From assembly GCF_006345805.1 (NCBI RefSeq), contig NC_043001.1:105524001-105588000 (forward strand): a DNA stretch of 64,000 nt, written 5' to 3'. The DNA is from Octopus sinensis (Eukaryota). Positions within the stretch are counted from its first letter, which is position 1; each line of letters opens with the position of its first letter. This document shows, in pieces, positions 1-64,000 of the stretch. The position numbers and the translations under genes were made by a program. The notes under the pieces are model-generated. The model did no database searches and was not told the origin of the DNA. It was given only the letters and a program-made list of their open reading frames with translations.

Positions 1-1095
1 ATAACGGTTAATCTTTCGAGCCCGATCGCTGTTCATATTACCTTCATGAGGAACCGTTAACTCGACAAGATTCACAACTTGCTTTCCTTCACACCACATT
101 AAGATTCCGGTTTCTTCGTAACTGGGATGGGAAAGAATCCCTGGCTCCTTGGTAAATCTGCAGTCACCTCTCAATAGCCGTTCCAATTTTCATCGCTCAC
201 AGGAGATGTCTTCTTGAAATAGATCTACTGTCCTGAGGACACGAAGGTAATGAATTCTGTAGATGTCAATTTCAACGGTTTTTCACTGTTGTTGAGATCA
301 ATTTGTTTTTTTATGGCATTGAAAATAACATCAAGCCCCAGACAGTGTCTCCATGTATATCTATTCAATGCTAGTGAACAGTTGGAAAGAATATAGTTCT
401 GTGATTCGACCTTTCCGCATTTGCATATATCAGTGAGACGTTCCATCTTACTAGATTTGTAGGTGATGGCAAGACATCATAGGATGAACGAATCAGAAAA
501 AGCCGAGATGTGGTCCACCTCCATATCACATACGAATTTAGTTTTCTCTCAACATGTTCCTCTCATCTGGGCATCTGTTCTTGTTGAGTGCATTGGTTCA
601 AATGAATCTCTCTTCTCTCTGCTTCCCTCGTTTTGACGCTGTTGCTAACAACAGATCTGCGTCCGCTCCGCATCATAATTGCAAACGGTCTGAACCGATC
701 TGCGTCAAAACCAAGTCCCTTCCGATGAATTTGCTTTGCACCCACCATATCTCGGTGTCTAAGAGAGGACAAATGTCATCAGTCTCTGCTAATGCTTTCC
801 ATTTTCTGGTTGATTTGCATCTGGTGAATTACGCCTGATTTCCATGTCCTTCGACTCTCTCAGCATCGTCACAGTTCGTACCATCCCTAGTTTTTAAATT
901 TCGGCTGTTGATGCCAGTGGTAATTGCAATGAGACTCTTTTACGATAGAGAGCTGAACTGTTCAATATCCGAGGTAGATCTAGCCACTTTCTAATGAGCA
1001 CATTAAATTTTGTTCAACGATTTGAACTCATGACAGTGCTACGTCGTATATTAAAAATGGCCATGAATGTCACGGATACGAGCCAAAGTACCAAA
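1..1095 (-). mobile_element. Decayed HERO-like RLE non-LTR retrotransposon, copy 1 (RT C-terminus, zinc knuckle, endonuclease); runs off the window start
   Basis: ORFs 225..446 (DICKCGKVESQNYILSNCSLALNRYTWRH) and 563..772. Colinear with 28256-29425 at roughly 75-80% identity by eye. Frameshifts and stops are present. Confidence 0.85.
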
Positions 1096-1376
1096 TTAAC
1101 GTTCAAGTGGCTGAGTACTTCACAGAGACGCGTACGTTTAATGTAGTTCTTGGGGAGATTCAGCGTGACACAGAGTGTGACAAGGCTGGCCCTTTGAAAT
1201 AGAAGTACAACAGGAAGAAAGAGTAACATAAAGTTTTGGTGAAAGAGTACAGCCGGGTTCGTCCCCCCCCACTGCCCGAGTTTCGTGGAGCTTTAGGTGC
1301 TTTCGATCCACACAGTCTAGGAATCGTAACCACGATCCTACGACTGCAAGTCCGCTGCAGTAACCACTGGGACATT
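1093..1376 (-). mobile_element. tRNA-derived SINE, family C, 3'-truncated; interrupts HERO copy 1
   Basis: Homologous to 38186-38535 (-) and 42864-43236 (+). tRNA-like head CCCAGTGGTTA...GATCGTGGTTACGATTCC on the minus strand. Confidence 0.8.
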
Positions 1377-1404
1377 GATACGCCACATGTATATATATAT
1401 ATTA

Positions 1405-1558
1405 AACATCGCTTGACAACCGATGCTAGTGTGTTTACGCCCCTGTAACTTTGCAGTTTGGCAAAAGAGACGGATAGAAAAAGTATTATGCTTACAAAGT
1501 CCTTGGGTCGATTTGCGCGAGTAAAGGAGGTGTTCCAGCATGGATGCTGTCAAATGAT
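1405..1558 (+). mobile_element. SINE family A, 3' half
   Basis: aacatcgcttgacaaccgatgct...gttccagcatgg...gtcaaatga matches the family-A copies at 24166 and 41948. Confidence 0.8.
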
Positions 1559-1563
1559 ATATA

Positions 1564-1597
<34 letters not shown>

Positions 1598-1603
<6 letters not shown>

Positions 1604-1660
1604 TGTCAAATGATGTTGGGGGAAGGCAAATACAGACATACAAACATATACATATATACC

Positions 1661-1693
<33 letters not shown>

Positions 1694-1830
1694 CGACGGG
1701 CTTCCTCCAGTTTCCCTCTACCAAACCCAGTCATAAGTCTTTGGTCGGTCCGAGGCTATAGTAGAAGGCACTTGCCCAAAGTGCCACGCTTTGGGACTGA
1801 ACTCGGAAACAAGCTACTTACCACACAGCC
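1598..1830 (-). mobile_element. SINE family A, 5' part with internal (TA)n
   Basis: atacgacgggctt...ggctatagtagaaggcacttgcccaaagtgccacgc...caagctacttaccacacagcc is the reverse complement of the family-A head. Confidence 0.8.
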
Positions 1831-1983
1831 AATATATATGTATATATGTATGTATGCATATATATATATGTGTGCGTGTGTGTGTGTGTATACGCATGCA
1901 TATGTATGTTTGTGTTGCCGGTCTGTCTCTTCTAACGCCAAATCTATGTCAATATAATGAAACGGAAAAAAAATCTCCTTTTG

Positions 1984-2060
1984 ATTTGTGTTACCATTGA
2001 CTGAGAGCAAGAGATGTTGTGTGCAAATATGTTAAGCGAGAAAGTTATAGGCGTCAAGTA
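1984..2060 (+). repeat. 77-bp direct repeat, copy 1 (copy 2 at 10221-10297)
   Basis: atttgtgtt(a/g)ccattgactgagagcaagagatgttgtgtgcaaatatgttaagcgagaaagttatag(g/t)cgtcaagta, with 2 mismatches between copies. Confidence 0.9.
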
Positions 2061-2289
2061 AACTTGACAACGGTGTGATTAACACCTATATTGCTTGGGG
2101 AATTTTAGCCCCTATTAGTGCACAGGTTATATGCATTAGAACATTTAGCTCGTATATCTAGCAATGTTGGTGCTATTCACACATTTAGGCAAGTTTAGTA
2201 GACGACTAGAATCTTCCTTTACGGTGTAACGTTGCTGTTTTTATTAATGTTTTTGTTTGCATATTAGTTATCTGCTACATGAACCGTAA

Positions 2290-3025
2290 GTTTTAATGGT
2301 GAATATATATACGCTGGTAGGCGAGATAACCCGGAATCAACCGAACGAGCTGGCCTCACTGAAGAAGACTACGGAAATAGCCGAACCGAGGATGGTCGGT
2401 CAGGCTAAGAAATTCTCGGTTCGGTTTTCTGGGGCGATTTCAGCTCCTTGCAGAATATATGTTATGTGCATTTTAACAGAATCGGAGCATTTTAGCTGTT
2501 ATTTCTCGCAACAATGGGTGCTCACCGAAGGACCCTAGGGATGAGGGAGGGGAGGCGGATCTTCCGGTCACGGAGGAAACCCACCCTTCCTCAGTTAAAG
2601 AGGAAAACAAGCAAGGAAAAAGAGAAACGGGACATTGCCGGCAGGTGGTAACACAATACCGAATGTCCCGGAACTTCGTCAGTGGGAATTGTGCAACCGA
2701 TGGGGAGAGAGCCATCGTTGGTGGGAATTGTGCCATTGACGGTGGAAGTGGCCCCCTTGTCACCGGAAGAAGATGAATTACTTCTTTTCATCTAAAGAGG
2801 CGGAGAAGTTGAAAGGTGTTGGAGAAGCACACTAAGGGAGCAATTATGACCTGCACACGGGATCCCGAATGGCCTCGGCAGATAGCTGTGGAAGTCATAA
2901 CGACGACTGTGTCAATGGCTAGAGAAGCTCAATGATGAATATCGCTTGTAGCCGGGCGACACCGATACGCCACCTGCTTTGTGCTTGAATGAGGCGTGGG
3001 AAAGGGCAAGGTACGGGGTCACAAG
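2290..3025. mobile_element. GC-rich unclassified retroelement relic
   Basis: Sharp GC rise over the background. Minus-strand TTGTGACCCCG near 3005-3015 resembles a Gypsy-type PBS. Internal gtgggaattgtgc duplication. No convincing ORF. Confidence 0.3.
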
Positions 3026-3046
3026 TGATATACACACACTAACACT

Positions 3047-3160
<114 letters not shown>

Positions 3161-3171
3161 GTGCGCGCATG

Positions 3172-3335
3172 TGTTCGTGTGTTTAAGTCCCCGTAAGTTA
3201 GCAGTTCCGCAAAAAGTAACGATAAAATAAGTACTAGAGTTACAAAGAAACAGACCTGGGGTCGATTTGTTCGACTAAGAAGGTGGTGTTCCTGCATGGC
3301 CACAATCAAATGACTGAAACAAGAAAAGGAATAAA
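3172..3335 (+). mobile_element. SINE family A, 3' half
   Basis: gtccccgtaagttagc...ggggtcgatttgttcgactaag...gcatggccacaatcaaatgactgaaacaag. Confidence 0.8.
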
Positions 3336-3344
3336 AGAAGAAAA

Positions 3345-3378
<34 letters not shown>

Positions 3379-4116
3379 ATATATATATATATACATGCAT
3401 ATGTGGGCACAGGACGTCATGAAACGTGTTCAACAAAAAAATACGAAGTACGAGTAAATGAAATATCAATTATTTTTTCGAAGAACGAAAGACACAGATG
3501 GTAAACAAGACAAACAGCAGAAAGAACGAACCCTCATCAGTTGTTGGCTGTTTTTCTAATCTCGTATTTCGAGCATTTAACAACAATATACGCTTTCGAT
3601 AAAACACATGCTCCCGCAAAGCAAATTAGATAAAATTTGGGATTTTGCGGAGGGTCAAAATTGGTAACACCAAAGGTCAGTAAAAACAAACAGGAAGGTT
3701 TGCTGGGCCTAAACGAGGTTGTGGTGGCGAACGCGTAAATCAAGCTTGGACAGGAGACAGACAAGAATACATCTCCTTTTTTCTAGCTACAACGGAGAGA
3801 AAGAAACACAAGTTAGAAGAAAGAAACATGGCCGATGGTCACGTGGGAACAACGTGAGCAATGGAAGAGGAGTGGGGGGGGGGAGAGAGAGAGAGTGACA
3901 TAATAATACAACAGAATAGTAGGAGAAGAGGAGTTAAATGGGTGAGTGAAAGAGATAAAAGCGAAAGCGTAAAATTATTGTATAGAGTGCACATATATGT
4001 AAATGTATGTATGCATGTATGTATGTATATGACAGTCTGTGTAGTGTGTGTGCGTGTATGTACGTCTGTGTGTGTGAAACTAAGAATTTTACCCAGCGTA
4101 TTAACGATTTTGCTAG

Positions 4117-4215
4117 CTCGCGCCTCGACGGAATTTGAAATCAGAACTTAAAGACGGACGAAATGTCGCTAAGAAATTTAACCGGCTTAGTAACGATTTT
4201 CCCGATTTAACGCGT
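4117..4215 (-). mobile_element. SINE family B head fragment
   Basis: cctcgacggaatttgaaatcagaac...cgaaat matches the minus-strand copies at 23419 and 33314. Confidence 0.6.
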
Positions 4216-4661
4216 TTCTGTAATATATAATATTAATAACATCTTAGGAGGAAACTTTTTGCATTACAATATAAAATATTACTCACTAGACTGAGCTGGA
4301 AACCAAAATGTGGTTTTGAATCAAATATATTGTCAAATTAAATAATCGTAATATTATACATTGCGGCTCCTAACTTAATGGCTGCCGTAATATCGCCCCA
4401 ACCTTTTAATGCACTTAAGATATTAGGTGCCAGCATAACACGGCAATAATTTCTTAAACGTTTCTAACTGCTGTATATAATAATATATACTGTGCATTGC
4501 AGCAGATATTCAATATAAGAACTCGTACCATTACACAGAATGGAGAAAATGTATCTATAAAAATATGAATATGCTTCTGTACCAGTTACAACAAATGCTG
4601 ATGTATATATTAGGTAATTCATTATTTCAGGCATGAGAAAAGTTTCACGCGTCCTTCTCTC

Positions 4662-4730
<69 letters not shown>

Positions 4731-4767
4731 ACGTATTTACATCTTTAATTCGTTTATTGTTTTATCT

Positions 4768-5135
4768 GTGTCAGTTATTTGATTGCAGCCATGCTGGAGC
4801 ACCGCTTTAAAGGATTTAGTCAAAGAAATCGACCCCAGGACTTAATCTTTGTAAACCTAATACTTATTCTATCGGTTTCTTTTGCCCAATCGCTAAGTTA
4901 CGGAAGACATAAATATATCAGCATTGTTTGTCAAACAATGGTGAGGGGATACAGAGACACAAAGACACACAAACAAACATACACACATAAATATATATTT
5001 CAATTCTTATCTACCAAATTCACTTACAAGGTATTGGTCGGCCAGAGAATATAGTAGAAAACACTTGTCTAAGATGCCATGCAGTAGGACTGAACCAAGA
5101 ACCATATGGTTGGGAAGCAATCTTCTTACCACACA
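4768..5135 (-). mobile_element. SINE family A, near full length
   Basis: gcagccatgctggagcaccgc...atcgaccccaggact...ggactgaaccaagaaccatatggttgggaagc. Confidence 0.85.
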
Positions 5136-5140
5136 CGATA

Positions 5141-5219
<79 letters not shown>

Positions 5220-6703
5220 TATAAACAATAATAATAAGCATTGTTACGTAGTAGCATAGCATTACATTTCATTTTCTTTATATATACAGCTTTACATGCA
5301 CCTATACATGTTTCTACTGCACCGATGAGCAACTGTTGCAATTGCAACCCTACTATAATACCGGTGCAGCTTCTTCAGAGTTTTGATTTTAATATCCTTC
5401 GATTTAACCGCTTAAAGTTTCTCGTTTATCTACTCTGCGTTGTATGATGTAGAGTTGTCCGTTAAGATAGACGCGAACAATCTCCAATTATGGTCCATTA
5501 TTCAAACCATTCTGCTGTTTAAATGCTTCTTATTAATTTATACTGGACAAATGTGAATTTCCTCATATACAGGCATCTCAATGGTTGTACCTGTCTAGAA
5601 ATTTTTATATCATCCTTAGATATAAAAATGCAGTAAAATTCTTCGAAATATATGTTACGTTTATTAGTTCCAGGTCTTCAGGTTTTTGCAGTACAAATTT
5701 ATTCCTAATTGATTTTCTAGTCTTTGTTCCTGTCTTTAATAGACCAGAATAATTTACTAAGACTTGTTTGGAAACTTATTTTCATCTCTAAAGTCTCTTC
5801 TACAAAATTAATGACGTCCCGTCGATGTAAAAATATTCTGCTTGGCGTTTTCTAATTGTGACATTTTTTGTGATGTCACTTCAAATTACAGCATGTCGAA
5901 CACTCATATATAGATTCTTTCACCGACACAAATGTTATAATATTGTTTCAAGAAGTTATTGTTATATTGTATCAGATGCAATTCGCAGCACGTAAACTAT
6001 TCCGAAGGCAATAGGATATTTAAAAGCATATTTTCAACCACATTATTATGAATTCGCCATAAATTAAATGATGCGTTTGAAATGTCAATGATTCAACAAG
6101 AGCGACAGAATTCTTCATGTCAAACCGTGCATTTGTACTTAAGTATACATGTTTAGCAAACATGTTTGTTAGATAATTTGATCATCTTTTAATTATTTTA
6201 TTTTTTTTTTTGAATGGTAAAGAAATTCCATGAGTAGCTACATGTGATCACCGTTCTTGAAACATGAATGTAAAGTAAAATTGGTTGGTATATGAATTGT
6301 ATTCGTATTCTGAAACAATGTTTTTGTGTGTTTTAATTTCGTAAATTCAGTGACTGGTTCACTGAAAGAATGGCAACTGCGACCTAATTTTGCAAAGCTC
6401 TCCATATTGTGAAAATGAGAAAATAACTGCTTACACAAAACACAGAGCATCAAAGCTGGCACAAGTTCAATCTCCGCTGAAGGCGTCGAAATACCAAGTA
6501 GTGGTAAGAAATGTAGCGAAAATAATAAATTGAATTAGTATAAGTTATCGGTCATTTGCCGAGTTTTAATAACCATGATTAATGTGCTGTAGTTAGTACT
6601 ATTGATTTTCATAACGCTAGAGGATATTATAAATATTAAATCAGCAGTATGACTAAAAATTATGAATTCTAAATACAAATATGATAGGATCGCACATATA
6701 TAA

Positions 6704-7114
6704 TACTAGCGGCTAAGCCCGGTTTCACCCGGTCTGTTTGGATGATGTGGCTGTGATCGTTTTCGGTTAGGCATAATCTATAACAGCTTTTCTCTACCTT
6801 ATCATTTCGGGTCCCCTGTTTCGATTGGATCCTTCAGCTCTATGAAACTTTCCTGGCCCTACCCCATCAGAAAACAGCTTCTAAGCAACTGGTTGTTTTA
6901 ATGGCGGAAGAAAGAGGGGAATTCCATTACAAAAGTTTTAATCGATTTTCTCAGTAAGTATGGGGGCTAGGAAAAAATAGAAACTGCATCCCAATCTATG
7001 CAGTCGTCTTCACATGTGTGCCATTTTTCACGTGAATCCACCCAGCCGTTTGGCTTTGAACCTCAAGACAAGAAAGAATACAACGATCGCCCATGTCCAA
7101 TTTATATTATAGAT
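6704..7114 (+). mobile_element. Non-autonomous Helitron/Helentron-like element
   Basis: Begins ACTAGC...GCCCGG-TTTCA-CCCGG and ends ...CCAGCCGTTTGG...TTTATATTATAGAT, the end layout typical of DINE-1/HINE-type elements (recognised from memory, not searched). Confidence 0.55.
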
Positions 7115-9648
7115 TTAGAGCTAGAAACACCAAACAATTGAGATTGTACAAGAAATTAATAGGCGAAATCTCACCTTGTGTGTTTCTAAATTGTTATAAT
7201 AATGATATGGAAATGTAATAACAATAAGGTCAGATATATAAATATTTTTAGCAGTGTATGAAATGCAGGATGAACCAAACGGTGAAACGAAATACATGCA
7301 TCAATGATGCACTGAACTTGAGAACTTGTGAATGAGGTGATATAGATTACAAATATGTGCTATATGCTTGAAATAAGATATCCCATGTGTATAGTATACT
7401 GAGTTGGAAAACTTGGAATAGTAAAATATTCTGCGATATGATACAAAGCAATTTAATGATGTTTACAATCCCCAAACTGCAAGCAAGTCAGGAACCTCAC
7501 ATTAATGAGTCACATGAACATTTTAGTTTGATGTCCCACAAATGCAATTATGGAAAGTATGCGTTAAATAATGATGTTGATAGGCGATGCTTCTTGACGG
7601 CAGTTATCTAAAATAGTTTGTACATGCCACTGCAGGCGTGATATTTTCATAAGTGCATTTATATGTAATGGTCAAATTAAAAATTTTGTGCACCTTTAGT
7701 ATACATTCAATTAAGAACATTCGATTATGTCTATGTGTAAATATTTTCCTAGAGTTTTGCATTTCTTTCTCACCTTCCATCTCTCTCATTGTTCATGGCG
7801 GGGAGTGTTACTAGACATCTGATTTCCATTGTCCATTTCTTATCATTAATTTTATCGTCCAGTCTAACACATAAATTTCTCATACTTCGACGTAGGTCTC
7901 AACCTAAGGCCAGTTACTAGTGTGACCTTCGAAATGTTATGTTGTCTTTCGACAAATATGATTGGCGTCTGAAGGTACAGAGCCTGCATTACCATATTTT
8001 ATTTTCTATAATGGAAATCTAGAAAATTAGTGACTTCTCTGTTCTAAAAATTAATAGCGATTCGTTGTCATATATCTATTGTAAATAACAACTGACAGTT
8101 TATCTATAAAACTCATTATATTTAATACTTACTCATATCATTTGAAATATGGATATATTGTCTCATAAATGAATAACAAGATCGTATTTCTTTTAACAAT
8201 ATTTCAACACAAATGTAATAATTAATTTGTTTCAAGTACCCGCGATATGATCAATTCAATATCTTTTGCTTTAATACCGTTATTAATTGGCGCCAAATTG
8301 TCAGAGTTATTAGAACGGTGGACACACTGTATGCTCTAGTCCTTCTTCATTGATACCCTTTAACGTTTAAAATCACCGAAATACACTTACATATTTTCGG
8401 ATCAACAAAATCGTGAACCTATACAGGGTTGTGGGCTGCGAGTTTGTTAGTGACTAAGATGAGTTGCTCTGCCGTATTTGCTCCAGTTTATGCATTCCTA
8501 TTTGCTTGGTAATGGTGTTATTTCATCCCTCATTTTGATAACGCTGAGATGTCACTTGTTTATCTTTTGCGGTTTTAACTTTGTTGTAAGCATTCTGTTT
8601 GGATGATAACTTCCACTAGACCCAGAGACGCTAAATATACAAAAGGTTCTGGACGTTCCTTTCGTTCCGTTACCAGTCAGACGAAGATCATTCCATTTTA
8701 GGTTAGGAACATTAAGACATCTAACTTAACGTAAAATACGTCGTTTTATATAACAGATAAATATTAGTTGGTGAATGATATAATCGGATTATTTGTAAAT
8801 ATTCGAGATACCGTTTGATGTCTTGATTTTATCGAGGATTATATAAGGAAATATAATCTAAATGTCGATTAGAATGTATTAGGGGGCACATAAATGAATG
8901 TCCAGAATCATAAACTTGTAACCTTACAAATAATTTCCAGACACAATCCACATGGTTAATCGCAAGAAAATGGCTGATTATAGTTTGAATGTTTGGCGAA
9001 TAAAATGCTTCGCTGTCAACTAATATATGATTATAAAAATGTCATTTAGAAGTGGTTATTTATTTTTATCCTGCACAGTGAAATATAGCTGTACATCGCT
9101 AATGCTTTATTCGATTATCTTTCAAATGGATTTACAGTAGAATACTGAATGGTGTCGTGGAATCGACAAATGATAGATTATGGAAATATAGCGAATAATA
9201 TAATTTCGACATAAACAGCATTGAAGCATTGGAGAAAGAACGTCAACATGATAATTATTATTCTCCTGCCGTAATATAGTTCAAATTTTTCCGTAGTGTT
9301 TTTTATACACTTAATCTTTGTTTTCAAATCATTTAAAGAACAAGTAGCATTATAGAATTGGTAAACTAGCTGCTGACTTTGAATACTTTCACAGTCACCT
9401 GACAAGGGTAACACGTTACATGATATTCTCCTTAGCGTCACTCCATAATAAATTGAACCAAGCGTCGATTCGAACAGACTCCGCTCGCACCAGGTAGTAC
9501 TTTTTCTGTTGGTTTCACTTCCATGTTTTGCTTCAACAAAATAATTACCTTTCTTCCAAAATTAAACCAAAGGACGATTCTCAGGAAACGATTCCAGAAA
9601 CGGTAGGTATTAAGATCATTTGAAATACTTACAAGGATTGGATTTTAG

Positions 9649-9772
9649 ATGTTTGGTACGACATGGTGCAAACAGTACACTTGTACCTCGGTACTACGTA
9701 CTTCCCTGTAACGGATTTCGGAAGCAGTCGACAAAATCATGGCATATCAACAACACCCATTCGCCATCCATG
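9649..9772 (+). other. Candidate exon of an unidentified gene
   Basis: TTTTAG acceptor, perfect G|GTAAGT donor at 9773, and a GC drop after the donor. AAAATCATGG at 9739 could alternatively start MAYQQHPFAIH. Confidence 0.3.
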
Positions 9773-10220
9773 GTAAGTCTGATTTTAAATTTTAAAAATA
9801 TTAGATTTGCTGTATTATAGTGTTTATTTACAGTGTATAGGTTTTTCACACTCTCAGATTGGATAGTGTGTTTGATTAAAAGTACAGTCCTGTATTTATT
9901 CCTGTGTATTCGTAATGTAAATGTTGATATTAACCACTCGTAACGTAACTTAACCTTTGTGTCGGTACCTGCAGACAATCGGCTTCATCGGACCCATGTT
10001 CCTTCCATTTAGTCCGTACTGCCGAAGTATGTGTAGACTAAAATTTCATGTTGCCAAGACTAATTTATATCTTCGAAAGTTCTTTACAAATTATGCATAT
10101 AAATAATTCAGTTGAAATCCCTATAAAGTCAAAAAATGATATTCATGCTTACTTATATATAATACTAACTTGCTATTATAATTTTCTAAATGTTCTTAAT
10201 ACATTATTTACACTATTTGC

Positions 10221-10297
10221 ATTTGTGTTGCCATTGACTGAGAGCAAGAGATGTTGTGTGCAAATATGTTAAGCGAGAAAGTTATAGTCGTCAAGTA
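10221..10297 (+). repeat. 77-bp direct repeat, copy 2
   Basis: Matches 1984-2060 with 2 mismatches; immediately followed by a fold-back element. Confidence 0.9.
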
Positions 10298-10302
10298 TTT
10301 AC

Positions 10303-10515
10303 ATTTGACGGATATTTGTCCTCATCTTTTTTGTTGTTAACACGTTTCGGCTGACATATCTTCCCGCCTTCACCAGGTGTCTTGGGGAAATTTCTAACCT
10401 TAGAATGAGAACCCAGGTTCGAAATTGCCCCAAGATACCTGATGAAGGCTGCGGGGTATATCAGCCGAAACTTTGTGTTAATAACAAACAAGATGAGGAC
10501 AAATAACCGTCAAAT
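10303..10515. mobile_element. ~210-bp palindromic (fold-back) repeat, probably Penelope-related
   Basis: Arms atttgacggatatttgtcctcatct...gtgtcttggggaaatttctaacc and ggttcgaaattgccccaagatacc...gatgaggacaaataaccgtcaaat are reverse complements around a short spacer. Confidence 0.8.
10434..10478 (+). ncRNA. Minimal hammerhead-ribozyme-like motif, cleavage triplet degenerate
   Basis: gatac-CTGATGA-a-GGCTG(cggggtatat)CAGCC-GAAAC-ttt-gtgt. Core and stem II intact; G16.2 lost. Confidence 0.5.
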
Positions 10516-11191
10516 ATAACGTAAATAATGTACATAATTCCTCATCTCTTAAATATAGTACACTGTATGTTCTTAATATATATGTTTTTCATGTGGCAAA
10601 CGCTTGTTTATCGCTAATTAAGCAAAACACACACTTAAGTATTGCATACTTAAATAAGAGCAGCTAATTCTGACGAAAGTAATGCTCATTGTTTCATGAT
10701 AGCTGATCTTTATCAATTTATTTCTGTTTTATGAAAGGAGGCTTAGGCATAAATATTACACCGAGCTATTTGTTAATACGTACTGCATTTAATATACCAA
10801 GATCTATTATTGTATTTTCTCTTATAATGCATCAATATTTATAGCTGCTGTCTCAGATATGTCAGAAATCTCAAGAAATCTGAGAAGATATTTCCTTTCC
10901 CCAGTTTAGCCATTAATACAAAAGGGAATATGTTAACTATATGCATACAATTAAAGCAAACCTGACAAGTAAATTATGTTTCGTTGCAGATACATAAATA
11001 AAATCGGTCGGTTCCTGAATCCAAGTCAGGATTTTAGACAGGATATATTTCAAATATAGTAATTCTGTTTTCCTACATAAAAATCCATAAGAGCAGATGC
11101 CATTTGCACTTAGAGAACCGATATTCTGCTGTCATTTCAAATATACGCGATGCCACATATACGTAGCTACTTATTGTTTCTAGAACTTTAG

Positions 11192-11280
11192 GCTAAAACG
11201 AATGTGTATGGAGCGGCGAACGTAATGCACAGCAATGATATTACTATTTTTGCTGTTCATGTGACTAAATACATAGGCAG
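11192..11280 (+). other. Candidate 89-nt exon AKTNVYGAANVMHSNDITIFAVHVTKYIG, loosely like the end of a vWA domain
   Basis: TTTAG acceptor, CAG|GTGAGA donor, open frame 0. ITIFAV resembles the vWA 'GITIFAVGVG' strand. Weak. Confidence 0.25.
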
Positions 11281-12957
11281 GTGAGAATATTCTGTTGTGC
11301 GAATAAGAATTGCAATAAGTTAAGAATAGACAGCAGCTACACCAATTTCTTGATGTTTAACACCATCGTACCGAATAATTGTACAAGGTAATTGAGCGGT
11401 CCTCTGTAAATGTAGAACCAGATAACGAGGGGCGCCATTTTAATAGTTCAGACAATTTTAGAAAAGTTTCCTCACATACAATTTCAATGAAAAATAGAGG
11501 ATATATATTCAGAGAAGACAAAAGCAGCAATGTGCAATTTATATTGACGGAGCCGATTATATCATTTTTGTTTGGGGATTAATTAAAATTAATTAAAACC
11601 GATAATAACTGATTAAATTCAAGAATTCCTAAAATATATGCTTGGAATTTACTGTTGCTTTGTTCCCCACCTCAAACATCAGAAACGTTTTTGCATACTG
11701 ACTATAAATGAACTGAAGGAACTGAAATTCTAATTTTTGGAAGCTTCTTTCGATGTAGCCTTTGTTTACTCATTGAGAATGCCATAACCGCATACTGTGG
11801 TATATGTATGTATGAATGTATATGTAAGATCTGGGAATCAGTTACTTTTTATTACTTACTTTTTATAAATTTTCACACAAACATAAATGTGTATGTATGT
11901 ATATATATATTTATATATTTATATATTTATATATATATATATATATATATTGTTATATTTCGGAATGGTCATATTAAAACGTATATATATATATATATAT
12001 ATGCTCATATTACCACACACACAGATATACGCATATATATGTATAAGAATTAGTGTATAGCAATGGAATATATAACAATTTGCTCAAATCATAAGTGCCC
12101 CAGCATGGCCGTATTCTAATTAATGAAAGAAGTAAAAGAAGAAAAGTAAGAAAAGAGAACCGTATATTTAGTCGAAGAATGCCGAACCGGTTCCAAATAA
12201 AAGTAATTACTCATATTACATAAGAAACGCCATCATTTCATACACGGAATTAAATTTCTTTTATAAAACATTCTATCAAGTCTCATATACTAATGCATTT
12301 CCTGCATTAATGTAAATTTGTATATAATATCATTTAATAACAATAAACGCAGAGTGCGTATCTCTAGTTTGCAAGTATCGAAATGTTGATGTCATAAGAG
12401 TTAATTGAAAGCTTAGAAAGTACTCAAGACAGCGACAATAAAAAATAACTTCTGCATTAACATATCATTCTGATATATCTGTGGGAATTAAGCACAAAGG
12501 CATGATTTGTTTGAAAATGAAATAAGATCTGAAGATGGATTCGAACGCATCAACTTATAGAATACACAATTTTGCTTAAATACAAAAGTAAAGAGGGTTG
12601 TATTTCTTTCAGTTAGAGAGGTGAATTAAATCTGATTAATCCATTACAGATATATCGAATTTTAACAAGAGATGTAATATACACACAGCATGGCGTACCT
12701 TTGATAAAATAACAATTGCATCATCAGCTTTCATTGGCTGAATAATTCAACACGACACAATCTATGGAACGGGTGAACAGATACAAGATGTATTGTGGAA
12801 ATTAGGACAATTAGGTATGTATTATAATGTCACTGGCATCTACAGAAATAATATCAATAACATCGCAGGTTTAAATATGTTATAGTTTTAACATTTTCCA
12901 GCTACACACAACTGGATATCAGAATAGGCTCTACGGGTACACACACACACACACACA

Positions 12958-13035
<78 letters not shown>

Positions 13036-13461
13036 ATACATATATATATAAGTTCAGCAGCAATTTAGATTCAAGTACATATTTATATATAAGTATATAT
13101 ATATATATATATAAGTATATATGTACACACACTCCGCGGGTGTACCATGTCACCAAAGTTAATTTAGTACAAACATAATATATATTTCCAAAGTTCCATT
13201 CCTGTGATGCATCACAAACTATACAAATGCAATTACGTTACGATATTACTCATCCTAATAAAGAAATAGTGATTATTTTAAACACACAGCGCTGACGCTG
13301 CAATTCATCGAATCAACGCTGAACAACAGCAAATTAATGAAGTGTATAAATAAAATGAATCATAGACAAATTAGAAACTTCCTAATTGTTTGTATCCAAA
13401 TCAAACACTTTACGAAACACGCTGCAATATCAACAAACAATACTGCTACATAAAACGTGAA

Positions 13462-13660
13462 GATATTTCGAATGCCGTTATGTTCTGAGTTCAAATTCCG
13501 GCGAGGTCAGGTGACTCTGCTTTTCATCGTTTCAGGGTCGATTGAATGAATAAGTACCAGTTACGCATTGAGGTCGATGTAATCGACTTATTGCCAAAAT
13601 CTGTCCTTGTTTGTCTCCTCTATCTTTATCCACTCCACCCCCGTGGTCAATAAACAAATA
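13462..13660 (+). mobile_element. SINE family B, 5'-truncated
   Basis: gttctgagttcaaattcc...ttttcatcgtttcagggtcga...aagtaccagttacgcattgaggtcgatgtaatcgactta. Confidence 0.8.
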
Positions 13661-13782
13661 AAAGTTTATCATATATATTCAGTGTACAAAAGCTAGTTTA
13701 ATACAGACAACTTACAGAACACTAATATAAGATCTCTTTAGCCAAACTGAAAATATGTACTGGACCAAGAGAATATAAAAAG

Positions 13783-14045
13783 AGCAAGAGCACTCAGAGT
13801 GCGCAAACCTCTGCCAAGTCAACACCAACGCCCTCTCAACGATTAGCCGGAGATGACTTTTCAAATGAGAATATCTGAAATAAACTCAAGTACTCTCACA
13901 AACAAGAATACTGAAAATGAACCCGACCGCTCTCAAAAATTAAGTAAAAAATCTGGAAAAAATAATGCAGAATCCTTGTCTGGTACCGGATCGATCCCAA
14001 ATTCTAATTAGTTCGCATCAGTCATGAGGCCAAACAGAGACAATG
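13783..14045 (+). mobile_element. Truncated non-autonomous Helitron-like repeat
   Basis: caagagcactcagagtgcgcaaacctctgcc start and ccggatcgatcccaaattctaattagttc internal motif. Class assignment is from memory only. Confidence 0.35.
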
Positions 14046-14841
14046 AAAAAAAAATGATAGATTTCAGCTGTTCAGCATGGCGAATATATTATATATACAT
14101 ACATGTATATCTATTTATTTTCGACACAATACGGATGTTGGTCCATAGAAGCAATCGTGTTTATATCCTTAACAGATGCTAACAGTCCGTTTCGGCTGAC
14201 AGAATTGCCATACCACGTGATGTAGCCCTTTCCCCGGCTTCTCAGTGACAGACGTCTAGCGCAAGCGTGTCAGCGATTTAGACACGGGTGGTTTTATGCA
14301 TCGCGAATATATATGACAGGTCAGCTCCTGGTAAGTAACGCAGTATAGTGTGTTCCAACAGAACATCCTCTATGCTAGGTTTTGGTGTTAATACTGCCAG
14401 TATCACAATTGCAGATAGATAGATAGATGTTTATTTTATAGCTATCAGTAATATTTCACTAGTTCTTATTTACTTTTTGGGGGTGTCCCTCTCTTTTATT
14501 TTATTTTCCATATCAGGGTTTTAATTCAATTTTGATTAGCTCACAATGTTTGGTTTCACCATTACTGTCAGTCATTTTCCATCCGACAGATTCTCGTTGT
14601 TTACCAAAAACGCAGTGACCTAGCCAAAGATTTTAAAAAGTTTATTCGACTAAACAACAACGTACGCATATTTTATATTGTATACCGTTTATGAATAATA
14701 TAATTTAAACTAGAGTGTTGTTGTAAATACGCACAACTATCTAAGAATAATCTGAAAATGTGGTACATGAAAATGTCAGTGATGTTTTGCAATCTTTTTA
14801 AGTTTCAATATATATATATACATACATATACATACATATAA

Positions 14842-14918
<77 letters not shown>

Positions 14919-15707
14919 GTGTGTATGCATGTATGTGTGTGTGTATGTATGTACACCTATGCACGTATAGGGGTATGGATATGGTCGGTAAAATGACGGA
15001 TACATAGAGGAAATTGAAAGCAAAGAAACTAATACAATGAATCTCCTTTTTTTCAAACAGATTTGATCAGAAATTTCGGTAAACTTCAAAGCACATTGAT
15101 TGCTTCCATGCTAGGTTTTTTACCAGAAAACATCGTGCAGCAAGAGAGTGAACTAATTACTAACTAATTATTGATACAGAAATACTTTCTTATTGTTGCG
15201 GTAATTAAGAGGGGAAAGTTATTGATATTTTCAATTATTCATAATTTGTTTGGGAAAATAAGATAATAAATAAATAATTAAGAACAAGTCATCAAGGTGT
15301 ACAAATAAATGCATAAACATGATGACAATTCAGATACTGAAACCTGACTTTGAGAAACAAATGAACAAGCTAATGATAAAATAAGTCGTGATAACGTTAT
15401 AAATTTGCATTAGGACGGCAACACGTACTCTGAAATTACGCGCTATTTTGTATGCAGGCATTGGTAGAACCGAGATTATGGCGGACGATAGCAGTGTGTA
15501 GCGTTACTCGGATCGAGATTAATGGAAGCTAAATTACTTTGAACATGCAGCCAAATATGCACATATCAACTGTACTCGAACGCAAAGATTATGCTCCCAA
15601 ATTCAACAACCTACGTATCCAGACACACACGCGAACACATATAAGCGTCCACACATATATACATATGTACATAAATGTACTCACGCATGCGTACATAAAT
15701 ACCCACA

Positions 15708-15857
15708 GGTGGAACATTGCTATTGAGAGAAACGGTTACTATGTTGAGAAGTAAGGATGTGATGCACAGAGGACCAGCTTCATTTTGATGTATGATACGT
15801 GTTCCTGTGTTGGTAATTATACCTGTCCTAAATATAGTGGCATTACTTTTTGACTCA
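15708..15857 (+). mobile_element. Mariner 3'-end fragment (same family as 54964-55517)
   Basis: ggaacattgctattgagagaaacggttactatgttgagaagtaag...ggcattactttttgactca matches 55365-55511. Confidence 0.85.
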
Positions 15858-15871
15858 TATTTCTACATATT

Positions 15872-15941
<70 letters not shown>

Positions 15942-16253
15942 GTAGAAGAGAAAGAAAGAGAGAGAGAGAGAGAGATGTAGATATAAATATATACGTCGCT
16001 GTCTCTTTCTCTCTCTCACTGTATAATTTACATAATATATATAATATATATATATATATAATTTATATAATATATAATATACATATACATACGTATATAT
16101 ATATATGTATAATTTATATAATATACATAATATGCATTTATATATATATAATATAAATATATATAATTTATGTACTATATATAATATACGTATATATATG
16201 ATATACATACATATATATATACATATATATACAATTTACATAATATATGCAAT

Positions 16254-16292
<39 letters not shown>

Positions 16293-16996
16293 AGTATATA
16301 TACATATATACACAAGTGTATATATATGCATGCATGTATGTTTAAGTGTGTGAGTATGCCTGTATGTATCTGTGTATCTGTGTGTTTGTGTCCTTGTCCG
16401 GAAATATATCCTTTTAATGATTGTAACATTGTCTTAGTGATATGCAAGTGTGATTTCAACGGATCGAACCCCTAATAATATTTCTCATTATCCGAGTAAC
16501 AATGCTGCGGTACGACAAAAGACCCGCCTGTAAATATCATAAGTTCATTGTCAAGCTTTAAATGCTGCCGCTTTCTACCGTTCATCGTCGTTATTCTCAA
16601 CGTCACAATCGTTAACAACACACTTGCTCTCCTCCACCTCCTCTGCCTTCTCCTTCTTCTTCTCATCATCATCGTTAGCAACTGAAGCTTCTTGTTCTTG
16701 TTCTTGTCTCTAACAAACATCCTATATCTAGTTAAGTCTGAATTTTCCAACAAAATGTATTTTTTACACTATTATACCACTACTGGTAGTAACCCCACAC
16801 CCATTACTTTTCTGACACTACATCCAAAACACCAGCCGAATATATATCAGCTGACCGCTCCTGAAAACGTATACGCTGATCATGCTGACCATTATGACCT
16901 TCATGTAGAAATAAAATCATACTCTTTCTATAATTATCACCCCTTTTTCATTTAACTTTTACTCAACTTTATATATGATAATAATAAACGTTAACA

Positions 16997-17025
16997 TTAT
17001 CTATCTATTCATCTATCTATCTATC

Positions 17026-17094
<69 letters not shown>

Positions 17095-17099
17095 CATAC

Positions 17100-17157
<58 letters not shown>

Positions 17158-17170
17158 GTCTGTCTATCTA
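16997..17170. repeat. (TATC)n microsatellite
   Basis: Direct reading. Confidence 0.95.
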
Positions 17171-17961
17171 TCTGTCTGTGTGTCTATATATCTATCTATT
17201 TCTATATATCTAGCTCCCTCTTTATATACACACCTCTAGCTATGTATTTGTATGTATGTCTGTATCTATGTTTATATAATGTGATTTAATTTAGTATATT
17301 AAATGTGAGAAAGTAGGTTAATGCTGAAAGCAGAAGTAAAGGCAATATGTAACATGTCGTACACGTTGTATTTATAAGGTATATTCTTTATAGGAGCTGC
17401 TGATTTCTAAAAATTATGCCATTAATTTTCAGTGTTTGCTAGTTAATATTAGCAGCGACATAAATAAGCAACATCAAGTAATGTATGGTGTTTACGTTTG
17501 AAAACTATAGCTATTTATCACCAGGTTTACTGATGTTCTGACATTAATGTCTAAACACAACACTTTGTCCCAATGGCTGAACATTTCTGAAATATTCCGC
17601 CATCACTGTAATAAATAATTCTATGATTAAGGCTATGGTTCTATTTTAATTAGATTTCATCAAAGTGCCTCTTTATTTCTCAATCTTAAAAGAAACCGGG
17701 ATACTAACCAAAACTCTCTTTATTCCTATTTTATGCAGTAACACTACACAACTAACCAGAACAAACAGACATGACGGCAACTTAAAAAGAAATGGCTGTC
17801 AAACAAAGTCGATGCAGCTTTACCGGAATCAATTATCGCTTCCACTGGTTTTCGTATATCATGTAAACATATGCAGCAGACTTCAGCAGGACTTATGCTT
17901 TTCCGAATGAACGTTACTTTAGAGAATACGCTTATTTACATATATATACATATATATATAT

Positions 17962-18003
<42 letters not shown>

Positions 18004-18116
18004 TATATATAACGTAAAATACCTGTTTTATTTATATTCCTCAGCGCCATACTAATACAATTGTTTGTTTGTACTCCACCTGCCTTCGTATTTTGTTTAT
18101 TTTCATAAAGCTTCCC

Positions 18117-18161
<45 letters not shown>

Positions 18162-19009
18162 ATATGTGTGTGTGTGGTGTGTGTGTGTGTGTATGTGTGT
18201 GTGTGTAATATTGATTATAAGGAAGAGTATGGAGACTTATACATCTACAAATTTTATTTTATAGTTATATACACCATATTATAATGACCGACACCGCAGC
18301 AACATTTGAGTTTGATATAACAAACAGAACAGTATAATCGAAACACAATTAAAAAAAATTTAATAACCCTCATTAATAAAAGAAATCATATACCATACAC
18401 AATATACGACACAAGTAATGAGCATCGCAACCAAACAATGAATGTAAACAAAAGAGAATTCGTCAATAGAAGCATTGCACTTGAAATCAAAAATTACACT
18501 CACACAACCATTAAACCGAACAAAGAACCTTATAAAGACAATAATCTCGACGTTAACTTATTTAAAGACCAAGCTGTAACTTCGGAGAGCGACTAGGGTG
18601 AGGTTGTGGCCAACAGCGCATACCTAGTTATAACAATACCACCGTATCCCACCCAACACTAATAAAATTTTACTTAGTTCCTTCGAGGATGACCAAATGG
18701 ACGGACACTGATGAAGCTGCACTGACATTATTGTAAGGTTGGATTTGCAACAAGGATTATTCACTGCAGCAGAAACATGTGCAGCTCATTATAGTAAATT
18801 GTATATAATCATAAAATATATTTTGTGGATGTACAAGTCTATATAATATTTATTATTATTAATATCAATATACACTCCAGACTATTTTTACTGTACAGCA
18901 AAGAGAACAAAGAATTACTCATGGGAAGGATGCACTGAGTGCCTAACGACTAAATGTAGTCGCAAACGTTACATGTTGATCGTTGTGGTTAACCGTTAAC
19001 TCTCATATC

Positions 19010-19057
19010 GTCTCTGACGAAGCGATATCCCTAATATCCCAGAAACAGGTGTAAGAC
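19010..19057 (+). ncRNA. Minimal type I hammerhead ribozyme motif (left arm)
   Basis: GTCT-CTGACGA-a-gcGATAT(cccta)ATATCcc-a-GAAAC-aggt-GTA-AGAC. Core CUGANGA/GAAA, GUA triplet, and stem I GTCT/AGAC are all present. Confidence 0.6.
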
Positions 19058-19256
19058 TACCTTTCTCTTTATAAATGTCCTGCAGATTCCACACAGCTTT
19101 GGATTTCTTGTCCTTTTTATTTAACATATACATTCTCATAAAGACCCGCATTAGACTCCTCATTCACATCATTATCGAACCAAGATTCTAACTACGGTCC
19201 TCCCATACCACCTACATAGCCTCACCTGACATCTTGGGTCTTCTGGATTCCAATGC

Positions 19257-19332
<76 letters not shown>

Positions 19333-19352
19333 ACGGGAATCTCTCTGTATAA

Positions 19353-19403
<51 letters not shown>

Positions 19404-19487
19404 TGTGTGTGCGTGCGTGTTACGTAACATGAGATAACAAAGCCAAGACTGTGTGGAATATTCAGGACATTTATAAAGAGAAAGTTA

Positions 19488-19535
19488 GACTCACAGCTGT
19501 TTCTGGGATATTAGGGATATCCCTTCATCAGAGAC
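19488..19535 (-). ncRNA. Minimal type I hammerhead ribozyme motif (right arm), triplet mutated to GUG
   Basis: GTCT-CTGATGA-a-GGGATAT(cccta)ATATCCC-a-GAAAC-agct-GTG-agtc. Perfect 7-bp stem II; palindromic ACAGCTGT. Confidence 0.55.
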
Positions 19536-19755
19536 GATTGAGATGGTAATATAAAGGGAAATATTAGAGATCAGTATGAGGGGTTATTTTGGAAGAGGAA
19601 GCAAATAAGGAGTATAGAGGGAAATAGGAGAATGAATGGAGAAATAAAAATGAAAATGTATAAAGATTTTATAGTTGCAGTTCCATTATTCAAGGAAAGT
19701 GGGGTTTTGGGAGTGGTAGAAATGCTTCCTGTCCGTGGTATGAAATTCCAATAGC

Positions 19756-19787
<32 letters not shown>

Positions 19788-19848
19788 AGTAAGAATTTGT
19801 GTAAACAACAAACAGATGTATTAGTTTAACGCTAGGGAAGTAAGAAAG

Positions 19849-19887
19849 TCCTTTACGTTTCGAGCCTTTAATCTTCGGCAGAAAGGA
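19849..19887 (-). ncRNA. Degenerate minimal hammerhead-like motif
   Basis: CCTTT-CTGCCGA-a-gattaaaggctc-GAAAC-GTA-AAGG. A6 mutated and stem II decayed. Confidence 0.35.
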
Positions 19888-19921
19888 ACACAGAAATAGA
19901 CAGGGAGTGTCCAAGAAAAGT

Positions 19922-19963
<42 letters not shown>

Positions 19964-20033
19964 AAGAGAGGGAGAGAGAGAGATCCATCGGACAAGCATG
20001 CATATACCCATTACTTAATGGCTTTAAACTTAC

Positions 20034-20113
20034 TCTGCTCGATTTCAAGAAATGTCTTTCGTCGTTGCAAAAGTTCCATTCAGGAAAACCTGGAACCGAT
20101 TCTGTGAAGCGTC
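20034..20113 (-). other. Candidate 80-nt coding exon (x)RFTESVPGFPEWNFCNDERHFLKSSR
   Basis: Strong acceptor ttttcgcttgtaatgtttaacttattctgcag and GTAAGT donor; only one of three frames is open. Peptide resembles the nuclear-receptor LBD signature F..(S)IPGF......DQ..LLK. Confidence 0.35.
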
Positions 20114-23100
20114 CTGCAGAATAAGTTAAACATTACAAGCGAAAAGGTTATTCTTGTTATATATTTCATCATATATTGATTCAGCTTGCGTTTTGTATTA
20201 ATAATGCACATCTCCGTAAAATGTTTCATCGCTTACATTTTACTTCAATATATAGGATGGTCATTTGATCTTTGTGGTGTGCTTATGTTGAAAACTAACT
20301 GATATTCGTTGCAATGGTCATGTTTCCTCCACCGTCAATTATTCACGTCTGCAGATGGGCAGCAATATATTAATTTTATCTTTAGAATATCTACAATAAC
20401 CGTTTCAGTAAAATGCAAATTATGTTTCCATACATTTTCATTTTTCTTCATGCACAATCTGATTAATTTATTATCACTGCCAGATCTTTTGCTAAATCTA
20501 GATTCATCACTAACTCTACCATGCACTGATTAATGAATAGCATACCATATACTACATATCCATTTCATTTCTATCTCATAATTTAAATATCCATAATATC
20601 GAACAATTAATTTGAAATGAATTATAATAACAATGCCATGGTGAATACATGTCTCTGACTTTAAAAAAATATTACGCACTTATATACCTACAAATAATTC
20701 CTTTCTCATAGCACAAATATGGCCACAATGAACCTCCGCTGTATATATCTCTAATGTGTGCCAAGGCAAAATGTAAAAATTATCAACAATGCGCTTTCCC
20801 AGAGAATTTCTGCATTTGGGATATCTGAATAATTTTATTAGTTTTATCCACAGTTTCGGGTATTCCGCGCCACAAATTGTCTGGAAGGGAATTGAAAGAC
20901 AGTAAACATTGGATGCGTTCCCAATGAATCTTTTGGTTTGGCAAATCTTATGTCGATCACCTCTACCCAAAGAAACATATTTTTTTTGGTTCCCAGGAAA
21001 TTCAACTATCATGAATAGTCTCATTTTGTAATCCTAGATGAAGAAAACTTGGAATCCCTTTTTCAACATTTTGTTTAGTAGTTGCCGACACAGCGAAATG
21101 AGATGCAGTGAATGTTTTCACAAATATTAAAATTCCTATCAAGTTACAAATCATAATAACATGTGAAAAACGGTAAGTGGTCTTTTATATATTGCATAAA
21201 TATATGAATAATTCACAATCAGTCCTTTACCTATAATTAAAATGCTTACTGATTCTAAATTTTCTTGATCTTCAACCTGTGTACTGACGGGAGATGAAAT
21301 AAACGATGCAAAAATGTGAAGTAAGCGCTGTTAGTCAAGTCTGTTTTCAATTGTTTCGGTAAATGATTTATGATCGAAATGACCAACGATTCCTCTGTGA
21401 TAAACCCTTTTCACAATTCGTTTACGTAGGCTGTGTAAGATAATGTTTTTAGACGATAGGGAATGCTTTTATGTATTGAATCAAGATGTTCGTTATCACG
21501 AGATCTAGTCATCACAGAGAGGGTCCCTTATTGTATCTAAGTCCCTAATTTGATTTTATAATAGCAGAAAGACCTAGAAAATATTTACGAACCGATGACA
21601 GATCCACATCTCGATTTATTGGGCAATAAATATATCCAAACGGTGCTTCCAAAATTCAATATAGCTATCTTGATTGAACTCAAAACGCTCTTCAGAATGA
21701 CAAATGATATAGGCACTACAGGTAATGTAATGTAACCTCTTTACAATGATGAAAAAAAAGGTACTGTATTACTCATGTTTTTTTGGAATTTTCCGAAATG
21801 TCAGTTTGAAAAGAACATACTATTTACAAACGTTGTCAATTGTAAATTGCTATCAATATTCTTCTTGCAATACCTTTTGAGCTGCCGCAATGTTGGTAAC
21901 AACGTTTCTTTTATATTAGTTTTTTTCTATTGTGAGTTTCTCATCGTAAACTGAAACTAAGATAGGCAAATGTTTTCTCAACGGCTGTATGATGGTTGTG
22001 GGTGATGGGTTGAAATACGTAGCTGGATAAAGTGACTCCTGATATTGTTATGTACTTTTGGGGGGTTACCGTTCAAATCTATTTCAGTGATGATAAAATA
22101 AGGAATAATTGTGTACTAGATCGATAGAGTTTTGTTTTGTTGATAGTTTTCAAGTAACAAAAAAAAAAAATTAAAATTAAATTTTCATAACGTAACTTTG
22201 TTTTCATCTATAATTCTTTCCTTTATATATTATATGCAGATTCATTTGACAATGAATTTCTGTTAGACCTAAACGCTGTGTGTGAAAGTGCTTTCAGGAA
22301 TAGCGACTTCAGAGGTTATAAAGAATATTTGCTGAATATACATTCATCCATATGACACAAAGCAATACACCTTCCATAATCTCTGACAAAATATATATTC
22401 ATATATTAACGACCAGTTTAAAGGTAAACGACATGATTCCTTTTATCTTTCATTGCATAGTTTTAAACTTTTCACTCAGACGGAAGTTTTCAGCTTATTT
22501 TTCTAAATATTCATATTTCTTTATTGCTACGAATGTTAAAACAGTTATATTTACATACGCTACACGAACCACCGTGGAAGGTTTCTATTTATTATCAATA
22601 ACGTCAGAAAGTGAGACAATGGCTTAGATATTATTTAAAGTTTCAACGATATTTAACGTTCATTAATATTAAACATTTTGGTTCCTTGCTAAGAATCGAT
22701 CTCCAGCAGCATTAATAATCTACCTCTGCATTCTATTAAAATCGAAAAGGTGGTAGCTCTGAAGCAGATTATGATTGGTGAAGAAAGAATAGGAAACACG
22801 TAAATTCAATTGTAACTTGTTTCTGATTTAACTGTCAATTACTGGCGTTAAATAGAAATGTAGAAAAAAAAAAAATTAAATGTGTGAGACTTGCCGAGTA
22901 AATGGATACAATCGGCTAAAGATAGATTTGCAGTTCGAATTCAAAATGGTTTTTTGCTTAACTCAACCGGAATCGAAACTATAGCGCACAAACAACACTG
23001 CATTATTACTTACGTTTAAATGGCTGCAGTACAATGTACAATACGTCATTGCTTTCTCAGATTACGTATTGACCTGCTACCAAAATACAATTGAAGCAAA

Positions 23101-23418
23101 TTATCAAAGACTAAACGGGCGTGTGTTAGTTTAATTCTTCGGCGGAGAGAGTTGTCAGTTCATTTAACAAATAATTTAGACTCTAGTTTTTATATCTTCA
23201 CAGAAGATGAGATGGTATATTATTGATAAATTTTTAATGAGCAGTAATAGACTAAATCTGTTACGTAAAATTTAAAAAGGACTGAATATATAAAATGAAT
23301 GGTATTAGCAAAGCTGAGCTTTTTAATTTTGTAATCATTAGAGGAGTTCTTTGATAAGCACAATATGTAATAACAAAATGGTTGCAAAGTATTACATTTT
23401 AGGAATAATTTAAATATT

Positions 23419-23647
23419 TTTTTTTGCCCACAAGGGGCTAAACATAGAAGGGACAAACAAGGGCAGACAAACGGATTAAGTCGATTACATCGACCCCAGT
23501 ACGTAACTAGTACTTAATTTATCGACCCCGAAAGGATGAAAGGCAAACTCGACCTCGACGGAATTTCAACTCAGAAAGTAGCAACATACGAAATTCTGCT
23601 GAGCATTTCGCCCGACGTGCTAACGTTTCTGACAGCTCGCCGACCTT
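23419..23647 (-). mobile_element. SINE family B, full length
   Basis: Minus strand ggcgagctgtcagaaacgttagcacgtcgggcgaaatgc...ctgagttgaaattccgtcgaggtcgag...tttagccccttgtgggc; tRNA-like A/B box head. Confidence 0.9.
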
Positions 23648-24165
23648 GGAATACTTTAACTATGTATTACTCGAAAAGACAGGAGACAGATTCAGTTAGT
23701 GACTTTTTTTTCCTCATCGGTGAAATTAAGTGAAATGTGTGATAACATGAATCAAGAGACGTGTGACCCTCAGAAAATATTTCTTTCCAATTGCATCAGC
23801 AGATTAGACCAAAGTTAATAGGTTTTAAATTTTGTTAATGTGTACGTATTAGCTTCAATTCATTGTTCCTATTATCTCTGTTATAATATTACTAGACTAG
23901 GAATACTTCATTAACCATCCATTTATTTATGCATATTCAAACCGAATTAATATTTAATAAGAATTAAAAAGCACCACATCTTCAGGCAATGTATTACTGA
24001 AATTGGTTAATTACAACTATGAAACTAACATTATTTTAAATAACTTATTTTATGATATCAACATAAAATACTTTTAAAATACATTTAAATCCGTATTTCA
24101 AAATACTTGATTCGGTAAAATAGAATGCAGACTTTATTATCAAATCGGTTCAAATGATATAATAT

Positions 24166-24527
24166 ACATGGTTCCGGGTTCAGTCCCACTGCATGGCATC
24201 TTGTGCAAGTGTCTTCTGCTATAGCCCCGGGCCGACCAATGCCTTGTGAGTGGATTTGGTAGACGGAAACTGAAAGAAGCCTATCGTATATATGTATATA
24301 TATGTATATATGTGTATGTGTGTGTGTTTGTCCCCCTAGCATTGTTTGACAACCGATGCTGGTGTGTTTACGTCCCCATCACCTAGCGGTTCGGCAAAAG
24401 AGACCGATAGAATAAGTACTGGGCTTACAAAAGAATAAGTCCCGTGGTCGAGTTGCTCGACTAAAGGTAGTGCTCCAGCATGGCCGCAGTCAAATGACTG
24501 AAACAAGTAAAAGAGTAAGAGTAAAGC
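24166..24527 (+). mobile_element. SINE family A
   Basis: catggttccgggttcagtcccactgc...gtgctccagcatggccgcagtcaaatgactgaaacaagtaaaagag. Confidence 0.9.
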
Positions 24528-25823
24528 GTATCTCATTTACAATTAATCTATATATGGATATAAAAACTTGGATTATCCCCTATTATACACACCTTTCTAA
24601 TCCATAATATAGTTTTGTGTGTGGTTAGTATATAATTTTTGCTTCGATTGAGCTCCGATTCCTCAAAGCAAATTACTCTTTTGCATCAAATAAAATACTA
24701 GAAATAACAGTCAGACATTTTCAAAACTAAGATCATCAGAATATTCAAAGTTCTCGTTTTCGCTTTCATGTAACATGTTTCTGCAAGTAAGTTATGTTAT
24801 ATTATGATTCATTTTGAATATGCATCTCATATCGAACTGGTTTGTCATGACAAACATTTTTCACAAATCTACTTACATGACAGGAGGCTACAAATTATTA
24901 ATTGATATTTTATGAGGAAATGAGGCTAGCGATGCAAAAAGTCTATATTGGATATAAAATGGGACAAGCAAATGGAGTCCAATGCTGGGAGCAGAGAACA
25001 ACGGTCAAAAATGGGAGAAAGACAAGCATAGATGGTAATAGGAATAGCTAACAATAGATTGAAAAGACAATCATTTCTGCATATATGTGGATTATGAGAT
25101 AACTGAAGCATACTGTAAAACAAAATTGCAAATATTCGTAAAAGTAATCCAATGCTATCTCAGCCGGGGGTAAAATATAGACATTAAACCAATATGACAA
25201 CATTTGCTTAATTATAGAATATTATTAATATTTTCAAAGAAATATGCTTCAAAGCAGTAAATATTCCGACAAACTAATATAAATGTTGCCTTGTCAGTAA
25301 TAATGCTGGAAACACTTTAAGGCAGCTTCTGAAGTTGCGAAAGAGAGATTGCCACGAGCGGTAATAATATTATGGATATTATTTTAAGCAAAATAGGGTT
25401 TCAAGTAGGGAATAATTGGTAATATAATTGGCAGATATATAGAAATGTAAGGTATTTGGGACATAATACATGTTGTGATGGGGAGAGGGGAACGTAATAC
25501 CCCAGCAGCGTCTCTGACAGAAATCCTTATTGCAATGATGAGAGATGGTTATAATCCAGACTGAAAGCCACGGGAGCAGAATTTCATGTTTTCGATGACG
25601 AAACAAATTGCAAAACAAAAAATCCAGTAAGGATTGACGCAGGGTAAAAATAAAATACAAGTCATAAAAATAAGTTCGTCCACCTTTAGAGGATAGAGAA
25701 TTGAAAATATCCTAATCAAAAGTATTTTTTGAGAAACTAGTTATGAACGTAACCAGAACGCAGCCAGACGATTCTATGAGCAAGAAAAGCGCGTTGGTTA
25801 TATATATATTAACTTCATTTAAG

Positions 25824-26180
25824 CACAGGCGTGCGTGTGTAGTAAGACGCTTGCTTCCCAACCACATAGCTTTGGGCTCAGTCGCTATTCTAGTATAGCC
25901 TTGGACGAACTAAAGTCTTGTGAGTGGATCTGGTGGGCGGCAACTGAAGGAAGTCCGTCTTTTATGTAGATATATCAGTGTCTTTAAACTTGTGTTTGAC
26001 AACCAGTGTTTTGGTGTGATTATCTCCCTACAACCTAGCGTTTCAACAAATGGCAGCCATAAAACATTAGCTGGCTCCAGCAAACGAAATAAGTACTGCG
26101 CAACATCCATTCGACTAACAATTCTACCAGTTGTGGCTGCAATCTATTGACCGAAACAAGTAAAAGTTAAAAAGAAGAGA
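25824..26180 (+). mobile_element. SINE family A, diverged
   Basis: gtagtaagacgcttgcttcccaaccacatag...cttgtgagtggat...gaccgaaacaagtaaaag. Confidence 0.75.
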
Positions 26181-26679
26181 TGGAAGATGGTATAAAACAG
26201 TAAACGATAATTAACAAAAGAAGCTGTTTGTTGAAGTAAATATCGTAAACGTATCCAACTCATTCTGCAACGAGTTTCGTTTTATATAAAGATTAATGGT
26301 TTATATAGAATACTTCACAAACGTAATTCAGTTGGAACGAAACATTCTGCTGGCGGTTCATACGCTAGCAAAAGATCATAAATTATAGTAAACAATTTAT
26401 AGGAAATACGAGACACGGCAACATGTACGTTTGTTCCAATCCATCGCAGTTCACCAGATTTAAGAAGATTTCAATATGAAGTAACTCGGTGAAATAAAAC
26501 TAAGTCTCAAACGCTTTAGGCGTAATATCTTCGTATTTCATTTCTATGTAATTGTATTTCGGATATTTTCAACTTAAAAGACAAATCATGATACAACTTA
26601 CGACTACAGATATCAAAAGAACCGCCATTACTATGTATAGAATATCTGTTCTTCACCTTGGTTTTTGATACACGACACT

Positions 26680-26810
26680 CCTTCTTCTTCTTCTTCTTCT
26701 TCTCTTCTTCTTCTTCTTCTTCTTCTTCTTCTCTTCTTCTTCTTCTTCTCTCCTTCCACTTCACCTTTTTCTCGTCCTCCTTTTTGTCCTCCACTTTCTT
26801 CATTTTCTTC

Positions 26811-26843
<33 letters not shown>

Positions 26844-27028
26844 TTCTTTTTCTTCTTCTTCTTCTTCTTCTTCTTCTTCTTCTTCTTCTCTTCTACTTCT
26901 TCCTTTCCTTTCTGTTCTCTTCCTCCCTTTCTTCTTCTTCACCTTTTTCTCCTCCCCCCCACATTCTTCTTTTTCATCTCCTTCATCATCATCATCATCA
27001 TCTTCTTCTTCTTCTTCTTCTTCTTCTT

Positions 27029-27063
<35 letters not shown>

Positions 27064-27195
27064 GCTTCTTCATTTTCTTCTCTTGTGTCTACTCTACTAA
27101 AGATTTTCGGAATATTTTCTCCCAAAATTCAGTACTAATTTTATTATTTGTTCAAGACACACACACACACACACACGCACACACACACACACACG

Positions 27196-27227
<32 letters not shown>

Positions 27228-27300
27228 CACACACATACACACGCACACACACACACACACACGCACCCACACACACATGTGTATATGTGTGTGTGTGTGT
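26680..27300. repeat. Compound (CTT)n/(CAT)n/(CTA)n tract followed by (CA)n
   Basis: Direct reading; source of the spurious poly-E/K/F/S ORFs. Confidence 0.95.
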
Positions 27301-27810
27301 ATGCGTTTCTCAGTAAGAGCATTTGATCCCTTAATAATTTTGCAATAAGTTCAAATAGGAAAACTGCCTCAAAATTATAGATAATCAAAGGGTTTCCCGA
27401 GGCCACACAATCACAAGAAAGCAGCGTTAGTAATAGTAAGGCTGATGGCATCACAATGGTAACATTGTCCTTTTAAGTGCCTCTGTAAACATCAGCATGT
27501 TAGTTCGTTATATGTTGCTCGTGTGTGCACAGGTTAGTATATATATCCATCTATATATTATATTGTATTCCACGCTAAAGCAAAACCAAAGTAGAACGAG
27601 TATCTCGAGTCATTTAGAATAGTTTAATTAGGGTAAGGTGAATTTGAAGTCTTACAGCCAATTGTGGGATAACCCAAGTGGTAGGTTAGCAGGTTTACGC
27701 ACTGGGTATACCGTCATCAAAGACAAAGTATGACTATTGTAGAAAGAAGAAAATTTTGATTTACAAAGTATAAAATAGAATTCACACACACACATACACA
27801 CACACATATG

Positions 27811-27842
<32 letters not shown>

Positions 27843-27843
<1 letters not shown>

Positions 27844-29815
27844 GATGTCTTGCAAACAACTTGCACATGCAAGTGCTACCAGTTAAAAGCTCCGTATATC
27901 GGAAGCTAGCAAGTGTATGGGGTCACCAGGAGAGAATGCGCGCCGTTTCGGGGCCTACCTCTCGACGGCATCAATGCGCACTGATATGAGGCCCCGCTTG
28001 CTAGATCAGCTGGTTATGAAGAACTCAATATACTTCTAGCCATCGCTCGTCGTCTCTTTTTAACCAAATCCAGTGGCTAACCTTCTCCACTGTAGATTGG
28101 ATATCAGTCATGGTAGTATTGACTTTACGATGAGTTAGGCCTAGCGATAACAACAGTCGTCTCACGCTGTGTCCTACAAACCCTCTACATCTGACTTCGA
28201 TAGGAAAATGTTCCGCTTTCCAGCCTGCGTCTTCACATTCATCGAGGAGGTTTTCATAACGGTTCAATTTTCGAGCCCGAGCGGCGTCCATATTATCTTC
28301 GTGAGGAACCGTTAGCTCGACTATATTTACAACTTTCTTTCTTTTACACCACATCAAAATATCTGTTTTTTTCGAAACTGGGTTGGGAAAGAAAACCTGG
28401 CACCCGGGTAAATCTGCAGTTACCTCCCAATAGCCGTTCCACTTTTCATTTTTCTCAGGAAGTTTCTTGGTCTTCTTCTTGAAACAGATCCGCTGACCTG
28501 GTCGCACGAAGGTAATGAAATCTCTTGATGGTACTTTTAACGATTTTTCGTTAGGTGATTCGTAGGTGATGGCAAAACATCATAAGATGAACGATTTTTC
28601 CTCAGTGTTGTTGAGATGAATTTGGTTCTTTATAGCATTGAAGATAACCTTTAGGACCAAGTTGTGCCTCCATGTGTACCTGTTCAATGCTAATGAACAG
28701 TTGGAAAGAATATGTTTTAGTGTACCGACCTTTCCACATTTGCAGATGTCATTCTCTAAGACGTTCCATCTTACTAGATTCGTACGTGATGGCAAAACAT
28801 CATAAGATGAACGAATCAGGAAACTCAGTCGAGATGTCGTCCACTTCCACATCTCATCCCAACTTATCTTCCTCTCAACAACATGTTCTTCCCATCTCGT
28901 CATCTGACCTTGATGAACACATCGGATCAAATGAAGCTCTCTTCTCTCTGCTTCTCTCGTTTTGACGCTGTTGTTAACAACAGATCTGCGTTCACACAGC
29001 ATCATGCTTGCAAACGGTCTGAACTGATCTGCGCCAAAACCAAATCCTTTCCGATGGTTCTGCGTTGCTCCCACCATATCTCTGTGTATAAGAGAAGACA
29101 AGATGTTGTCAGTTTCTGCTTCTGCTTTCCACTTCCTGGCTGTTTTCACCTCTGGTGGGTTACGCCTGATTTCCATATCCTTCGATTCTCTCAGCATCAT
29201 GACCATCTGTATCTTCCCCTACTTAAATATTTCGACTATTGATACTATTGGTAGCTGCAACGAACCTCTTTTACGATAAAGAGCTGAGCTGTTCAACATA
29301 CGGAGTAGACCTAGCCACTTTCTAATGAACACATTACATTTTTGTTCAATCCTTTCAACTCGTAACGATGCTACTTCGTATATTAAAAGTGGCCACGCAT
29401 GTCGCGGATACAAGCCGAACTGCAAGGACCAAATTTTATATTTACCTGGTAACTTCGAATCGCTGATAACCCAGCCTCGGCCTGTTTCATAATTTCAATC
29501 CCACGACTTCTGTCTGACAATGTTCCAGCGTATACTCGTCCCAAGCTCTTGACGGGCTCTTCCTTGACTGTTGGAATGCTTTCTTCAGATATTCGAAATT
29601 TAACTTCTTTCTGCACTCCCTTAACAAATGTCAGACTACGCGACTTTTTTGCTCTAAATCGCATCCTTGACCACCTTACAAGTTCGTCTGTATTTTCTCT
29701 TCTTGTTTCTTTCTGTGTTCCTTTCTGTGGAAGAGGGTAAGCTCGTACCGTTAAAGAGTTTTTCACTTCCCGAGCATTAAACATCCCTTTGTTGTCTACA
29801 CCACCTATCTCCATC
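27843..29815 (-). mobile_element. 5'-truncated, frameshifted HERO-like RLE non-LTR retrotransposon, copy 2
   Basis: Consecutive frames: WSRMRFRAKKSRSL..IPTVKEEPVKSLG; QFGLYPR.AWPLLIYEV..RKWLG..ALY..LQLP; CKCGKVGTLKHILSNCSLALNRYTWRHN; W..TADLP..TDILMW..VELTVPHE..IEVRCRGFV. RT YxDD motif absent. About 180-bp 3' UTR ending at a (TA)n tract. Confidence 0.9.
28025..28507 (-). pseudogene. Restriction-like endonuclease (PD-(D/E)xK-type) domain of HERO copy 2
   Basis: ORF of 160 aa with KTDILMW...ELTVPHE...RK...Y. Confidence 0.85.
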
Positions 29816-30576
29816 TTTTGTCTTGTTTGTGAATTCTTCCTCGGTCTCTCTGTCTCTCTCTCTCTCGGTTTGTATATATATATATATATATATTATACAA
29901 CAATTTATATATATACAAACCAATTGTGTTTTAGGTGTGTTTAAAGATTTGTAAGTAGTTACGTTTAAAAGAAATTTCTCGAACAGAAAACTCTTTTTCT
30001 TTTCAAATTTGCCTCAAATGTAGCCGAGGTATTATACTCTATATAAATGATACCACACAAGCGTACGCAGAGACATAGCTTCTTTAATACGCACACAAAC
30101 GTGCCAATATCCATGTAATATATGTGTATATATATTATATGTATATAAATATGTATGTGTATGTGTATGTGTGTACTAGCATGTTTTTAGTAATAAGTGT
30201 ATTCCATAGAAACAGAGGCTTAGAGAGTTTCCCTGAGTGTGGAGAGTGATAGACAGAGGAGTAAAGAGTGAGTGTCCTCTGAATATAAGTGGACGAATAT
30301 ATGTAGTTATGGGGGTATGTACTTAGCCTTACGCCATCATATGTGCCAGTTCAATGTAAAAATGTGATCTTCATATTCCTTTTAAGCTTAATGTTCTTCC
30401 TGTTTGTATGACAGCTTCGTTTTTGACAGATATAGTATCTATCGATTCTTTAGTATATAATATGAATCTTACAATCGATCTACCAAATTTCGATGCCCGT
30501 TACCACTATTCGCTCTTTTAATCTTATGTTGTTACAAAATGTAGATTGATATCAACTTTAGAAATATATTTCAGTA

Positions 30577-30945
30577 GGTGTCTGGTAAGAAATTTGCTTC
30601 ACAGTCACATGGTTCCAGGCTCAGTCCCACTGAGTGGCACCTTGAATAAGTGCCTTCTACTATAGCTTCGGATTGACCAAAGATTTGTAAGTGGATTTGG
30701 TAGACGGATACTGAAAGAAGCCCGCCGTACAGGTGTGTTTGTGTGCTTGTGTTTGCTTCCCACCACCGATTGACAAATGGTGTTGGTTCGTTTATGTCCC
30801 CCTAACTTACCAGTTCGGCAAAAAAAGAACGATAGAATACCAGGCTCAAACAAAAATAACTACTGGGCTCGATTTGTTCGGCCAAATATGTTTTCTAGGC
30901 GGTGCCCCAGTATGGGCGCAATCTACTGACTGAAAGAATTAAGAC
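30577..30945 (+). mobile_element. SINE family A
   Basis: cacatggttccaggctcagtcccactgagtggcacctt...ggcggtgccccagtatgggcgcaatctactgactgaaa. Confidence 0.85.
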
Positions 30946-33313
30946 ACAGGAGAATTTGATATAGATAATATATTAATCGTCTAATATTTATAAAATAAAT
31001 TTAATTTCATATAAAATATTTGATAATTTACCAATTATCAAATAAAGAACGAAGTTAATCCTAAACACTAATCTCCTCACGCGTTCCTTATTTGTGCAAA
31101 ACATTGTTGCTTGTATTTCCCTTTCTCGTATCTATAACCGCCGAGGAGTCTCCATACTTCATACTAATATGAGTAGAAGTGGAAGTTCTGAATCTTGAAT
31201 AGTCCCATATTGTCCAACCCTCAAGTTTCTATGCAATTTTCCAGCTGCTCAACACAGCTGGAAATGACCGACCAAACATAACCTTCCTAAAAGCTCGATA
31301 CATATTAGATATCATTTTATGCTTATGTATGTTATTTACATTTTTTGTTCTATGTATTGGGCATATAATGCCTCTATGTTAAAGAAATCCTGTCTCAGAC
31401 TACGTAATTTCGGATTTAAGGCCACTGCAGAGTAGACTTTGCAAGTGTCATCTGTAAAACTCTGCTCGCGAGTGAAGTCCAAAAGGCGGAAACATTAAAA
31501 CATAGTCGTGTGAACTGTCCTATCTTCTATATGGTAGATTTAAACTTCTACATAGACGAAGATTATCTCCTTCGCCTTGTTCATCTTTACTGGAGTTCAG
31601 TGTGTTACAAGCACACACTTCAGGCCTCCCGTCAGGGGAAAATTTGACATGCAACCTCCGTAAGTACTCAACTTCAAGAAAACCCATGAGAAAAGATATG
31701 TCAAAACTCATTGTAATGGTAAGAATAGACGTCAGTGAACGAAGAATGATACGAGTACTCTGGGAAAAGTACTTCATACAAATCCGGGTCCTCCAAACTC
31801 ATTTGAGTACTTATTTTTTGCTACTTCTCGGACAAGCCGCTTATAATTATCTTGGCTGTGTGTTTTAAATGGTTCACTAATTGCAATTTTCAGATAAATT
31901 TGGGATAGATTATCATTTCCCTGATATGGAATTAAGTTTAATTTATAAACACCGCATGATAATTTATTAACTTTAAGATTCGAAAAGGAGGATCTATATG
32001 ACAGGAAACTATTTAATTGAAGTTTCATAAAAATTGATTGAACAGAAACAGTAATAAATACGAAAGTTATTTAATGAATTTCTTGATGTAAAGTAGCAAA
32101 CTAGACACCATGTCTGGAATTACTGATTCTTCTAGTCAGAACAAGTCAAAGTTTAGGAAAACGTGATATATCACTTAACAAATAGGGCAACAGAAACTGA
32201 CCTTCCATTAATTTCGTGTATGTTTGTCATATTTTCGCAGGGGAAAAAAAACTATTGAAAATATTTCAAGCTACTCATAATACGTGTTCCCTAAAGTGCT
32301 ATATATCGTCTGAGAGTAGTTCACTGTCGATTTCGCTCCACAAATCTATTTTCCCTGTCCTCCCTCTTTCTATTTCTCTGTCTACCCGTTTGCCTCTATG
32401 TTTGTTTCTCTTTTCCGTTTTTCGCACGCACACACAAACACACATATATACACACACATATACATATATGTGTGTATGTGCGTGTGTATTTAAGTACGTA
32501 AACAAAGAAACCTTTTAATATATAACAATTTGCTGCTTGTCATTCAAATATTTTCTATAGAAGACACACACGTGAAGCATACTTATGAGGGAGAGTAAAA
32601 AAGTAATTGCTTTAATAATTGATTATCTGTTTTCGCAGTGTGTATACATCTTTATTGGTTGAATATCAGTTTCAATACCGTGACTGATATTGTTTGCTGG
32701 CGCTTGGTTTCGTAGTTTTTCTTACATTAACTTATGATTATATATCTTGACAAGTTCACAACTATATTTTAACCCTCCAACGAAGATAAACATTACGCAA
32801 GAAAACAAAACAAAACACAGCAAAACTCATTGGGCCGATGTAAACCTCTGTATATTGAAAGCGGCTCCTCAGAGCTCTTAGGTTGTAGAACGTTTTTACT
32901 ACAACGTGTCTATAATTGTATGGAGGGGAAAACAGCATTGATTCCAGCATTGATAATTATATTCTCTAATTATATTTTCATTTAATTTATTCTTCCCCAT
33001 AATTTAATAGTCTTTTTGCGATATTAAATGCAAGGTGAAAGGAAAACTAATGCAAGGAAAGAAATAATTGCTGATAGAATTTTACAATATCCTCATAACC
33101 GTGAACATTGAAGTAATAAATGATACATTATAAATATATTACAACGTATGATTATCTCTGACCCGATCATGTGCTTCAAGTTTTGTATGTCACTAAAACC
33201 TTGTCCTGCTACGATGAATTGTCAAATATAGACATATCTTAACCACTTACACAAATGGATTGCATTTCAGGTTATTATAGCATTTTTTAATTTAATTTAA
33301 TTTTAAATAGCTG

Positions 33314-33527
33314 TTTCTTTATTACCCGCAAGGGGTAAACATTGAGGGGACAAAAAAGGACAGACATAGGCATTAAGTCGATTACTTCGACCTCAGTGCA
33401 TAACTGGTACTTAATTCATCGACCCCGAAATGATGAAAGGCAAAATCGAACACGGCGGAATTTGAACTCACAATGTAACGGCAAACGAAATACCCGGCGT
33501 GCTAACGTCTCTGCCAGCTCACCACCT
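33314..33527 (-). mobile_element. SINE family B
   Basis: aagtcgattacttcgacc...atcgaccccgaaatgatgaaaggcaaa...ggaatttgaactca...gtgctaacgtctctgccagctcacc. Confidence 0.85.
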
Positions 33528-33587
33528 TTAATTTCTTTTTTAAATATTATACCTAATGTAGTGAACTTACCGAGTCGTTATCACGCC

Positions 33588-33686
33588 ATGCTAAAATACT
33601 TCGCGTTATTTCGTCAGTCTGTACGGTGTGAGTTCAAATTCCCCTGAAGTTGCCTTTTTCTATTATCCTTTCAGAATCGATAAAAT
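33588..33686 (+). mobile_element. SINE family B fragment, head-to-head with the previous copy
   Basis: tatttcgtc...gtgagttcaaattccc...tcctttcagaatcgataaa. Confidence 0.6.
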
Positions 33687-33890
33687 ACGGACAGGTTCTA
33701 TGTATCATAATGCTTGTATGATTGTGAGGCGATAGAAAAATATGAACCTTAAACACCGCCGCATAATTCGACTAAGACATTTATTCGTCGAGTGTACAAG
33801 TAATCAGAAATTATCTGGGTTTATAGTTAAAAAGTATGTAATATAAATCTACACAACACACACTGATCTCTCTCTCTCTCTCCCTATATA

Positions 33891-33924
<34 letters not shown>

Positions 33925-36300
33925 TATATATATATATGTGTGTGTGTATGTATTTGTAATATCGCAACTAATCATAATCTAATTAATTTGGATTATGATG
34001 TTAAAATTTTTAATTAATTATTGGGATTAAATTAGTCTTCAAATACGTGATATTTTTTTTTAATATCTAACATTATTTGATAATGTCATCCATTTAAAAT
34101 GGCATAAAAAATACTAGAAGAAGAGCGCCTCACTTCAAAAGGAATTTGAAATTTCAATTTAGGATGGCTAATGAGGAATTGAATGCCAAATTAATCTACA
34201 TTTTTTTTCGTTTTTTTTTTGTAAATTTATTCTTGGATTTCTGAATGGGTAATTCCATAATGAATATTAATCATGATGATAGCGTCCATCTGATGATGTT
34301 TCACATTTTTAGCAAAATTTTTACTATTAAATATGGACATATGCGCACCAGTGTTTTAATGTCTTTTCTTTGATGTTGAATCAGAAAAATAACTTCAACT
34401 CATACAGAGTTTCTCAGTTTATTGTTCATCAAGATGGTTGCATCTATTATTAAAACTAAATTGTTAATCTTCATATTTCTATATTTTGACATATGCATAT
34501 ATGTTTATATATGTTTATATTGACAGAGAGAATAATATTGCGTCAATGTCATATCTTCTTAAATATCTGCACGTATTGTAAAATATATTATTGTTTTATT
34601 AACAATATACTCGAGCAATATGTTGGTTCAGTTCATAATAATCTCTCATAACGGGGCTACGAGAGCAGACTACTTATTTTTATGCTGTATATCATCTTCT
34701 GTTTCAAATTACCTTGTTTCTGTTTTTTTTTTAAATATGAGTTGATCTGTATTGTCCAGTGCAAAGCTGTGAAGAAAATCTCATATCCGAAACAAATCCA
34801 TCCTCGAGTTACAGATGGTATTCCTTCAACGATATCTCTGCTGTCTCTAACCCAGGAATAATACACATATGTAGAATTGTTTTAAATAGAACTGTAGAAA
34901 AATTTGAGGGCTAATGTGTTGGTTAATACTAACTGAGTATTGTTTGTAATAATTATATACTTCAGTGGTTGATATTTAATTGTTTTTACTTACTATTAAT
35001 GTCAGCAACTACCGATCCTTGACTCAGAAAGGAGTTAGGTAGTAGTTGTGAGAGCATCCCATCATCAGAACCACTGAGAAAATCCCCCATGTTGGGAAAA
35101 CTACAATCTTTAGAGAAATCGCAAGAGATATTGTCAACAATGTCTGGCATAAAGAGGAATAATCACCTCAAGTTATAATAGGGTAGGGTCAAAGATGAGA
35201 TTTTTCCCGGTTTCTATTAAAGTGTTCGATTTTGTATTTCAGAGAGAAAAAGACTCCAACTGTCACCGGGAACATTCAAACTGTGCAGCAGCGCGAAGCA
35301 TTGTTCCAGTTGTTTTGTGAATTCGACAAGTAACGAACAAGTATCATTGGAATAAGGGAAATATGCAGGAATCTGAGCTGAATGATCACGACTGGGAATT
35401 TCTTTTAAATATTGTAATCTGGCCACAAAAACAATGCATTCTCAGCGTGGGACTGATATTTTCTAAAGCACGAATAGGTTACAGAGCAGCCATGTGTGAC
35501 CGAATTATAACAACTCGGATCAAACCCCGATGCTGGAAGGCAACTGTTATTCGAGAGCATGCACTAAACGAAGATGTTGAAGATGCCACCAAGGATTCCG
35601 TTTAAGAACTACATGATGTGTACAGTAAAGAGTGTTTGCCAACATAACATGGCAGTCCTGGTTTAGGACTAACGTTGCAGTAATTTAGCCTCAGGAGGCA
35701 TCGTCTCCAGCTGGCTATACGACACGATCTGTGTCCTTATATTTTCCAATAAGGGAATCTAGCACCCCCACTCAGCTCAAAACAATATCTGCGTATCGAG
35801 ATTACATGATGTTTGTAATGAAATTATCTGTCATGATGTCAGGCTGGTCATGGAAGAATCATGGGGGAATGGAATACACAATTGGGTAGTAGCAAATCTG
35901 GTTCTGAACGTATGAATTACCCCCATGCGTTCGGGTGGTTGATAAGAGACAAAGGCAAACAACTCTTGTTTTTGCGGGATCAGCGGTCTTTAAACTGGCA
36001 ATGCTTTTTTTTCTGAGCGTAAAAGAAAATTTGGCATTCTCCAGACAGAATTACTGAGAAAACAGTTAATTGCGTCTGAATGAGCACGAAATGTAACTGA
36101 GCACTGAGAAATGCCAGACTGTGCAGAAGCGGAGACCTAGGATTACACCAGCAGTTACATATTCTGTGTTTATTCTATGTAACTTGAGGTAATATCCAGC
36201 CACTGAAACGGACGTTCTCCTGATTTTCTACCATCCAACGCGTAGGAATTGACTAATTATTATTGGAGTCAAATATATTCAACATTTGCATCGTGCATCA

Positions 36301-36395
36301 ACTTACAAGAGGCGGAGATTGGATAAACCATTCGGCCGTGACGTTATAATTATTTCCCACAGAGAAACTGTTTTGACTGAGTGGCGCATGCGCAA
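36301..36395. promoter_or_regulatory. Cluster of promoter-type motifs
   Basis: GCGCATGCGC (NRF1-like, 36384-36393), TGACGT (36339-36344), ATTGG (36318-36322), GGCGGA (36311-36316), and a minus-strand GTAAGT donor at 36301-36306. Confidence 0.25.
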
Positions 36396-36544
36396 ATGTT
36401 TGATAACCATTTTATAAGTGCAACATAGCATATACATACACTCATACACACACGCAAGTATATAGAGAGAGACCTGCGTACAGTTGTATAACATTTATAT
36501 AAACACATACAACCACACACACAACACATATATATATACATATA

Positions 36545-36608
36545 CATACATATCTCTCTATCTCTCTATCTATCATCTATCTATTTATCTATCTATCTAT
36601 CTATCCAC

Positions 36609-36678
<70 letters not shown>

Positions 36679-36685
36679 GTCTATG

Positions 36686-36738
<53 letters not shown>

Positions 36739-36751
36739 CTCTATCTATCCA

Positions 36752-36836
<85 letters not shown>

Positions 36837-36838
36837 TT
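36545..36838. repeat. (TATC)n-(TC)n-(TA)n compound microsatellite
   Basis: Direct reading. Confidence 0.95.
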
Positions 36839-38185
36839 GGATGCATACGTACACGCCTATATATGCGTATCTCTAAAAGTGGGTTAGTTACGAAGCACAA
36901 CCACTTGATATTAGCGCCAACAAGCATACAAACGCTGAACGAGTCTCTGTGTATTTGCTACTGTTCAATTAGGATATCTATTAAGGATAATGTTAATGTA
37001 ACAAAGATAGCAAAGCTTTTGAATCATGAGAAATCAGTAGCATCTATTATTATTTTTTTCCTAGGAAATGTGGCAATAACATAATAGTCTCCTTCAGTAA
37101 CATTAAAACTAAATCGTTACATTTATTAATGCAACAGTCGTGTAATACATCGCTTGAGATAGGAACAATAAAAGGCAGCTCTTCAATATGTTATATATGG
37201 TAGCCATCACTGTATTTGATGATATTCTTTAGTGGCCAGAAATAGATTACACATCGTTAAAACAGCATATCAAAGCCGAACACTCTTGTGTAAATCAATT
37301 CCGTTTTAAGCAGTAATTTGTTGCTGACGCTTTGTAACTCGCATTGCTAACTGTTCCAATGTATGCTACAGCTGTGCTGCCAACAATACACAAAAGGCCG
37401 TTCGTTTGAAAAACTGCAATTCGCTCAGTATGAAACAAGATCGGCTGTTTTCGTTTGTTGCCTCTTGTACCGCGACGTGGACGGCTTCTGTTTAGTTTTA
37501 ATCTCACACATACGCACAGTTATAGAAATTCACCTACAGAAGCTGAATACGAAGAGCAACAGTATTGATTCGACTAGTCTAGGAGTGTTTGCAAAGGTCA
37601 TCAGTTCGTCTCGTCTTCCACCATTTTAAATAAAAGTTACGTAACAAAATGGACGTAGGATATTTAAGTATCTAATGACTAATGGGTTAATTCACGATAG
37701 TCAATTAGCAAGCCGTCTAGGTTGTGCTTAATTAAATCTTGCGCTTCATTCCATCGGTGTCATATCGTTAATATATATCGAGTTTCCTATGGAATTATAT
37801 ATATTCTAGATTATGATTCAGCTTGTAATCTCCCGAAATAGATCAGAATCTGGTGATATTTGCTCGATAAACAAAGTTTTCTCACAAGAATGAAAATCGA
37901 TTTGTCTTGTCTAGCCATGTTAATTGTTTGTGTACGAAAAATTATCTAGGAAATCAGTCAAATAATTATACATCGGTTTTAATCAAATTCTAATGGAGAC
38001 AGACGTAAGACGTCACGTGTGGTGAAGTAATCAGAGGTGGTAACGGAAAACATAAGGGCAAAACCTGAAGCAAAGGCGTTTATGGTTTACGTTAACTTGC
38101 AATAGAAATGAGTTTATGTGAGTGGGATCAAAGCAATTTATATTCAAGAGAATTAAATGAAACAGAAACACACACATATATTCGT

Positions 38186-38535
38186 GGCACTCCGTCGGTT
38201 GCGACGACGAGGGTTCCGGTTTATCCGATCAACAGAACAACCTGCTAGTGAAATTAACGTGCAAGTGGCTGCGTAATCAACAGACAAGTCTACCGTGAAC
38301 GTAGTTCTTCAGGTGATTCAGCGTGACAAAGAGTGTGATAAGGCTGGTCCTTTGAAATACAGGTACAACAGAAACACAAAGAAACAGTGAAAGAAAGTTG
38401 TGGTGAAAGAGTACAGCAGAGTTCGCCACACCCACCCAGCCGGAAACTCTTAGAGCTTTAGGAAATTTCGCAGAATACATTTTCGAAACTGCGATCCCAC
38501 GACCGCGAGTCTGCTGCCCTAACCACTGGACCATT
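38186..38535 (-). mobile_element. SINE family C, full length
   Basis: Reverse complement of 42864-43236; 3' end gtcgtcgcaaccgacggagtgcc. Confidence 0.85.
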
Positions 38536-39294
38536 TCTCCTTCAAGCACACATGCAACAATATATATATATATATGTGTCATGTTTGCTTTGTATTTGCC
38601 TACTCCACGACATATCGCATTGTGAGAAAATAATCTGCTAATATCGCCTTTATGTGAAATTGCTAGAAGCAGAGTAAGGCAAATGCAGAAATTTGACTTT
38701 GCAAATATCGGGGCCGTGTTTCTAGCCCGAGGTTAACCGCGATAATTTTTGTTGCATGTTATTTATATACCTAGGATTTAGTAGATCAGAGATCATGATA
38801 TAGTGTGCTGTAATAAGAAAGTTGTTTTTTTTGTCTTTCTTTTGTAATTCTGGTTTGGTCTTATAGTAAGAGATCAAAATTAGACGGACATTTGAAAGGT
38901 GTTTCTGTTGATATTATTCCAGTAAGGTTATTTGGTCTAGTGGCGATGTTCGTTATTTTCAACGTCGACTGCTGCTTTTGAATATTTCGTAAAATTACAT
39001 TCCGTGGCACTTGAAAAAGGATCTGGAAATAGTTTAGGAACGCAAATCAAGTTACTTAAAAAATAATGAAAATTCGAAAGCATTTTCTCACAATTAAAAA
39101 CGATTGCATGAATTAAAATATGAAAAACTATATAATCTACTTTAATGAAACATTATTTTACTTTCACCTTTCCTCCTTTGCTTGTATGTATACATACATG
39201 TGCATATATATGTATATATATATGTATGTATATATGTGCATATATATGTATATGTATGTATATATATGTATATATATATATAAATACAAAATAG

Positions 39295-39428
39295 GACAAG
39301 AACGCAAAACACACAAAGAGACGACACAAAAAACGGACGGGTCATTCGAAGCCTCTAATCTTCAGTCAGGAACCGGATCATCCTCGCAATTTCGGCTGAT
39401 TAATCCTGAAATCACTCCGATCCGGCCA

Positions 39429-39430
<2 letters not shown>
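39295..39430 (+). repeat. Unclassified short interspersed repeat (related copies ~56590-56785 and ~63895-64000)
   Basis: Shared ggacaagaacg...ggacgggtcatt...cttcagtcaggaaccggatcatcctcgcaatttcggctgatt. Confidence 0.7.
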
Positions 39431-39511
<81 letters not shown>

Positions 39512-39553
39512 TACTTATATATATACACATGTATACACATATACGTGCATATA

Positions 39554-39594
<41 letters not shown>

Positions 39595-40487
39595 GTATGT
39601 GTGTATGTGCATGTGTGTGAGAGAGAGAGGGGGAGAGAGAGAGAGCGTGTGGATGCACGTGCACGCGTGTGTGTAGAGTAGAAATTTCTTAAGTAGAAAC
39701 TAGATTACGAATATAAATTTTATTTTTTTAAATTCAAAGACATAAATGAAATATTCTTATATTTATATGCGAGACAGAATTTTCTGAGAAACTGTTGAAT
39801 ATATTCCCAAACAATATAAAGTCTTTTGATGCAGTCGGAATGTATTACGCTACTTTATAAGGCTGACTGAAATTTTCTCTGGTTTTATATGCATGAAAAT
39901 GATAATAACGAATATTTAATGGACGTTAGCTATTGAAATTTTTGAATGTTTGTAGAACCTGAATGAATGTATAAGATATTCATTAGTTAGACTTTCATTA
40001 GATGATTCAAAATATTTTAACTAAGATATTCATTCATGAAGATAAAATAAGTGTTACGAAGTTGGTTTTATGATGAAAGTTCTGCGAATTTTTTTTTCAC
40101 TGAGTGACAAGTATCCCCAACGTCTCTCTTCTCTTTAATGGGTTTCGCTTCTTGGATTAAATTTCAAATAAGTCTATAATTCTGATGATTATTTTCATTT
40201 CAACATCCATATTTCCTTTCATAATTTTGTGCCTACATGCTAGCTCAGATTTCTAAAATATGGCTGCCGTTTTTTTAAATTAATATAATGTGATATTTGC
40301 GGAGAATTGTCGCAAAGTTATTTACTGGTTGTATTTCAACTTCATTTTACAACGTTATGACAGATAAACGAGATACATTATTCCTAGGCTGAATTCTGTA
40401 TCTGTGGGGAAAATAAATTTAGTAGAAAATGGATAAAAAATGTATGTGTACCGATGCAGGTTGTTTGAAAGAAACAAACTAGTCTCT

Positions 40488-40696
40488 TTTACTCTTTTAC
40501 TCTTTTATTTGTTTCAGGCTGTGGCCATGCTGGAGCACCGCCTTTAGTCGAGCAAATCGACCCCAGGACTTATTCTTTGTAAGTCTTGTACTTATTCTAA
40601 GTTACGGGGACGTAAACACACCAGCATCAGTTGTCAAGCGATGTTGCGTGGACAAACACAGACACAAACATACACACATACACAAACACACACACA

Positions 40697-40750
<54 letters not shown>

Positions 40751-40935
40751 TTATTTATATATATATACATATACGACCGGCTTCTTTAAGTTTCCGTCTA
40801 CCAAACCCACTTACAAGGCTTTGGTCGGCCCGAGGTTAAAGTAGAAGACACTTGCCGAAGGTGCCACGCAGTGGGACTGAACCCAGAACTATGTGGTTGG
40901 TAAGCAAGCTACTTACCACATAACCACTCCTGCGC
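40488..40935 (-). mobile_element. SINE family A, full length
   Basis: Tail tttactcttttactc...ggccatgctggagcaccgcc through head cttaccacataaccactcctgcgc. Confidence 0.9.
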
Positions 40936-41220
40936 TTATGCAAATTAAATCACGAACGCTAATTTGTTTGAAAACCATGTAGTATTCTTTCCATTCTATG
41001 GAGACAAAGTGGCATATCTCATTATTGCTCCGTAGGAAGTACTTAGTGACATTTTGTCCGTTTTGTCTGAGATTACATTCCTCTGAGGACGCCTTTGCCT
41101 TTCCTCCTTTCTGGGTCGGTAAAAGAAGTACCAGTAATGTACTAGGACCGATGCGGTAGTATTAACCCTTCCCTGGAAATATCCTGTCTTGTGCCAAATG
41201 TTCAAACCAATATTATTTAT

Positions 41221-41353
41221 ATTCTTTTACTCTCTTACATGCTTCAGTCATTTGACTGCGGTCATACTGTAGCACCAACTTTAGTCGAACGAATCGAACC
41301 TCGAGGCTTATTCTTTGTAAGTTTATTACTTATTCTATTGGTCTCTTTTGCTG
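41221..41353 (-). mobile_element. SINE family A tail fragment
   Basis: ttcagtcatttgactgcggtcatactg...ttagtcgaacgaatcg. Confidence 0.7.
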
Positions 41354-41947
41354 TACGCACGTCTACTCATGCACCAATTATTACCATAAACATACATAAT
41401 ATTAAATTATATTTAACATGATAAAGCAGTCAATTTTACCAACAATAATATAATATATAAACTCAGTTCAATCACTCGAATGTGCAGGTAAATATTTACC
41501 AGCGATGTAAACAATTATTTTATTTCTATTTTCCTAGGGTACAAATGGAAAACGATATTCCATCGATAACTGCAAATTAGTTGAAATTTAATGAATAAAT
41601 CTATCTTGAACTTTTCTAAAGATTTCAAAGTTGCATAAGTGGTTTGATAATTACAGAGTTTCAATGATTGTTTATCAATTAATGTTCACATACTTACGTA
41701 CACACTCACATGCATGCTTACACGCAGACACATACACATACAAGAATATATATCTAATGAACAAGCAAATATATTTAAGCATATAAAAGTATATATTTAA
41801 TATATTTAAATATATATTTAAGCATATGTATAAATGTATATTTATATATGTCAAAGTGTATACAAGCTTACATACATACATTTGTGTGTATGTGTGTGTA
41901 TGTGTGTGCATGATCTACAGCTCGAATGAAATTTAGAAGGATTTATG

Positions 41948-42395
41948 AGTGACTACGTGATAAGTAGGTTGCTTACCAACCATGTTGTTTTGGTTTCAGT
42001 CTCACTGAGTGGCACCTTCGGCAAATGTCTTCTACTATAGCCTTGGGCCGACCAAATCTTTGTGAGTCGATTGGGTAGAGGGCAACGGAAAGAAACCCGT
42101 CGTAAATATATATATATATATATATAATATATATATATATATATGTGTGTGTATGTATGTATATGTATGTATATTTGTGTATTTTTTTTGTGTGTGTGTT
42201 TGTCCCCCGAACATCGCTTGACAATCGACGCTGGTGACATTACGTCCCGTAACGTAGCGGATTAGCAAAGTGGCCGATAAAATAAGTACTCAGCTTACAA
42301 GGAATAAGTTCTGGGGTCTATTTGATAGACTAAAGGTGGTGCTCCAGCATGGCTGCAGTCAAATGACTGAAACTTGAAACCAGTAAAAGATAAAA
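41948..42395 (+). mobile_element. SINE family A, full length
   Basis: gataagtaggttgcttaccaacc...ggtggtgctccagcatggctgcagtcaaatgactgaaac. Confidence 0.9.
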
Positions 42396-42863
42396 TTACT
42401 TTGCTTTTGTTTCTTATTATTTTATTACTTCATTTTCGAAAAAAGATTCAAGAAATATTTGTTATCGAAGCAAGATCTTGAACTTCCTGAAAGCATCGAA
42501 AGTTTGACTATAGTAGTGATTCAACTGACATATTTGATATATTTCCGACAGAAATATTGCTTTCGCTCCCATTGGTCATATTAGAGACGAGCTCGGAAAA
42601 GTAAAATTGATAAGATAAAAGATATAAAATTGCTTGAGTCTCACCGAAAAACGGTTAAAGAAACATGTGCTTGTTTAGTGATGTGCCTATAGAGATCTTT
42701 ACTTCAGTATTGTTCCTCGCAACCCCAGAAGGTTTTCATTTATATGAATTAATGATATGTTTATATCCATATCACACTACACAGACATACGACGAAAGTC
42801 TCTTCAAAGCAAGAGAAGGGCTGCATTACTGCATTTACATGTCGCCTTTAAAGTCATACCGTT

Positions 42864-43236
42864 GAGGCCCTGTGGTTAGGCCAGCCGACTCGCAGTCACG
42901 GGATCTCGGATTCGATTCCAAGAGCGGGCGTTTTGAGTATTTATTGAGCAAAAACATCTAAAGCTCTACGAGGCTCCGGTAGGGGGTAGTGGTGAACCTT
43001 GCTGTACTCTTTCACCACAACTTTCTCTCACTCCTTGTTCCCGTTCTTGTTGTACCTGCATTTCAAAGGGCTATCCTTGGCACATTGTGTCACGCTGAAT
43101 CTCCCGGAGTACTACGTTAAGGGTTAAGGGTAACGTGTCAGTGCAGTGCTCAACTACTTGCACATAAATTTCACGAGCAGGTTGTTCCGTTGATCGGGTC
43201 GACTGGAACTCGCGTCGTCGTAATCGACGGAGTGCG
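42864..43236 (+). mobile_element. SINE family C, full length
   Basis: tRNA-like head ggccctgtggttagg...ggattcgattcc; body gctgtactctttcaccacaactttc; tail gtcgtcgtaatcgacggagtg. Confidence 0.85.
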
Positions 43237-43559
43237 ACGGTAGTTGTACGAGAAATAAACCCACGTGCAACTGCTATATGATTCTCAATCAATTTAAGAA
43301 CACAGCATATAATTTCCTAAAGTTACAAAGAAATATTTGTGTAAATAAACTGGGCTTGAAGCTCAAATGATTACATTTGTCTGGAAAAAAAACTCGTTTA
43401 TTTTTATTGTGACTCGTTTTGCAATCTATAAATCTATATAATTTACTTTTTCAAGTTGAAATATTATTTAAAACTTAAAGTAATATTTACAGTTGAAAGC
43501 ACTCTTCTATATTGCTATATTTTGGAAAATATTTTAGTTTGTTTAACAAAATCACTGTA

Positions 43560-43630
<71 letters not shown>

Positions 43631-43683
43631 ATCTATCTATCTATTTATCTATCTCTCTCTCTATATATATATCTGTCTGTATG

Positions 43684-43809
<126 letters not shown>

Positions 43810-44365
43810 TCTCTATCCATTTATTCACCTATCTGTCTACCGATATATATATATAGACATACACACACAAACATACACAAACATACACACACACACATAT
43901 ATGAATGCCTCTACGTGTACATATATGTATAAGTGGATATATGCAATGCAGTCAGTAAAAAGCTTAAAGATCAAAGCCATACATAAAATTTACTCAATTA
44001 CTAGAAACTGCAGAATTATTATTATTTATTTTCTTTCAGTAATACCAGACTTTGAATTAAGAGATTTTTGTCTCAATTTTTTATAGATAGTCATGTCTGA
44101 AAAACCAAAAACAAAAAATACAATTCTAAGTAAACAAACAGTATAATCACCAACACACCCATACGTATGCATATAAATTAGTATGCATATGGGAGAGCAT
44201 GGTTCGCTGTATCTAAATTGAGGAATATTTTTTTTAAATGGCCAACAATGAACGATCAGCGTGATTCATAAAAAAACTATTAGGCACCTTGTATTCTTTT
44301 AGAAATACGATTATGTTAACATCTTTCTCCCCCGTCTTAAAACATTATTCATTATAAAACATAAT

Positions 44366-45189
44366 TCATTTAGGTACATCACCTCTTTCGAAATAGTCAC
44401 TTTCCGCTGGAATACACTGGTCCCAGCGTTTCTGCCAGTTTTGGCACCCGGCCTGCAAGTCATTTTCCGTAAGCGAGTCGAGGACCTTCTGCGATTCGGT
44501 CCGGATCTCGACAACGGTGTTAAAACGACGTCGTTTGAGCTGCATTTTCATATCGGAGAAATGCTGGAAGTCCGCAATTGATAAATCTGGCGAATACGGC
44601 GAGTGCGAGGGCGAGACCCTCATGTTTTGGAGAACTCGGTCACAGGGTACAATGCGTCTGTGAAGAATCAAATTTTTCCGCTCCATGTACCCGGTCGCTT
44701 TCGCAATATGTCCTTCCACAAACCTTTCAAAATGTCGCGTTAGAACTCTTGGTTGACGGTCTGGGACTGAGTGGGAGGTATGTGGGTAGGGGTTGATGCA
44801 GAAATCACATTTCTGAGCGTAACACTCGTGGTAGGTCTTCGGAATCGCTCATCGTCTTCGAAGGAGGTTATTCTGCTTTTGAAGTGCCGGTGTCACTTGC
44901 AACTTTCTATACGACCCATTAATTCATCCCCGAAGCTTGCCGAAGCATGTTCAATGCCACTGTAGCAGTCTTGCCAAGTTTAATGCAAAACACCACATTG
45001 ATTCTTTGTTCCTGTCAGTAACAGCAGGCAGCACACAGAGATCTTCATAACTTGTAAAGTTTTCACAGCGATGTCACTTCGCACACTGCTTTACGAAAGT
45101 TACTGCTAGGCCTCACTACCCACGTGACCGTGTGCTGCCTTTGTTGGCGCGCTACAGTACTAGTTCGAAGACCTTTTAATATCTCCTCT

Positions 45190-45190
<1 letters not shown>
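44366..45190 (-). mobile_element. Internally deleted mariner transposon relic
   Basis: N-terminus EQRINVVFCIKLGKTAT..FGDE..FKS..SFEDDER.RRPTTS (44830-45013) and C-terminus HSPYSPDLSIADF..QKRWDQCI..YFE (ORF 44366..44719). TIR-like accttttaatatctcctctta at about 45170-45190. Confidence 0.85.
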
Positions 45191-45276
<86 letters not shown>

Positions 45277-45824
45277 ATATATACATATACACACACATAT
45301 ATATATGTATATATATATATATATATATATACATAAAACACACCGAACTTAATGCTATTTGTATTTGTCCAACGACTATACATGAGATTTAGTATATCAT
45401 TGTTAGAATGAAATCAATACCTCCCTGTTCATATCTTTTCCTAATGACCACAACAGTCACCGCACTCAAGGGCTCCACTTTACGATCCATTAATATTTAT
45501 TTGGGACATGATCAACCTCCATATTTGTTGCTTTCCGATATGACTCTCATCATACAACGAACATAGACAATCATATATATCAGAATACGGTGTCGCTAAT
45601 CTTCTGCAGTCTGCGTAAGGATTTGGAAACAAATCAACGAAAGACTTTTGTTGTGTCTGTTGGTGAATTTTATATTACATTTCAGCAGTCATTTATCTTT
45701 GTATTTTGTGTTTCTTTCTGTATAAATGACCGGCAAACAATGCAACAATGTATGTAATACGGTAAGAAAAGTTGCTCAACTGGCCGAGAATAACCTACTT
45801 TATCAATAGTCCTTTCTACACATC

Positions 45825-46210
45825 GCGGCGAGTTGGCAGAAACGTTAACACGCCCGGCGAAATTCTTTGAGGTATTTCGTCTGTCGTTACGTTCTGAGTT
45901 CAAATTCCGCCGATGTCGTCTTTGCCTTTCATTCTTTCGGGGTCGATAGATAAAGTACCAGTTTCGCACTGGAGTCGATGTAATCGACTTAATCCGTTTG
46001 TCCTCTCTGTGTATAGCCCAGTGTGGGTAGTAAAGAAATAGGTATTTCGTCTGTCGTTATGTTCTGAGTTCAAATTAAACCAAGGTCTACTTTGCCTTTC
46101 ATCGTTTCGGGGTCGATAACTTAAGTACCAGTTGCCTATTGAGATCGATCTAATCGACTGACCCCCTCCCCCAAACTTTCTGGCCTTGTACCTAGAGTAG
46201 AAAAGAATAT
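45825..46210 (+). mobile_element. SINE family B tandem dimer with two different tails
   Basis: Unit 1 is 45825-46040. Unit 2 (46041-46210) restarts at ggtatttcgtctgtcgtta and diverges after aatcgact. Confidence 0.85.
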
Positions 46211-47434
46211 TCCTTTCTACTCAACTCACGTCAAAGATACTTTCGTTATATTTCATTAACATGACGACCATTTAAAAGAGAAATTTAGCTTTGCTTTTCA
46301 AATATGTGTGTCTTCCATATTCCACGATATTGCATGTTTAATTATTGAGAAATTAGTAGCAGTTGTGTTGTAATTACCTTGCCAGTTCCATATCCTACAG
46401 GCATATATGCTATCTTATAAGTAAGAAAATATGGCATAAATTATGAGCAGTTGATAGTCATATAACACATGCAGTACTTCCACGAGGGCGTTCCATGTTG
46501 CTGCATTCATGTGCGTTTCCTGTCACATGGTAGGTTCATGCAGAACACTTGACAAATAGGAGATCCAATTTTTTTTAAAGAATAATATCGCCGAGACGAC
46601 GACGGTTTTATTTCTAGGGAACTTTCTAATTAAAAGGCGTCATAGTAATGCAACCTAGGTTGCTAATGCAAAATTTGTGCAGCTGCCATTATCATAAACC
46701 GAGGGTATCTTTTAATAAAGAAAATGTAATTAAATGAAAACGATAATTATCTTCAAATGTTGTGTAATTCAAATTAGCTAATAAATAACTGATAGAAATA
46801 TAAGAGAAGTACTACGGTACTACACCATATCTACAGTTAACATTACACAACGAAGAATAACCAATTAAAATATACACGTCACTTGAAATGCTACTCGTCC
46901 CAATCACTTGCTAGCCCTTAAGTAGATTCCAAAATTATCAGATGTGTATTCCTATAGATTTTCAACAGTTCAAAGAAACGTCGGGAGCCTGCCCTCTCAT
47001 CAGACCAATCGCAAGGATTGTCCTCTGCATATATATCTTGGGGGAGTTTTTTATACGTGATTAACGTTCAATGATAGAAAAGACTACCAACAACTTTGGG
47101 GAAAATATACAGTCTTCATCATGCTACATTGAATACTGCTGTGACACGTGATAATTATATATACACCCAACACGTACAATTCGCACAACCAACTGATAAA
47201 CAACTACGTCTCACACATCCCACGAAGCTGCTTTATTGCCCGATTATAACTTCATAGAAGGCCCACCCGTTGCAATATCAACCACTAAAGTGTTTTGTCA
47301 CAGGTAACTGGCTAAAGTTATCGGTAGCTTCTGTGACATCGAATTTCTTGTGAGAAACTTCAATTAGCTTTAGCTAAATTCAAACTTTACCGTTTTGAAG
47401 AAGAGGACAATTATATAGTATATAGTCTTTATAA

Positions 47435-47779
47435 GGTGAAGGCGCATGACTCAGTTGTTATAGCGTCGAGCTTACGATCGTGAGGTTGTGAGCTCGAATC
47501 CCGGACCGGGCTGCGTGTTGTGTTCTTGAGAAAGACACTTTATTTTGCGTTGCTCCAGTCCACTCAACTGTAGAAATGAGTTGCGCTGTCACTGATGCCA
47601 AGCTGTATCGGCCCCTTTGCCTTTCCCTTGGATAACACTGGTGGCGTGGAGAGGGGAGGCAGGTATGTATAGGCGACTGCTGGTCTTCCATGAACAACCT
47701 TACCCGGACTTGTGCCTGGGAGGGTAACTTTATAGGTGCAATCCCATGGTATTGTCAGTGCCGTGACGTAAGGGGGTCT
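47435..47779 (+). mobile_element. tRNA-derived SINE family D with CORE-like centre
   Basis: A box tgactcagttg, B box gctcgaatcc, then gttgtgttcttgagaaagacacttta...ctgtagaaatgag resembling the CORE domain. Confidence 0.75.
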
Positions 47780-50357
47780 AAGTTTTTATAATGTAATACC
47801 CGAGAAATTGTTGGCGAGTTCGTGGTTTGCACGTCTTCGATCATAGAACAACATAATGCAAGACTGTCATGCAACTGAAAATGTCAGTGACCTATAAACA
47901 TTTCAAAGGAACATCACCATCCATAATTTCAGTATTATAGGAAGCCATGCAAATATTTTGAATATTACCGCTTCTCATCTGACATGGGAAAAGACAGTAA
48001 AAAATTAACAAATTTTCAACATCTTTATGCATTATTATGTACGTACAGAACTGAAAGTAATTCTTTTATTTGGAGCTTAACGATTGTTTACTTGTAGACA
48101 TGTTCAATAACGTGCTGTTTGTATGAAAATTTAACAGGTTATGTATTTGTATTATGATACGTACGAAAGAATAAGTTCTTTTTTAATTAGTCGTATGAGA
48201 TGATTCCACCATATATTAGAAGATTCATTAATGCATGCACATCCTACAGACACGCACACAAATCATGTAATCGCACGTGGACACACAGACATACACAAGT
48301 TATCTAATTTCTCAGTTGGTCGCGCTTGAGAGTCCAACCGGAAAATCTAATGATGTTCGCTTTTAAAAGAGCCCTATATAGGAGATGCTTCTGAATTCTG
48401 CCAAAAAGTACCCACCTAGGAAAAGTGAACGGCGAAGTTAAGTCTGAATGTGTGTTTGTGTGCCACTACGCACACACGTGCGCGTACACACACATATATA
48501 TAGCATATACGTGAGCTACAATTGCCGATTCAAAAATGGCCAATGACAGAAATTTAACTTCAAATTTGATGGATGATATATTAAATATCATACAATATAA
48601 ATTATTTTTATACAGGAATATTACTGATAACAGCCATAGCCCCTACTCTCTATAAGAAGTGTGAATATGAGAAAGTTATTTCTCTTTTATTTCTGCGAAA
48701 TAGATTCGAAACTGTTCTAAATTGGTTTATTATATCATTCTGTTCTAGAATTTTTTTGTATCTGTAATATATTAAAATCTAAGTAGTGTGTGAACAAGAA
48801 GCTACAACTGTCTTACTGATGCAAAAATAACTGAAATCGCTTTTACAAAATCAGAATGCAATGTAAATCTTTGCCTGTGTTAATCTGACATTGGTAATAG
48901 TTACAGACAGGCCATTATACCTATTTGGGTGAGTTGTGGCATGTCAGAGCTTAAGTAGATATGTAAGATGTTAACTGACAGCTAATGATTTGAAATAATT
49001 TCGCAGAGACCAAACATTCTACTAAAGTGTTCACCAGACCGATTCGTTTCATTAACTTTATTTTAAGAATATTTATCATATAATGACAGCCACAATTCAA
49101 TGGAGAGCAGGAAGTTTCGATTTCACGCCTGAAGTTTCTGTCATGATAAATAGTGTTAATTAGTTATGGAATAACATCTTCGTTATCTATCATATATGTT
49201 GCTAATTTAACCTTTTGGATATTACAACCATATTTCAACTAATCATTCTGTATAATACGAAACGGTGAGAAATTTTCTTATGAACAGACATTCCGTTTCT
49301 CCACCTCGACAAAAATCTACTAAGCGGCAGTATTTTATTTTATACACCTATAAAATTTGATCGAATGTGACAGGAGTAATATGTTTTTTTTTTCTTTTTA
49401 CATTGGCACTTGTAATTACTTGTAAATTATATTCTCTGCTGATTTGCGCAACATCTGTGTATCAAATCAATATTGTTAATAGCATCTTTAAGTTCAATAA
49501 ATCTACTCAGATGTGTCATTCGCTATGAAATTCTAATCATTGAATTACTAAACAACCGGGAATGTTTAGTGGTTTTTCATTTGTTTAAATTATAGAAAGT
49601 TCATTATTATAAATCCAGTGAGTTTTTTTAATATTATAATTTAATTAAGACATTATAATCATTAGTATGTTGCCCCTAAAAAAACTATAAAACAATTGAC
49701 GAGTGTAACCACTCGTTTAACTTATATATTTAGATACCAATGTGTTTGATGACAGATGTATATGACTCACAAAATAAAGCAAGTATGATGTGTTGAAGGC
49801 AAGAATGAAAGGATCGTTGGTAATTACAGGGGTCCCCCCTTTTATGTGACGTTGTACAACTGCTAATTATAAAACAAATTATTGATGGATACTCTCTGTC
49901 TCTGTTACATATCTATATACATATGTGAGAATGTGTGCGTGTACAAATGTTTTAGTTAATCTGTGTCATGTCTTAAATTGTTCAGTTTGCAGGATTAACA
50001 AGAGTCCCGTATAATGAAGATGAAGGAGACTGGGGTTTCAAATAGGAAATCTCTCGTGAGTAAACGTTTTCTTGATATGCTAAACTATTTCATAATAATA
50101 CTGTCACTATAACATTAACGGATTATAGAATATAAAGTTTGCATAACGAACTCCTACGTTCCTACAAATCATTAACATACCCAACCCCAGAAATGCGTCT
50201 AGTGTGTAAATTGGTATATCCCAAAACTTAACACTGGTGTATGCGGTGGCTCTATAAGCCATGTGTTCGGAGGTATATAATAACAATAATGATAATAATA
50301 ATAATAACAATAATAATAATAATAAAAATAATAATAATAATAGTAATAATAATAAAA

Positions 50358-50912
50358 GCCCTGATGCAGTACCAGGCAGTGGCTCTCATGGCTTCTGATT
50401 TTAACTGATTGGAAGTGTTATCATGTACATTGTTTTGTCTTGGTATAAAAGATGGGCTACAGCAAATATTCTGCTCAATACCACAGATTTGCTTGTCAGT
50501 TGTTTGACCTTAACCAGTTGAGCATGTCCCTTAGTGGCTGACGATATGTGCATCTCTGATCACGAGCAGAAGTAGTGGGGGAGCATCATAGCCATGTGTT
50601 GAGAGGGATTCTTTGGGGTTTGAATAGTTCACCTCTGGAAACATGGGTGGTTCTTTCAACATCCTTAAGCAACCCTTATTCAGGGACCGTTTGAGCGGGA
50701 TGGGCTACTCAACCTGAAGAAAATTCTAACTGGGCCCCACCTCCAAGGTCATGTGCTGTTTATCTTGACATGAGATCACCATGTCGCGCACATATGGTTG
50801 TGATGCATGTGTCTGGTGTACCTTTATCAGACGGGTAGTCATGATGGGTATATTGGGCTTCGTATATTTTACCCCAGTGTCACTTTGATGGCATGAACTG
50901 CTCTCTCACTCA
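50358..50912. mobile_element. Unclassified 555-bp non-coding element embedded in (TAA)n
   Basis: GC-richer block with sharp edges; (TAA)n on both sides (50278-50356, 50914-50940); no ORF or pol III boxes seen. Confidence 0.6.
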
Positions 50913-50994
50913 GTAATAATAATAATAATAATAATAATAAGAAGAAGAAGAAGAAGAAGAAAAAGAAGAAGATGAAGAAGAAGAAGAAGAAGAA

Positions 50995-51485
50995 AAGGTC
51001 ACAGAAAACGAGAAAGCAACCATACTCTGGGATATGCCGATACACACAGATAGAGAAATTAAGGCCAACAGACCAGATATAGTTGTCAGAGATCATGAAG
51101 AAAAAAAATGCTTTCTAATTGATGTATCAATACCGGCAGATGACAACGTGTCTCTAAAAAAAATGGAGAAACTCTCAAAATACAAAGACCTGGAAATAGA
51201 GGTAACTAGAATGTGGAACCTGAAAACAGAAACAATTCCTATCATAGTAGGTGCATTAGGCATGATAAAAAAATATTCAGACAAATACATAACAAAAACA
51301 CCAGGACTTACAAACACATATAACATACAGAAAATTGCACTACTAGGCACTGCACACATCCTACGCAGAACACTTTCCATACAATAACCATCAGAGCATC
51401 ACAACAAATCACAGCACATACCCAAGGCACACAGAGCTGCGCTCGGTAGTGAAGTGAAAGCACGCTATAAAAATAAAACTACTGA
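50995..51485 (+). mobile_element. 5'-truncated Dong/R4-clade RLE non-LTR retrotransposon
   Basis: In-frame KVTENEKATILWDMPIHTDREIKANRPDIVV..LIDVSIP..KYKDL..GALG..IQKIALLGTAHILR, about 100-bp 3' UTR, then (TAA)n. Confidence 0.9.
51034..51387 (+). CDS. RLE endonuclease C-terminal fragment of Dong/R4 element (not an independent gene)
   Basis: RPDIVV...LIDV nuclease motif; frame open to the stop. Confidence 0.8.
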   Translation: MPIHTDREIKANRPDIVVRDHEEKKCFLIDVSIPADDNVSLKKMEKLSKYKDLEIEVTRMWNLKTETIPIIVGALGMIKKYSDKYITKTPGLTNTYNIQKIALLGTAHILRRTLSIQ

Positions 51486-53164
51486 ATAATAATAATAATA
51501 ATAATATTAAGAAGAAGAAGAATGTGTATCTACGTATTATATATATATATATATATATAGGGTGGGAAAAGGAGAGAGAAAAGAGAGAAAAAGAGAGGGA
51601 AAGATGTGATTGTGCTGGAAACATTGTTAAGGTTTGCATTATTCCAGATACTTCACTGGCAGCAAGATGGTGGATTCATTATCACACAGTACCAAACGTT
51701 TAGCAGCATTTCCTCCAAATTTACGTTCTGTCTTGAAATATTAATGCTGGGATCGATAAAATGATTAAATAAATACCACTGGAACACTGTGTTTGATATG
51801 ATCGACTTCCCTATCCCTCACGTATTCTGACCTCGTGCCAAAATATGAAAGGATTATCTTAGATGTTTCTAAGGCGTCCCAGGAGCTGAGTTGGGTGAAC
51901 AAATTGTTAGTGACGTTCCTTTCTACTCATTACGTTCGGAATATGAATTCCGCCAAGTCCTGCTTCGCTTTCATCGTTTCAGTGTCGATCTCATAAGTAC
52001 CAGTTGAATGCTGGGGTCCATGAAATGGAAATACATTTTCTCTTGCAGTTACTTGCTTTCGCCAATATTGGAAACCATTATAACAGATACTTCAACCTGG
52101 CTGGACAGAATTACTTGGTATTACTATAATTAAACTTAAATATAAATTAATATTTTTTCCTAAAATAAACAACATACAAAATATGAAAATTGCTTCTGGG
52201 GAAAAACAGAATTGTCTCATTCTATTCACAACAGCAGATTGCGAGTAAAATTTATGTTGTGGGGTATCAACCAATATAATTTAGCCGATAAGATAGTATT
52301 TGAAATACCAGGCATTAAAAATAAAAATAGACGCCGTTTCTCTTACTTGCAGCACGTTTTAGCGTTCGTTCAAACATTAATGATAACTTTCGATTAAGTT
52401 CCACACGCAACTTGTGAATCGTCAACGTGTCTTTGGATATGCAAATTATGTACACTATCAGCATTAAAATGAAGTCACTGTACGATGAAATAAACATTTG
52501 TTTTCAATGTTGCTGTCGATCGTCAATGAGATTAGAGGCAAAAATTTTAATTTGAATCAGGAAAGACAAGAAAACACTTAAAGCGGTATAACTTAAAAGA
52601 TTAGTCGGCGTCAGTCATTCTCTCGGCTATCTGCTAGTGTTTTTTTCACTTTGTTGGCATTATGTTTTTATCCCATGTAATACAAGTAGAATGCTAGGAT
52701 TACGCACCCGCAAGAAAGACTTAGGTACAGGTTTGTGCTTAAGTGAAATTCCATCCAGACGAAACTCATTAGCAACTATTCAAAGTTTAGTAGATTTTTT
52801 TCATATCTCCCCATTGGGTTTCCCAAGCAAAACGAACCAGACAACAGATTAAATCCAATACTCATAATTTTGGTTTTTATGAAAAATAAAATGCGATAGA
52901 AAATATATTTTGAAATGTAGAAGAATTGAGGATTGCTTCGGTTTTCTTTTCTCCTGAAAATATATTTCTTCGGTGTAAATCGATTCCATAAAGAAAGAAT
53001 TTGTTTGGAATTTTTCAACATTAGTCGATTCTATCCATTTTATGCAAAATGGCAACAAAATGTGTGATGTTAATGCCTAGAGTTATCGGTTTTGGTGATG
53101 CGTTGGAAAGAAAAGTATTTTGCACGGAATAGAAATTCGAATCGTGAAAATAAGAAAAAAGCAT

Positions 53165-54648
53165 TCTTTTCTAGTTTCAGCTCAGAGCTGCGGCCATGCT
53201 GATGCACCGCCGTTTTGTGCTACACTTTTGTTACGACGAACCTCGTCTAATATGTGCCACTTGGGGAAGAATGGAGTTTGATACAGCTACTCTCATTTGC
53301 ACCTCTTGCCGTGAGGTAGGTTCATCTGGGACTCTTGACAGGAAGAGGTCCAGCTTTGATTTAAAAACCGCTACATCTACTTTGTGCAAGTTCCTCAGAC
53401 TCTTTGGAAGAATATTAAAAAGCTGTGGGCCCTTGAAACCCAGGCTGTTGCAGAAGCTGTTCCTGAAGCGTGATGGCATTGCTGGGATCTTTGGCACTAC
53501 GCAGTGTCGTCCCGTTCTAGCATTGGTGTAGCTTACAATGCCAAAATTTGGCACAAATCCTTCCAGGATCTTCCAGACATATATCACTGCACCCCTCTCC
53601 CGTCTTCTCTCCAGGGAGTAGAGTCTTAGCTGTTTCAACCTTTCCCAGTAGCTGAGCTGTTGTAAAGAGACGATCTTCTTTGTGAATCTTCTCTGGATTG
53701 CTTCAAGGTCCGCTGTTAATTTTACACTGGTGGGTGACCATAGCTGTGAGCAGTAATCCAGGCGACTGAGGACGAATGTCCGCCAGAGGACCATCATGGT
53801 TTCCTTATCTCTGGTTCTGAATGTTCTTAGGATCCACCCAGCCAGTCGTCTGCACTTTGTCGCAATCCTGGTAATGTGCACTTGGAAAGAGGTATCATCA
53901 CTCATGTCAATACCCAGGTCCCTCACAAACTTAGGCTCTGGGATTGAAATTCCCTGTGGACCGGTGTATCCTGTAAGTTTAATATTCCGTTTTGGATGCT
54001 GGTTGTGCAAGGCCGGGAATTTTTCAGCATTAAACTGCATATTATTATCCTCAGCCCATCTGTAGATTGAGTCCAACTCCTGCTGCAGGTGTGCAACATC
54101 GCTGGAGTTCTGTATTTTCTGCGAGACTTTCGTACCGTCTGCATAGCTGGCCAGAGTGGCTATCCGGGCATTTGAGGGCATATCTGAGAGGGCCACTATA
54201 AAAAGCAGTGGTCCCAAGACAGTGCCCTGTGGAACACCGCTCACTATTTGTGTGTTCATAGAGGTGGCTCCATTAACCACTACTGCCTGACTGCTATCTT
54301 TCAGGAAGTCATGCAACCACACTCCAAGTTTTCCTGCTATGCCGAGGTCACGTAGTTTGTGGCATATCATACCATGATCCACCTTGTCAAAAGCTTTTGC
54401 AAAATCAAGGTAGATTACGTCCACATTTGATTTGTTGAGTAACTGCCTCAACACCCAATCATAATACTGTAAGAGCTGGGTGAAACAGCTCCTACCTGGT
54501 CGAAAACCATGCTGGGTATTACTCAGCAAGTTATTTTCCTCAAGGAATGCGATTAGTTTCTTTCTGACTATCCGTTCCATGACTTTGCTGATGTGTGAAG
54601 TCAGAGAGATAGGCCTATAGTTTTTGGCATCTGCTCTACTTCCCCCAT
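53165..54648 (-). mobile_element. 5'-truncated CR1-clade LINE
   Basis: Starts at GGSRADAKNYRPISLTSHISKV; RT motifs QHGFR, YLDFAKAFD, SGVPQG.VLGP; short 3' UTR. Confidence 0.92.
53231..54580 (-). CDS. Reverse transcriptase (ORF2 3' part), catalytic motif YADG instead of YADD
   Basis: 449-aa uninterrupted ORF; agc tat gca gac ggt at about 54134-54148 (minus strand). Confidence 0.88.
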   Translation of the reverse strand: MERIVRKKLIAFLEENNLLSNTQHGFRPGRSCFTQLLQYYDWVLRQLLNKSNVDVIYLDFAKAFDKVDHGMICHKLRDLGIAGKLGVWLHDFLKDSSQAVVVNGATSMNTQIVSGVPQGTVLGPLLFIVALSDMPSNARIATLASYADGTKVSQKIQNSSDVAHLQQELDSIYRWAEDNNMQFNAEKFPALHNQHPKRNIKLTGYTGPQGISIPEPKFVRDLGIDMSDDTSFQVHITRIATKCRRLAGWILRTFRTRDKETMMVLWRTFVLSRLDYCSQLWSPTSVKLTADLEAIQRRFTKKIVSLQQLSYWERLKQLRLYSLERRRERGAVIYVWKILEGFVPNFGIVSYTNARTGRHCVVPKIPAMPSRFRNSFCNSLGFKGPQLFNILPKSLRNLHKVDVAVFKSKLDLFLSRVPDEPTSRQEVQMRVAVSNSILPQVAHIRRGSS

Positions 54649-54817
54649 TTGATTACAGTTTACAATTAATGTACACAAAATGCGATATTTTAATTCGATG
54701 AATCGAGTGGAGGATACACACCTGTGTGTGTGAGCATTGTCAAACTAAAACACCTGGTTGTTGTTTATACACCTGTCTCCGTCTTTTGTTTTTCTATAAG
54801 TTTCAACAATATATATA

Positions 54818-54870
<53 letters not shown>

Positions 54871-54963
54871 CATACATATACATACATATACATATATATA
54901 TATATGTACATATATTACATACATAGATACACACAGACACACACACACACACATATATATATG

Positions 54964-55517
54964 CGAGGTTTAGTCAAAGAGTAATGTCATTTTGTTTAGG
55001 ACAGGTATAATTACCAACACAGGAACATGTATTATACATCAGAACGAAGCTGGTCCTCTGTGGATCACATCCCTAATTCTCAACATAGTTACAGTTTCTC
55101 TCAATAGCAATGTTCCACTTTCGAATGAGAGCATGTATCCCCTGCCCCGTAAAATTCTGTTGACTGTTCTTTGAGACACTTCTTCCCTACAGATTTCAAT
55201 TCCTCGTCACTGGAATGTTTGCCTCTCAAACCCTCTTTCGTGTCGCCGAAGTGATGATAGTCCGAAGGCGCTAAATCGGGTGAGTGTGGAAGTACTGAAG
55301 AAGTGGCTCAAAGAACAGTCAACAGAATTTTACGGGGCAGGGATACATGCTCTCATTTGAAGTTGGAACATTGCTATTGAGAGAAACAGTGACTAGATTG
55401 AGAAGTAGAGATGTGATTCACAGAGGACCAGCTTCATTTTGATGTAGGATACATGTTCCTGTGCTGGTAATTATATCTATCCAAAACAAAATGGCATTAC
55501 TTTTTGACTCACCCTCG
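54964..55517. mobile_element. Mariner-derived fold-back element built from two 3' ends
   Basis: Arms 54964-55185 and 55297-55517 are reverse complements. Minus strand 55290-55073 reads PHSPDLAPSDYHHFG..EFYGAGIHALIRKWN..YVEN*. Confidence 0.9.
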
Positions 55518-55915
55518 CACCTTAAATATAAAATGGTAAATTTCCTTTCGCCAAAATACGGGATTCTCGATAGGGAAAATCCAACAAACTTTATACTTAC
55601 ATGCCTTTGGACATATATCGCCATGTAAACAATACACTCAGTTTTCATGTTGGCTTCATGTTATCTTCAACGGAAAGCCAAGATGTCGGCATAGAATAAT
55701 ATAAGAGGAATATTCATCTAAGCAATTTAAGAAAACCTAGTGTTGCATCATGTTTCCAGTTTTATGATTTCTCGTTCTAAAAATGGTCATAATTATATTT
55801 TGAGTGGAACTAAAATTTTCAAAGTTATCACATTAGGCTTCATATAAATTTTGCCAAATGTATATATCCCAGCATTTTATGCAAGGAACTCTCTCTGTCT
55901 GTCTGTATGTCTGTA

Positions 55916-55961
<46 letters not shown>

Positions 55962-56830
55962 ACTCTCTCTCTCTCTCTACATGGTTCCTGAAACAGGAGA
56001 TCTACATCCAAACTAAACACCAGCATAATCGTCAACGCCAAACTATATGATTCCTGCAAAGATGTTTATCCTTTCTTATCCATTCAGACAGCAACAATAC
56101 AGCAAATTGTTTATCGGAATTATGATCTGAGTGAAAGATGCAAGTTATATTCTAAATATATCGCAAGTCTAAACATATGCTGGAAGTATGTAAAACAGCA
56201 AATAAGATTCTTGGAAGAGATTTATTGTATATTGACGATTACACGAAGCAAAAGCACGGTATAAATCTAATTTGTTAGTATGTTTTCATTGTCGATGTGT
56301 CAAATATTTCAAAATATTATCTTCCTATGAAATCTGCTTTTTTTTTACTTGGTTATAGGCTTCCATTGTTAATACTCTTCATGAAACTCTGTAGGCAAGT
56401 GGCACGCAGAAGAATTAAATGGTTTTGATAACATTTCAAAGAGCCCACGGGAAGTATACATGTATGTATGTATGTATGTATGTATGTATGTATGTATGTA
56501 TGTATGTATGTATGTATGTATTATGTATGTATGTATGTATGTATGTATGGTTGTGTGCATGTATGTATGCATACATGTATATATAAAAAATACAAAATGG
56601 GAGAAGAACGCAAAACATCCAGGCAGTTAGGTGATACAAAAATGGGACAACAAAACATCCATATAGACGATACAAAGAAAACAAGGACGGGTCATGGGAA
56701 CTTGTCTTTCCTCAGTCAAGTACCAGATTACCTCCGCAATCTCGGCTGATTATACTTGAGATTGCCCCAATCTGGCCAGCCCCCACATGTATATAGTCAT
56801 ATATCGTATGCCTAAGGGACATTTGCTACA

Positions 56831-57060
56831 CTACAGCGAATGACATCCCCTGTTAATCACGAGTTCTGCAGCTGCCTTGCCACTCTTGTCTAGACAGTTC
56901 TTGATATTGTCCGTCCATTGCATTTGTTTCATGCCTCTTGATCTATTACATTCTACTCTTCCTTGCACTATAACGTTTTCCAGCCCTCGGCTTGTTCGAA
57001 TATTGTCATAATGGTTGAGCTTTTGTTGATTAACTGAGAGTTCGCAGAAGCCTCGTTTTT
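56831..57060 (-). mobile_element. RTE-clade LINE 3' fragment
   Basis: Translates KLNHYDNIRTSRGLENVIVQGRVECNRSRGMKQMQWTDNIK, like the RTE C-terminal LEK.I..G.VEG.R.RGRP..W.D.IK. Confidence 0.7.
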
Positions 57061-57110
57061 AACCTAGCCTTCTTTTAGATACAGTCTTATTTTTAACCTA
57101 ACTTTGTCTA

Positions 57111-57307
57111 TCTTACTTGTTTTGTCATGTGACTGCGGCCATGCTGGAGTACTGCCTTTAGTTGAGCAAATCTACCCCCAGAACTTATTCTTTGAACGTC
57201 TCGTACTTATTCTATCGGTGTCTTTACCGAACCTCTAGGTTACCGGGACGTAAACACGCCAACATCGGTTGTCAAGAAATATTGAGTGGACAAACACAGA
57301 CACACAA

Positions 57308-57310
<3 letters not shown>
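57111..57310 (-). mobile_element. SINE family A 3' half
   Basis: gactgcggccatgctggagtactgcc...acgtaaacacgccaacatcggttgtcaag...ggacaaacacagacacac. Confidence 0.85.
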
Positions 57311-58903
<1,593 letters not shown>

Positions 58904-59214
58904 ACACAACGGGCTTTTTGTGCATAACCAGTTTTTTTCCTTTTATTGTTCTATCAATAATATAGGCGTACCCTTTGTATAGAAGCTTTCTGCTTCCTTG
59001 TTCCGTTTTTATGAACTCTATGATCTCGCGCATGTCGGTTTATTGTCCCGTCAGCCAATTGTCCAATCGTCGAATTGTCTGCGCACGGATGTGCAGAGTT
59101 AATATTCGAAGGCAAGTGCTTCCCTGCAACTTTAAAGTCTATATATACTCCAGTAAATATACCAATGGACATATGCATATCTAAACGCAGCTTTTAGTCT
59201 GAGATAAAGAAATT

Positions 59215-59975
59215 ATGAAGGTCATGGTGGAATAAATTGCAATGCTTCCTTTCATAAAACTCATCTACGAGACTTTTAAATATTCATCGATAAAAAATCG
59301 GTGAGTTTTAACAGAGTCGATAAAGCACAGTAAACAGCACCTAGCATTATTATTTTTACTCTCTGCACGATATTGCCCTTCATTCTTTCGGGTCCGAGGA
59401 AAATGTCTCTATGGAATGCAGTGGTTAGTTAGAACGATGAGATTGCTGCAGTTTGCTCAGTTAGTTTACGCTCAAATTTCCAATGTTCCGTTGATGAACA
59501 ACATAATCACACTCCCTAGCACACTAATGTAAACATATGGAACTAGTCATCAGTTTAAGGAAACCTTCCTTCTTCCAAAATACCTGTATTCAGGGTCTCG
59601 AAGGCAGGTATTTGGGAAGAAGGAAGGTTTCCTTAAACTGATGACTAGTTCCATATGTTTACATTAGTGTGCTAGGGAGTGTGATTATGTTGTTCATCAA
59701 CGGAACATTGGAAATTTGAGCGTAAACTAACTGAGCAAACTGCAGCAATCTCATCGTTCTAACTAACCACTGCATTCCATAGAGACATTTTCCTCGGACC
59801 CGAAAGAATGAAGGGCAATATCGTGCAGAGAGTAAGAATAATAATGCTAGGTGCTGTTTACGGTGCTTTATCGACTCTGTTAAAACTCACCGATTTTTGT
59901 CGATGAATATTTAAAAGTCTCGTAGATGAGTTTTAGGAAAGGAAGCATTGCAATTTATTCCACCATGACCTTCAT
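59215..59975. repeat. Near-perfect inverted repeat: 372/371-bp arms, 18-bp spacer
   Basis: 59215-59586 is the reverse complement of 59605-59975, with 5 substitutions and one 1-nt indel; spacer tattcagggtctcgaagg. Confidence 0.97.
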
Positions 59976-62598
59976 TTCTTATTTCATCGATCGCAGTAAA
60001 AGTAATGAAGTCCATCCAGGGCATTGGAGTTGAGTGCGGCATAAAATAAGATAACAGCAACACAGAAGATAACACAACCGTTCATTGATGGTTGCAGTGA
60101 TTCCACTTCCTATACGCTAATAACGCCATTAAAATGCATTAATGCCTCAACATATCTATGTAAACGGCTTGTAAGCCTTGAAACGTAGTTTATTATCCAA
60201 AATGTTTTGAAATTGTCGCAGTACAACATTAATTCTGGGTGTATTAAAATACGGAGATTATTCTAAAGATAGAAAATTGAGCTTTCATAACACGATTTAT
60301 ATATTTTATCATTACATTCGAAAATAACAAATTTTCTCATTTACAATTTTGCCAAATTCCTTTTCTATGTTTCTGTTTTGAAACATTTATCTACAGCAAT
60401 TTGGTAACTTATTTACTGAATTGATGAAATTGAAAGAAACCAATTGATTTTTTTATAAGCTCTGAGGTTTTTCTCCATAAACATCTTTAAGTCTTTGATA
60501 CCATTATGGCAATGATCATTTTCGCAATAATAGCATGTACCCACTTTATGTATTATTGAATATGCTGTTTCAGAGAATTTATACGACGAGAATATTATCA
60601 AAATTTCATTTTTATTTCAATCAATCTCATACATTTCAGATCACTTGTTTATGATTTATTTATATAAATCCTATTTGGTTTTGTGACTTACTCAAATTTA
60701 TATTCAAATCCGACCGCACTCTGAGTGGTTTGCAAATTATCTTAAATATTAGAGTACATTCGTAATTCAAAATACATGTATATAATGCAGAAAATAAAAT
60801 TGGTAACAATGGAAGACAAAACTTGTTATGTCAAAGTCATACGTACGTAATACTATTCACGTGCATGCACTGATTAAGTATTAATTGTTTCCTGAGATCT
60901 TATGATTAAATCCTCCATAGTTTGAAATTTTCACTGAATATTTCTATGCTACAATGCTGTCTTAAATCTATCGTACAAATTCCGACGGCAACGGGACACT
61001 TTTGAGCGAGAAACTGGTGTGTTTACTCAGTTCAAATCCAAATCATACAGTAACGCCATTATGATTCATACGAAAGGAATTTATTTTCTGAAATGCAAAT
61101 GTTATTAGAATACGATTATGGCATTTAACTATCTTTACGAGTATATTCCTAAGGTGTGTCCGTGTAATTGAATAAAGATAGCGTATATTACTTGAACGTA
61201 TTCAATCCGTAATCTACTGTCTAAAGAAATGTGAATAATATGATCTCAGACGGACGAGAACTTGGTAAAATGGAAACAAAATCAGCAAAACCATAATGCA
61301 ATCAAATAGTGTATTCGTTTCGTCTCAATGGACTCCTATCAACTTTGAAATGTGATTAAGCAGGTAAAATTTTATTGTCGCAATTTCATGCAGGTCGTTT
61401 AATTCAATTTCGATGTAGGTGTACATTTTATATGTAATTTGAATAACTAATAAAGATTTCACACTATTCATTTTGGTAGTTTCATTTACTAACGTTTCTT
61501 AGAAATACTCGTGTATTTTGGACAGCGGATAAGGCGTATGCAATGCAAACATTTTCCGAGGATTACTGTTCATTCATTCATTCCTGTCAACAATATTGCC
61601 TGTTGTACAAACAATTGTATTGAGACAATACATTTTTCGACAGCAGAATTAGTGGCCCGGCGGACAGATATTCTTAGGAGACAGTCATTATAAAATGGAA
61701 GCATAAGAAAAAGAAAATGATGGCTAGGAGACATAGTAAATTATGTGTATTATATAGAAGATTTGCTAGGACTTGTATGCCTCGGATTTTAACAATATCC
61801 TTCATCGCTATACAGATATAGCGACATATAACATGCGCACGATTCTGGAATATACTTCAAGTAAATAGTTGAAACATTCGATCATATGCTGTCACTAATA
61901 TAAAGAAATGGACCGAATGCGTTTCTGTGTGTGTGTGTGCGCGTGAGTTTGCGTGTGGTTGAGCATGATCGGAAGTTAAAAGAATATCTAAAGAAAGTGA
62001 GCTACATGGAAATGGTTAGGTGCATATTTGGATGAAAGTACAGCCACCAGGCAACTGTCAAATTAATGGGCCACATTCTAAACAGTTCATCGCTTCTATT
62101 CGTCTTCGGACGTATTTTGGTTTTCCGAGTGGACACTGAAATTAGTACACCCCCCACCCACACATACACACACAGACACATACAAATATGCAAGGAAGTT
62201 ATATATTTGCGAACACAAAAATCACGAAAAAGATACGTGAAATGTGGGGACGGGTTAGCTCTAAAGCAGGCCCGTTTTGTTTATAATGAACAGCAGATAT
62301 AAGTATCTGACGATTTATACTGTGACAAAGTGTACAGACAGCTAGAATCCTAATATACAAGTAGCATTTATTTTTTTTCATTTTTCCTCTAACATAAACT
62401 TTATTCCCATTTAGAAATCTGAAATGTAATCATCACAAAAATAAATAAAATAACTTTTTAAAAAAACTAGAATCTAAGGGAAAAATCAAGAGAGAAACAT
62501 GTTTTATTACCAACAAAAATGAGCAAGCTATAATAAGGTATACATATTTTGAATCATGCGCTGAGCGCATTTATGTGTGTCAGTGTGTGTATGTAAGA

Positions 62599-62634
<36 letters not shown>

Positions 62635-64000
62635 GTCTGCGTAATATTCATTGTCGAAAAAGATTTGTTAGATGATATTATCCGTGCAGCTAAGAGATAC
62701 GTTCTCTCTGAATTACCTTTAGAATTCAAAAGAAACTTATAAAAGGAAACAAATTCAATCAGATCGTGAAATTCAAATATTTGAGTTTCCCTTGTTCTCA
62801 ACATTTCCTTGGATATACCCTAGACGTTCCCTTGGCAGAAATTTCAGATTTAGGAAATGTATGCTTACATGCGTTTACGTATGTAAGCATAGAGCGGAAA
62901 AATTTGTCAATAGACAGTTTTGTAAGGGTAATTTGCACAGTATTTCTGCAGTTGTAACGGCAATTCTGCGCTCGAAAAAATATCTTCTAATTTGTATCGC
63001 TCAGCACACATTTCGACGTTTATAAAAACAAATGTTAGTTTATTTGCTTTTATATACACCTGTATATACATATACTTACATACATACATACATGCAGACA
63101 TATATATATATATATATATATATAAATGTAAGATCCGAGGATCGAGGTGTAGGAAGAAAGTTAGCTTCAAGCAATCCGTAGTAAACATGAAAAACAACTT
63201 ACAGGGACAACAGTGGTTTATTGAAACGGAAGGTTGTGGATTTTTTTCGTATCCAAATACAATAAACTGAAATAAGTTTTTTGTACATTTCGCGGTAGGC
63301 GACCTGCGATGCCGGATGTGTGAATTAAAATACAAAAGTTACGGAATGGACTCGATTAGATTTGGGCTACATATGTTTCATAGCGAGTGGAATCTTCCAC
63401 GCATTAATATTTACCTCCTTTCGACAATGTGAACGTTTATCTAACCACGTTATCCTTGGCCTGAAGATTAGGCTTCTATATATGCCTGGATTGTATATTT
63501 ACCACTTTCGAGGTTCCGTTCGCTAAGAAACATATGTAACTCGGATCTTATCACTCCATTCCGTAAGTCTTGTTTGCATACAATATCCTTACGTATCTCA
63601 CGTCTGTTTTCATTCCTCCACTTCACTCTATATTTCATATCTTCTCTATACTTTTGCCGGATAATCTCCTTTGTCATTTTCATTATAGCTTTGAAAACAA
63701 ATAATAGTGAAATCGAATTGCAATCTTCAAAACTTGCGTTAAGAGGAAGCAATGCAAAATTACTAACCGCTTTTATAGCAAGTTGAGGGAGTTAGTTTAT
63801 TCCGCCCCCTCCGATTTTAGGTCATACAATTGAAAAAACCGCAACATTTATGGGATAAGCCACTATATATATATATATATATATATATTAAGGTATGTAG
63901 AAAAATACAACATGGACAAGAACGTATAACTCTTAGAAGACGATACAATAAACATGGACAGGACATTCGAACCCCTCAGTCTTCAGTCAAGAACCGGATC

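What the first reader, a model, noticed from the sequence alone, without database searches (positions are those of the whole stretch)
59215..59975. 760-bp near-perfect palindrome with an 18-nt loop
Seen: arms of 372 and 371 bp with only 5 substitutions and 1 indel, including about 220 bp of perfect identity. No clean TIR or TSD is visible, the match frays at the outer edge, and the arm contains a SINE-B-like scrap (ttgcccttcattctttcgggtccga). All five substitutions put a G in the right arm on the + strand (3 T>G, 2 A>G). Known: long palindromes with short spacers are unstable and, if transcribed, give long dsRNA (Dicer/ADAR substrates; coleoid cephalopods edit RNA heavily). Inference: a recent fold-back duplication, a hairpin-RNA locus or a fold-back transposon; the G bias also leaves an amplification or assembly artefact open.
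Basis: partly seen in the sequence, partly recalled or inferred. Interest (0 to 1): 0.7.

Follow-up and report, generated by a model that had tools for sequence, protein, structure and literature searches.

The report
Single-copy 760-bp DNA palindrome
A real, near-perfect 760-base DNA palindrome lies in repeat-rich, non-coding cephalopod sequence 310 bases from a 1.5-kb AT microsatellite; it looks most like a recent local inverted duplication of ordinary DNA, not a transposon or a gene, and is of modest interest.

Summary
The arms are 59215-59586 and 59605-59975 (372 and 371 nt), with 5 substitutions, one 1-nt indel, a 221-bp perfect block and an 18-nt spacer. The spacer itself pairs down to an 8-nt tip. 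It is by far the youngest duplication in the window: 98.4% arm identity against at most 89% for any other repeat pair.

The arm has no second copy in the 64 kb. There is no target-site duplication longer than 2 nt, no recognisable terminal motif, no sub-repeats, no ORF over 38 aa, no Pol III boxes and no Rfam family at threshold. The "SINE scrap" is a relic of about 30 nt.

The G bias is real and non-random (P about 0.008; about 0.0005 with two more G mismatches at the spacer edge). It is transversion-rich and not ADAR-like.

My best reading, at about 50%, is a local fold-back or template-switch inverted duplication, possibly linked to the neighbouring 1.56-kb (AT)n tract. A low-copy fold-back transposon (about 20%) and an assembly or sequencing artefact (about 15%) remain open. 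No reads, second assembly or genome-wide copy count could be reached.

An siRNA-producing hairpin locus is unlikely, because molluscs reportedly lack a dedicated endo-siRNA pathway.

The parts
59215..59586 (.). Left arm of the palindrome (372 nt, 37% G+C)
   Evidence: Alignment; the repeat finder. It carries A or T at every mismatch position.
59587..59604 (.). Nominal 18-nt spacer, TATTCAGGGTCTCGAAGG. Inside it TTC (59589-91) pairs with GAA (59600-02) around an 8-nt tip, AGGGTCTC (59592-99).
   Evidence: Sequence; folded structures. 59587 T / 59604 G and 59588 A / 59603 G are two further mismatches with G on the right side.
59605..59975 (.). Right arm of the palindrome (371 nt), reverse complement of the left arm, 98.4% identical
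   Evidence: It carries G on the + strand at all five mismatch positions (59614, 59836, 59862, 59899, 59936).
59191..59214 (.). Left outer 'fray' zone: weak, gapped complementarity to 59976-60002
   Evidence: The extension score is not significant, P about 0.06.
59976..60002 (.). Right outer 'fray' zone
59373..59406 (+). Relic of about 30 nt resembling the middle of the window's SINE family, mirrored at 59785-59818 in the right arm
   Evidence: There are no A or B boxes within 2 mismatches in a meaningful position.
57348..58904 (.). 1,557-bp imperfect (AT)n microsatellite, 310 bp to the left of the palindrome. It is self-complementary and a possible source of breaks or fork stalling.
   Evidence: TRF (period 2, 800 copies, 85% matches). 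It is the longest of five (AT)n tracts in the window.

Best explanation
This is a genuine, evolutionarily recent local inverted duplication of about 372 bp of ordinary non-coding DNA.

Inferred mechanism:
1. A 3' DNA end arose at a double-strand break or a stalled fork, plausibly provoked by the hairpin-prone 1.56-kb (AT)n tract 310 bp away.
2. That end folded back on its own strand, or switched to the complementary template, at a very short inverted repeat at the present centre (TTC/GAA, or ACCTG/CAGGT).
3. It copied about 372 nt in the reverse direction.
4. It was then joined back to the other side with little or no microhomology.

The product is a hairpin- or cruciform-capable palindrome with an 8-18-nt tip. 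The one-sided, all-G mismatches would then have one of two origins:
(a) They are errors of that single pass of low-fidelity synthesis: dGTP or 8-oxo-dGTP inserted opposite A and T while the right arm was made as the + strand.
(b) They are later G>T / G>A damage confined to the minus strand of the left arm.

The anatomy is shown. The mechanism, the role of the (AT)n tract and the polarity of the mismatches are inferred. No function is implied: the palindrome is most likely a neutral, unstable structural variant.
For: - The palindrome is real and far beyond chance.
- The arm occurs nowhere else in the 64 kb, and both flanks are unique.
- Arm identity is 98.4%, while the next most similar repeat pair in the window is 89%. 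It is therefore the youngest duplication here, not a member of the window's old repeat families.
- There is no TSD of 3 nt or more with matching termini and no sub-repeats.
- The arms have no ORF over 38 aa, and the two flanking ORFs tested (58954-59178, and 59911-60075, which overlaps the last 65 nt of the right arm) have no Pfam hit.
- The centre has exactly what a fold-back primer needs: a 3-bp stem closing an 8-nt loop.
- The mismatches are strand- and arm-coordinated, P about 0.008 for 5 sites and about 0.0005 for 7.
- The mismatches are enriched for the A/C-type transversion class relative to the window's own older repeats: 4 of 5 against a 20% baseline, P about 0.007. That is expected of one asymmetric event rather than of ordinary two-sided neutral decay.
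- Fold-back ('snap-back') templated inverted insertions at breaks are documented (PMC11724301, PMC5728401, PMC2943611, PMC4912351). So are replication template switches that create perfect inverted repeats (PMC5453318, PMC7954356).
- Only about 1% of window positions lie within 310 bp of the largest (AT)n tract, and about 5% lie that close to any (AT)n tract.
Against: - Documented fold-back insertions are mostly 5-34 bp (PMC11724301), ten times shorter than this arm.
- The outer junction shows no clean microhomology.
- Neither arm can be identified as the original.
- Copy number outside this window is unknown.
- No read-level or second-assembly support could be obtained.
- The transversion enrichment weakens to 3 of 5 (P about 0.06) under the alternative placement of the indel.
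- The (AT)n adjacency is a post-hoc observation.
Confidence: 0.5

Rival explanations
1. It is a copy of a low-copy non-autonomous DNA transposon made almost entirely of long terminal inverted repeats (a fold-back- or MITE-like element), or two head-to-head copies of one repeat.
For: - A unit of about 760 bp that is all inverted repeat with a short loop is the classic shape of such elements.
- The window is transposon-rich. It holds a LINE RT ORF, SINE copies and an inverted pair of another repeat at 54962-55519.
- A low-copy family would not be expected to recur within 64 kb.
- The 2-nt TT or AT flanks cannot be ruled out as a tiny TSD.
Against: - There is no TSD of 3 nt or more with matching termini at any boundary offset.
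- The ends fray rather than stop sharply.
- The arms contain no sub-repeats.
- There is no other copy or partial copy in the window.
- There is no paralogous empty site.
- Two 22-mers of the arm are absent from the three public collections that could be scanned, although these hardly contain cephalopod DNA.
- The one-sided G mismatches are not what independent decay of two TIRs gives.
Confidence: 0.2
2. It is an assembly or sequencing artefact. A fold-back chimeric molecule or read was built into the consensus, or base calling or polishing errors in the second arm of a real or spurious inverted repeat created the G differences.
For: - All mismatches share one base on one arm and one strand.
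- 3 of the 5 arm mismatches are T>G immediately before a G, a pattern also seen in phasing- or dislocation-type miscalls.
- Nanopore reads lose accuracy specifically after an inverted-duplication junction (PMC7229812).
- The gap-free 1.56-kb (AT)n tract implies a long-read assembly.
Against: - A fold-back chimeric read is palindromic to its end. Here the palindrome stops at 59215/59975 and is embedded between two different, unique flanks, which would need two switches in one molecule.
- The spacer is not, as far as I recall, a SMRTbell or hairpin adapter. This is a judgement from memory, not a test.
- Context-specific consensus errors would affect both arms symmetrically, because the + strand of one arm has the sequence of the - strand of the other.
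- There is no other sign of false duplication in the window.
Confidence: 0.15
3. Whatever its origin, the locus functions as a hairpin-RNA gene or regulatory dsRNA, acting as a Dicer or ADAR substrate.
For: - As RNA either strand folds into a 372-bp duplex of -685 kcal/mol.
- Long inverted repeats give hpRNAs and siRNAs in flies and plants (PMC8728187).
- Coleoid cephalopods edit RNA heavily (general knowledge).
Against: - There is no evidence of transcription.
- There are no Pol III boxes.
- No Rfam family reaches threshold, and the sub-threshold miRNA hits at the tip are generic perfect-hairpin matches.
- The arms show no coding-gene origin.
- Molluscs including O. bimaculoides lack siRNA-class Dicer/Ago and siRNA-like reads (PMC12479628).
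- The genomic G differences are mostly T>G, not A>G.
Confidence: 0.07

Closest known systems
Fold-back ('snap-back') templated inverted insertions at double-strand breaks (SD-MMEJ / Pol theta-type end joining; PMC11724301, PMC5728401, PMC2943611, PMC4912351)
   Same: The inverted copy lies directly next to its template. The turn sits at a very short inverted repeat with a loop of a few nucleotides. The join to the other side has little microhomology. The synthesis is error-prone.
   Different: Described events are tens of bases (about 5-34 bp in yeast), whereas this arm is 372 nt. Nothing here shows which polymerase or pathway acted.
Replication template-switch mutations that create or perfect inverted repeats (PMC5453318, PMC7954356)
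   Same: A nascent strand copies the opposite strand and returns, which yields a perfect hairpin-forming repeat and a cluster of apparent substitutions.
   Different: These events are typically shorter than 100 nt and usually convert existing sequence rather than adding about 390 bp.
Human palindromic AT-rich repeats (PATRR11/17/22; about 190-600 bp; PMC1851657, PMC4940405)
   Same: A single-locus, several-hundred-bp, near-perfect palindrome with a minimal spacer that is capable of cruciform extrusion and is expected to be unstable and polymorphic.
   Different: This palindrome is not AT-rich relative to its genome (63% A+T against about 65% for the window). No translocation or polymorphism data exist for it.
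Long inverted repeats / hpRNA loci (LIRBase, PMC8728187; Drosophila hpRNAs)
   Same: The geometry matches: two long arms and a short loop give a long RNA hairpin if transcribed.
   Different: The arms are just under the 400-nt LIRBase cut-off. No target-gene homology, expression or small RNAs are shown. The host clade appears to lack the siRNA pathway (PMC12479628).
Fold-back / long-TIR MITE transposons
   Same: Overall shape and size.
   Different: There is no TSD, no defined termini, no sub-repeats and no second copy in 64 kb.

Membership tests
Fold-back / MITE-type DNA transposon | Target-site duplication flanking the element | tested here: not met
   A scan of all boundary offsets finds only 2-nt TT or AT. 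No direct repeat of 3 nt or more coincides with matching termini.
Fold-back / MITE-type DNA transposon | Sharp terminal inverted repeats with a superfamily-typical end motif | tested here: inconclusive
   The ends are ATGAAGGTCATGG / CCATGACCTTCAT. Beyond them the match frays, P about 0.06. I recognise no motif, but no transposon library was available.
Fold-back / MITE-type DNA transposon | Multiple dispersed copies in the genome | not testable with these tools
   There are no further copies in the 64-kb window. There are no hits in the metagenome, viral or prokaryote collections, which are not cephalopod genomes.
Fold-back / MITE-type DNA transposon | Arms built of tandem sub-repeats (Foldback family proper) | tested here: not met
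   TRF finds no tandem repeat inside 59191-60002.
Fold-back / snap-back templated inverted insertion | Inverted copy contiguous with its template, with the turn at a short inverted repeat | tested here: met
   The arms abut across an 8-18-nt tip, with TTC/GAA and ACCTG/CAGGT pairing at the turn.
Fold-back / snap-back templated inverted insertion | Microhomology at the outer junction with the other break end | tested here: inconclusive
   The only feature is an offset, imperfect TTCTT(T)AT similarity, which is not significant.
Fold-back / snap-back templated inverted insertion | Size range of described events (tens of bp) | tested here: not met
   The arm is 372 nt against about 5-34 bp (PMC11724301).
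hpRNA / siRNA-producing long inverted repeat | Transcription and 21-22-nt small RNAs from the arms | not testable with these tools
   No RNA data were available. The literature reports no dedicated endo-siRNA pathway in molluscs (PMC12479628).
hpRNA / siRNA-producing long inverted repeat | Arms homologous to a target gene | not testable with these tools
   The arms have no ORF over 38 aa. No cephalopod genome or transcriptome was searchable.
PATRR-type palindrome | Near-perfect palindrome of several hundred bp with no or a minimal spacer | tested here: met
PATRR-type palindrome | Marked AT-richness | tested here: not met
   The arm is 37.4% G+C, slightly above the window's typical 33-35%.
miRNA precursor families mir-4716 / mir-2767 (Rfam) | Score at or above Rfam's gathering threshold | tested here: not met
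   The scores are 51.1 bits against 76, and 40.7 against 69. Hits occur on both strands at the hairpin tip, and there are no hits at the gathering threshold.
Octopod tRNA-type SINE of this window | Homology along the element, and Pol III A and B boxes | tested here: not met
   Only about 30 nt align. No B box lies within 1 mismatch, and no A box either.

The most novel reading that the evidence does not exclude
The seven arm differences are not later mutations. They are the fossil error signature of the single pass of low-fidelity synthesis that created the palindrome in the germ line. All are G on the + strand of the right arm, most are T>G, and several lie next to a G. On this reading the locus is a natural record of long-range (about 370 nt) snap-back synthesis next to a fragile (AT)n tract in an animal genome. 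Its error spectrum would be strand-coordinated dGTP or 8-oxo-dGTP misinsertion.
Probability: 0.15. Interest if true: 0.55.

Novelty: new member of a known kind. Interest (0 to 1): 0.3.

Why it matters
If real, this is a clean, datable example of how long palindromes arise in an animal germ line. Such structures are rare because they break, and they are often lost or garbled in assemblies.

Its position beside a 1.5-kb (AT)n tract and its one-sided G-only mismatches would make it a small but useful natural experiment on fold-back synthesis and its fidelity.

For genome annotation the practical message is more modest:
- It is a non-coding structural oddity and a likely polymorphic, unstable site.
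- It is a place where read mapping, PCR and nanopore base calling will misbehave.
- In a transcribed intron it would form a perfect 372-bp dsRNA in an animal with very active ADARs.

Nothing found here suggests a gene, a new class of element or a new mechanism.

Tried and rejected
- Independent copies or assemblies. Exact look-ups found nothing: two flank or boundary ORFs in the contig index, then one further flank ORF, one arm ORF and eight other window ORFs, mostly transposon ORFs, in the protein collection. Two arm 22-mers gave 0 hits in the JGI metagenome, IMG/VR and prokaryote genome collections. The species' genome is evidently not in the searchable data: the best relatives of the window's LINE RT are only 72% identical, or 60-63% in Argonauta hians.
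- Known RNA family. Nothing reaches the gathering threshold in the whole window. The sub-threshold miRNA hits at the tip were rejected as structure-only matches of a perfect hairpin. No tRNA genes were found.
- SINE-derived element. Rejected, because only about 30 nt are similar and there are no A or B boxes.
- TSD or empty-site evidence for transposition. None found.
- A real outer extension of the palindrome to 59191/60002. Not significant.
- ADAR footprint in DNA (retro-copied edited RNA). Rejected, because 3-4 of the 5 changes are T>G.
- CpG deamination. Rejected. The only CpG-associated site (ACGG against ACTG) is a transversion.
- A resemblance of the right outer flank (GATGAAATAAG) to the Drosophila P-element end, recalled from memory. 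Not pursued as evidence: the left end does not match and there is no 8-bp TSD.
- Host-gene or intron context. Not resolved, because no splice-aware or cephalopod protein resource was available.

Full report

Yes. Reading 58900-60300 and aligning the left half against the reverse complement of the right half gives:
- a left arm 59215-59586 (372 nt) and a right arm 59605-59975 (371 nt);
- five substitutions and one 1-nt indel (59291);
- a perfect block 59356-59576 (221 bp);
- an 18-nt spacer 59587-59604.

The repeat finder reports the same structure as two gapless pieces. As a single strand the region folds into one hairpin of -459 kcal/mol (DNA) or -685 kcal/mol (RNA), z about -56 and -61 against shuffles.

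All five mismatches have A or T in the left arm and G on the + strand in the right arm. The T>G: A>G split is 4:1 or 3:2, depending on how TA-versus-G at 59291/59292 is aligned.

Two refinements:
- The spacer is not fully unpaired. TTC (59589-91) pairs with GAA (59600-02) around an 8-nt tip. The two positions between that stem and the arms (59587 T / 59604 G and 59588 A / 59603 G) again put G on the right.
- The outer 'fray' out to 59191/60002 is not better than chance, P about 0.06. The palindrome therefore effectively ends at 59215/59975.

**2. Context**

The window is AT-rich eukaryotic DNA (33-35% G+C) full of microsatellites and retroelements.
- A 449-aa RT ORF at 53231-54580(-) matches Pfam RVT_1. 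Its closest named relatives are Argonauta hians proteins at 60-63% identity, so the source is a cephalopod, probably an octopod.
- SINE copies lie at about 13.4, 23.4, 33.3, 45.9 and 46.1 kb.
- Immediately to the left of the palindrome, 310 bp away, is a 1,557-bp imperfect (AT)n tract at 57348-58904. It is the longest of five (AT)n tracts in the window.
- No Rfam family reaches threshold anywhere in the window, and there are no tRNA genes.

**3. What the palindrome is made of**

- One arm has no other copy in the 64 kb. The only hits elsewhere are 25-34-nt matches of 59368-59401 to the SINE copies.
- A sensitive alignment shows that this similarity covers about 30 nt, scoring 20-22 against 12 +/- 2 for shuffles, and does not extend.
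- There are no Pol III A or B boxes.
- The arms contain no tandem sub-repeats and no ORF over 38 aa.
- The two ORFs tested next to them (58954-59178 in the left flank, and 59911-60075, which overlaps the last 65 nt of the right arm) have no Pfam hit.
- Both flanks are unique in the window, and the joined flanks find no paralogous 'empty site'.
- A systematic scan of every boundary offset finds no direct repeat of 3 nt or more that coincides with matching termini. Only TT or AT is found.
- A self-comparison of the window shows that the next most similar repeat pair is 89% identical. At 98.4% the palindrome is by far the youngest duplication here.

**4. The G bias**

A simulation placed substitutions on either arm under a uniform or an AT-biased spectrum.
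- It gives the pattern 'all mismatches share one base in one arm' in 0.8% of trials for five sites and 0.05% for seven.
- The class of change is also unusual. In 36 older repeat pairs of the same window, 58% of 1,046 mismatches are transitions and 20% are A/C-type transversions. In the palindrome 4 of 5 are A/C-type (P about 0.007), which weakens to 3 of 5 (P about 0.06) under the other indel placement.
- Three of the five arm G's are directly followed by G, as is one of the two at the spacer edge.

Interpretation (inference from established knowledge):
- The pattern is not an ADAR footprint, which would be A>G.
- It is not CpG decay.
- Read as right-arm T>G, it is what misinsertion of dGTP or 8-oxo-dGTP opposite A gives (the MutT-type A:T>C:G class), on a single nascent strand.
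- Read as left-arm C>A, it is the 8-oxoG class (G>T) confined to the minus strand of one arm.
- Either reading calls for an asymmetric, single-strand process. An outgroup is needed to choose between them.
- Deterministic, context-dependent consensus errors should be symmetric between arms, because the + strand of one arm has the same sequence as the - strand of the other. Such errors therefore do not readily explain the asymmetry.
- Nanopore reads do lose accuracy specifically in the second arm of an inverted duplication (PMC7229812). With skewed strand coverage this could leak into a consensus.

**5. Best explanation (about 50%)**

A recent local inverted duplication made by fold-back or template-switch synthesis. 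A 3' end turned at the short inverted repeat at the present centre, copied about 372 nt of its own or the complementary strand, and was rejoined.

These points fit the model:
- single-copy, ordinary non-coding content;
- absence of transposon hallmarks;
- a minimal loop with a 3-bp closing stem;
- very high arm identity;
- strand-coordinated mismatches.

The mechanism class is documented for short events at breaks (PMC11724301, PMC5728401, PMC2943611, PMC4912351) and at replication forks (PMC5453318, PMC7954356).

The neighbouring (AT)n tract is a plausible trigger. Only about 1% of window positions lie that close to it, but this is post hoc.

Against the model:
- Known fold-back insertions are about ten times shorter.
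- The outer junction has no clear microhomology.
- Neither arm can be called the original.

**6. Rivals**

- Low-copy long-TIR transposon (about 20%). The shape is right and the window is transposon-rich. It lacks a TSD, an end motif, sub-repeats and a second copy, and genome-wide copy number could not be tested.
- Artefact (about 15%). The G pattern invites suspicion. However, a fold-back chimeric read would be palindromic to its end, whereas this palindrome is bounded by two different unique flanks.
- Functional hairpin RNA (about 7%, not exclusive of origin). The fold is certain if the locus is transcribed, but transcription is unknown. A survey of 32 molluscs including O. bimaculoides found no siRNA-class Dicer/Ago and no siRNA-like reads (PMC12479628). 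Long inverted repeats as such are common: 297,317 with arms over 400 nt in 77 invertebrate genomes (PMC8728187).

**7. Comparison with known kinds**

- In mechanism it is closest to snap-back or template-switch inverted duplications.
- In structure it is closest to human PATRRs, which are about 190-600 bp near-perfect palindromes (PMC1851657). It is not AT-rich relative to its genome (37% G+C).
- It fails the tested membership criteria for MITE / Foldback elements, for the window's SINE and for any Rfam miRNA family.

**8. Verdict**

The feature is real and accurately described. It is probably a young inverted duplication, a new member of a known kind. The statistically one-sided G mismatches and the adjacent giant (AT)n tract are the only unusual aspects.

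Reality at read level, copy number, polarity of the mismatches and transcription all remain untested, because no reads, genome or RNA data for this species were reachable.

Interest: 0.3.

Noticed in passing
window 57348-58904: A very long (1,557 bp, about 800 units) imperfect (AT)n microsatellite, assembled without gaps. (AC)n at 57290-57348 abuts it, and (ATGT)n at 56460-56584 and (CT)n at 55889-55978 lie further upstream. Such tracts are self-complementary and known fragile sites in other organisms.
   Followed up: partly
window 54883-55519 and 15707-15944: A second, older inverted pair: arms 54962-55185 and 55297-55519, 89% identical, 111-nt spacer. It is made of a repeat that also occurs as a solo copy at about 15.7-15.9 kb. 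It is an example of an ordinary inverted repeat pair formed from a dispersed family, in contrast to the single-copy palindrome.
   Followed up: partly
window 53231-54580 (-): An intact-looking 449-aa reverse-transcriptase ORF of a LINE-type element (Pfam RVT_1, E = 5.5e-23). The best database relative is 72% identical, and the closest named relatives are Argonauta hians at 60-63%. No hit above 72% was found, so this species' genome is apparently not in the protein collection.
   Followed up: partly
window 28025-29814 (-) and 283-1084: Three consecutive ORFs (143, 208 and 160 aa) of another retroelement-like sequence with no Pfam hit. An 81%-identical copy of about 0.8 kb lies at 283-1084.
   Followed up: no
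window 44366-44719 (-): A 117-aa ORF that by eye resembles the C-terminal part of a mariner-type transposase (...SPDLSIADFQHF...LKRRRF...). Pfam gave no hit at E <= 0.01.
   Followed up: no
window 26631-27326: A low-complexity (CTT)n/(GAA)n block of about 400 bp followed by (AC)n. It produces long spurious ORFs rich in E/D/K or F/S on both strands.
   Followed up: no
window 59544-59648: The hairpin tip scores 51 bits against Rfam mir-4716 and 41 bits against mir-2767, both well below their gathering scores and on both strands. This illustrates that any perfect palindrome attracts sub-threshold miRNA-model hits.
   Followed up: yes
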